Source: Botryllus schlosseri
Taxonomy: Eukaryota
DNA length: 64,000 nt
NCBI GenBank assembly: GCA_051294905.1
Contig: CM119372.1
Coordinates: forward strand, 28,088,001 to 28,152,000
Reading direction: 5' to 3'
The translations under genes and the position numbers were made by a program. This document shows positions 1 through 64,000 of the stretch, one piece after another. The notes under the pieces are model-generated. The model made no database searches. It was given only the letters and a program-made list of their open reading frames with translations, and was not told the DNA's origin. The stretch's first letter is position 1, and every line of letters starts with the position of its first letter.

Positions 1-424
1 TATTCATTGATACTAGCAGTCATGTAAAGAATCGATTTAGGTTGTAAGAAAACGGTTCCGATTAGTTTTACTGCGCACATGATTTTCTGTGAGCTGGAAG
101 TTGGGATTCAATAAAGCTCCATGAAATCATGTCAAGGCCTTACATTTTAGTAGTGAAACCGTTTCTGAAGACTCTGCCGTTACAATACGACAAAACCTCT
201 CGTCAATACAGCAATCAAGCAGTCAATCGACAACTGAAGCTCCTGCATTTTTCGATATTACGATCTTACTATCTAACATAATTTATTTTCGAACATAAAA
301 TTAACTTGACGAACATGATGCTGAAATGAAAAACAGATTTCAAGGACAAAAACCCCAAAACCCAGGTGATGCTAGAAAACCCCAGATCCGGGTGGGAACA
401 CCAAGGAGGGGCATGTCTGAGCTG

Positions 425-1693
425 TGAGCTTTGGAGCAGCCGTAAATTTGCATTGCTCCAGCTCCGGCTCCGGAGCTTTCTTCTATCATACATTAGCTCC
501 AGCTCCAGCTCCGGATCCGCATTATTTCCACTGCTCCGGCTCCAGCTCCGGCTCCGGCTCTGAAAACTATCGAAGGTGTCTGTCTATATACGGGGTGGGC
601 AACCCGCGGTCTGCGGGCCATATGTGGCCTGCGAGTAGGTTTTGAGTAGCCCGCGAGCTAATTTCCCATTATATTACCGAAATTGAATTGCTCAGATTGT
701 GAACTTGCAAGACCAACCAAAAATCGAATAATCGAATTAAACACTGTGCCATGCACATTGCGCCATGCCCATAACGAATTAAACTATGCGGTATGCACAT
801 TGCACATCTACAAGTTACAGTCCGCGATAATCCGGGAATACTAGAGTATCAAGCAGACATCAACAATGAATTAACGAAACAGATGATTACAAATTGGAAA
901 TCGCGTATCAAATCAGTAATTTGTCTCTAACATAAAATACTATGGGGTTTTTGGCTACTCTTCTGCCATCCCCTATTTACGCTCGAAAATCCTTACTGCT
1001 GTGAATGACGATGACGCGCAGTAATGAATTCCAATTAGCATGCATAATTGCATACTCAATAACACTGTCTAATTTCGCGGGCCGATTAAAGAACTATCAC
1101 GAAAGAACGAGTATTTGCTCATCCGATTCATAGCAACGATAAGATGGTATTTCTAGGCTCGTGCTCGTCATATCGACATGTGCAACAGAATCACGTTTTT
1201 ATTCTCTCTCCGATTTCGCGTAATACATAGTGATCATCATTTTCGAACCATATACAATTGGCAAACAAGGTTGTGCTGATGATGAAATTGCGGGTATGCC
1301 GAATACCCACAATATTCACAGGCATATTTCGCATACCAAGGTTCGGCACTCATGTATGAAAATTGAACATTGAACATATGTCTGCACTGCTGTTAAATCA
1401 CCAGGAACATGGTTAGTCGGAAAAGGTAGCGCCAAAGAGGAAACGATTCTTAATTTCGCGAAGGCCTGCTATTGAATTATGTGAACTCAGCAGATAAGGT
1501 TGTTGCATGTATAATAGCATCTTATTAAATACGTCGGAGCTGGAGCTACCCCTCAAATATTTAGCTCCTGCTTCGGCTCCGGCTCCGGCTGAATTTTATG
1601 TAGAGCTCTGGCTCCGGCTCCAGCTCCGGTAAAAATGCACGGCTCCGGGGCTCCGGCTCCAGGCTCCGGCTCCGGCTCCGGCTCCAAAGCCCG
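425..1693 (+). mobile_element. hAT non-autonomous element, (GCTCCG)n-subterminal family, internally deleted copy
   Basis: Near-identical to 44059-46239; degenerate CAGGGCTTTGGAGC TIRs. Confidence 0.85.
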
Positions 1694-3012
1694 GAATGTA
1701 AAAATAGAGGATCAGTGAAACGTACAAGCAGTGAATGACAATGGCTACTCTCACAAGTGATACAGGTGAATCGCGAATAATACGAACATACACAAAATAC
1801 AGTGATTTAATCGATATCGTTTACTTGTTGACTTGAAATTGACTCGTAAATTTTGCTCCGAGTCACGAGTCAATCTGCATTTCTGAAGCGCCGAGTCAAG
1901 TCATGTCATTTTTGCAAAGTGACTCGAGTCAAGTCAAGTCATACGAAAAAGTTGACTCGAGTCATCCCAACACTGGTCGCCGTTGGATCAAACACACATT
2001 CGTCCAAGTTTGCTGGATACTCTTTAGAACGTTACTTGACATAAGATACGACCCTGTAGCCAGAGATGATAAACATACGGCCAGTCAGACGATTTCATCC
2101 GGCCCGCCAAGCTATTTTGAGTAAATTGGAAAATGCTTGTATTATTCAGCACATTTGTAACAAATGTTGATTTGTTACTTCAGTTTAGTATTCCCTCAAG
2201 ACAGCAAATGTCGAGTATGTTCGTGGGCCACATTATAATCAACCGACTACAGTGATATGTTTCCCACTTGCTGCCACCAAAGGAACAAATCGGGGACATT
2301 GACACCCACTTTCGAAAAGGCAAAAAGTGCACACTGAGTTGGGTTTTACGGGAAAATGTACCAAAAAGTAGTTATTCACAGAAGCGCAAACGCCAATGTT
2401 GAACCGTTATATGCAGTTTACATGGATAATATATTATTTACACAAAAATATTAATCAAATTTAAAGCACTGCATATGGTCGCGCGCTGTATCATTTCCGA
2501 CTCAAAAGGTCCCCGGAATCTAGAGAAACCTGAATCGTGATTTAATAAGAATATAACAAATTCCAAAGTCCTCGCTTACAGTTTAATCTCTTGTTTTCCT
2601 AACATGTCACAACGCATACACAAGGCTATAAACGCCAGATTACGACTAAAGCAAACGGAGCATAGAAATAAATGAACTTATATCGTCGTTACCGCCACTG
2701 TTTTAGCAGCGGTCCATAAGAGTATTCAGCCGGCCCATCATCATCATCAATTCCATTGTTCGTGAATAAAGGTGATGCTATACTTGCTAGAATAAAACCC
2801 CAATGATTCGTGATACAATTGTAATATACTATTAATATATGCCTGATAATAAAGTATTCAAGTGAAAAGCAAAGGGTGCGGCCCGCGAGCATTTGGAAGG
2901 TTTGAATCCGGTCCGAGACGTAATTTGAGTTTGACACCCCTGCTGTAACTACTTGCTAACTCCAGCGTTAACTTTCTGTTATGTTATTAAAGTTCTTCTA
3001 GTTGCGGTTAGT

Positions 3013-3253
3013 TAGGGTTACCATACTTTGGAATCGGGAAAGGAGGTCACTTATAGCAAATCAGAAAAGTTACTAAGACCCGCCGGATCGTTACTTGAGT
3101 ACGGATTTCCTATATCTAAGTTAAATTCAGACATACATTTAGCCAAAATTTAAAAAATAAGGACAAATTCTCAAAAAGAGGACATTTGGGCGTCCTCCGA
3201 GGACACTTTCGAAAATGTCAATAAAGAGGACAAATCCTCTTATGGTAACCCTA
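3013..3253. mobile_element. Small TAGGGTTACCAT-TIR MITE (related fragments at ~17530-17877 and ~25686)
   Basis: tagggttaccata / tatggtaacccta TIRs, gaggac subterminal repeats. Confidence 0.7.
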
Positions 3254-4196
3254 TGTTAGTCTTGAGCTGTCACCGTAGGCGAGGCAGGACCGCAGGAGGT
3301 AAAAGACGCCTTCGCTCCACCCCTTTGTTAGGCTTGCATATTGTGATGGCATGCGTTTCACCATACTCCGCATAAGAGCCAGTCGTCGGAAATCTATATG
3401 CAGGTATACTTCGAAAATATGGAGATATGCTTTCCGGGAACAGAACTCAACTAACTTCATAAACATCCTAAAAACAATTGCGGCCCACCGGATGGTTATA
3501 GTTTAACGATTGAGAGCCACTGAACTATAGCGTGTTAGGTCACTTCAGGCCTTCATCATCGGCATTCACCCATAACCAGAGGTGGTCAAAGTAGTCAAGA
3601 AAGCTACTCAACTAGAAGTAGAAGTAGCGACGAAAAAATATACTCAAGTACGAGTAGAAGTACTTCTTCCATAAGCCTCCTAAAACTACTTGAAGTAGAA
3701 GTAGAATTGTCTGACTATAAATCTACTTAAGTAAGTAAGTAGTTTTGAAAACAGTCTTAATTCGTTCGCATCGACCGTCAAAAGCTGCGAATTGAGCTAT
3801 GCGAAAGGTGCAGCGAGCTTTATTCGTGTTGATGCATCCCAGGAGGTATCAATTTTCGACGGAATAAGCATTCTTTCGCATCATCGGATGCAATTTATAG
3901 TATTGATAGGAAAATGCGACACTAACCCTTTGTTTACTAGAAGACCCGTTTCAGAGAATATCATGGCATGGCGCCGTACCCCAAATTATAAGGCCCAAAG
4001 TTCAGGTGAAGAGCAAAACGTAGAAGTTGTATCGAAATCGGTTTCATCACTTTGCACGAGGAGTATACGTTAATAACAAATATTGTGAATCGAAAAAGTT
4101 ATTTTCAGCGTAGCTTTATTTTCAGAAAATACAGGCAGCTTCTTTGAGGTACAGAACTTCAATATACAATTGAAAAGTATATTCATATTGAAATGA

Positions 4197-4240
4197 ACCC
4201 GAATATTTTCGGCTGACACTCGTCAGGGGTAATCGTCAGC
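4197..4240 (-). ncRNA. Minimal type-I hammerhead ribozyme motif
   Basis: Minus strand reads GCUGACGAUU ACCC CUGACGA G UGUCAGC C GAAA AUAU UC GGGU: conserved core boxes, 4-bp stem I, 1-bp G-C stem II, palindromic AUAU loop III, UC cleavage site. Confidence 0.7.
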
Positions 4241-4388
4241 AACTAGTAGAGAATTCGAAAGAACAGCGTATATCAACAATCGTAACACAAAATATGACGT
4301 CCCCAGCACGATACGAGAGCGTTCAATGTACTATTTTTAGATGTTACGATTGTTGATATACGCTGTTCTTTTGAATTCTCTACTAGTC

Positions 4389-4432
4389 GCTGACGATTAC
4401 CCCTGACGAATGTCAGCCGAAAATATTCGGGT
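4389..4432 (+). ncRNA. Second (inverted) hammerhead motif copy with stem II G->A change
   Basis: gctgacgatt accc ctgacga A tgtcagc c gaaa atat tc gggt; A at 4410 breaks the G-C pair. Confidence 0.5.
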
Positions 4433-6058
4433 TCATTTCAATATGAATATACTATTCAATTAAAACACAGGCATTACTACACTTGCTTTCATGCTTCAAC
4501 ATGTATGTTTTGCAGACAAAAGAACTGAAAGTAATTAGAACTCAAAGTATGATACTCAGAATTGAAAGTGAAATACAAATACCACTTCTAAAAAGCGGCA
4601 AATGTATTTCATATCTTTTGTCCATACAGCTTCAAAAGTGATCTGCTAAAACAGGTGGAACGCTCGAAAAAGCCGGAACTTTCAGATTAGCAGGACACGT
4701 CATGGGCTGCTAGATTACGACATGATAGTTAATTGCAAGATTGCGAAACCGTTGTTTCAAACGTTACGGTGGGCCATATTTACTGTGATGAAATGTTTGA
4801 TATGGGCGACAATGCGGTGTGAGCGGTACCAAGCAATCTGGTACCTAAAATATATTGACTGATACTTTCGTGAAAACATATCTGTCACTCCATAACTACT
4901 GTGCAGTGTGCACGAAGCGCAACAAAATTGCAGGGCTTTATTTCACTTTTATGAATATTAAATGTTGGTACTCCGTGAAAACAGCCCCGACATTCCTCAG
5001 GCTATCTTTCGTATTGGGAGATCAAACTACTTCTAATTGACAAACTGTAAATAGCGAAAAGTGAGTAAGTAGATCACAAAATATTACGAATTAGAAGTAG
5101 AAGTAGAAGTAGAGAGAATCAAATCTACTTGAGTAAGTACCAGAAGTAGAGGAAAACTACTGGAGTACTTCCAAAAAGTAGAAGTATTTCGTTACTGACC
5201 ACCTCTGCTAATAACAGGACGCTGTTTGCCACTGATCAAAAATATTGTATCCAGTGATCCACCAATAGCTGCGACATGGTCTGTCGATGTCGTAGCGGGA
5301 CAACCATAATAATCCCCCCTCAAAAATACGTCTCAGGCGCGGCAGCCCGACCTCCCGGCCAGAGTCTAAACTCAAACTATAACAATAATAGATTACTTGA
5401 AATTCGAAAATTAAGTGCCTGACTGCCATCCGGCTGAACTGAAGTTGCAGGTCAGACTACGTCGTCCACCTATAAGAACGTGTTTTTGTGTCAGAATCGG
5501 AGGCGCGAAGCCTGGTGCCCGACTTGTAGTCTTGTACTGGATCGCAGCCGATCAATGCCAGCGATGGCGGTGACTCGATTTCTAAACACTAAGTTGATAT
5601 ATTGGCCATGGACTGGACCGGACTGACGGCAAACTCTGCTGGCGATGTCCTAGACTCTTATTCGGTATCGTCGCGATCATTCGCACCCATTTTCAACAGT
5701 CAAAAATCGATATCACACTTTTGTCGAGGCCGTCGCCCGGTGATTTCGCCCAAATGTATTCTCAAATTGACTTTGAATTATAGTATTATTCGCATTTTAG
5801 TCGGTTTACACATGCTAAAAAAAGTCTTTCTGCTATTCTGCGCTTTCCACCGATTCATATGTTCAACTTACGTTCGTATTCTACTGCTTTCATAACAAAG
5901 CCGCTGTTCAGCTTGAACAGTGACTATTCATTTTAGCCCAATTCGTCTAAATTCGTAAGCTATGACTTTGCGCTCTTTCGGCGTTGGAAAGCTATAATCG
6001 ACTTTGTCTATGAAGGTGAACGACCGGATGTTTTAAGCTATATCCAACATCTGGAGTA

Positions 6059-7019
6059 GGGGAGATGTGGTACCGATGGATCAAAAATTGCAAAATGATC
6101 TCTGGCCCTCAAATCTTCAGCCGAGAATGGCAGATCTTTTGCTGTCTCAACACTTCGATTCAAGCTCTACCTATCGCGGACATTTATATGAATATCCGCC
6201 TTTTCAAAAAATATTTATAAACGTTTAAAATTTGTTGCTCGAACGTGTCATCGGTCCCCACCCGGTGGGTCCAAAGGCACACGACCATGGGACCTATGAG
6301 ACATACGGTCAAAAACTCAAATTTGTTAACCTGTTTTGTTGTGCACTATAAGCTAAGCTACAGCAAGCCAACGAAGAATGTTTCGTTGCAACTTTCAAGA
6401 ATAAAATAGACTATATCAACTGAAATGTTGGCATAAAATCATGTTTTGATTTACGCCTAAACTTACAAAATTAATGCCACATACATATTACCGCAACTCG
6501 ACATTTTGACTTTCAAATAACTCGTAATAGCGATAAAACACCACAGGTACCTATGATTTACAGCCTCTATCTATGTAGGCGAGTTTCTGTGGTTAAGTGA
6601 TTAGTTGGCCCATCTATTTTGCTTGATTTGGCTATGGTACCATAGGTCCCCCACCCCATAAATATTGTAATTGACTTAAAAATAGTCCACTCGAGGATGG
6701 TATTGATTCAAAAAATATGTGCTATTATATACCCTGACACAAGCCCTATACTTCACATCAAAAATTATGGCGGGTTTGTTAGTCTGAAAGGTGATATAGA
6801 AAAATGCAAATGTCGATCCAAATTTACTTTCACCCCCTAAAACGTAAATCATTCGTCACAGACCCCATAACTCACGCAAGTTGATTTTTTTTTGAATGTG
6901 AGGAAAGATTCTGTCAGCATGCAACTGTAGACAAATTCACGGAGTGTAATCATGGAATTATCATGGAGAATTTTTCAAGTATTTTCGGTCCCAGTGATCC
7001 ATCGGTACCACATCTCCCC
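6059..7019. mobile_element. TA-flanked MITE (Tc1/mariner-pogo type)
   Basis: Perfect 25-bp TIR GGGGAGATGTGGTACCGATGGATCA with TA on both sides. Confidence 0.85.
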
Positions 7020-9593
7020 TATCTGCTCCCAAAGGTCGCTTCAATATTGCCCGATTGCTTCCCGCATAATACGCCCGGAACGTACACTTATTCCGCTGTT
7101 TCCAAGTCTCCTTCATTTTCAGCGACGCGGTCTATGATGAACGAGTGATCAAATGTATCGATTTCCTCATCTTCCACTACCTCAGCGTTTCAGAGTGGCC
7201 CACTATTAACTTGGTCCGCCGTGAATTCCATACCCTCACCTGACGCCAGTATCAGTTAGGCTCTAAGATATATATACGGAACACCGAACTCTCTGAACGA
7301 TACAGTATTCTTCTCGTGGTCTATACGGATATTGCCTATACTTTTTACTTGTTGCAGCGTACGCGAGTGGATCACATAACATAATGGACTATATTGGAGC
7401 AGATATGCAACAGCTTACAAGTGTGTGATACGGTTTATATTTCCAAGACTTGAACACCTCGTTACGCAGCAGCAGCAAAAGCGAAGTATGCGAAAAAACA
7501 TACAGACCACGTGTGACCAAACGAATAGCAGGGCACTCTACAGAATAATGTTACACACTTCATAATTTTATCAACCATAATATGGCAATAAGTCCAAACC
7601 GAAATCAAGAAATAACTAAGCCTTAACGCCCCGTTTTCATTTTCCTGACTATACTCGAATGTATATACATTGTTGAATAGGAAAGGGACCATGTACCAGC
7701 ATACATTTAACTTGCTACAATATCACATATGCTGTGGGATATTTCACTGTTCCAGATATTGAGGTGATGACTACCCTCACGCATGAGGGAATTTAAATCT
7801 TCAATCCAGCAACACAAATGAGAATCTAGGCTCCCTAGCAAGTGAGAGCAGCACAAATCGCAAGCGTATTGGCCATTGTTGAGCAACCGTTTGAGAATTC
7901 ACACTCTCATTCTACTGAGCACTTGCTCCTGAGCTGCTCGGACGGTTGCGCAACAATGGCCAATACGCTTGCGGTTTGCGCTGCTACCACTTGCTCCCAG
8001 ACGGCATGGTTGCGTCACGATACCAAACATCGTTACATTGCAACATTTGAGTCTGATTTGGGGGGGGGGGGGTTCCATGGCCACGAGCAGAATAATTGAT
8101 ATTTCCGCAATCAGTACCGAGGTAGCTTACGATTGATAGCCATTTTATCAAATTTAATGCTCGGCAAGCCGATCAAAAGTTGCCGTCAAATTGACTTTAG
8201 CCAAATGGAAAGTGTTAATAGTAGAACAATTTCACTGGGCCGTGAGATTTGCTCCTGTCCACACCATATATGACACTATATGGTACAATCCTCAATCAAG
8301 AGCTCAAGGCATTCGATAAGCCCGGTACCCCAAACTTACCAAGATATGTATTCATTATAGGGTTGAGTACATGGTAAATGCCGACAATGCAAGTCTTCTC
8401 GCTTCGACGAACTCACGCGTAAGCTCTACTCTTGCACGCTGCGCACACACGTATAATTACATACAGTTACTAAAATTTGACGTTCAATCAAGTAGTGGGG
8501 AATCTCGGCAGACTGGCGCGCGTGCCACATTAGCATTTAAGACGGAAAACTGTCCGCGGGCCGGACAAAATCCCATCGCGGGCCGGATCCGGCCCGCGGG
8601 CCGTATGTTGCCCGCCCCTGGTGTACGGCGTTGAATCAAGTTGTCAAATATAGATGCAACATCAGATTGCCAGTGGCACTAATTCTGATTTTATTCGATT
8701 CGTTTGAAGGGCAACCTTCTATATTCCGCTACACTTGATCGACGACGGACGAGCACACCAATATCGAATTTCAAACCATTCGGTATTCGGTAAAAAGTGA
8801 ATTTCTGCTGATAAGGTCAGGACATGCGCTCATTTTTGAAAAGAAATACCGATGTGCATACTCGCCATGATCGTTTTGAACCCTATTTTCCAAGACATAA
8901 GGCAAATGCCTCAACACAAACAAGTGGGTTTTTCCTCCTTTCGACAAACTGGAGCCTCAGGGACCTTTGTGTCAGCTCTCAAAAAGGATTTATGCCAACA
9001 AGCATTTTTCCCTCGCGAAAAATACGCTGTATTTGGGATAGAAGTTCTGAACAGATTTTAAGACCTGGCCATCTAAGCACTAGTAGACGTTCTCGTACAA
9101 AAACCAACAGCTTGTTTGGGCAAGAAGGGTTTTAGTGAAATAGTTGAAATCAAAACGAGCTTAAAAAGTGGCCCTTTTAATGAAACACTTGATAGCTTAA
9201 CCTATAGTAGCCAATTTGTTGCACATCTGAACAAAATGTTGTTAAGTATCTTCATCTTCTTTTTGTATAACAATTTTCGGTTAGTTTGTGCGAATGAAAT
9301 TTATTTTACAGAAAAAGTGCTCAGTAAGGTTGAAAAGCCCTGCTCTACACCACTGGTCGTCCGGATTCTATTTGGTCTGGCTACCTCTCCAGAACCCAAC
9401 CACTGATGATCATTTTTACGGCTTACTTCTACTTCTATGGAATAATCTTTAAAACTACCCGACCGAATTTTGCACATCCATTGCGGCAATCAGGCTTATC
9501 ATAGTGGACGATCTATTCAATTTATAGACCTGGAGAATACAGTATCCTGGAAAATGTAAGATAAAATAAGCAGTTTCGATATCATTACCAAAC

Positions 9594-9720
9594 CTGCAGG
9601 CACCCGGTATCCGGATAGTACTACGTCATGATCAAAGCTTCGTACCAAAGCGTGATTGAAAGGCAGTAATCGGTGAGCTTCTTTAAGAAAGGCGTTCATG
9701 TACTTCATTCCGTCAATTGC
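9594..9720 (-). CDS. P450 exon 10 (K helix ExxR)
   Basis: AIDGMKYMNAFLKEAHRLLPFNHALVRSFDHDVVLSGYRVPA; donor position uncertain by about 5 nt. Confidence 0.9.
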
Positions 9721-12700
9721 CTGATGTAAGAAGTATTGTACGGTTAATCAATCGCTATATAATAGAATTGTCACGAAAATGTGCCCGAACCCGTCCCGAT
9801 GATCGTTGTTTCGGCGTTAATGACATGATTTCGTCTCGTAGTTTGTGTTGCACCCTTTCACTCATCGCAAGGCAGTAAAGACAAAGTAGAATCGTGTTGG
9901 ACGAGGTTTCTATCGCGCCAATCAATTGGTCGAAGAGTAAGGATTCTTTCTCGCTGCAGCACGAAAATAGTTTATGTTTAAGCTGGTACGCTACCATCCT
10001 ATACATCAGGGGTGTCAAATATACCGCCCGCGGGCTGCATCCGGCCCGCCAGGCAATTTCATACGGCCCGCGATGTCATTCTGGGTTAATTAAAAAGTAT
10101 AGCATTATCCAGCACATTTCTGACAGAATTGAAGATTTGTAATAATAAATAATTTGACGTAAATAATTGTAATCCATCAATACAGTATATGTCGACATGT
10201 TCATTGTTCATAGGTCATAAACAACTCTCGGCAGTGTTAAATTCACACTCTAGTAAAGACCAGGAACAAGTCGGTGACATTGACACTACATTCTGAGAAG
10301 GCAAAAAGTGAATACTCAATAGGAAAATTTTTGAAAAAATGGATCAAATAATAGTTATCCACGGAGGCGGAAACAACAGTCCGAAATCGTTGTGTGTAAA
10401 ATATACGGAGAATATAATAGCTACACGAAGAATATAATTCAAATATATTTGATCACACTGCTGTTTACCTTACTCTGACCCAAAAAGCCCCATCCCCGGT
10501 CTCCATCAGCGAAACTGGAATGGCCAGTCGGTGATAGGAAAATAATATGACCCGCGTTTACAATCTCTTGTGTTCGTCACCAATAATACGCAGGGACAGA
10601 AACGCGTCACGATTAAAATGAGGGAAGCGTAGAAATAATCCAACTTGTATCGTTGTTTGAGCCATTGTTTTAATGATATGTAACCAGGCCGTGTTAATTT
10701 TGTCATTTCAGTAACCAAATGCCAAAAATAAATGTTTTAGATAGAAATGTCCAGGGATTTGGAGCAGCCGTAAATGTTGAATTGATCTAGCTCTCACTCC
10801 GGAGCTTTCTTCTATCATACATCAGCTCCGGCTCCAGCTCCGGAGCCGCAATATTACCACTGCTCCGGCTCCGGCTCTGAAAACTATCCAATGGGTCTGT
10901 CTATATCAGGGGTGTCAACTCACGACAATTTAGCTATAAAAGTGTAATTTCGAGGTCGAGCCGAATAATTTACCTTTTTTCTAGTCAACTCGCCGGTGAT
11001 TACAGTTTGTATACCCATTTTTCGGTTCTCAATATTTGGGGGGCGATGATCGGTGTGGGGCATGAAAAAGGGCGATTAGTCGAAAAAGGTTTGGAACAAC
11101 TGATCTAGAGTCTGTCAGCCGTCAGTAACATCAGATGCAGCAACGAAGACATAGGTGCCGCCGGGCCGGCTTCTGACTCCATAATTGTCGATTACATGAT
11201 AGTTGCACTAGAACGCACTCTACTCCATGTCATTGCTGTGTACAGCAATAAAAGTCTGATGCAGCGTTTTTCACAATGGCACTGTACTAGTTAACATTAA
11301 GCCATACAGCTTAATTCAATCTTTAAATGTGCGATTTTTATTCAATTGTAACTGCAGTAGGAGCAATATGGGCGCATATCACGACCTGATTAATATTACT
11401 ACGATTTGTACAAAATAGCCAGCGGTTTACGTTCGATATTGGTGCACTCGTTACTAGTCCATCCGGTATCGATCCAAGTTTATCGGAGTATAATATTTTC
11501 CCGTTGAAACGAATCGAATAAAATCTGAATTGGTGCCACGGAGAATTTGATGTTTCATAAATATTGCAACCTAATCAAACACTGTGCAGTGCACATTGCC
11601 CGTGCCCGTAACGAATTAAACTATGCACATTGCACATTCACAAGTCACAGTGCGCGATAATTCGGGAATACTAGAGTATCAAGCAGATATCAAGAATGAA
11701 TACACGGAACAGATGATTACAAATTGGAAATCGCGTATCAAATCAGTAATTTGTCTCCATCATAAAATACCATGGGATTCTGACATCGCATTGAGTTGCA
11801 CGCACCGCGACACTTGTTTGCCAAGTGCAACGGCGATTTGTTCTACTCTTCTGCCATTCCCTATTTTCGCCCGAAAATCCTTACTGGGGTGAATGACGAC
11901 CATGTGCATTGTGCAGTAATGAATTCCAATTCGCATGCATAGTTGCATACACAATTGCATTGTCCAATTTCGCGCCCCGATTAAAAAACTATCTCGAAAG
12001 AACGAGTATTTGCTCATCCGATTCATAGTAACGACGACGTGAAATTTCTCGGCGCGTGCTCGCCATATCGCCATGTGCAACGAAATCACGTTTTTATCCT
12101 CTGTCCCGTTTCGCGTAATATATAGTGATCATTATTTTCGAACCGCTCCATTAGCCAACAAGGTTGTGCTGATGATTAAATTGCGGGTATGCCGAATACC
12201 CACAATATTCACAGGCATATCTAGCATACCGAGGTTCGGCGCCCGAAAATTGAACATTGAACATGTGACTGCTCTGCTGTTAAATCCCCAGGAACATAAT
12301 TAGTCGTAAAAGGTTCCGCAAAAGAGGCAAAGATTCCTAATTTCGCGAAAAGCTGCTGTTCAATTATGTTGAACAGCAGATATGGTTGTTGCAGATGTAA
12401 TAGCATCTTATGAAATACGTCGGAGCTACTCCTCAAATAACTGGCTCCAGCTCCGGCTCCGGCTCCCGCTCATGTTCCGGCGAAAATGCACGGCTCCGGG
12501 ACTCCGGCTCCTTGCTCCGGCTCCGGCTCCAAAGCCCTGGAAATGTCAATATTGAAATCAGTCTACATGAAGCTACAAAACAAGTGTGTATGGGTAAATT
12601 CCTAAGTTGAGGTCCGGAACCCTTCGGAAGGCTAAGGGATCAACGTATTGCGAATGGAAATCTTGGGGTCGAGGCCAAAAAGTTGAGTGCCGGTACTGAA

Positions 12701-15700
12701 ATCCACATTTACGAAATACTGTGGATTGATCAACCCGGGTAGTAAATGATATCCAGCAATTAGGGATGTACCTCAATGACTAGGCATTTTCCTGTTGTCA
12801 CCGCTCGTGCATTTTGTTACGCCATGTAGCCAGCACGCGTACCCATGCTGTATTTAGGCCAATGATGCGTACATATAATTCCATTTACTTTCAACTTGTT
12901 AATGGAAATGTAAGCATAGTAGATAAAGATATAGCTTCATCAATGAACAATTGAACATACACACTTAGACAGTGCACAATGCCTCAGTCGCCATCAATGC
13001 GTACCATACGCAGGCGTGCACAGATTCAGTCGTTTACTTTTTTTTGTTTGCCCTTATTTGTTATATTATGTTAAATATTGAAGTCACTCGTTATATCTAA
13101 CCATTTATCGAGTGAAATGCTGTATAATTCAAATGTGTTAGCAACGATTTTAAATTGTTATCATAGGTGGTATTGTGATCAGTGTTAATGTAAGTAATTA
13201 GGCACGCATATCGAATCGACTATTCAGAATAGGTCGGTGGTTCTTAACCTTTTTGTCGTCGCGGACCCCTGTCGGACCGTCACAGACCCCCGCGGACTCC
13301 CACGAAGTTTTTGTTCAAATTTAGCTCAATTATCGTGCAATCGTCATCTGTCTTGTGCAAATGATAATGATAACTATAGCCTTGGTGATAACACATAAAC
13401 AAAATGACTTTTCTTGAAAATAAGATCATATACTATTCATGAAGAAATTGAGTTAACTTCTATTATTTCAAAGCGAATTATGCAACTGTATTTCTTGAAA
13501 TAATTGGTCGTGTCTTGAAAATTCGTGCCTTCGATTTGACATGAATGACTGCCAAAAATCCATTTCCACAGATCTAGATGGTGGCGAATGTAATAATAAC
13601 GCGGAACGCTTCCGACGACATATTTGGGTATGATCGTAACAAATGTGGCACAAAAATTGACAAACAAATTTTTTAATGAACATATAACGTCAAGCCTGAT
13701 CATTTTTATCTGGCAGCTTATTTTGAAGTTATTATGGAAAAATGGTTATGTATCACAGGAGAAAATGGATTTTTGTAAACATTTCTAAGTCACGATTACA
13801 GGGTTGTAACCAAGTCACAAGGCTCCGAGTCACAAGTCAATCTCACTTTTATAGTTTTGACTCGAGTCAAATCGAGTCATTTTCAATTCGCCTGCGAGTC
13901 AAGTCCGAGTCCAAGTCATCGAGCAGAGGTTCGAGTCCGAGTCATGGGATAATGACTCGAGTCCGAGTCCAAGTCATTGTGTTGACTGCTCAGTATCCAG
14001 TTAAAGTCTTGTAAAACCCACTGTTATAACCATAATCGGTGATATCGTATGGTTCGCATTTATAATATACAAATTTTCCTCACTTTTAATAGTTTCTGGT
14101 TGCATTTCTGGTACCAGCAGTACCAATAGACAAAGCCCCAATAGGGTGGTTACTTTACTATACGTCGAAATTACAATGAGTCGGTCTTGGCCGTATGAGT
14201 CTCGAGTCATATGACTTGGTTCTAGTCATGCGCAATGACTCGAGTCCAAGTCGAGTCAATACACATATTGACTCGAGTCGAGTCGAGTCATTTCCGTATG
14301 TTGAGAAAATGACTCGAGTCAAGTAGAGTCATCAGAAAATCGTGACTCGAGTCATTACAACCCTGCACGATGATTAACCGTACTCATCCAACTTTTCTTT
14401 CCCACAATTCCCGACAAGAAATCTCTAAACAGCAAAATGTTTGTATCAGTGAGCAATTTAGCAATTAAAATAACTCTGCACAGTAGGATATTTCATCTCA
14501 GACGGCCATTCTGTTGGTGTGAGCTTTGGAGTTTTACTAGTAATGAAGCGAAACTGCCTCGTGATTTTCCGAAAAAAATACAAATTAAGGTATCAAATAT
14601 TTTGAGGCTTCGCGGACCCCCTGAAAATGCCTCATGGACCCCCGGTTGAGAACCGCTTTAATAGATATTGCAGAAGCAGTCGGTCTGTTTTGTATTTGGG
14701 GAATTTGAATTGCCTCCCCAACACCGTTGTCAATTCGGTTGTTACTCTCGCTGTTTCATGACACAAAGTAAGTATTGTACGTTTTGTGACTTTCGTTTCA
14801 TATGGCAGATTAAACTATAGCGATGCCAAAACTGCCAAAAATAAAATCTGAAAAAGGCTAATAACAGCACGTCATGTATATAACTGTGTTCAATCATCGT
14901 ATTTGTGCCAATTCCATTGTTTGCGAATAAAGGTGTTGCTCGAATAGAGCCTACGTTATCCGTGATGTAATGTATAGCAGTGGTGGCCCTACGAACAGGG
15001 GGGCCCTGGGCGGGACTTACCGGGGGGGGGGCCTATAAGTATCTATCCGTAACTTCTGAGGGGATCCGCCCCCCAGACCCCCCTTCCGTATCGGTTATTA
15101 TTATCTATCTTTCACCGTCGCAAAAGGTTTGCCCAGGTCCTGGATTCGGCCATGTCTGTTTTGCATGTGTGCAAGCATAGATTACATCAAAACTAAGTAA
15201 TTCTACCGCATGCAGAGACGTGATAATTATCGGGATACGGGACTTTTCTAACAAATGCAGTGATTTGATGATGATTGACACATCTGTACGGAATCATATT
15301 CTTGCTTGGTAAACGGATTTCCATGTTTATTCGTCATTCTCCTTGAAAAAAGCGCAAAATCCAAATAGATGGGCCCCCTTCGACCAGGGGGGCCCGGGCG
15401 ACCGCCCACCTCGCCCACCCCAAAAGACACCACTGATGTATAGTACTATTTTGCATGACGTTGATGGCATTCCCGTGAAATAGAATGGTATTGATTGAGG
15501 TAATCTGTAACCATTGACTGGTCCGGCCCGCGAGCGATCAAAACTTTTCAATCCGGCTCGCGACCCAAGTTGAGTTCGACACCCCTGCTATATATAGTTC
15601 AAAAACGGAATAAGTAATGAATCTTTTGTTATGGTCGTGCATTAATGTTAGTATCGTTTACCTTATTAGTACTATTATTCCTTACAGCGCATACGTAGGG

Positions 15701-18700
15701 CTAACACCGCATTGTGAATAAAACAAATTGAGCATATAAATATATCAACGTAGGCTATATCGTTATGTAAAAACCTCTGGATTAACTGTACAGCCTAACT
15801 GTATTCAATCGGCCAACCTTGGTATATTTTTCCAATTCCGTTGCGCGCGAATAAAGGTGCTGTTGCTAGAATAGAGCCCATATGACTCGCAATACAATAT
15901 AATATACTATTATGTATATAGGCTTTATAATAGAGTAACTCATTGAAAAACAAGGGTATGGATATTCGGTAACATTTTGGCCGGATTTTACAGGTCCGAC
16001 TCGCGAACGATAAAAAGGTTTGAATACAGCCCGCGACTCAAGCTGAGTTTAACACCCCTGGTCCATAGCTTTGTTCACAAAGAAGCATTGTCATCCAACA
16101 TGTCCACATTCAAGTCGAAATACAAACCATTTCTACTGAACAAATACTAGATAATCCCATAGTTTACCGGACCACGACCTGACATATCTATCTCGCTTTT
16201 CGACGCATGCCAAATTTTTACTTTTCATTTAGTGTGCATGCCTCCTTTTTTACATCGCCTGGGTCAGGTGCGTGTCTGATTTCGAAGACTACTAAATTGA
16301 ATTGTGACCATTTTCATTACTGTCACAATAGCGACTGCATTCCAAAATAACCGTTCAATCTGAGTGTACAGTAAACCCAGCAAGCGTCTTGACTTCCAAC
16401 GCTACTCAGGCGGACCGAAGCGTATGAGGTTTATATATGGGCTCCTTCTCCCCTGTCGCTTGTTGATACGGCGACAAAAAAGTTTAGAAAAAGACCCAAG
16501 GAAAGAGGTACAAGAAGACAGCCGAATAAATATTGACAAAAGTCACTATAAGCAATATGCGAATGCCAAATTAAGAAACCTCAACTGGTCTTTTCGCGGT
16601 ACTCGTATTTATTTATTATGTCATATTGTGTCTTGATTGGATGTAAACATATTATCTGACGATAACAAAACGTTCGAAACATCTCGTCCGAAATGGCTAA
16701 TGCACGATACGTGTGTCATTTCTTTCGAAAAGATATCGATGGTGCCACGACGAAATAAATCCCATTTTACATCTTCTCCAAGAATTTGCTATCAAATAGT
16801 CATCCAAAATACAAGAATCAACTTACATGGGGTTCATATTTTCTATATCCATAACCTCCTGAAGTACGGTACCGTTAAGATGCTCCGATTTTTTGTGTAT
16901 CTCAATAAGAGAGTTGATAATTTGTTTCGTACGTCGAATGCTTGCTTTCAAGCCCTGTATATAACACAGTATTGGGATATCAATAAATTTTAAGGGTTCG
17001 AGGATGTTTGAAAATGTACGATTGTAAATATGAATTCAACATTTCCTCTCCAAGTCACTCGTATACGAACAAAAACTCACTATTGACGCTTTCAGCTTCC
17101 AGTAGCGCCCGGTATTTTCTGCCGCGATGAGTGCCATCATTCTACGCGTGCCATAAAATAATTCAGTCATATCCGACGGGACATCCTGTCTCAGCAAACC
17201 TGAATTAATATGTCAACGCGGTCGGAAGATGGGCAAACAAATTTAACCATCACACTTTTGAAATCATTCAATCTTCGTTACGGACAATTATCCGTGTAAA
17301 TCTTCTGATAGCCCATCATGTCGATTAATACGACATAACAGCGATGCTCATCGTCATGATGATTTGCGGGCTATGTCACAGATCTCTTAATTACGATATA
17401 ATTTTCCATGTAATGACTGGAGACATGGGCCTAAGATGAAGATCGCGTGGAGAAAGTGCAACAGTGAAGACATAGACGGGCCATAAAGTTTGTAACGTGT
17501 TAGGAAACGATGACGCACGATGGCTCGTTATATGGAGTTACCATCTTTGAGATCCTAAAAAGGAGACACTTTTTAAAAATTCTGAAAGCTATAGCACCGG
17601 ACAAGAGATCTGGTGATTTCGACAATTTTTCGACCGATAGTACTGTGTTGACTAAAACCAAAGGTCATCACTTCGGCCCGATTTACCCGATTTTTCACGA
17701 AACTCTCACTCACGTTCGCTGCGTCGGGGTCGCGTTTTTGATCGCATTTTATTCCTTTTTACAGAAAAAGAGGACAAATTCCAAAATAAGAGGACATTTA
17801 GGCGTCCTCCGAGGACACTTTCAATTTATTGAAAAAAGAAGACAAATCCTCCTAAAAGAGGGCGTATGATAACCCTATCGTTATATGACGACTGATCTAG
17901 TTGTCACAGAGATATATAGCTGCAGCAAGAGTGCAATGATGTATTTAAAAAATATTTTCGCTGCAGTTTGGCGATTTTCGGAAAAAATGGGTGCTGCCAT
18001 ATTTTCCAATTTTATTTCTAATTTGAGAGCACATCTTATTCAGAGCGAAATTCCCCTTTAAGAAACTGTACTTGGTCGCATCCTCCTATTTGTTAATCAC
18101 ATCGCACTGTGTCTTGTGCGATCACGCCTGTATATGTCGACGGCAACCCACTTCACCTCCTTTTCTCGCGGCTTCCCGCTGACATACTGTCTTCGAAAAC
18201 CCAGGGGAGATTAAGTGATCTGCAGTAAATGCAGAAAACAAATTTCAATGACAGATTGAAATCCGAAGAAAATGGTTACCCCTGGGATATCATTGAACTC
18301 TTACAGCGCACGAACCGCACCGGTAAGGTGGTGCCCGGCGCTTTATAGTCAACGAAAATCTCGTGTCATCCTCTGCTAACAGTTAGATTGACTGCGAGAA
18401 AAGATATGTTACATATATGGTGAATTGAAACCTAGTAACTCTAATATAGTGGTTCTTGACCGGTATTCCATGGAACACCAGGGGTTTTGTTGGACAGTCT
18501 CATGGTTTCTATGGAGGTCAAGACACGCCCTGAACTCATACATACATACCTATATGATAATTAGGGCAAGTTTTTGTTGCACTAAAATGGCGAGAAAGTT
18601 GCATTTAATTTCAACAAAAGTTGCAGTAAAATGTTGTATTTATAATTTTTGTTGAATTATTAGGGTTTGGGATACTCGAAAGGCTCCGTTGTATAACCTA

Positions 18701-21700
18701 GTTACTGCAGAGCTGTCAAATTTGATACTTTAAAAAGGTAAAAACTGGTAAAAAGCCAATTGAGGCGTTTTGCTCCTCCAATGTCGAAAAAGGTCAAATT
18801 GATGGACATAGATGAATGATAATAATTCTACATAAGATAATTGATACTTGAACTTTCCAGACGATCGTGGTAGAGTGGGGACGATATCTGGCGCGCAAAT
18901 TCCTAAATTCAATCCGTTTCGACTAATTTGGTGGATATTATGACGTTTCCCGCTTAAGGTAGGCGTGTTGCCCCACTCTACCTTACTTCATTTGAGTCAG
19001 GCTGAGTAGACTCATGGAGTAGTTTACCCGATGTGAAATGCTCACCCAGTCTGCAATTTAGCACGAACGTTCCTGCCATTTCCGTAGACCATCGTTGCGC
19101 AAGCTCTGCCAAACCGGGAACCTGTCGTGTGACCATATAGTATATTAATATGGAAACCACCACGGGTTGATGTACGTAGCATATATATGCGATGAAATCG
19201 AATTTTCATGGGATTAGAATGCGAGAATAATTTGAAGTAAGCCCTATACCAGGCATGGGAAAGACTGCTGAGCGCCTAACAGGATATCTGCGGATACCAC
19301 TTTTTGAGTATTTCGTCTGACCCGGCCGGGGATCTAATCCACGACTTACAGTTCAGGAAACTGGACGTGTCACCATTACACTATCTCGCTCGGTATTTCT
19401 CGTATTTCTCAGGTAGTTCGAGGGTTCTCAAACCCCTTGAATGCTATATTGCCGTTTCGCTCAAATGGAAATCTTGGCACTTCAGCTCGATTCCACACGC
19501 CAGATGATGATGTCGAACACTTCAGTTCAATTACAATGTCGTTTAGCACGGGAGGGATGGATCAAAACCCTGAAAGTTTCTGGTGCGCGTGAACACAAAC
19601 TTATAACATCACCTTGCTGGTACAAGTGAATCATCAACTCTCCCCCCTTACATCCATGCCGAAAGTTGACTACTATCGATTACACCTCTGACACGTCACA
19701 AAAGTAAATGTTAAATGATAGGGATGGTGGGAAAGTTCTTTTCATTTTGCTAGCCTTGGTAATTCGGAGGTTCTCAAATGAACTCTGGTTTAGGTTCTGA
19801 GCTACGGAGTTAACATCTTGGTGAAATATCTCCAACTTAAAGTAATGTTAACATTGTTGATCGAAATTCCCTAAAGTTTAACTTCCTGTAGCTCTTGCGT
19901 CAAGCAGGCAAGATGAAAGGATTTTCAAAAGCAAACTGAAATAAACCTCGCATATCCAACAATTATTCTGATTGATGCGGTATTTTCTTCAGATATCATG
20001 CAATTCCGGTAGTAAATAATAAATTCGTTCTTTTCCGTAGACCGACAAGATATGGTAGTGGTGGAGCGCCCGGCTTCCTAATCAGTAGTTCGTGGATTCA
20101 GTCCCCGGGCAGTTCAGACTAAAGACCCTTATCACTAAAACTGGTATCGGTAGCTTCCCCTTTTGGTGCTGGACATTTCTTCTGGGATAGCATGGAGGGG
20201 TGGTGCAAGACTGAGAAAGTCATGTGCTGTGCACAGATCGTTTATAGTGAGTATATGACGCTAAAACATCAAGGACAAAAATAATACAATGCCCTTTTCC
20301 TACATTGCTACGCCATTTCGTTTTACAAGTTCATACTTCTTTTTTTATCTTGGCCTCTACTGTGCGTCTATAGGTACATATGCATTGTGCAAGTCATTGT
20401 ATTTTTCACTTCATGTTTTCAAGCCGCAGCAAGTAGCCAAGATAGCACGTATAGATCATTAATCACATATATATATATATAGCACTAAATGCAGCATCAA
20501 ACACATTTTCATTTTGTATTTTCGTTTTACAGAAAACAACAGATGTTTTGTGCTTTGAAGGACAGAAAATATTTAGAGTGTGCCATTCATGTTGCGACGA
20601 AAATGTTTTACTTATCACTAGAACGATTTGTTTTGACCTTACAAACGGAAGATTTTGCTCTGAAGATGAACATTTTGACATTTTTTGACGTTATAAAACC
20701 TAATTTTGATATAATTTTATCCTCATATATGTAAATTAGGCGTTTTCGAACATAATGTTAGAATTGGGCTACTTGTCTTCATTTCTGGTTGGAACCGTCT
20801 GTCTGTCATTACGTAGTAGTCTGGCATGAAAAAACTTTTTGACTTGAAAAATGGCAAATTTTTGAATGAAAAAATTATTTTAACGAAATCTGGACCTATG
20901 AAGAATTCCAGTAGTCAATTAAAATTTGTTGTAGTACAACGAAAGACACTTTCCTACATTATCGGGTAAAAAGTGTGTGTCCTTACGAACTAGCTTGCCA
21001 ATAACGGAAAAATAACGTTTAACAGCCGGCTGCCAACATTAAAGTTGTGCGTACACTGCTGATGACACACCGCGTTGTTTCACACTGACAATGTCGCCTA
21101 TATCACAAATTTTCATCATTCTCTTCTTGATATAAAAACCAATGCCCAAGCAGGCTTGCTTCAGTTGGGATATTGCGATACTTTGAGCATAACACCATGC
21201 CAACCCATTTCTTTCATTTGACAGTTTATGATTCACAATGAGCAGAAACTGGGCCGTCTACAACGGTAGGCCTATAAAGTACATTACAAGCTGTACAATG
21301 TCAAATGATAAGTACACCGACAGGGCAAACATCTACGATATCAACGAAATGCAGGTTGCAAAAATTTTTTACTTTGTAAACAAGTTTTACAATTTTTGAC
21401 CTAACGCTATAATTTTGTCAAAATTTTGACTTTTTTGCAATGTCAAAAAACTCACCCTACTTATAACTTTTTAATGGCGTACGATTACCTTTCTCAAAGT
21501 CAGTAGGCCTACTATCAAAACATCATTTCTGAACCTCAAACTTGTCATTCCTGTTCTTCTTAATGAATTCAACAGCTTCTCTACAGACGTCTTGCTGCTC
21601 CTTCGTATACTTCCACGTTGTCGGCTTTCTCAGCAATAGCTTATTTATCGGTTGTCGCAGCTGTTATGAAAACATACTGGAAATTCTGATTTGCTATCAG

Positions 21701-22560
21701 ACAGTGGAACTTAGAAATGAACTAAAGATTGTAAAAACTATTACGCGAAACCAATTTTCGCCTTTTGCGTTCACTAGCGAATTGGGATGGTCCATAGCTC
21801 TCTTGATGGTATCGACTGAGTCAAAATTCATCCGAAAGGGTAGTCTTCCTTCCATGCGGAAAAGACGCTCCGTGTCTTCCTTGGTCCGACAGAAAACGTT
21901 GTCTACAAAGATTGAATAGCTGACTGTAATCAGTATCACAGTCCAACTTTGCAGTTCGTCATACAGGAGCCGCCTGGAATCCTTTCCTTGAAGATATCCC
22001 CATAATCGTCATGTCTCTTCGCCCATAAATCATATAACCTTCGCACGTCGAAACCGCGAATTGGCGTGTAATCTAGAGCGGTGCCAATAATCGGTAATGA
22101 ACGTGGACCAGGAATTGACTCAAACGGAAGTGCGTTTTCACGTTGTAGTTTCTCCCCTGATTGGAAGATGGTATACGAATCAGTAAAATGGATTTTGCTA
22201 ACATCGTATTAGATTAGCTCAGATATGCGAAAACGATAAAATTCCTTCCGAATCCAAGATTCAGCTCGTTCTTCACGATTACCTTTGATTACAAATGGTG
22301 GAATAAGGAGTCTGGTAAGTCACGACTTACTGATTTTATTTGCTAGTGCCAAAATGGGCTTGGTTCCCTTGCAGGACTCACTCAATCTGCCTGTACCATA
22401 TTTCTAACCAACTTGATTCAGAATTTATCCCACAATTTACAGTATACGGTAATACCGAATTTTTACTGATACCTGCGTTGTTAGAAATCCTCAACGATTT
22501 TGAGCAGATATGTATTCTTCTTGCGTTGAATAAGTATCGAACAGTGGTACGTCCGATCAT
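9594..22560 (-). CDS. Cytochrome P450, mitochondrial clan (3'-incomplete in window); exons 22473-22560, 22331-22390, 21965-22156, 21745-21902, 21535-21660, 19046-19121, 17081-17199, 16827-16954, 9791-9953, 9594-9720
   Basis: Arg-rich, acid-free N-terminal presequence; LPFESIPGPRSLPIIG hinge; C-helix GENWFRLR; QRWSTE..RLG; I-helix GAIETSSNT; K-helix KEAHR; DVVLSGYRVPAG. GT-AG junctions with consistent phases. No FxxGxRxCxG exon found. Confidence 0.88.
9791..9953 (-). CDS. P450 exon 9 (I helix)
   Basis: EKESLLFDQLIGAIETSSNTILLCLYCLAMSERVQHKLRDEI. Confidence 0.9.
10752..12539 (+). mobile_element. hAT non-autonomous element, (GCTCCG)n family
   Basis: TIRs cagggatttggagc / gctccaaagccctg; perfect 8-bp TSD gaaatgtc. 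Confidence 0.92.
13235..14658. mobile_element. hAT MITE with nested (GACTCGAGTC)n element 13799-14365
   Basis: Outer ggttcttaacc / ggttgagaacc TIRs; inner cagggttgtaa TIRs with TSD cacgatta/cacgatga. Confidence 0.8.
14978..15435. mobile_element. hAT MITE nested in another hAT remnant ending 15587
   Basis: cagtggtg / caccactg ends; perfect TSD atgtatag. Confidence 0.8.
16827..16954 (-). CDS. P450 exon 8
   Basis: GLKASIRRTKQIINSLIEIHKKSEHLNGTVLQEVMDIENMNP; phase-2 gtaagt donor matches exon 9. Confidence 0.75.
17081..17199 (-). CDS. P450 exon 7
   Basis: GLLRQDVPSDMTELFYGTRRMMALIAAENTGRYWKLKASI; ttcag acceptor / gtgagt donor. Confidence 0.78.
19046..19121 (-). CDS. P450 exon 6
   Basis: VPGLAELAQRWSTEMAGTFVLNCRL+G; cag acceptor / gtgag donor. 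Confidence 0.85.
19265..19394 (-). mobile_element. Copy of the same tRNA-SINE (5' part)
   Basis: Reverse complement accgagcgagatagtgtaatgg..gatccccggccgggtcag. Confidence 0.78.
20041..20215 (+). mobile_element. Diverged copy of the same tRNA-SINE
   Basis: Collinear similarity to the 34761 copy, including ggatagcatggagg. Confidence 0.65.
21535..21660 (-). CDS. P450 exon 5
   Basis: LRQPINKLLLRKPTTWKYTKEQQDVCREAVEFIKKNRNDKFE; completes WxxxR. Confidence 0.85.
21745..21902 (-). CDS. P450 exon 4
   Basis: YNVFCRTKEDTERLFRMEGRLPFR..SLVNAKGENWFR. Confidence 0.88.
21965..22156 (-). CDS. P450 exon 3
   Basis: EKLQRENALPFESIPGPRSLPIIGTALDYTPIRGFDVRRLYDLWAKRHDDYGDIFKERIPGGS. Confidence 0.88.
22331..22390 (-). 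CDS. P450 exon 2 (60-nt, phase 1-1, tentative)
   Basis: ggtacag acceptor, GRLSESCKGTKPILALANKI, gtaagt donor; frame-neutral. Confidence 0.5.
22473..22560 (-). CDS. P450 exon 1 (putative mitochondrial targeting peptide)
   Basis: MIGRTTVRYLFNARRIHICSKSLRISNNA+G, gtatca donor. Confidence 0.65.
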
Positions 22561-24410
22561 TATTTACCTTACACGTCCAAACAGGATTCCTTCCCTTTTA
22601 GAAAGCTCTATTACCACTACTTCGTACATGCACGATTGTGTTAACAGGATTCATGGATGGCATTCTCATTCTAGAAACTTTCGGTCTCAAGCTGCAACAA
22701 TTGAAGCAGGCAGCCTTCCCACGAATACTTGGCACGCTGGTTGCATCGAAGCATTTATTGTCGTTCTGACAGATCTCAGAGGCTTATAAGTTATAAATAA
22801 GATTATGTTACATTCACTTTGAAACTATATACCCTTTCTATACTCCGCTCGATATGTTCAGATTTTGTTGGCGATTCAATACGCAATAAGAAAATATAAG
22901 CCTCTAGTCATCGATTGACAGGCAGCAACATTCTGAATAAAGCTATGAGAACATGGTACATGACATGTCAGAAAACGATGGATATCGTCACGGTATTACA
23001 ATCAATTAAATATAATCAATTCCTTTAACATGTCATGTACCAAGTATACTATTAGCACAGAGGACGGCGCCGAAAATAAAAGCGCAGTAATAATAGTAAC
23101 AAATAAATACGTCATCCTATCCAACAGTTACTTTTCCTAATTCATGCCGTTCTATAACTGTATACCCACATATTGTCCTCTCGCGAGCCTTTTCCTTTGC
23201 ATGGCTCGACGTATTTTCATTATTTCGGTATTTCAGTGCTTGTTGTCGTTGCATTATTAAATGTTTCTTTATTTGTAATGCTGCTTGTACGCGACAATAA
23301 CTCTCATAGGTGTCCAACATCGCATCGGTTTCTTCCTACCCTTCATTGTATCACAATCTTGCAGCATTTTTTTGCGGCTCTCCGAACACCATGGTTGCCG
23401 GTATTATCATAATTTATTTTTTATTTTTATTTCATTTTGTGATAGAGGGTACGAAACGCAAAGTATCTCAAGATAAGTTTTTCATTACACTTGTCGCATT
23501 TTTAAAAGATGAGTGATAAATACTTCTAACATCCAATAAATATTTCACCACCTAGTAATTTACGACGCAACGCAATCACGATGAGCTAAACCATTCGCGC
23601 AGTGGCAGACTACGCACTACCAGCTTACGATTTCCCCAAAAAATTCAACCTTAAAAATTTCACAATCTGCAGAGCATGGCTCTACGACTTTGCTGCAGAG
23701 CCATGCGCGGTACACCCATCTGAATGCTGCAATCTGAGTACCAGGAAATGGCTTTTCATATTAGACATCAATATCTCTGTTATAACTACCGCCGTCAGTT
23801 ATTGAGTAATTGTTCTCCCCGCCCATCTTGTTGCCTAAACTAAGATTCTTGACATGAAATCTTGAGTTCATTCAACACTGTCGCTATATCATTTGTAGGG
23901 AAATATCGTTGGATACACGTGAGGTACTGGATAGTCGTAAGTAGATCAATCATTGGCCGAACGTAGAATGGCATCTCTCTCCTTCAATTGATAGTCATTC
24001 GAAACCGAATTCGATGCATGCTTCCCTCGTAAGGTAATTGAGGCTGCAAAACAATTTTCTCCACAATACTGAGCGACTCGGAGAAGCCGCTGATACCACT
24101 ATTACGTGAAAGTCTTAGGTCGAAACTGAACGTGTATGGAACCAACGTTAGTATTATTACGTTATTTCGTAGTTGATTTTCGATCTACCCAGAGGAGACT
24201 GACTTTTGCGTCTCTAGTCATCATCGAACGAAAAGCATTCATCGGTTCGTGGCCAGAATGCTTTGTCCATGTCAATACCGAGTATATGCAATTCCGCGAG
24301 GAATACATAGGACAATTCGATATTATACTACGGTGTTTGCGGGACCCAGTCCAACGGAAGAGAATGAAAAGAGCAAGAAGATCCTCAAAATAGCAAGATA
24401 GACGTAGAAC

Positions 24411-26420
24411 TATAGTTGTGTTAAAAAACAAAAATCAATTTAAAAGAAACATGTTTAAATCAAGGGCCGTGTTTAAAACATGTTTTTCATTGCTGTTCTT
24501 TTCGAAGCCATGACGTTACGTATATTTATTTCTGACGTCATAGTTGATTGATATTCACAGTTGGAAATATAGGGTAAATATATCTCCTTTGACGAAATAA
24601 GCTTCTAACCCCTGTAATAGGACCGAAAAGATATTTAACCAGGACTACATCGTCATGCAGCATTTTTACGGTCGGCGGTTATCATCATCAGAACATTCAT
24701 TCCGTAGCAGTGATCTATATCTATTATCTATGTAATATAGCTGTTTAACCGACTACTTCGCGAGGGCTCCAGCCATCGCGTATACGTCGGCTATATCGAG
24801 TGGTAATCGTCGTCCGTAGGCTCATACGACATGTGTTTTGGAAAGTATTTACACCTGTGGTTCCCAAACTTTTTCGGTGTGAGGGCCAAATTTAGAATTT
24901 CAGAGTACGGTCGGGACCACACGAATACTACGGCTATGAAACGGACCCGAACAGTCATCATGGCTATTTCGGAGTAGTTTTATTGCCCTGGCGAGATTTC
25001 AAAACTGTACACTGTTTACCGCTACTTATCTGCTGCATTGGGTGTCCGTTGAGTGAATCAGCCTTTCTCGCCTAAACGCGCGAAGCGGGATGGTATTTGT
25101 CTTGTGAGGTTCGCATTACCAAGATAAGAACATTCGGCGCCAGTCATTTAGGCGCCTATATGGACAAATAAACCTATATGTATTTTGTATAGATAACGAA
25201 GTTTTTGGTGATTCGAAGTTTTTGGTCAGCATAAAAGCAGTCCTTTATGGCCAAGGCTTTCTCGCTGCCGATCGTTCTGACACACTTCTTGGAGTCGCAT
25301 GTTACATGGCCTAAAACTTTATATGTCTTGGTGCGTTGTGGTGTTGTCATGGCCAGCGGTGATATGCCCATTTCTATAAATCTTGCGTATTTTTTCTTGG
25401 GGAAGAGTACCCGATAATCAAGATATGTGGCGAATTGAAATCGCGCAAAGCGCGAAATTTTTTTGAAAAATTGTCTAAATATTCAAAAAATACTCTATAA
25501 TTTATGCTAATTCACGAAATAATTTAGAGCCCCCTTCGAGCTCGGCCCCCCTCAATTGGGGGGTTTGGGGTGCGGCAGTTAAGGCCCTGACTATAGGACT
25601 ACCATTTAGGCTGCTTTTATCCGGCTAAGCAGTATGCCTCTCGGCGTATTCAACCGTGAGTCACGTGTTGCACATCTAGTTATCATAGGGTTACGATACG
25701 TCCTCTTTTAAGATGATTTGTCCTCTTTTTTGATTTTTTTTAAAGTGTCCTCGGAGGACGCCCAAATGTCTTCCTTTTTGAGATTTTGTCTTCTTTTTTG
25801 AGGATTTTGGTTACATATAGAGGCAAATTCGACTGATATACATTAAATCAGCACTGTAGGAACGCTACGGCGGCTATTTCGGGAGCTGGACCAGAAAGTT
25901 GACCTTTTTTTTAGTCAACCACCTGTTAATGGGAAAGAAAAACTGTATTTTCCGGGAGCTGAGCCTTTTTTTTCTTTTTTAGTCAAGCGACCACGAAGTG
26001 GGAAAAATTTACCATTTTTCAGGATTTTCCTCCGGTTTTGAAAGTTATCAATACCTATTTATGTCTATAGCTACTGCTCGTTCAACTGGAAAGTTAGGGC
26101 ACATTGCATTGAAACAGCAGTAACGTAACGTTAGCAGTCTATACTCACAACTTTCCTTCAATTCTATAATTAAAAACTACAGAGGCCAAGCCAAGCAAGA
26201 ATATTTTATAAATATAAATATGATTTTTTGTCATAAATCAATTTCTCAATATATTTGGGGGCCGCAAGAAGGCTATCTGGGGGCCCCGCTTGGGAATCAC
26301 TGATCTACAAAATTATGGCATGATTATACAACTTGAAAGAAACACAATTTTTATTGGCTTTTATTTAAAACACTGGTTAAAATATGTCTTAAACAACCAT
26401 TTGTTTTGAATGCAACCCTA
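24411..26420. mobile_element. TAGGGTTGCA-TIR hAT MITE with nested elements (~24853-26302)
   Basis: Perfect TSD cgtagaac; reverse-complement relative of 47149-47600. Confidence 0.82.
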
Positions 26421-27006
26421 CGTAGAACACTGTTACATCGGGCATTGTGCTGAGGAGGGTGACAGATTTAGGGACCGTAGCCTACTAGGTAGCGGCAACA
26501 TCCTTTTATCTGTTCATTATATCACGATATGTCTTGTGTATGTCATTTTAGATTGTTTGTCTTGAGCTGATAAAAGTATTGAAATCATCAATTTTACCGA
26601 TTATTCCATACTCTGGAGTTGATATCCATTATTTTTATAGGTCGACGGCAACCCTTACGGTTTAAATTTTCGGTTAACTATTAATAATAATTTTATTGTT
26701 TCAAAATACCACGATCGAATCCATGAAAAGATTAGGAAGGTTTCGAAACGACTTGGAGAGTCTTGTGGCAATCTCATATTCTCTCGAGCCCCTTCAGCAG
26801 TCCAATCGACACCCCAGGATGAGAATCACTATCATTCATGGCATAGTAGTCACCCATCAAATCAAATATCGTCCTGATGAAGTTACCGCATGATACCGGT
26901 TTCGATGGTGATTGGTCCTCTCGCACAATTTGTGACATAATCATCTGAATAAAACATGTTACAAAATCAAATAAATCACATCATGTAATCCTTTCTCGTC
27001 ACGCCA

Positions 27007-27280
27007 GTTTGTTTGTTTGTGGTATTCATGGTGCTTGTCGACTACATTGGGCATTTACACCAGGCCGACTTTCATTTGATTCCGTAATCCCGACTTGAAA
27101 TACGGCCCACTGCTAGGCTTTTATAAGATACCACCCACACGGATTATATGGCGAGGAGGAGCCTAGATAAACCTCCAACACTTGGGTAGGAATTCTGGAG
27201 TAGACCTTGGTCTGACTCGAACCCTCAACCCATTGGTGTTGCAGCTGTGAATTATTACACCACTACGCTATAGTTACGCC
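27007..27280 (-). mobile_element. Second tRNA-derived SINE family with (AAAC)n tail; 3' fragment also at ~28601-28755
   Basis: A box TAGCGTAGTGG, B box GGTTCGAGTC, tail acaaacaaacaaac. Confidence 0.72.
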
Positions 27281-29202
27281 AGTTAGCAATCATTTCATCT
27301 AGAGCGGTGGCCGCTTTCATCTTGCGGGCCGGGAGAAGCGAGTGGCGCAGTGTGCGGAGCGACACCGTCACGACACCAATGGTTGTTGGTACGAGTCTCG
27401 GATCTGCCATGTTTCTATGTGTCGAGGGTTTATCTGGGCTCCGCATCGTCGACCTCACTGCAATTGCAGCGACTCAAAAAAGCTCAAATATTACCCTGGA
27501 CTGCTCTACAAGTCGGCAGAAAAGATCCGATGAAGGGCGCATGAAAGACAAAGGGACTGATTGGAAGAGAGAGTGATAGAAAAAAGGAAGTCATGGAAAA
27601 ATGCATAGAACTGTTTCAAAAATGTCATGTCGTGGAGCACAACGACTAATAAGGCTATAAGCACCATTGTTAAATTTGATAATAATATATTGCACACCGT
27701 TCAGATTTCAAAACAAATTTTGCAGACAGGAAACTTGTAAATCAAGCCAGAATGTAATTACGAAAAAAGAATGCAACTGAAAACTCAGAAAGGAAATTTA
27801 ATTCAATGATCAATTTTGCGCTGTTAGTTCGATATTACACGTGATATGTGTGTTTCTATTGAGGTTTCTGCGAGCCAACGTCTTGTTAATTAGTGTGGTA
27901 TTCGCACAGGGTAACCAATAACCATATCTGAAAATGTCCGATCCCACCTGTAGCAATTTGCAACTTTAGAATATTACCGACGTATACTGCTGCAATCGAT
28001 ATTTCACGGAGGAAACATTGAAGTCGAATACCGACTTGGATTTGAAGTTTAGAGACGATACAGGAATTGAAATTGAAAATACAAAAGTCGCGGCGGAGCT
28101 ACAATTAATTGCCATTGTATGCAATGACGAAGCAGAACCGCTTACGCAATAACACGAACGTGACTGCGACGTGATTCTATAGGCAGACAGTATGTCGTTG
28201 GCTTCGTGTCAAGTACGAGGAAACATTTAGAAATGACAGATTGATTTATATTGATCGACACTAATGCCAAATAATCGAACTGGGGAACGATATTTGACAA
28301 TCGTTATCCGCATTCCAATTTGTTAAATGGTAGTTGTCACTTCTGTCTGCTAAACTATTGCTTCGACTGTGAGATTTTCCGACGTTGACTTCAAAATCAT
28401 TCGGCGATGTTTATCGGAATTGCAAACCTCCATAGCACCAACCTTCCTGGACAGATCAGTTGTAAAAGGATGAATACACGAACAAAGAAAAATGCCGTAA
28501 TTGTGCTGGCTGCTGACAAACCTCAGTGTATCCTGATCAAATCCATGAATACGCATCATATACATTGCTATGCTTTCTCTTAACTGCATTCCTGTCGCAC
28601 ATTTTTTTTTGAGGGGGTATTCATGGTGTTTGTCGACTACTATGGTCATTTATACCAAGCCGATATTCTTCTTATTTTCCATAACTGCCGACTTATAGCA
28701 CGGCCCACCTCTAGGCTTTTTGTAAGACACCGCTGACGCGGATGAGGTGGCGAGAAACCTGTCGCACATGCTTAAAACTCTAAATCAGGGGTGACTAACC
28801 TGCGGCCGTAGAAGGTGATCGAGACGGACTTTCAGGATCCCCTGGCCACTCACTGGCCATTGATTTTCTCGTGGCCGACCACAGATATTCCGTTACCGGC
28901 CATGAAAAGTGCTACATTGAAAGGGTAAGGGGTGGGATCAATACGATCAATCAAGAGATGCGCGCCTTTGAAGTCGCTACAACAGCAGCAAAAAATCAAT
29001 AAAATGAAGGCGGTGAAATTAGCTTATAAAATCAAGGGTAGAAACCTGAATTAAATCGCACTGATTTCAATGAGTCTGATTTAAACCAGAACCCTAGCAG
29101 CGGCACGCTAGAGTGTTGCCACAAATTCAAAGGTGTGCCTCAAGTCTTTCTTAGATGTTGACAAACACTGTATAATATTGAAGATGAGGCATGTTGACGA
29201 GC

Positions 29203-29739
29203 CAGGGTCGCAACAAAGTCACAACGTTCCAGGTCACTAGTCAATCCCACTTTTATAGTTTTGACTCGAGTCAAGTCGAGTCATTTTCAATTCACCGCAG
29301 AGTCAAGTCCGAGTCCGAGTCAGTGAGTAGAGGGTCGGGTTCGAGTCCTATTCATTGTGTTCACTGTTCAGTTTTGTGTTCAATCTTGTTCAACCCACTT
29401 TTTTCAACTCTGGTCGACCGATATAGAATGGCATTCATAATATCGCAATTTTTCTCAGTCCTAACAGTTTCTGGCCCCATTTGCCAGGTATCAGGACTGA
29501 TAGACGAAATATCCACAATTAGGTGACTTTTCTATTCTTCGAAGTTATCGAAATGTCTGTCTTGGCCGCCCTAGTCTCGAGTCATATGACTTGTTCGAGT
29601 CATGCACTATGACTCGAGTGCAAGTCGAGTCAATGCACAAATTGACTCGAGTCGAGTCGAGTCATTATACGCATTACAAAAAAGTGACTCGAGTCAAGTC
29701 GAGTCACCAAAAAATCGTAACTCGAGTCATTACAACCCG
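29203..29739 (+). mobile_element. (GACTCGAGTC)n-rich hAT MITE
   Basis: Homologous to 13799-14365; TSD tgacgagc/agacgagc; partial relative at about 1800-1975. Confidence 0.82.
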
Positions 29740-30432
29740 AGACGAGCCGATACAACTAAAAAGCGGTGTAACATCTTTAATAGGTCGATAAATAATCCCA
29801 TGGGACCATGTCAATGAGACCAATCATAACATTGCCGTGGTCCACATCACAATTTTGCCGCTGTGTCTTGATAAATTTTTTCGTTTAGATCCAAACCAAC
29901 TCACAAACTAGAAATCATACCTCAAATCATGATCACATCGTTTTGAATTCAACAGACACTTTAACAATACTTCTCAGAATTTGCTGTAAACATTCGTCGG
30001 TACTCAATCCGCTTGGGAGCCATAAATCAAGCAATCGTTTGAGAGAAGAAGAACAGGTCACTGATTTACGCAACGCCCCGCTTTTTTAAAACGTTGTTTT
30101 CACGAAATGTTTTGGATGTCTCTGTCCAAATCCAATTCCTTGATAAGTGATATCAATATGTTAACGTCATCTGTACCTTAGTGGGAATGTGAGCATGTTT
30201 TTTTTCGTTTTGACTGAAATGAAAAATCGTAACCGAGGGACATGTGTTTCCAAACAATTAAACACCGTTTCACACGAATATAAGTGTGTTAAAAAAACGC
30301 ACATAGCCAAAAGGGATGGTGTGAACCGCTGAAAGGTTCAGGTTCGTGTGAACGCGAACCTTTTTGAAAGGTTCTGTGTGAACGCGAACTTGAACCTATA
30401 ACGTCACGGGACGTTATATTGCTAGTTCTAAC

Positions 30433-30890
30433 TAGAGGTCGACCGATATTGATTTTTCCAGGTCGATACCGATACCGATATATCGATACACTCACAAGGC
30501 CGATAACCGATATCATAGGCCGATATTAATATGGAAGGAGCAGAGAACCATTTCACCAAAAATATCATATATTAGGCAAGATGGCACTTATTGTTCATTC
30601 CACAAAAAGCTGAACAAGAAACGAGAAATCTGAAATTGATAAGAATTATTGCTTAATTGTGCACATTCGTTGAAATTTGGGATATACCAAAAAGCAAAAC
30701 ATGATACAGATTTGCAGATCAGTCCAGAAAAGGTAGATTGCAATGCAGGAAGCATAGTTTCTCTGCATGCTCACCCAGTTAAACTCGTCCTGCATGGGTA
30801 AATCTATCATATATGGCCCTTTGCGTCGTCGATTTCTTGAGATTGAGAACACGGAGCATTGAATTTCCAATGTTTTTCGGTCGACCTCTA
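30433..30890 (-). mobile_element. hAT MITE, TAGAGGTCGACCGA TIR
   Basis: Perfect 14-bp TIR, perfect TSD gttctaac; GEHAEKLCFLHCNLP transposase-end remnant. Confidence 0.88.
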
Positions 30891-31225
30891 GTTCTAACCC
30901 CACATTTCAGTGAAGTGATATATGTCCACGATACCTAGCAACGATTCAGGCCATAATATGCTGAAGTACATACATGCTGACTTTTTAAACGTCTCCAAAT
31001 GTTTCTGGTCTCCAAATCAACTGGGTCAATCAAAAGATATAATAATCCCATAAAATCAATATCTTCCGTCGCTTTCCCAACAATGTCGACGAGGACTCGC
31101 AAGGGACTTTAAGCTTACGCCTTATCGGTCTAGGCCAGACCAGAAAATTGCTACATTCATCGTGAGCAGAGTGTAAAGCAGGTTTCTATACTTGTTACCT
31201 ATATTACCCCAGTAACAAGTTATAC

Positions 31226-32395
31226 CATAGGAGTGGGCAAACTTTTGAGCTCGTGGACCGCATTCAACATATGAATCCATTCGCGGGCCACACCATATAA
31301 AATTGGGATTATAAACCAAAACACAATATTGGTATTTGATTATATAGTGAGGACATTGAGATGATATATATGCTTATTTAAAACAAACCAAACATTGCTT
31401 TGATGATATCGTATACGCGTCAGAAACAGGGGCGAGATTTCATAGGCTAATCGACCTCAATAACCAATTTGTCAAACCTATAGAGATGAAAGTCGGTTGT
31501 CCCGATTCTTAGAACAGGATTGAAATTTAAAGCTGTGAGCAGCGATCTGTTCATAGATTTACTAATTCCACTTTCGGTTCAGTTACAGGACACCCAATGC
31601 TGACAGCATCATAACCCTGTTATCTTCAAACACGCTTTTACTGTGTGTAGCTAAAATATAAATACCCTATTTCTACGCATACATAGAACTAATCTACCTA
31701 AGACACGCGCGAATCGTGTTTTATAAGCACATCACTGAAATAAAATAAAACTGGAGTGGCCAATCTGAAATCACACTCGTGATCCGAATTATGTCAATCT
31801 CGTTCAGGATTATTGTGATGTTTAGCAGTTGAAACATTTGAAACTGCGTAGGCCTTGTTGAAATCGGGCTGTCGCGCCATAAATTAAACATAAAAAATAC
31901 GAAAATATTTACCTTAGAACAGCGGTTCTCAAACTTTTTAAGACACCCCCCACTCTTATGATGGTGAAAGATCTCGCGCCATCCTTACCGTCATATCACA
32001 AAACGAAACAAGGATGCTAGCAAACCGAATGGATAGTTCGATGGCATGGAAGGTTACGACTGTGGATGAGAGATTTCTAAATATGAAATTCAGCCTAAAT
32101 ACAGAGCAATAACTATGAATTGGATGTAAATCGCGCGGAGAGCGAAAAAAATTTCAGTTGAGCTCAGCTTCGCGCTCCCCTTCAGATGCTTTCACGCCCC
32201 CAGTTTGAGAACCACTGCCTTAGAATTATCATGGTGAAATATACTAAGAAAAATATTAATCAAGTCCCTTCATTAATCCGATTTTTAGTACTATTTCATC
32301 AATATTGTTGATACGTTTCTTCAGACTCTCGTGGGCCGCACAGAACGAAGTTGCGGGCCGCATGCGGCCCGCGGGCAGTAGTTTGCCCACTCCTG
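31226..32395. mobile_element. hAT (Charlie/Buster-like) element with nested MITE 31920-32217
   Basis: aggagtgggcaaac / gtttgcccactcctg TIRs; nested MITE has perfect TSD ccttagaa. Confidence 0.82.
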
Positions 32396-32958
32396 AGATA
32401 TACAGTGGGCAACATCCCAATCGCATGGATTTGGTTTTACGATACAATAAACATACCAATTCAAGAAGGATCCCGTACGCCTGCTAGATTTTTACAGCAT
32501 TGTATTCTTTATATCAATTTCATTGATTGGTTGAATGAGCATCATTCGCTGACTACCTACATGTAGCGTATTTCGCTCTTGATGATGTGTGATTGCAAGT
32601 CAAGCTCCCAGCAGAGAGTCATTAAATATTCACAAAAGAAAACTGGATATCTCGAGAAGACTTTTGAATCAAAGCATGTAAACGACTTGAGATTGCCATG
32701 GTGTATGCTCGTTCAGTGTTGATTTTTCATGCTGCTGGTGCAGTGAATAGAGTGGCCCGAACGTGAAATGCAAGGAATTTCAACCAAAGATGTTATAATG
32801 ACGTGCGAATTGTATATTATTGTATCTATAATTGGACATGAAGAAGGTTCACAGTGCAGAACATAACTTTGTGGTCAAACATGTTTCTTTGTCTTCATAG
32901 GTTGTCTCTTTTTTATGCTATTTACCTTTTTGTTTCATTCGTGAGTATCTGTATATAT

Positions 32959-32981
32959 TCTCTCTCTCTCTCTCTCTCTCT
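32959..32981. repeat. (CT)n microsatellite
   Basis: Direct observation. Confidence 0.9.
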
Positions 32982-33011
32982 TCTTCAGTTTCTCTCTGTC
33001 TTTATCTATAT

Positions 33012-35261
33012 CAGTGGTTCTTAACCTTTTTTCCTCCAGCGCCTCCTTTCAAAAATTATCGTGCTACAGCGCCCCCCACCTCATATTGTATGGACTGTAA
33101 TAAAGACAATGGGAGAGGAGGAGGGCCGTAACAACACTTCGTCAGCCCTCCTAAAAAACGATTGTCTTGGGCACCCATAGCGTGATAAACCCAACTCGTG
33201 AGGGCTTCGCCTCAAAGAACCCGGTCGCGTGATTTCGATGGTCAGCAAAGTTTATGTGGCCTGGTCACCGTAGGAGCTGAATTTTTTCATGATGCATGAA
33301 TGAAATAGGTTGTAATTGCATATATAAGTCACTATAAACTTTTTATCTTCTCAGCTCACACAGTCAGATTTGCCAGTAGCGCTGAGTGAGCTGTTGTATT
33401 GGAAAATGAAGGCTACGTAATTAATAATTTAACATATTCGGGCGTGCCCGTTGGTACAATTAAATCGTTACATGTTATTTTGTTACCTCGTGTCCGCTAT
33501 ATAGTCAAAAGATATTGAAACATATAAACGTATTAAACTAAAGTAAGCACATTTTCAAAATTGGTATTTCGTCACTGGCAAATGATTTTTGTGATGGATG
33601 TTATTTGTCCTGTGGGGTGCAAATTGCGACGTCATGATAATTCGGCACGAGCGATTTAATCACCTACGGACGGTTAGAATTATATACATCGGAGTTTACG
33701 CTCAACATAATGGCAATCCTCTTCGGCTGAAGTTTTCTCGCTGACCATCTTTTTGACACACTTCTCGGAGTGCCATATTCATCGGAACTTCATATCTCTT
33801 CGTGCATTGTGGCGTGGTAATGGCCGACGCTGAAATGCCTATTTCTATTTTCTATGATTATGCGTATTCTTCCGTGGGGAAGTCGTCATAACATGATGTT
33901 TAATTTATGTTCATTCACCGAACTAACTTAGGGCACCCTTCGAGCTAACCGATTGGGGGTTTGGGTTTAACGCAGTTTCGGTCTTGATAAGAGGTCAAAG
34001 TTCAGTCGGTATTTTTGGGACTTTGGTATTGGAAATATTCAATCGCGCTCGAGGACCATTCGACTATATTAAACCATATATTAATAGTGTGTGGTATATT
34101 CAGGGTCAAATCAAGGTTGTTATAACAACAATCGGGTACGGTTTCATACCCTGTGGTTCGGACCCTCCCGAATTCACATCGGCGATTGGCAATGCGGAGA
34201 AATTAATGGTATTGGATTTTCTCTTAGTGCTTTGTGTAACTATAAGTAAGTCAACTGAGAATGGGATGCATATATCTGCTCACATTGAATTTAGTACTGT
34301 ACCCAGTTATTTATTTCATCATGAATGTATTCCAAACAGAGAAACTCATATTATATAACGTTCATGTGAGGTTGTGAACCACAGCACGAGATAGTATCAT
34401 TCATCCTTTATGATACGACGAAGAAATATTCTAACGATTTAATTTTGTAGCTCTCAAATACAAGTATATTTAGTTATTCAGTTCGTGCACAAAGCTTCAA
34501 AACTTATTTTATGTACAAGGGGCTCTCAACCGCAATCAAAAGTGATATACAGTGCCCCCTTCTTCGATTTTCACACGCTGTGCGCCGCGTGATATAATAC
34601 CTAATTCGAAACATTTTGTTGAAGATAACCCTAGCAAGCGTGACGGCAGTGTTTTAAATAACGGGAAATTGGCGTTCTAAAAGTACGCGCAATTCGTTTT
34701 ATATGAATTATAATACCACACTACATTTATGAAAACATATGTAGCAAACATCGTCGCCTAACCGAGCGAGATAGTGTAATGGTTATGCGTCCGGCTTCTC
34801 GAGCGGTAGGTCGTGGGTTCGATCCCCGGCCGGGTCATACCAGAGACTCGAAAATTGGTATCCGCAGCTATCCTGCTATGCGCTCAGCAATCACGGATAG
34901 CATGGAGGAGAAAAAAAACGGGGGCGCAGACTAGATGACCTCATGGGGCCGTATCGCAACTCCGTCGTCAAAGCATCTCGATGGTGCAGGCGAAAAAGAA
35001 TATCATATCTCTCTCTCTCTCTCTCCCTAGCGCGACCAAAAATTTCGGGATTTGACATGGTTTGTTGAATGTTCGTGTGGAATACTCGTTAAGGATATGT
35101 CCTACTACCACATCATCTACTGCGAAGCGATATTTCATCAGCGCCCCCCTTATCTCCCCCCTGAGCCCAGCGCCCCCCATATCGCCCCCTGAGCGTTTCC
35201 GCCCCCTTCAAAATCGCCAGCGCCCCTTGGGGGGCGCTGGAGTCTAGGTTAAGAACCACTA
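33012..35261. mobile_element. hAT (Charlie/Buster-like) composite element containing a SINE and an inner MITE
   Basis: cagtggttcttaacc / ggttaagaaccact TIRs; perfect TSD atctatat; gcgcccc subterminal repeats. Confidence 0.88.
34761..34970 (+). mobile_element. tRNA-derived SINE (MetaSINE-like central domain)
   Basis: A box TAGTGTAATGG, B box GGTTCGATCCC, then gggtcataccagagact..aaaattggtatcc..tcctgct..gcgctcagca. Confidence 0.8.
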
Positions 35262-35484
35262 ATCTATATTAACTGAGTTTATTAATTCACCTACCTTTCG
35301 CATATATGATACTTAAAATGTCACTGTATTATACTGGGATATCAATTCTACGGTGCATATTTCTTGCGTTATTACAACGGACTTTGCTAGAGTATATATT
35401 CGTGAAAATAAGGTGATTGCAATACGTAGGCTATTACTAATAAGTGCAGTGTGGATCGTATTCATACATACAGGACGTTGCAGG

Positions 35485-35885
35485 CTATATAACCATCGCA
35501 GTGTTCTTAATAACTCCTCGCTTTGCTAAGCGCGCCGCCATAGTAGCCCGTTTCAACCAAGGTGTTTTCACGAAAGTGCCTGTCAGAGTGAGGCACTTGA
35601 TGGCGTTGTCCCTGGACGATGTTCCTCTGTAGGATTCGAACCGGGATAGGGTGTTTTCCACGTGGTTGTCGGAATCTCCCCAGTAACAATACGGCTTCGG
35701 GTATTCCCTGACGCTGTCTATCGACAGCGGAATGCCTTTGACCTTTTCGCCGTTTATCATCACTGATTCGGAAGTTTGTTGAAGAGGTACTAGTCGGCTT
35801 TTGAGTTTTCGGTCAGTCTTCGTTGCTATGGTTACGGAGTCGATATTGGTTCTTGATATGATTGGGAACTCCTCCCTTTTACCTC
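35485..35885 (-). CDS. ANKUB1: ANKUB1-like terminal exon 6
   Basis: Phase-1 aattcag acceptor; ..YPKPYCYW..GTSSRDNAIKCLTLTGTFVKTPWLKRATMAARLAK.. resembles the ANKUB1 C-terminus; TAG stop. Confidence 0.85.
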
Positions 35886-38800
35886 CTGAATTGGAATTTT
35901 ATCATTGGTTTAGTCAGAGTAGACATGAACTCTGTTCAGTGAAGAGTATTCTTATTAGCGGCATCACATTGGAGTGTTAATCTCGGAATCATCGGATTAC
36001 AGTTGACTGTAATTTTGAAATTGAGGGATTGCTCAAGTTTAACTGCAGCAAGCGCAACATGAGCGCATGTCGCGACCATATCAGTAGAAACTCGCTTTCT
36101 ACCAAATACCCTATGATTTGAATTCGAAATCGATGCGCTCGTTACCAGTCGGTCCGGTGTCGATCAAGTTAACTGGAATATAGAAAGTTTTCTTTCAAAA
36201 GAATTATGTAGGCCTACCACTGATAATCTGATGTGCAGTGCAACACGTCAATAACGAAATAAACAATACACGCTCATTGTGTAACAATTCAGGAATGCGA
36301 CTGTTTCAAGCAGACAAAAATAAATGCACAAAACAGACCATTACATAAGGGAAATCGCGCATTCAATCACTAAATCCTCTCTATTATACCCAGCACCATG
36401 TCCATGGGGTTCGGGCATCGAATTGACTAGCTCCATCGCGAAAATTGTTCACGGACTATAACGGCGTTCTGGGATGCGTTTCTCAATTTACGTTGGCAGA
36501 TCCTTACAACAATTTGGGATCATGCGCACGATTGAATTCCAATTCGCAGGCACACACAATAACACACTGTTGAATTTCGCCGTATGATTAAAAAGCTATC
36601 ACCAAAGAACGGGCATTCGCTCGCCTAATTCAGAGGTGGCCGGCATACGATATCTCTGAGTGCGCGCCTTCAAATCGATATGTACACGTGCAGCAAGGTC
36701 ACGTTTATCCTCTGGCGTCGCTTCATTTAATTCAGTGTTTCTCTAAATTTTCACTATCGCGTACCACTATTTTTTTTATTACACGGCGTACCACTAACTT
36801 GTTTTTCACTACAGGTCGTACCACCTGAATTACTTATTTCACCTGACTATACCGGTGTTTGTTGGTTATTCCTGTTAGTAGGCTACTATACCGCAACACC
36901 AATGGATAGCAGGAAAGCGCAATTTATCGAGATAATTGCAACTCTGTTTCTTATGCGGACGCTAGCGATTCATTCTGAGGTGCGACATTACTCACAGGAC
37001 TCTTCGCGTACCACCTAAGAAACTCTCCTGTACCACTGTGGCACGCGTATCGGCTCACAAAGCACCAATTCCATTTTGTGAAATACATTGTGACCAATAT
37101 TTTTCGAACCGCTCTATTGGCCACCAGTGTTGTGCTGATGACGAAATTACGGGTATGATGAATAACCACGTCTCAGAATACAGTAATGCACGGCATATCT
37201 CGCATACCCAGGTTTGGCGCGTTATGTAGCCAATGAACAATTTGAACATGCTTAGTTAACAAAGGGTGGCGCCAACGAGGCAGCAATTCTTAATTTTTTT
37301 GAACGATTACCGTAAAACTTTGTGAATTCAGCCCAAAGTATTAGCATAGCATCTTATAAAATACCTCGGAGCCGGAGATACTTTTAAAACTACCGGCTCC
37401 AGCTCCGGCTCCGGCTCCATCAGAATTTTACTTATAGAGCTCTGGCTCCAGCTCCGGCTTCGCTGAAAATACACGGCTCTGGGCTCCGGCTCCTTGCTCC
37501 GGATCCAAAGCCCTGCCAGGAGCCCAGGAGCTCAAAGTGCCTGTCTCCTGAATGAGTGCGTATTGTACACACGTATTTATATAGTATATGCGCCATCACT
37601 TCAAAATTTATATTTAATTAATTCTCTAGTAAGCAGGAATTCAGACACGGATTACAGTTTTGAGCTCATGTTCAAATTGTGATATCGTTTCAAATCATAT
37701 CCCTATTGAATTCCTTGCTCAATAATGACTCAAATTAATTAAAACGTTGCACACGAAACTTCAAAATTGTCAAGCATTTCATATCCAATTTTATATCTAA
37801 TTTAATGCCCAGTTAATCTGAATCTAATCGATATCCCTTTTTCTCAAGTCTCAATTTATACCCGTCCTTGGCCTACTACGCCTGATTGTCTACATAGCGT
37901 ATGTACCAGAACTGAGCATGGATTGGGATTTAAAAATAACGGATTCGAATTTTGTGACATGACTTGGATTCACGACACTACAGTCAAAACTATTTTTCCT
38001 TCTAATTTGGACATGAAACTTCCTAATATTTGACGATTTTACTGCGAGATGACTTTGATATAAAACTTGAGCCATAACGGGATGTGGATATCGACTCGAT
38101 GTAAACTCAAAACCAGCAGGGTATTTAGATTCACAAAATCCGCTCATGTATAGGTTAATAAACCGCTGCGTATAACCGTGTCTGAGTTGCGTACGGGAGT
38201 GATCGGTTAAACCAGTGGTTCTCAACCGGCGGTCCCCGGACCGGTGCCGGTCCGCGACGACTTTCCTGCCGGTCCGCCAGGTATATTTCTTGATTCAATA
38301 TGTTGAAGGCTTGTCAATTGATAAAATAAGTAAAGTATCAAATTTTAAACTATAATTCAGAACTTCGTGATGTAGCATTAGGTCTTGAAACATGTTCCAT
38401 TTGACTTGAAGTTCAAGCCATGTCATTTGACGACATGCAAGCCAGGGATATCTAGACACAGGAAGTCTAGATATCCATGTGCAAGCGAAAAAGCGACCAG
38501 CACAAGCTGATTCAGTAAGCCGCGCAGTTTGTGCGATCATTCGTTTTCAATTAATTGATTTTGTGCAGGACCGTAACTGTCGCACCCCAAGCGCCCCAAT
38601 TAGAGCGGGCCGAGCTTGAAGGGGTCAAAAATTACTTCGCGAATGAACATATATTATAGAGTAATTTTTAAACTTCATAGCACTTTTTGTTTAAATTTTT
38701 GCGCGCTTTGCGCGATTTACTATCATAATATGTCTTCATAATCGGGTTCCCTTCCCCTAAGAAATACGCATGATTTTTAGAAATAGGCAGTTGGGCGTCA

Positions 38801-41800
38801 GCCATTACCGTGCCAAGACGCACCAACAAATAGTGAAGTTTAGGCTTACATGGGTCTCCTAGTGTTCGGCATCGAGAAAACCGTGGCCATAACTTCGATA
38901 TATATGTCTAATCGTCCATCGGTGCCTAAATGGCTGGCGCCGAATCTCGCTGTCCTGTACCCCACAGAACAAATACCATATCAAAGAGAAAAATTATTTG
39001 TCAGTGAAGAAATAGCAATTTGGAATCGTGTAAGTCTTTTAATTTGGAGCGCTTGGGCGCTTTCAATGTCTAATCACTATATAACAGACAGTAGGTCACG
39101 AAATATTAATATGCAACCAAGTAATTATACCAACATACCCGCCCGAATATGTTTAATTACTAATGATTACATGCCTAAATTTTCCCAGACGACACGTCAC
39201 TCAGCTCTAACAAAAAATCCGAGAATTCTTAAAGGATTTAAAATTTATAGCAATATATGCAATTACTAATATCATTGACCGTGACCGATTCTTTCACGAA
39301 TGATAGGAAATTATCGCGCTCGTTGCAATTAGGTGACATAAACTCTCTGCCTACACTGAGTAGGATGAATGTGCTCACACGTACTGGTAGAAACATCCAT
39401 TCAACTGTCGTGCCTTGAGGGACGACCCCCACAGAAATTGGGTTTATAACCCTATGGGTGACCCAGGGTCAACTTTTTTTCTCTTTTTTTAGGGGGACTG
39501 ACGAAGTGCTCTTTTGGCTCTGATTTCATGAATGGCTGGGTGTGGCTGTTGCCAGGTGTTTGGTGCAGTGCATTGTATTCGTAGTACCCAAAGTAACCCA
39601 CGTCTGGTAGTACTGGGCAATGAGCAAGTTAGCACGACAAGTTGCTTGGCTTGACTGCGTCACACTTCTTATCTCGCTATTGTCGAAGAAAGGAATATTA
39701 TTCGAGTTAGTGTGGTCGGTTAAATCCACGGCCTTCGGCGGGAAAGACTGAATACAACTCTCGGCGGTAGCACGTCTATCTGGGCAAGGTAATTTTACCT
39801 CGACTCAGCAGAATCACTGCCATAAAATCATATGGATACCATCATGAACGTAATTAGGTACAATCAAAACCATCAAAACTTCGCTCTCTAGTACCATATG
39901 CTTGCAAAAACGGTTGTACACGTTACATTTTTGGTTGATTTCAATTTTTGAAAGTCCTCCAGTCCGCAAATATTTTTTGAACTTTTACCGCTCCGCGAGG
40001 TGGAAAAGGTTGAGAACCACTGGGCTAAACAGTCCTGTCTCACGGTATTGGAATCTGTTTTCGACATTTGCACCACTTTGTAGTGACATTAAGTGACAAA
40101 GATACACCCACTATTTAGGCCGCCGCCGATTAAGCGATCAAACTATGCGTACCTCAACGGAGTCTACTTTTGTCACCTACTTCATACCTTCAATTTTGGT
40201 TCCAGTTAAAGTACTTGTGACCAGAGGTGGCCAGTAACGAAGTACTTCTACTTTTTGGAAGTACTCAAGTAGTTTTCCGCTACTTCTGGTACTTACTCAA
40301 GTAGATCTGTTTTTCTCTACTTCTACTTCTACTTCGTAATATTTTGTGATCTACTTACCTACTTTTCGCTATTTTCAGTTTGTCACGTAGAAGTAGTTTA
40401 ATACCCCAATACGAAAGATAGTCTGAGGAACTTCAGGGCTGTTTTCACGGAGTACCAACATATAATATTCATAAAAGTAAAGTAAAGCCCATAAATTTTG
40501 TTGCGCTTCGCGCACAGTAGTTATGGAGTGACAAATACGTTTTCCCGAAAGTATCAATGAATATAATTTAGGAACCAGATTGCTTGGTTCCGTTCACACC
40601 GCATTGTCGCCCATATCTAATATTTCATCACAGTAAATATGGCCCACCATAACGTTTGAAACTGCCGATTCGCAATCTGGCAATTACCTATCATAACGTA
40701 ATCTAGCAACCCATGACGTGTCCTGCTAATCTGGAAAACCCGGCCTTTTTCAACGTTTCACCTGTTTTAGCAGATCACCTTTGAAGCTTTATGGACAAAC
40801 GACATGAAATATATTTTCCGCTTTTTAGAAATGGAATTTGTATTTCACTTTCAATTCCGAGTATCATACTTTGAGTTCTAATTCCTTTCAGTTCTTTTGT
40901 CTGCAGAACATACATGTTGAAGCATAAAAGCAAGTGTAGTAATGCTTCTATTTTCCGAAAATATAGATACACTAAATATGAATTTTACGATCCACTATTT
41001 TTGTTATTAACGTATACTATTCGCGCTAAAGTGTTGAAACCGTATCCGATCCAACTTCTTCGTATTGCTCTTCGCCTAAACTTGGGGCCTTTTAATATGG
41101 GGTAGGGCGCCATGCCATGATATTCTGTAAAACGGGTCTTCTAGTAAACAAAAGGTTAGTATCGCATTTTCATATTATTACTATAATTTGCATCCCATGA
41201 TACGAAAGAATGCTTATCCTGTCGAAAATTGATACCTCCTAGGATGCATCAATGCGAATCAAGTTCTCTGCACCTTCCGCATAGCTCAGTCTGCAGCTTT
41301 TGACAGTCCATGGACTGTAATGCATGTGAACGAATTAAGACTGTTTTCAAAAGTACTTACTTACTTGAGTAGATTTTAAGTCAGTCAATTCTTCTCCTAC
41401 TTCAAGTAGTTTTAGGTAGATTATGGAAGAATTACTTCTACTCGTACTTGAGTAGATTTTTACGTCGCTACTTCTACTTCTACTTGAGTAGCTTTCTTGA
41501 CTACTTTGACCACCTCTGCTTGTGAAACGCCTTGGACATCGCTGCTTCTACTTGTAAATTGGTGAAAATTAACGGATTTATACTTTTACTGCTACATGGG
41601 TATCAACGCTGACTCCTTCGACCCCCTTCGCCGCAAAGCGTGGCGCATGTACTATTGAAAGTTATCACAAGTGTAGCTAGTTGCAAATGACCCTAAAAAA
41701 CATCATCTCACCCCAATACGACCCGGCAACGCTACCGCAGTCATCCTGATTCAGGGATGTATCGAACAGTTGACTTCTGACCGCGTACTTCGCCAATTCC

Positions 41801-44800
41801 GGACTATCAAAAATCGATGACCTGTCGGACTCCGCTATGGATCCCGCCCTCTGGAACGACACTCTCGAACTCCGTCGTGAAGTCACGCTTCGCCGTCTGT
41901 TAGAATTATAAGTGGCCGAATGTTCTCTCTTGAATCTACGGCGGGCTTTGGCCAACGCTGGTAGCATTCGACTCGGATGCAATGTCGGCCTCGGCATTTC
42001 CGCGAGCGAAACGGAGGACATGCGCTTGTTGCTTAGGCCGTCAACGGCAACTGTTGTACCGACGAGTCCGCCTTCCCTTATGAGTCTACTGCGAAGGGTC
42101 GATTTCGTGGATCCGTGAAGAATAAGGACGCGGCCTCTGGCTCTGTTATACCACTGTATTATGCGGCAGTAGATCAAAATCGGGAATGATATGTCCGGGT
42201 CTTTTCCGCTCCTTCTCGCCCACTGCCGCGCGAGAAGGTATTCGAAGCAGTCTTTGTGAAAATGTTCCACTACGATCTGAAAGAGCGAAATTAGTGTTTA
42301 TAATGTAGATGTGTGAGCGGATGGTACATTTACAACTAAATAGTTTCTTAGGTAAGTTCGAGAAATTCTAAAACACGCGCAATTTGGAGATGATATCCCG
42401 AAGTCAAAATATTTTCTATAATGAGACATTTCAACACCTACACAATCCCAGGTACATATTACATTTCTTACTCTCAGTAAACTCGCGGCACTCAATTTAT
42501 ATCAGATATTTGCAGCTTAAAATGCAGATTGATGCACTACAGAAAAAAGTAGCTAGAGTACGTTTTCAAGGCATAAAGAGCAGGAAACTGACTGCAAACA
42601 ATGTCGCTTTGAAAGTCGATCAATTTTGAACAACCCCAGCGTCCGGTTCTGACAAGGTTTATTCACTTCGGGGATGAGAAATGAACCTTGAGTAGGGATT
42701 TCTATTTAGATTTGAAGACAATGAGGGGCGGATTTTTATTTACGAATGATTTAAGTTGCATATGGAATTTCTAAATTGATAATTTTTATGCGCTTTCTAA
42801 AAAAAATCCAGTTATTAACGGATATGGACTTGGATTTGAACATCCTACGAAATGAATTCTGGACTTGAACTGGATGAGGATCTCAAATTTGGAACATGAA
42901 TTTAATACGAAGATACTAAATCACACATCTCTGATTTACATGGACAATTTCAATGAACATTTCCACTTTGGACTAGCAATTTTACATTTGTAGCCAGCCT
43001 CATTTTGCGTTAGTCGCGAAGATGCATCCTGTAATTTCTAATGCATGGCCAGAGCTGATTAACTGATGAAAGTATGTGAACTCTGGACCAAATATACTTT
43101 TAGAAACTATTCACTTGAGTACTTTCGGATCTTTCCTTTTCTACCTACACGTGAAGTAGCTTTGTCACGTCTTGGAAATTGCTACTTCCGCTAGCAATTG
43201 AGTGGAAATTATGTCCTTACTACTACCTTTACTTGGGTAGCAACGCTGATAACCTTGACCACGTGTGGTTACGATATACCTTGGAAATTGTTACTTACTA
43301 GTTACTACTTATCGGTAATTGAGTAGAGATTGACGGCATTTATCTACTCATATACCAAGACTGAGGACTTTGACCCTCTGCAAATTATAAGATTGCGTAG
43401 CAATGTCTTACATTCCACGGCAGCCTCCCCTTTCCATCTCTGACGCCGAATGACAGAATATTCGACTTCATCATAATCCGCAGTGCCGTAACGTTGCCTT
43501 TTTCACACGCTTCGTGCACCGGACACTTTTTCGATTCCTCGTGATCGCTACCGCTGCACCATTCTCTGGTCGGGTGGGTTCCGACCGGTTGATCCGGTCT
43601 GGCTCCGTATCGCAGCATGTTCTGTGCGAGTCCAGGGTAATCGAAATGTGCCGCTATGTGCAGCGCGACTCTTCGCTGATACTTTCGTTCCTCCCGGTCT
43701 CGCGACAGATAGGAGCCTACGATCTTTTCGTGACCTGGGAGAGAAATTGATTCAAATCGGATAGCCCAGCTCGGAGTAATGCGAAACCAGCAGTTACAAT
43801 ATTGCTATGCTGTGCTATAGATATCTGGGAGATAGGCGTCAGAATATGCAATACCAAGCTCGTTACTGTCGCACCTTTCAGCTTACTTTATACTTCCACT
43901 TGAAGTAGTTCCAACTAATAAGTTGCCTGTGAAATCATTCTTTCCTCAATTTCTGGTCAATAGCGTTTGGTATTTTTTTCATTACAGTGCTTAGTGTTAG
44001 ACCTTCGACGATTCATGTATATCCAACAGACCCTAAATATGGCTAATGCTGTGGTAACCAGGGCTTTGGAGCAGCCGTAAATTTGCATAGCATCAGCTCC
44101 GGCTCCGGAGCTTTCTTCTATCATACATTAGCTCCGGCTCCAGCTCCGGAGCCGCATTATCACCACTGCTCCGGTTCCGGCTCCGGCTCCGGCTCTGAAA
44201 ACTATCGAAGGTGTCTGTCTATATCAGGGGTGGGCATTGGGCAACCCGCGGCCTGCAGGCCATATGTAGCCCGCGAGAAGGTTTTGAGTAGCCCGCGAGC
44301 TAATTTCCTATTATATTGTCGAAATTCTATTATATTATCGAGATTGAATTGCTCAGATTGCGAACTTGCAAGGCCAACCAAAAATATAATTAGTATGGTC
44401 GCGACACTAGGGATGTTGATGACTAAAATTTCAGTTCAGACACATTGACAGATCCAGGGTCTAGCAAGTCACATTTTTTAGTAAATCGTCGTACATTACA
44501 ATAAACTAAAAAAGTAGTAAAATTTTTCTTCACGCTTCGTGTGTTTAATTGTCACACGATTTCTTTCTCTGTAGCCTACCCCCACCTGAAAAAATTCCAG
44601 ATTTAGCCGATTGAGTTAAGCTATATTATATTCGCGTTTGCCCTCACAGAAAGATCGTCGACGATGAAATGGGGGCACAAAATGATTGTCGTATATTAGC
44701 GGAAATCTTCGATATCGATATGTCCAGATGCCGAATAGTCCTGTCCTTGCAAACTGAGCCCAGCGGGTGGTATACAGTCGACCCACAATATACCCAAGTA

Positions 44801-47800
44801 ATAATAATATTAACTTTGAAAATTTTACGCGCCTGGCGCGGCTAGTGGGCAACGCACTCGTTCGTCAATTTCATGTGGCCCTTTAGCCGAAAAGGTTGGC
44901 CATCCCTGGTCTATATAGATTACTAATTTACCCGTAGGTTAGTTATCTATAGTAATCTAGAGTCTGTCAGGCGTCAGTAACATCGGATGCAGTAACGAAG
45001 ACATAGGTGCCGCCGTGCCGGCTTGTGACGACATAATGAATACTTAGTCAATGGTCGATAACATCATAGTTGCACCAGAACGCACTTTACTCACACTGGC
45101 ACTGTACTCGTTAACATAAAGTAATGCAGCTCAATTCAATCTATAAATGTGCGATTATTATTCAACTGTAACTTTAGTAAGAGCAATAAGGGCGGATATA
45201 ACGACGTGATCAATAGAAATTCGATTTGTACCAAATAGCCAATGGTTTGACGTTCGATCTTGGTGCACTCGCTACCAGTCCATCCGGTGTCGATCAAGTT
45301 TATCAGAATATAATATTTTCCCATTGAAACGAATCGAATAATCGAATTAAACACTGTGCCACGCACATTGCGCCATGCCCATAACGATTTAAACTATATG
45401 CACTATGCAGTATGCACATTACACATTTACAAGTCTACGAAACAGATGATTACAAATTGGAAATCGCGATTCAAATCAGTAATTTGTCTCCAACATAAAA
45501 TACCATGGGGTTTTGGGCTACTCTTTTGCCATCCCCTATTTACACTCGAAAATCCTTACTGGAGTGAATGACAATGATGCGCAGTAATGAATTCCAATTA
45601 GCATGCATAATTGCATACTCAATAACACTGTCCTATTTCGCAGCCCGAATAAAGAACCATCACGATAAGAACGAGTATTTGCTCATCCAATTCATAGCAA
45701 CGATGAGATGGAATTTCTCGGCTCGTGCTCGTCATATCGACATGTGCAACGAAATCACGTTTTTATCCTCTCTCCCATTTCGCGTAATACATAGTGATCA
45801 TTATTTTCGAACCGTATACAAATGGCCAACAAGGTTGTGCTGATGATGAAATTGCGGGTATGCCGAATACCCACAATATACACAGACATATTTCGCATAC
45901 CGAGGTTCGGCACTAACGTATGAAAATTGAACATATGACTGCTCTGCTGCTAAATCCCCAGGAACATGGTTAGTCGGAAAAGGAAGCGCCAAAGAGGAAA
46001 AGATTCTTAATTTCGCGAGGGCCCGCTGTTTAATTATGTGAACTCAGCAGATATGGTTGTTGCATATATAATAGTATCTTATGAAATACGTCGGAGCCGG
46101 AGCCACCCCTCAAATAACTGGCTCCAGCTCCGGCTCTGGCTCCGGCTGAATTTCATGTAGAGCTCCGGCTCCGGCTCCAGCTCCGGTAAAAATGCACGGC
46201 TGCGGGGCTCCGGCTCCGGGCTCCGGCTCCAAAGCCCTGGTGGTAACTACTTACGAAGCGACATTGGTGCGATTGTAGACTATTTTAAATCACTGACTGC
46301 TTAGCTAGAGTTTGTAGGGTAACCCAAAATATCATTCTCAATCCTAGGTATTATTATTTAGTATCTTCTGTTCAAAACATTGTTTCGCCATAGTCGGGAG
46401 TCAAGGACAAGATTGTTAGATACTAAAACCAATGTGTACCAATCTCCCAGCACAGTATATATAGTGTGTAGTAGGTTAGGCGATTTTTATCAGCTGATGA
46501 GTAGTTCCATTCGCTCTTTATGGGAATCTAGATGAAAATACTTATTAGACTAAAAGTATTTGTATAGAAAGACCAATATAATTTGTTCTCAATAATTTGA
46601 AGGTATAAACAGGGCTGTTTTCATTCATTGAATTCTATATTAATATTCTCGCTCCGTTCTCACTACATACATATCATCCCAACCTTTTAAAGACGCATTT
46701 ATGAATTCTTTCCATCCATCCCATATTTCAAGCTTCACGAGGGATCCGAGCTCCAAGCCGTAGTCTCCCATTGTTTTACAATCGTACAATTCCTTGAACT
46801 TGTCCACAGTGATGTCGTTGTATATTTTCGGTAACTTTTGAAGGGGTGGGCTGATTTGGCACAACCGGAATACCGAAACCGGCAGACCAGTTTTCGTTGA
46901 TACGAGAGAACGAATGTGACCGATGGAAGCCTGTGGTTGTTGTTGTTGGTGGTGGTTATTAAACGGAAAATTTGGAGGTAATCACCGATATGATGGCATG
47001 CATATCTAGGATCCGAAAATCTACCCAACGAGGAAGCTAACCTATGGGTATATTGTAATCGAGCTCACATTCGGTTGAACTTGGTGGGTAAGTCAACATC
47101 AAATCCAAAATTGTTATCTGCGATCTGCATTTTGGGAACTGCTAAAAGTAGGGTTCCATTTAAAACAAACGGTGTTTTGAAACACTTTGTTTAATACATG
47201 TTATAAACAGTGTTTTAAAAAAAGGCCTCTTCAAAAAAAAATTGTGCTTTTTTAAGTTGTAAAATTATGCAATCATTGAGCAAAAACTTTACAAAAAACA
47301 TGTTGCATGAGCCTACGGACAATAACCACCCAATGTGGCCGACGTATATCGATATGGGACGGTTGGAACACTCAAAATAGTCGGTTCAACAGCAATAGTA
47401 CATATATTTCGTCAAAGGAGCTTTATTTACCCTATTTTTTCAATTGTCAATGTCAACCCACTAGGACGTCACAATTGAATATTCGTGACGTCATGACTTT
47501 ACCAAAAACATAAAAAACAATAAAAAAAACATGTTTTAAATTAGGGCCATGTTTTAAACATGCTTGTTTTAAATTGATTTTTGTTTTAAATGCAACCCTA
47601 GCTAAAAGACTAATAATTTTTAAAATAGAATGAGCACGTAACTAAAGTATAGCGTCGTGCCGGTCAGCAAATATAACGATGAACAAAGTGCATGAAACAA
47701 AATTGCAGTTTAATTTGCGAATTCACTTGCGCAAAGAAAATCAATGCGGTTTAATCAGCATGAACAGAGATTTATTACATGGTTATGACTAGGGCGATTT

Positions 47801-50800
47801 TTTTTGACCTAAAAAACGCAAGATTTTGACCTGAAAAAACTGCATTTTGATCAAATTTTGACCTAACGTATGCAAATTAGATGTTTTCGCACATAATGTT
47901 AAAATTGTACTGCTTATCTTCATTTCTGGTTGGAACTGTCTGTGCTTACGCAGTAGTTTGGCCTGAAAACACGTTTTTGGCTTAAAAACTGACAAATTTT
48001 TACATGAAAAAAACTACTATTTTACTGAAATCTGGCCCCATGAAGAATTCCAGTAGTTACATCACGTATTATGGTAGAAATCATTAAGATTTGTTGTGGT
48101 ACAGCGAAAGATACTTTCCTACATTCTCGAGTAGAAAGTGCCTGTCCGTACTAAGTAGCTTGCCAAGAATGGAGAAAGATCGTTCGACAGCAGCAGTTGT
48201 AGGCCGACAACACTGAAGTTGTGCGTACACTGCTGGTGACACACGGTGTTGCTTCATTCCGAATATACGATTTACATCACAATTTTCCATCATGCGCTTC
48301 TTGATATAAGAACCATGCAATGACCAAGCAATCTTGCTTCAGTTAGCATATTGTTGCACGTTGACCATAACACCATGTCAACCTATTTGTTTCATCTGAC
48401 CCATTATGATTCATAAGGAGCAGACAATGGACCGTCTACAACGGTAGGCCTATAAAGTAAGCTCCTAAGCTGTAAAATATCAAATGATAAGTTCACCTAC
48501 AGTGCAAAATATACGATACAAACGAAATGCAGAGGTCAAATATTTTTTTGACTGTTCAAACAATTTTGACAAATTTTGCTAACGCTAACGCTAACGCTAA
48601 CGCTACAATTTTGACAAAATTTTGACAAATTTTGACATGTCAAAAAAAATCGCTCTAGTTATGACACATTGTTAGCGATCGCGCACCGGCATAATGCAGT
48701 CAAGATGCGGTAGGTGTCTTTAGATAAGAGCGGTCATTCAAGAAGAAAATAGAAAAAGGAGCTGCAGTTATGAGGATATTGAGATCGTGTCACGGTTAAA
48801 TTATAGCACCGAAAGATTGGGGACGTAATAATTAAAATGTATGCGAAGCGAGGTCGCAGTGCATTTTCTCGTGCCAATCACTGGCATCCGTAAGTTCATA
48901 TTATAAAATGAGTTTTATTATCACACTATAGCCTTAATTTAGCGGCAGCACTTATATTGCTGCTACGATTTGGAAAGAGTAATCACGTCTTTTGCAAGAT
49001 ATCACCAGAGGTGGTCAAAGTAGTCAAGAAAGCTACTCAAGTAGAAGTAGAAGTACTTCTTTCATAAGCAACCTAAAACTGCTTGAAGTAGAAGTAGAAT
49101 TTGCTGGCTTTAAATCTACTCAAGCAAGTAAGCAGTTGTGAAAACGGTCATAATACGTTCGCATGGACTTTCAAAAGCTGCAAATTGAGCTATGCGGAAG
49201 ATGCAGAGAGCTTCTTGTACAATGCATATTGATGCATCCCAGAAGGTATAAATTTCCGACAGCATGAGCATTCGATTGAATCATGAGATGAAAATGATAG
49301 TTTTGCTATGGAAATGAGACACTAATATTTTGTTTACTCAAACATCCCGTTTTAGAAAAAGTCATGGCATGTTCCCTCACGCATATTACGGTCTTTTTGG
49401 TTGGTCAAAGAGCAATACGGAGAAGTTGTACGGATGCGATGTTAACACTTTCCACGATTCGTATACGATGATAAAAAATATGGCGTAACGTAAAAATGCC
49501 ATATAGTGCAATTGTATTTTATGAAAAGAGACGGCAATGCTACACTTGCTTTTTAACTTAAACACATATGTTATCCAGACAAAAGAACTGAACGCTCAAA
49601 AAGTCAGAGCCCACTTTCCAGATTAGGACACGCCATGGGCTGCTAGATTACGATATGATGGGTAAATGCTAAATTGCGAAACGGTAGTTTCAAACGTTAT
49701 GATGGGCCATATGTACTGTGACGAAATATGTCATATGGGCGACTATGTTGTGCAATGCAACCTGCAACCCAAATAATATTCACTTTCGTGAAAACATATT
49801 TGTAACTCTAGATCTACTTGATGTGGAGCAAGACGGAAATTCTGGGACTTAAATTTTCTTAAAATTGAAAGTTGGAACTCCGTGAAAACAGCCCGAGAAT
49901 TCCCCAGTTTATCTTTCTAAATGGAGGGTTACACTACTTCTACTTGACAAACTGAAAAATAGCGAAAGTAAGGAAGCAGATAACTAAATATTATGAAGTA
50001 GAAGTAGCGATGATTCTAACTACTTGAGTAAGTACCAGAAGTAGAGGAAAACTACTTGAGTACTTCGAAAAAGTAGAAGTACTTCGTTACTGACCACCTC
50101 TGGATATCACTGACCATATTATCCAGTTGTTTTATGTAATTCAATATGCCGTCGATCTCTGATACTTACCGTTGATGGATGGATTTCCTCCATGATCTCA
50201 AGGATGTCGCCAGAGTATCCTAAGAATACTTTCAGTGATGGCTTCTTAATTACTTTGATCTCGCATGCCAGTGTTGCCCCAGAGTTTATGCTGATGTCTT
50301 GCAGTATCCATTCACCGTGGAGCGATGCACCTGTAAATTGTTCATTGGAAGGTAAGCAAGATTCCAGACGTACCATAGCGGTATCACGAACAGAGAAACT
50401 GAGCATCGTGGACATCATCCTTTGAATCTTGCCGGGATAGTTTGTGATAACAGCGGTAGTCCACCAAAGGATTTCGGTAACATTATGTAATACTTTGTTT
50501 TGTCCACTGCCGAACATATTTTCCTATATTTCGTCATGATGTTAGCGACTCAATGCTCCAGAAATTATCATTGTAACCCCTACTCTTCAGCACTGCGAGC
50601 ATCGATCACGGAGACATAATGTTAATTGTCGACGCATTAGGGAATCTCCGAGCTCTGCTATTATATTTGGAATAGTATACTTGTTATCGTAAGTTTCGAA
50701 TTCGTGTCTAGTTAATTTGAATCTCGTAACACCACACGTTTGTGTCCAAAACATATTGGGGACTATGAGATCACCATCTCCATCTACGCTTACAATTTTT

Positions 50801-50971
50801 ATATCACTCACCGCCGTATACGAGGTTCAAAAATTTCTCTTCCCTCTTGTTATCATGGGTATCAAAGAAAGTCTTCTTACTGATGATATCCTTAACAGTT
50901 TGTACCGTCGCCTCCGGCGGGACGTCTACGGCCCAGCGGTATGTGTTACCGAATGTCACGAACACTCGCAT
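35485..50971 (-). CDS. ANKUB1: ANKUB1-like protein (two ubiquitin-like domains + ankyrin repeats), 6 coding exons: 50812-50971, 50170-50330, 46684-46930, 43412-43734, 41712-42276, 35485-35885 (1857 nt, ~618 aa)
   Basis: Spliced translation MRVFVTFG..FLNLVYG|GASLHGEWILQDISI..|..GLPVSVFRL..ELYDCKTMGDYGLELGSLVKLEIWDGWKEFI..|..KYQRRVALHIAAHF..GARPDQPVGTHPTREWC..KCPVHEAC..|..HFHKDCFEYLL..|..RDNAIKCL..PWLKR is collinear with human ANKUB1 as recalled. All introns are GT-AG with matching phases (1,0,1,0,1). Confidence 0.92.
36050..37515 (+). mobile_element. Diverged copy of (GCTCCG)n hAT family (left end not resolved)
   Basis: Right TIR ..ccaaagccctg and gctccg repeats; internal similarity to the other copies; another insert at about 36733-37036. 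Confidence 0.7.
38213..40022. mobile_element. hAT (Charlie/Buster-like) composite element
   Basis: cagtggttctcaacc TIRs; TSD ggttaaac/ggctaaac. Confidence 0.85.
40222..41518 (-). mobile_element. CAGAGGTGGTCA family hAT element
   Basis: TIRs; TSD cttgtgac/cttgtgaa; reverse complement of the 3577 copy. Confidence 0.9.
41712..42276 (-). CDS. ANKUB1: ANKUB1-like exon 5
   Basis: ctttcag acceptor; IVVEHFHKDCFEYLLARQW.. then an R/S-rich linker; gtgag donor; longest ORF in the window. Confidence 0.88.
43412..43734 (-). CDS. ANKUB1: ANKUB1-like exon 4 (ankyrin repeats)
   Basis: ctctcccag acceptor; KYQRRVALHIAAHFDYPGLAQNMLRYGARPD..CPVHEACEKGN..DGKGRLPWN; gtaag donor. Confidence 0.92.
44059..46239 (+). 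mobile_element. hAT non-autonomous element, (GCTCCG)n family, with nested hAT MITE 44225-44908
   Basis: Perfect TIRs, TSD gtggtaac; nested element has its own perfect TSD gtctatat. Confidence 0.93.
46684..46930 (-). CDS. ANKUB1: ANKUB1-like exon 3 (second Ubl domain)
   Basis: ASIGHIRSLVSTKTGLPVSVFRL..LYDCKTMGDYG..WDGWKEFINASLK; ccacag acceptor, phase-1 gttggg donor. Confidence 0.9.
47149..47600. mobile_element. TAGGGTTGCA-TIR hAT MITE
   Basis: TIRs tagggttccatttaaaacaa / ttgttttaaatgcaacccta; perfect TSD gctaaaag. Confidence 0.88.
47790..48657 (-). mobile_element. hAT deletion derivative with transposase C-terminal remnant (48084-48320)
   Basis: TIRs tagggcgatttttt / aaaaaatcgctcta; perfect TSD gttatgac; PTTAAVERSFS hATC-like motif; relatives at ~20670-21460 and ~58980-59184. 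Confidence 0.88.
49006..50102 (+). mobile_element. CAGAGGTGGTCA family hAT element
   Basis: TIRs; perfect TSD gatatcac. Confidence 0.9.
50170..50330 (-). CDS. ANKUB1: ANKUB1-like exon 2
   Basis: tttacag acceptor, GASLHGEWILQDISINSGATLACEIKVIKKPSLKVF..HPST, gtaagt donor. Confidence 0.9.
50812..50971 (-). CDS. ANKUB1: ANKUB1-like exon 1 (start ATG; first Ubl domain)
   Basis: MRVFVTFGNTYRWAVDVPPEATVQTVKDIISKKTFFDTHDNKREEKFLNLVYG+G, donor gtgagt; not in the ORF track. Confidence 0.88.
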
Positions 50972-51527
50972 TATCACAGCATGTAAGATTTCATTTCAGG
51001 TCAAATTAGATCACTAGCAATTTATTGTGAATCGCTAAGATACTAAAACAGAAATGTATTGATATCAGAGGTGAGCCATAAGCAAAGATTGGATATAAAT
51101 ATGGATTTGATATGAGCGTATTCGGACTTGTGTTGCAATGGATTCAGATTCTCACATGAGATTTCCTATAGCGTCAATGCGCCACATACATTTTAATGAA
51201 CTAGAGTTATCACAAGCACATATCACTCGTGCTAGTCACTGAAACAAGTATAGCCCGATTTCATTTGTATACTATCAAAGCAATAACATGATTTGGGCAT
51301 GCAAATCCGGCAACGAGAATATATCGTGAGTAACGAACCAAATTGAAGTCAATATTTCCGAAATCATGGGGACGCAAGGCCATGCACATTTTGGCCGGTC
51401 GCAAAGTCGGCATTGGTTACCTTGTAGAGTCAATGTCAATGAACAGTCCCTTGTATACGTTTTCTGGGTCCTGGTCTCACAAATTTCTGCGGCCTAGTTG
51501 TATGGTTAGCCCAAGTTACGCGTGTGT

Positions 51528-52027
51528 TCCACTGATTGGCTATTAGTCCACATATAAAATTTGAATGATTCGCTGTCTGCAAATTCCTTCAGATATAGTC
51601 TCCTGTCCGGAAGAACGTTTTGTAACAACTCATGTCACAAAACATAATTTCCCACGTATAATCGTTTTTGTTGACTCGAAGTCAGATAAACTCTAGCCTC
51701 CAAAAATAAAAGCCATTTCTCGGTAATTTGCTCGCAGCAGGGGATTCCAGAACTACGCATTGAATACAGATAAATTTGCTTTGGTTGATTTGAGGCGTTT
51801 CGTCAAAAAGGACTCGTGACATAAACAAAGCTTTCCAACGCTTAGTGTGACGTCGCATCGGATTTGTTTTGATTTCTAATCGATCGGCGATTCTTCCGCA
51901 CATATTAATGATTGGAACTATAGCCTGTACAATATATAACCATTCCCATTAAGGTAAGCTATACAAATGCTTACGAATTTCATTACCTTCGTGTCCAATT
52001 ATGCACATGGTCACAACGCCGGAAGTA
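51528..52027 (-). promoter_or_regulatory. Possible promoter region upstream of ANKUB1-like gene
   Basis: AGCCAATCAG (NF-Y-like, minus strand ~51532-51541) and CCGGAAGT (ETS-like ~52019-52026) 0.5-1 kb upstream of the ATG; motif evidence only. Confidence 0.25.
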
Positions 52028-53748
52028 ATAAACCCAACGATCAACTGTTAATTATTGTTATCACCAGACTGGTTCAAATCACCTGCTATCGGCTTTGTAT
52101 ATCAGAGCTTGGTTGCGTTTAGTTCTTGCGTTATTTTTTGTGTACACTGTGTTTCCGTTACGGTGGTCATTTACATCACGACGATATCAGTGTGATTCGT
52201 GACCTGCGTCCAGTACGGCCCATTTTCGCAGGATATCGCCCGGTGAAATATTCGATCGACAACCTAGAACGGGATTTCTGAATTCCGAGGTAAAGGTTCT
52301 CTTTTTGTGTGCCACCTTTTGGATGTGATTACATATAAATCTTTTCTCTGAGAGTGTCGTACAGTGATTATGGTGTTCGCTACTTATAGCCATCACTATC
52401 TACAATTCTCATTTCGTAAAACCAATATTGGCACAGACTCTGCTATCAGCAGTTTTCCTAATCTATGTATAAATAACTCTTATGAAGTCTACCCAAACTG
52501 TTTGCACGCTTACATTACTGGCCAAATAGCTACATGTGACAGTAAAGTCATGAAGGTAAAATACAAAACTACGTCTTTGATTTCCGCTCCCCCTGTACGC
52601 TGAAATTGAAGACGAATTTGCCAAGGTGATAATATTTGTGGTTCAATGCAATTGTATTTGTGCGCGAGCAATGAACACGAACAATCATAAATCGGTCTGT
52701 ATAATTGTAAGTCTTCAAAACCATGAAAATAGCTGCGAAGTATACTACCAACTAATCCAGAAATTTAAGCGTCCAATCTGCATGCGTTCTCGTATCTTAT
52801 TAGGGTCGAAGTATGCTCATTGCTGGGCCTTTGTAGCCTTCGGTATTACAGTTCCTTTTGACACAGTCTGTCCTGAATTCTGCAATAAAGACCACAAATG
52901 ATCTTCATCTTTCCTCAGTGATTACGATTGCGAACATGTTATCCGTGTCCCTGACAAATGCATGTTTACATCCATTCAGCTCACTAATAGAATATTATTA
53001 GTTCAAAAGATGCCCCTAATCAACCTTTTAACGTAAAATAACAAGCGAACTTCCTAACTAGGAACGATCGCGCGTAGCATCGCTGTTGGCCCACTTTCCA
53101 TGCCGCGCCTTTGTTTATCGTGCTTAAGTTATAAACAGTGTATGTTTTGTACTCAAATAAAGATTTAATGTCGCAATCGCGAGGTAGCCGCTCTCGTGCG
53201 ATGCGTATGTGCTCGATTCAAATATTATTGAATCTTTACGAGATTTACCGGATTGCTTGTGCCGACTCCACGCGAACAATGGCGGCTTGTGTATTTACAA
53301 GCGAGTTAGTAAGAAGGGAATTATGGTTGCGTTGTCATCATGTTCAATTGTTCATATTGTGCCCAATTAACGAAGAGGCTGTAAAAATGTTGAAGCATTC
53401 ATAGCCCTATAAAATATTTATGTAAGCTACTTTCAACGCGTTATGAGATATAGCTATACTCGTTATTATGTCATCCGTCACCATCGTGCAGTATGCACAT
53501 GCTTTGGTTAGTTTCGGATTACACCAGCACCAGTACACCGATACGACCATATTGATGTATAAATGTACATTGCAGTATGGGGTAGAGCAGAGCGGTAAAT
53601 TTCCCATTCTAATTCCGATCCATCTGCCTAAAGAGGGTCTCCAAATCCGATTCGGGCTCAGAAACGAAATTTAGATTTGAGCATGACTCTGATCCATATA
53701 CTGCGACCACTTGAAAATACTGCACACAAACTCATGTAGGACGTAGGT

Positions 53749-53787
53749 CTATAGATATCTAACCTACCGTAGGTTAGTTATCTATAG
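53749..53787. repeat. 39-bp near-perfect palindrome
   Basis: ctatagatatctaacctac-c-gtaggttagttatctatag; related copy at ~44913-44952. Confidence 0.8.
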
Positions 53788-54107
53788 TGGGTCCAAGAAA
53801 GCTGATTGTTATTTATCGTTGAAACTGAATGGAATGTCAATATCAATGTGGTTCACTAATAATCCTGTGATAATCCCGTGGGCCATATCATAGGCTGACT
53901 GTGATCGAATCCGACCGTACGATATTCCAAACCTACGACTCCGGGTCCGGACGAAATCTGTGAAGTCTAGCGAATATCCATTCTGCTTCAGATTCATGCC
54001 AGAGATGAGCATGGATTAGGATTTGGAAAACCGGATTTGTGAAATTTTGTCTGACCGGGATTGGATTAGGATTTCAGTTTTTACGTTAGCCGGTATAATA
54101 GCTAGTA

Positions 54108-55648
54108 CAGGGCTCTTCAACCGGGTGTATCGTACACCCCAGGTTGTACCAAAATTTTAAAACGGTGTACCTCTTGGATGGGGTGTACTGGGGTGCACCA
54201 GATCCGCATTAAAATGGACCAATGACTAGCTATCACAGTAAATAGGTACGTTTACGCTTCAGAACATTTTGTTCATATCAACTGTATGCAAGTTGCAAAT
54301 TACATTCATCTTCTGATGTCATAAGCAGATGCTTCTATTGGTTCCTTTTGTGGTAGAACAGGGTGGATTTAGCATGTGTTCAGCTTGCGATATCTGTCCA
54401 TAGTGATTCTAGACTAACCCGCCACGATAGCTCAGTCATTTTGAATTTGTAATTTCTGCGAGATACTTATAAATAGCGCACTACACATAATCGCGTATAG
54501 GCGCAGCCAGGGAGTCTCGTGGGTCGATATGAAAATCTCTGTGTTAGATCGGGGTCAGGTAACCTCGAGCCCCAATTACTATTTAGCATTTCCTATACGT
54601 TGCACTGTTGCAGCCTTGCTCATATTTATTTCGATTTGGTCAACCTGTGGACATCCAGCCACGCGCAGCTGTAAAACAATAATTATGCAACCGCACACAC
54701 AAAATCAAATTATAGTGGCCGTCAATGTTCAATTTGAATCAAGGAAGTGGTTACGTAATATCTGCCAGATTTTAATTCAACTTAAAAATTTTCTTTATGC
54801 CGCTCACGATTCAGGGTAACTTGGATTTTCGTTTTTTATTATAATAGTGTCCTTGCAATCTGAACCCACCGTACAAATGCGAACCGCAGAGGATAATAAT
54901 GCACCACATAAAGAAATACCAAGTTAGAATCGTGTGCGTCTCCCGAATGAAGGTTTTTCTGTTACGTTTGGGCGATTCCAATAAATTTTGACTACACCGA
55001 CAATCCTGCATCATGATGGTAGGTCTAGAAATAACATCGTGCAACATACTGGTTAATAATAAACCGGAAGTGCATCATCACTGATTTTGTGTCCAAAATT
55101 TTCAAAGATATCACCTCTATATCAGTTTTGCAGGTTAATCTGATCGCATGGGCTGAGAATGGATAAATATTTGACAGTAATATATATGTGAAACTACCAA
55201 TATTATCGACGAAATTCATGAACGAGATTGAAAAAATTTTCGCGCTCGGCGCGACTGGAAAGTGGTTCCCAATTACTTTTCCGAATATTTGTACTCGCGA
55301 ATTTGGTACACAATAGTAAGCATGCGGGGTGTTCTGCTTCTACAATTGGAAACTTTTATACGAAAGGTATATCTGAAGTCGATGCCAAAGCACACCACAA
55401 GGGCTCTATGCGGTGCGAAGTTCCCATTAGCCAATTTAGCATGAGCATTTGTCGTCCAGATGGGTCATGGCGACTCTCCGCTGTAATGCGGCCCTATATG
55501 CTATAAATGTAATCGAAATATGTCCGTGAATTGCAAAGGTTGAACACCCGTAGATTAGGCTTACTATACGGAATCTGTTTCATAGGTGTACGAGTTTTGA
55601 GAAAACGTTAAAAGGGTGTACCACGACGAAAAAGGTTGAAGAGCATTG
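54108..55648. mobile_element. hAT element (another left end begins at ~63965)
   Basis: cagggctcttcaacc / ggttgaagagcattg; TSD agctagta/agctagtc. Confidence 0.82.
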
Positions 55649-55784
55649 AGCTAGTCTACACATTTAACACGACAATCCATAAAAAGAGAATCACATTTAG
55701 CATGTCTTGTCTTCACTCTTCACTACCAGAAACTCGCTCCAATATATAACAAAATTATCGTACGTGCGTATTGTTAATATATAG

Positions 55785-56317
55785 CAGGGGTGTCAAACTC
55801 AACTTGTGTCGCCGGCCGGATTCAAACCTTCAGGTCGCTTGCGGGCCGGATTAGTCAAATGATTCTAAAATGTTACATCAAAATCCATGCTCTTGTTTTT
55901 CACTTGAACACCTTATTACCAAGCCTATAAACGTGATAATATATTCTATGACTATTCTATTCTCCATGTAACCTGCGCATAACAGTTTCGCATTGATGTT
56001 TGAGCTTATGTGAAGAATTACTTTTTGGTCCATATTTTTACCAAAGCTCTAACCTCAGTGAGCACATTGTGCCGCTGTGGAAGTGGATGTCAATGTCAGC
56101 GACTTGGTTCCTAAGGGTGATTAGAGTGAAACCATAGCATCGCTGTCGGGTTGTTATATTGTGGCCTATGAACATTCTCGACATTTGCTGTTGGATTAAT
56201 TGATGGAAGTATTTCTTCCTAAAAATCTAAGCATTTGTTAGATATGTGCTGAATATTAACGAGTGCTTTTTTCATTTCCTCAAAATTGCTTCGCGGGCTG
56301 TATGTTTGTCACCCCTA
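55785..56317. mobile_element. CAGGGGTGTCAAA hAT MITE (relatives ~2050-2942, ~10007-10500, ~15830-16060)
   Basis: TIRs, TSD atatatag/atttatag, cggcccgc subterminal motifs. Confidence 0.8.
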
Positions 56318-57389
56318 ATTTATAGGCTACGTTGTTAGTCGATATTCCATGTGAGCGCAATAATATTATATTTACATCTATATTCTCGATCTGTTAATGT
56401 GTCATAGTAACATCGAATCATCAAAATGCAACAATGCTTGAATCGCACACTGTGCTTGGCTACGCTCTTTCATGAACAATTGAACATGAACATATATAGA
56501 ATCAATTTCCATGGCATAGCATGAATCTGGTTGTCTGTGATGCACATCAGCATAGCTACGATTATTCTGTCTCAACTAGACGCTGATGCGCCTATACTCA
56601 GCTGTCAGCCACGTAAATCCGTGAAGTATCTGCTCCGTGTCAGCACAAATACGTCATCTTGCACCGACCGTTGTTAGAAGTTACTGTCATGAGAGTGAAT
56701 ACTTATTTCTCAAAGTCAGGCGTTGCTTTACTGGCCGACCTGTTTACATAATGTTAGCTAACTCCTAAGCTAACATAGATCGTTATTTACTTTATGTCCC
56801 AACCAACGTAATAGGTTTGTGTATGCCTTGTAAGCCTAATGTTTAACGCCACGGGTGGTGGATGGAGGTGTGGCTTGTTCAGCAAAGAAGGAAATGAAAC
56901 AGCCGTGAATGGTGATTTTGGTCTTACGGGACCAATACTAACAGAACACATCCACAATGAGGTCTATAGGGTTTACTAGAAACACAACACAATATTTGAT
57001 GAATGCATCATTATATGTAATAACCAGCTGTTACCGCCATCCTTGAGTGAGATGAGTAGGCTAATTCGGTGCCTCTTTACCAATTACTTGTATACATTGT
57101 GATTTTATGGAGTCTAGAACGTGACATAGTTGTGCACTATGCAAGCATGAGTGTATAAACTGTACAATGTGCAAATGTGCTTGTAGGCTACATTATAGGC
57201 TTTGTGCAGCGCGAACTAAATCGTGAATGAGCAAGCATAAGCAATGGGCATAGGTTCGGCTGCGTCTCACACACTATTTGGTGTTCGCACTGTTCGTCAT
57301 TAAGTCATGCACCAATCAAGTCACATTACTAAAATGTAAAGCATATAGGCCTACATCATGTACTGTACGAACATGGTTAATATCTACAA

Positions 57390-57957
57390 CAGGGGCGGGC
57401 AACATACGGCCCCAGGCCGGATCCGGCCGCGGCGGGATTTTGAACGGCCCGCAGAGAGTTTCTACCCTTAAAATGAAATTCTAATCTGAAAGCATTGAGA
57501 AATTTTATGCGTCACAGAATGAATCCAATTTTGCTAACCTGTGAAAGATGGTCAGGACACCACTTGTGTTCGGGTCTATACATTTGAGAGCAAACATTTT
57601 CGACCATGAATATTAACGCGACAAGACTGCTTTCCGATCCAACTGATGTTCACGTGAAGTCTTTACTAAGGGCTTCTACATCCGACATGCAGCCAGAGTT
57701 CAAAGTACTTGTTGACAACTTTGAACGACCACAGATATCTGAATGACTTTAACAGCTATGAAAGTACATAAGGTTAAGAAATTCATTAAATACTATTTTG
57801 GTCTGTATGCTTTAAACTTAAAGTTTACTTTAACCACGAATTATACCTTGTATAGGTGGATAAATACACGATTAATGTATGGATTCTGTAATCGGACCCA
57901 CCAAGTACTTCATTTTCCCATATCAAGCCCGCCGACCGAAGAAATTGCTCGTCCCTG
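57390..57957 (+). mobile_element. Charlie/Buster-type hAT deletion derivative with transposase 3' end (57566-57746)
   Basis: VFGS..EQTFSTMNI..TDVHVKSLLRASTSDMQPEFKVLV..PQISE*; TIRs; TSD atctacaa/atttacag. Confidence 0.8.
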
Positions 57958-59188
57958 ATTTACAGCCTATACGGCTGTCAGGGGTGAAGGCAAAACGTTG
58001 TGACATCACAATTCTCAACTCAACTTTCGAAATAGTTATAGCTATACTCTGTGGTGGGGTTCAATTTTTTGTCGGCCTCTCCTATCTGAAAATCATTTTT
58101 TCAGCCTGTTCTATTACACAAAGTCGTTGACAATGACCAGTAGTAATGCGGACTACTTCACTGATCTCATAAGATTTCGAGAGCTGGTTCTATGGAACCG
58201 ATGTGACCGCCTGAATCCGACCGCTGAATATAGTCTTAAGCTCAGTACATGTCACAAGGATGTTACTTTTTGTTTGGTGATCACGGTGTACAGTTGTACA
58301 ATGTAGGCTACGTACTTTGTACATAGTTACCGGTTACTTAGTTTCTCAGATCCATCATAACACGCAAATACGGTTCTTGAAGATTCTGACAGATCTTACA
58401 TGATCGTACATCTGTATATCGGTGGTTCTGAACGTTTATGACCTTACTTTCAGGACCGAAACAGCACTCATCAGCCCTTCAAAACAAAACGTCGGGATTA
58501 AGCCCCATCTAGATAGTGTTCAGTGTTCATACTGTTCAACCAAACTTCTGTATGACACGCCTTTTCACCTGTACTTGAAATCGAGAGTTTTTATTGTATG
58601 AAAAGTCAGAATACATTTGTCTCGTCGCGCATTAAGCGTCAAATTGCATTATACATAAAATCGCGAGCAACGCAGCGAGCTGGCCCCGCCCCACACACTT
58701 GAGGGTTTGTGGTGCGGCAGCTACGACCCTGCTTGCGACGCCATATCAAAGAGATCAATAGCTCGCGGCATCGCAGTACTGGATCAACTTTTGAGGTTTG
58801 GAGTTTGAGCGTACCGCAGGTACCGCCATCGACTTCCCCTCCGATTCAGACTAGTACAACCTATCAATCTGATCAGTTGACAGTCAACTAACTACAATAT
58901 ACTATTTTGAAGCAGATTTATGCTACAGCGTCCTTCACGTCACTTAGTGTCACATATTTTGAAATATCGCAATCACTACGAAATGATGTGAATACAACGG
59001 TAGGCATACAAAGTACGATACAATCTGTAAAGTGTCAAATGATAAGTTCACCGACAGTGCAAACATCTACGATACAAACTAAATGCAAGTTGCAAAAAAA
59101 TTTGACTTGGTGGACACTTTTGACAAGTTCTTGACCTAACGCTACAATTTTACCTTATTTTGACGTTTCAAAAAAATCGCTCTAGGCT

Positions 59189-60490
59189 CAGAGGTGGTCA
59201 CTAACGAAGTACTTCTACTTTTTCGAACTACTCAAGTAGTTTTCCTCTACTTTTAGTACTTACTCAAGTAGATCTGATTTTCACCACTTCTACTTTTACT
59301 TCGTAATATTTTGTGAGCTACTTACTTACTTTTCGCTATTTTCAGTTTGTCAAGTAGAAGTAGTTTAATCCTCCAATCAGGAAGATAGCCTGAGGAATTT
59401 CGGGGCTGTTTTCAAGGAGTATCAACATTCAATTTTCATAAAAGTTGAGTAAATCCCAGTATTTTCCTCGCGCTTCGCGCTCAGTGGATACAAAGTAACC
59501 AGTATGATTTCACGAGAGTATTGGTGAATATAATTTAGGTAGCGGGTTGGAGTGGTTCCGTTCACACCGCATTGTCGCCCTTCACAAATATGAAATATTT
59601 TATCACAGTTAATATGGCTCTTCATAACGTTTGAAACTGATGTTTCGCAATCTAGGATTTACTTATCATATCGTAATCTAGCAGTCCATGGCGTGTCTTA
59701 ATCTGGAAAAGTGGACTCGGACTTTTATTTAGTTTTAGAGCTGTTTTCGCATACCTCCCTTGAAACTTTCTGAACTAAAGACATGAAATACATTTTGCGC
59801 TTTTAGAAGTAGTATTTATACTTCACTTTCAATTCCCAGTATCATATACTCTGAGTTCTATTCAATATCAGTTCTTTTGTCTTGATAACATACATGTTGA
59901 AGTATAAAAGCAAGTGTAGTAGTAATGCCTTTAATTTCGGAAATAAAGCTACACAATATGGCATTTTTACGATCCACCATATTTTTTATTCACGTGTACT
60001 AATCGCGCAAAGTGTTTACACCGTATCCTATACAACTTCTCCGTATTGATCTTCGACTAAACTACGGGCCCTATAATATGGGGAAGTGCGCCATACCATG
60101 ATATTTTCTAAAACGTGCTGTTCGACTAAACATAGGATAAGTATCGCATTTCCATATCAATGCTATCATTTTCAAGCCATGATGCGGACGAATTCTTATG
60201 CTTTCGAAAATTGAATAGCCTACCTGGTATGCATCAGTATGAATCAAGATCGGCACCTTTCGCATAATAGCTCAATTTGCACCTTTTGACAATCCCTGCG
60301 TGCGAACGAATTACGATCGTTGTCACAACTACTTACTTACGTAGATTTGAAGTCAGTCAATTCTACTTCTACTTCAAGTAGTTTTAAGTTGCCTGTGGAA
60401 GAAGTACTTCTACTCGTACTTGAGTTGATATTTTCGTCGCTACTTCTACTTCTACTTGAGTAGCTTTCTTGACTACTTTGACCGCCTCTG
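59189..60490 (-). mobile_element. CAGAGGTGGTCA family hAT element
   Basis: TIRs; TSD tctaggct/cctaggca. Confidence 0.88.
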
Positions 60491-63075
60491 CCTAGGCATC
60501 ACACAAATATATTTTTGACACGATTGAAAGACTGAATTTCGGGACTAAAATCACTAGCCTAATACAAACGCTATACCAAAATTCTGACAACACAGTGTAC
60601 CTAAATTGAGCTCCTACAGAAAAAAAAAGACTAAAGTGGGCACTCAAGCAAGTGTGTCCTCTAAGTATTTACCTTTATACGCTAGAGCAGTGTCCGGGAA
60701 CCTGTGGCTCGCGAGCCATATATACCTTTTTTGGGTAAAGATATGGCTCTTTGCCAAAAGTTAATTTTTGTACGGAATTGATCAATATTGCAGAGACTTG
60801 TTAGTAGATTTTCCTCACGGCCAGAATAATTATTCTCGTGGCAGTATAAACATGCTTTGGAGAGGTAAAGACAATGCCGTCTTCAGATGTAGGAGCTCTG
60901 ATCTTTTCAAAATCCTCAAATTTACGTTACCGTCGCGCCGGCGACCAATATCACTCGCGAATTAGAGGTACCCGAATCGAAATCTTGGATTGCGCAATAC
61001 CCTGATTAATCGAAGAGCATAGCAGACATGGCGACGCCAATATCACAATGCAGTTTTCAAATGCGCATTGTTTCCTGATTCACGGCGCGAAATGAACTAT
61101 CCTGGACGTAACATTTACAATTACAAACAGCGCCATAGCTATCCACGTTCTTGATTGGTAAGTATCTCCGCGGTAAAATGTGCGCGTGCAGCGCAAAGTC
61201 ATATTACCGCCGAAGACTTTGAGAATTGAGAAGTCGATCAATATTTAGATTTTCGGAATCAGTGTGACAGTTACATTTGATAATTATCAGTTTTAATAAA
61301 TTTTAAGCTATTTACGATAAATTGCGTTATCAATGGTGAGGCTTGGCCCGACTGTGCCTTACCTTTCGATTCGAGCTTTATTTTCTAACAATAAATACCA
61401 GTTTTTACAAAGAAAATGTGGTATACAATACGGATCCCATGTAGTGAGTTCGCATTAGTGCATTAGTGCTATCATGACGTCACGAATTTTCAATTGTGAC
61501 GTAGCAGTTGATTGGCTTGTATGACTCTTTGGGAGTTAAAATGGAAAAAAATAGGGCCAATATGGCTCTTAGCACAAAAAAAGTCCCCGACCCCTGCGCT
61601 AGAGGCCGAACCGATAGCAGAAAGAATAGGGAAAAATAGAAACGTAACAGGAATAAGGATAGGAAAGCACGAAGTGAAGATACAACAGTTCACAGACGAT
61701 GTTACCACACTCACGAAAGATTTCGAATCGGTAAAGTGGGTGCAGGAAGAGTTCAGATTACAGCGAGCCGTAAGCGGCCAAGAACTGAACGAAAACAAAA
61801 CCGAGATCTTCCAACTTAATATCCTGAAAAATCATATTAAACCAGGAATAATAGTAGTGGGACAATACATGGAAGAAACCAAAAAAGAAGAAATCTGGTA
61901 TAAAACTACGCAAGTATAATAAGAAGGAAATTATACGAATACAGTAAAAGAGACCTCAGCTGGTATAGCAAACAGCTAATACTCAACACCGTGCTGACGT
62001 CTAAAATCATACACCAAGCGAAGACAAGCACACCCAGCAACGATATGATAGCAACTCTAAACAAACTATTCTTCAACTTTGTGTGGCAGCCTGAAAAAAT
62101 TGAAATAGTAGCAATACAGAAACTAACCAAACATAAAAAGAAGGAGGGGGGAAATACCGCATTTAGAGGCAAAAACTAAAACACGAAAACTCGAAAAAAA
62201 TGGAATACTGGCGAAATTAGACGAACCAGCAGAATTTTGGCACCACCACGAACTAAACCTATTAGGACCGACTATCAGGAAATGGAACAAAAATCTTCTC
62301 ACAAATAATATGCCACACAATACAGAATTAACAGAAGAATGGAGAAGCATGATGGGAATCTATGAAGACCAGGAATGGGAAATCGAAGAATGGTTAAGAA
62401 TGCTTAAGCAACGCATAAAGAAATATGCCTTGCGACCAAAAAACTCTTCGAGGTGAAGAACACCAAAGCCGCAAATTGGAGGCAAATACACCATCCATGA
62501 ACCTAAAAGATTTACTAAGTAATAGAGAAAAAGTAACTACAACTACCGAATCGCAAATGAATGCTACCTCTTCGGAGCAAAGAGTAAAGAAAAATCTTTA
62601 TTAAACACAAGATCAGGGGACATAGCAATCGCCTAGTGCAGGAAATGCGGAAACCATCTGGAAACAGTGAAACACATTGTATACGATTGCTTCACAGCGA
62701 CAAAGATACTCGAAAAGCTGAGTCGCATCACTGATGGGAATCAAATTGAACTAAAAGAAGAAACTATCATAAAGAACGAAGAAACCAAAAGAGAGCAAGC
62801 TAGAATAATACTCGAAATATATAAACAAAAAATGATACAACATAGGAAAAAATTAGATCAAGGAAATCAGATGGAACAAAATAAAGAAGTAGTCAAGGAG
62901 ATCTACAATCAAACACGTAGAACTCTGAAAAGTAGACTAGAAATACCAAATGAGCTAACAAAAGAACTAAATGAACTTAAACTTGCGTTGAACTCACCTT
63001 GAATACTTTACGTTTCTTTCACAAAAAGAAATAGAACTGAAATAAACACAAAAAAGAAAACTATGAAAACTATGA
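60491..63075 (+). mobile_element. Decayed 5'-truncated non-LTR retrotransposon (L1/Tx1-like ORF2: RT + C-terminal CCHC-type motif)
   Basis: LNFGTKITSLIQTLY..KQVCPLSIYLYTLE|AEP..IQQFTDDVT..SGQELNENKTEI; CRKC..ETVKHIVYDC; frameshifts and stops; A-rich 3' end. Confidence 0.88.
60688..61596. mobile_element. hAT MITE inserted into the LINE RT
   Basis: Perfect TSD cgctagag. Confidence 0.85.
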
Positions 63076-64000
63076 AAACGCCATACAAACAACTGTGGTG
63101 CGTGCGGTGTACGGAAATCCGCAAAAATTATTAAATTTAATATGGGGTCCACCGCCTTCGCAAAGAATACGATCAAAAATAAATAAAAATAACCATCATT
63201 CACTGAAATAAGTTTAATTGTATTCGCAATTATAAGATAACGGTATATTCCCTGAGTCGATTGAGGCCGTTTGGATGCTTCAGTCAAGGTCAGTGGTTCT
63301 AAACCTGGCCGTCGTTTGCCTTTATTCTGGCGACCGGGAAGATGTCGAACGTAGCAAGCTTCTAAATTAGGCCGTGAGTAAATCTGAACAAAGGTGCTGA
63401 CCTACTATAGCAATCAGCTCTTCAAGTTTTGAGCTGAGCCACGGAACATTTTCAATCTGGCACGGGAGTCGCAACCATAAAAGGTTGGAAACCACCGGAT
63501 ATGCAACTAGCTGGTGCGAATTGTCATTTCGGCTCAGAAATAGACTTCTCCGGGAGAAAAGAACATGACTTGACGATGTACAATTAACTCCCTTTATTTC
63601 GATTTCACCATCCTCCACCAACTCTGCCGCTTACTCCGAACACTTAGGTGAAGAGAGGATTAAGATTTCATACTAATATATGGAAGAACCGATATTTGTT
63701 ACAGATTTCATTCACAAACTTTAACAACCAGATGCCTATAGTAAGCTCCCAGATGATCCATCGATTACCCTATGATTGGGGCCCCAGATTAGTGTTCGTT
63801 TTGGGCGGGAGGGGGCTGCAGAACACACAACAACATTAATGCATCGACTTAAAATTATATCAGACCTGTCAAATATACGACCGGCGGGCCGGATACGGCC
63901 CGTCACGCGACTGCATACGGCCCGTGAAGAATTCTGATGCAGGCCAAATAAGAATACAATAGAACAGGGCTCTTCAATCGGGTGTATCGTACTCCCCAGG

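What the first reader, a model, noticed from the sequence alone, without database searches (positions are those of the whole stretch)
4197..4240. Hidden minimal hammerhead ribozyme with a built-in loop-II pseudoknot
Seen: the minus strand reads GCUGAC-GAUU-ACCC-CUGACGA-G-UGUCAGC-C-GAAA-AUAU-UC-GGGU. This has both catalytic boxes, a 4-bp stem I, a single G-C stem II, a palindromic AUAU loop III and a UC cleavage site. The 5' GCUGAC is perfectly complementary to GUCAGC in loop II. Established: minimal type-I hammerheads with palindromic tetranucleotide stem III loops occur in Penelope-like element pLTRs and are thought to cleave as dimers. Inference: this is a self-cleaving RNA motif stabilised by a 6-bp tertiary pairing.
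Basis: partly seen in the sequence, partly recalled or inferred. Interest (0 to 1): 0.8.

Follow-up and report, generated by a model that had tools for sequence, protein, structure and literature searches.

The report
Pseudoknotted hammerhead in Penelope retroelements
This 44-base motif is the hammerhead-shaped end signal of a jumping gene with over 2,500 identical copies in this genome, and related jumping genes keep, through matched base changes, a six-base brace that replaces one of its stems and likely lets it cut itself, although cutting is untested and this particular copy is probably inactive.

Summary
Confirmed. Window 4240-4197 (minus) reads as described. It lies in the pseudo-LTR of a young Penelope-like retroelement (PLE): 2,539 exact genomic copies; full-length units carry motif, an 860-aa reverse-transcriptase ORF, motif. 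The window copy is a 325-bp truncated, inverted stump (4137-4461, 11-bp target duplication) inside another repeat; its second arm has lost G10.1, and read-through would lock both arms in a 120-bp hairpin, so it is probably inactive in place. The pseudoknot holds up: across 17 diverged elements on a protein tree there are 12 different 6-mer pairs, 0 mismatches in 102 cells and at least 12 two-sided changes. Stem III is an exact palindrome in 15 of 17, as for dimer-cleaving PLE hammerheads. Cleavage is not shown: the predicted monomer fold is inactive and RNA-seq shows no ends at the cut. A 1-bp stem II plus 6-bp pseudoknot is known from other hammerheads (Perreault 2011; Zhan 2024), but PLE hammerheads are described as lacking tertiary contacts; I could not read Lünse 2017, which may already cover it. 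This scan noted the same motif three times on other DNA of this genome. New variant of a known kind.

The parts
4197..4240 (-). Type I hammerhead motif with 1-bp stem II and 6-bp pseudoknot; identical to the family majority
4235..4240 (-). Pseudoknot 5' strand (GCUGAC), ending 8 nt before C3
   Evidence: covariation
4212..4217 (-). Pseudoknot 3' strand in loop II (GUCAGC)
4220..4226 (-). Core box CUGACGA (C3-A9)
4202..4210 (-). GAAA box and palindromic stem III (A15.1..U16.1 = AAUAUU)
4200..4201 (-). Predicted cleavage site (after C17, UUC triplet); inferred
   Evidence: hammerhead numbering; no RNA ends seen there
4184..4186 (-). AUG matching the start of the element's ORF, 14 nt after the predicted cut
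4137..4347 (-). Long arm of the PLE stump: ORF end, pLTR, motif and 31-nt tail; 90% identical to full-length element L062
4342..4461 (+). Short inverted arm (120 nt, no tail), overlapping the long arm by 6 nt
4389..4432 (+). Second copy of the motif, G10.1->A at 4410 removes the only stem II pair
4126..4136 (+). Left target-site duplication (11 bp)
   Evidence: single copy at empty sites near 40.9 kb and 59.9 kb
4462..4472 (+). Right target-site duplication (10 of 11 identical to the left)
3571..5207 (.). Host repeat with terminal inverted repeats (MITE-like), into which the stump inserted; copies at 40221-41524, 49001-50103, 59189-60491 lack the insert

Best explanation
The motif is the pLTR hammerhead of a young Penelope-like retroelement family, with stem II cut to one G-C pair and a six-base pseudoknot from just upstream of stem I into loop II, and it likely self-cleaves after UUC, probably only as a dimer of two tandem copies. 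Shown: location between ORF end and ORF start of full-length elements, copy number, invariant core letters, two-sided changes in the pseudoknot and in stem I across families, palindromic stem III. Inferred: the pseudoknot helix takes the place of helix II and holds stems I and II parallel, as in the solved PK hammerhead; the 6-nt palindrome pairs between two motifs of a tandem transcript (units 2,692 bp apart occur); the cut falls 14 nt before the AUG and would release unit-length element RNA; the element's own protein or another chaperone may be needed, since the isolated RNA is predicted to fold into two core-blocking hairpins. The copy in the window is a truncated fold-back stump and is probably inactive where it lies.
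For: Full-length element motif-ORF-motif, 860 aa, RVT_1 E 7.8e-9; GIY-YIG hits in 9 of 34 aligned homologues; tandem units at 2,692-bp spacing. Alignment A2 (22 rows, 3 misregistered by MAFFT and kept): pseudoknot 85.6% paired, 5 of 6 pairs with two-sided changes, slid controls 20-40%; all 4 stem I pairs with two-sided changes. On a protein tree of 17 elements: 12 pseudoknot types, 0 mismatches of 102 cells, at least 12 same-branch two-sided changes, swapped partners pair fully in 17 of 132. Tally not picked by pairing: 31 of 47 distinct ORF-end motifs pair 6/6, control windows 0 and 1 of 47, shuffles 1.4%. Pseudoknot-to-C3 distance 8 nt in 11 of 17. Stem III exact palindrome in 15 of 17, three different palindromes. 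Precedent: 1-bp stem II + 6-bp pseudoknot cleaves at >1.2/min and needs the pseudoknot (PMC3088659, passages); PK hammerhead 16/min (PMC11300833); 1-bp helix II without tertiary contact about 0.01/min (PMC13725137, passages).
Against: No cleavage assay. Predicted monomer fold is two inhibitory hairpins (-10.5 kcal/mol; pseudoknot pairs about 0.13, stem I 0.001). The AAUAUU dimer helix is predicted at only -0.2 kcal/mol against -11.2 for an off-register dimer. No pile-up of RNA starts or ends at the predicted cut in 2 raw-read runs. PLE hammerheads tested so far cleave weakly or only with protein, and are not needed for insertion in vitro (PMC4209133, PMC11167929). 16 of 47 ORF-end motifs pair 5/6 or less (several loci were fetched because their loops were mutated). 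One metagenome family has U3 in the core and several have U17.
Confidence: 0.72

Rival explanations
1. The folded motif is real and selected but works mainly as a structure (protein-binding, translation-start or reverse-transcription signal); cleavage is slow or incidental.
For: In the Anolis element hammerhead mutants did not change insertion in vitro and no RNA-seq ends were found at the site (PMC11167929, parts 1-2). Same blank here. The motif sits 3-20 nt before the AUG in 8 of the 9 elements (of 17) where the AUG could be placed.
Against: Catalytic letters stay invariant or nearly so across families only 45-67% alike in protein, and U16/H17 is kept; a binding site would not need them all.
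Confidence: 0.17
2. The upstream 6-mer is an on/off switch: it frees the core from a hairpin that loop II forms with CUGAC, rather than building the active fold.
For: The core-blocking hairpin is the predicted ground state in this family and can form 5 pairs in 9 of 17 elements.
Against: It drops to 3 pairs in four elements and 0 in one while the pseudoknot stays intact; it shows no two-sided change (though the core cannot vary); fixed spacing and length fit a tertiary helix.
Confidence: 0.08
3. The pairing is a by-product of a short duplication of the core's first letters (CUGACGA occurs twice in this family) with no function.
For: The upstream 7-mer equals the core box in this family; copies within the family drift neutrally.
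Against: At least 12 two-sided changes and no mismatch on the tree; in several families the upstream strand no longer resembles the core yet still pairs.
Confidence: 0.03

Closest known systems
Minimal type I hammerheads in pLTRs of metazoan Penelope-like elements (Cervera and de la Peña 2014, PMC4209133; main text parts 1-2 of 4 and supplement parts 1-2 of 3 read)
   Same: Type I topology, place in the pLTR, short stem I, G10.1-C11.1, palindromic stem III implying dimers, thousands of dispersed truncated copies, inverted pairs 100-700 bp apart.
   Different: All 56 representatives in their Fig. S3 have helix II of 3 bp or more and an extra base after A9; no tertiary contact was found, and later reviews say these motifs lack one (PMC6155905, PMC7761336, passages). 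Here helix II is 1 bp and loop II pairs with the 5' leader.
Pseudoknotted hammerheads, incl. the 1-bp stem II metagenome ribozyme (Perreault et al. 2011, PMC3088659; passages read)
   Same: Single stem II pair plus 6-bp pseudoknot holding stems I and II; spacing-sensitive; pseudoknots reported in types I, II and III.
   Different: The tested 1-bp example is a type II metagenome ribozyme; it is not a dimer-type retroelement motif with a palindromic 2-bp stem III.
PK hammerhead, PDB 8YDC (Zhan et al. 2024, PMC11300833; parts 1-2 of 6 and passages read)
   Same: Helix II replaced by a 6-bp pseudoknot, closed by G10.1-C11.1 next to the A9-G12 pair.
   Different: 8YDC has helix IV and an A-rich minor-groove triplex; here only 7-11 nt lie between the pseudoknot strand and C3, leaving no room for them, and helix III is a self-complementary stub.
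Small stem III hammerhead variants of PLEs that cleave as dimers (Lünse, Weinberg, Breaker 2017; title seen in reference lists only, paper not held)
   Same: By title: PLE association, dimer cleavage.
   Different: Unknown; whether it describes the 1-bp stem II and pseudoknot could not be checked.
PAc Poseidon element hammerhead of Anolis (Frangieh et al. 2024, PMC11167929; parts 1-2 of 4 read)
   Same: pLTR hammerhead at the ORF start; insertions end at two positions defining a tail.
   Different: There the cut is 26 nt after the start codon; here it is predicted 14 nt before it.

Membership tests
Hammerhead ribozyme, type I | Core C3 U4 G5 A6 N7 G8 A9 / G12 A13 A14 A15.1 / U16.1 H17 | tested here: met
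   exact in this family
Hammerhead ribozyme, type I | Stems I, II, III closed next to the core, ends in stem I | tested here: met
   Stem I with two-sided changes in 4 of 4 pairs, stem II G-C in 21 of 22 rows (G-U in 1), A15.1-U16.1 in 19 of 22 (3 misregistered rows)
Hammerhead ribozyme, type I | Match to an Rfam hammerhead model | tested here: not met
   No hammerhead family at E<=10; models expect a full stem II and III
Hammerhead ribozyme, type I | Self-cleavage after H17 | not testable with these tools
   RNA-seq lay gave no ends at the site, which does not decide it
Pseudoknotted hammerheads (Perreault 2011) | Watson-Crick pairing of loop II with a strand beside stem I, kept by covariation | tested here: met
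PK hammerhead of the 8YDC / pistol-like type | Helix IV presenting the pseudoknot strand and an A-rich triplex linker | tested here: not met
   Only 7-11 nt between pseudoknot strand and C3, mostly taken by stem I
Metazoan PLE minimal hammerheads (Cervera 2014) | In the pLTR of a PLE | tested here: met
Metazoan PLE minimal hammerheads (Cervera 2014) | Palindromic positions 15.2-16.2 / loop 3 | tested here: met
   15 of 17 exact palindromes
Metazoan PLE minimal hammerheads (Cervera 2014) | Long helix II with an extra base between 9 and 10.1 | tested here: not met
   1-bp helix II, G10.1 follows A9 directly
EN+ Penelope-like element | Single ORF with RT and C-terminal GIY-YIG endonuclease between pLTRs | tested here: met
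   RVT_1; GIY-YIG profile hits 9 of 34 homologues but not P0001 itself; VVYEY..GYVGRT motif seen in the C-terminus
EN+ Penelope-like element | Tandem/inverted 5'-truncated insertions with a one-sided 30-40 bp tail | tested here: met
   Window arms differ by a 31-nt tail; copy ends cluster at 31-33 and 67-68 nt after the cut; description in PMC8557442 (passages)
Penelope/Poseidon clade | No CX2-5CxxC linker before the endonuclease; placement on an RT tree with named references | tested here: inconclusive
   No such linker is visible in P0001; no tree with named reference elements was built

The most novel reading that the evidence does not exclude
An invertebrate PLE lineage carries an undescribed, intrinsically fast pseudoknot hammerhead that is gated only by pairing of its palindromic stem III: it senses a tandem copy in the same transcript and cuts just before the AUG, making the uncapped, unit-length RNA that is translated and reverse-transcribed. 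It would be the first PLE hammerhead active without protein and a direct handle on what these ribozymes do.
Probability: 0.25. Interest if true: 0.72.

Novelty: new variant of a known kind. Interest (0 to 1): 0.48.

Why it matters
What the hammerheads of Penelope-like elements do is an open question, partly because the tested ones barely cleave and are said to lack tertiary contacts. A family with a covarying pseudoknot, intact tandem full-length copies and thousands of recent insertions gives a clean test with ready-made compensatory variants. It also shows a class of motifs that Rfam models miss and that descriptors requiring a helix II would likely miss.

Tried and rejected
Rfam scans: no hammerhead hit. 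RNA-seq lay on the full-length element: reads mostly run on into host sequence (96% and 65% in the two raw-read runs), no start/end pile-up at the cut, no intron joint; no listed holder is on record as RNA: no evidence either way. A lay on the window locus itself was not obtained, so expression of this copy is open. Within-family conservation test: core no better kept than flanks, uninformative. Viral contigs: no relative by protein; 10 pattern matches, none with a PLE ORF hit and none with a convincing stem I by eye. Prokaryote genomes: 2 fragments without motif. Upstream CUGACGA as a second core: not conserved. Helix IV as in 8YDC: no room. Third window core match at 16656-16679: chance level. 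A long-stem-II hammerhead in L191/L194 is a different, ordinary type and was left out of the counts. Five A2 rows (L218, L233, L313, L130, L310), which have imperfect pseudoknots, and L226 and L231 had too little ORF for the tree and are not among the 17; they are in A2. Literature searches for a PLE pseudoknot hammerhead found none; Lünse 2017 and its supplements could not be seen and may bear directly on novelty; Fig. S7 (descriptor) of PMC4209133 was not read.

Full report
Observation. The two core boxes alone are not beyond chance in 64 kb (3 matches, 2.13 expected) and Rfam has no hammerhead hit at E<=10. A second copy lies inverted at 4389-4432 (+), with G10.1 changed to A; the two belong to 120-nt arms that are 97% complementary.

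What it sits in. The 44-nt motif has 2,539 exact copies in the 495-Mb genome and its 31-nt core 3,493; reversed controls gave 0. Locus L062 holds a full unit: motif, an 860-aa open frame, motif, 2,692 bp apart. The protein matches RVT_1 (E 7.8e-9); 9 of 34 aligned homologues match GIY-YIG, P0001 itself does not reach the threshold. Many copies are 99-100% identical at the protein end and some are tandem at 2,692 bp. This is a young endonuclease-bearing Penelope-like element (PLE), likely Penelope/Poseidon because no CX2-5CxxC linker is visible (criterion from PMC8557442, passages); no tree with named references was built. The window copy spans 4137-4461: a long arm (4347->4137, 90% identical to L062, with a 31-nt tail) and a short inverted arm, flanked by an 11-bp duplication (4126-4136, 4462-4472) that is single at two empty sites of the host repeat. 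This is the usual truncated-inverted PLE insertion. Any transcript through it would pair the motif with its own complement, and no same-strand partner lies in the window, so this copy is probably inactive (inference).

The pseudoknot. Relatives were collected by protein from metagenomes (80 loci kept of 90) and by core patterns that do not include the upstream strand from the own genome. In alignment A2 (22 rows, three misregistered by MAFFT and five with imperfect pairing, all kept) the six pairs are 85.6% paired, 5 of 6 show two-sided changes, 0 of 500 shuffles reach the paired fraction or covariation score (64 of 500 reach the count of pairs), and slid controls give 20-40%. Stem I shows two-sided changes at all 4 pairs. 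For the 17 of 23 candidate loci with enough ORF for a tree, register-corrected pairs give 12 distinct types, 0 mismatches in 102 cells, at least 12 same-branch two-sided changes by parsimony, and swapped partners pair fully in only 17 of 132 cases; these loci were chosen by me as family representatives, and deep nodes of the tree are weakly supported. A tally not chosen by pairing took every ORF end with 260 nt downstream: 124 of 129 have a core, 117 with 9-10 nt between the boxes (spacing partly forced by my patterns); of 47 distinct motifs 31 pair 6/6, 10 pair 5/6, 6 less; control windows 0 and 1 of 47, shuffles 1.4%. The strand ends 8 nt before C3 in 11 of 17, range 7-11. Stem III is an exact 6-nt palindrome in 15 of 17, of three kinds. 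The homologous AUG could be placed in 9 of 17 and lies 3-52 nt after the predicted cut, 14 nt in this family.

Results against activity. The lone RNA is predicted to form two hairpins that bury both core boxes (-10.5 kcal/mol); the folding program cannot model the pseudoknotted state, but the pseudoknot duplex (-8.1) is stronger than the core/loop duplex (-4.7), while the dimer helix is weak (-0.2) against an off-register dimer (-11.2). RNA-seq from two raw-read runs shows mostly read-through of stumps and no ends at the cut. Within the family the core drifts like the flanks, as expected after insertion.

Mechanism. Most likely (0.72) the active RNA folds as a type I hammerhead whose helix II is replaced by the pseudoknot, with stem III completed between two copies in a tandem transcript, possibly helped by the element's protein, and cuts just before the AUG. 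Rivals: mainly structural role (0.17), on/off switch (0.08; the blocking hairpin is full in only 9 of 17 and absent in one), chance duplication (0.03).

Known work. Cervera and de la Peña 2014 (PMC4209133; text parts 1-2 of 4, supplement parts 1-2 of 3) describe PLE minimal hammerheads with long helix II; all 56 rows of Fig. S3 have 3 bp or more. Reviews say they lack tertiary contacts (passages). Perreault 2011 (passages) showed a 1-bp stem II plus 6-bp pseudoknot cleaving at over 1.2/min; Zhan 2024 solved a PK hammerhead with the same G10.1-C11.1 closure but an extra helix IV; viral type I motifs with 1-bp helix II and no contact cleave near 0.01/min (passages). Frangieh 2024 found protein-assisted cleavage, not needed for insertion in vitro. 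Eight searches found no PLE pseudoknot hammerhead, but Lünse et al. 2017, the most relevant paper, is not held, so novelty is about even odds. Three earlier notes of this scan report the same motif on other DNA of this genome; one pointed me to Zhan 2024.

Verdict. A real, selected RNA structure; each ingredient is known, the combination in an animal retroelement may be new and is directly testable. New variant of a known kind; interest 0.48.

Noticed in passing
L140, L149, L155, L159, L163, L171, L176-L180, L184, L186 (after ORF end): A metagenome PLE family has U at core position 3 with G8 kept (U3-G8 wobble) and U17, in every copy where the motif was found; L141 has U3 with A8.
   Followed up: partly
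G000-wide, e.g. L205, L230, L221, L312: At least five sister PLE families (45-67% protein identity to P0001) share the architecture with an AGCU loop III; 1,101 pattern matches; tandem full-length units at 2,778 bp in L311.
   Followed up: yes
A2 columns 14 and 31-32: The base right after the pseudoknot 5' strand is G in 16 of 17 elements and the first base of the 3' strand is always G; a non-canonical cap of the pseudoknot helix is possible.
   Followed up: no
window 3571-5207, 40221-41524, 49001-50103, 59189-60491: MITE-like repeat family with terminal inverted repeats, four copies in the window; the first hosts the PLE stump.
   Followed up: partly
L030:1200-1900: Another stump of the family lies next to what looks like a coding exon, probably in an intron; the family's pLTR is common in host transcripts.
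   Followed up: no
window 43385-43804 (-), 46640-46981 (-), 50119-50523 (-): Open frames that look like exons of a host gene (ankyrin-like and ubiquitin-like stretches by eye, recalled labels, not searched).
   Followed up: no
window 61512-63002 (+): Broken frames resembling a non-LTR retroelement reverse transcriptase end (by eye, not searched).
   Followed up: no
L191/L194:1219 (+): An ordinary long-helix-II minimal hammerhead with CG stem III, of the type Cervera and de la Peña describe.
   Followed up: no
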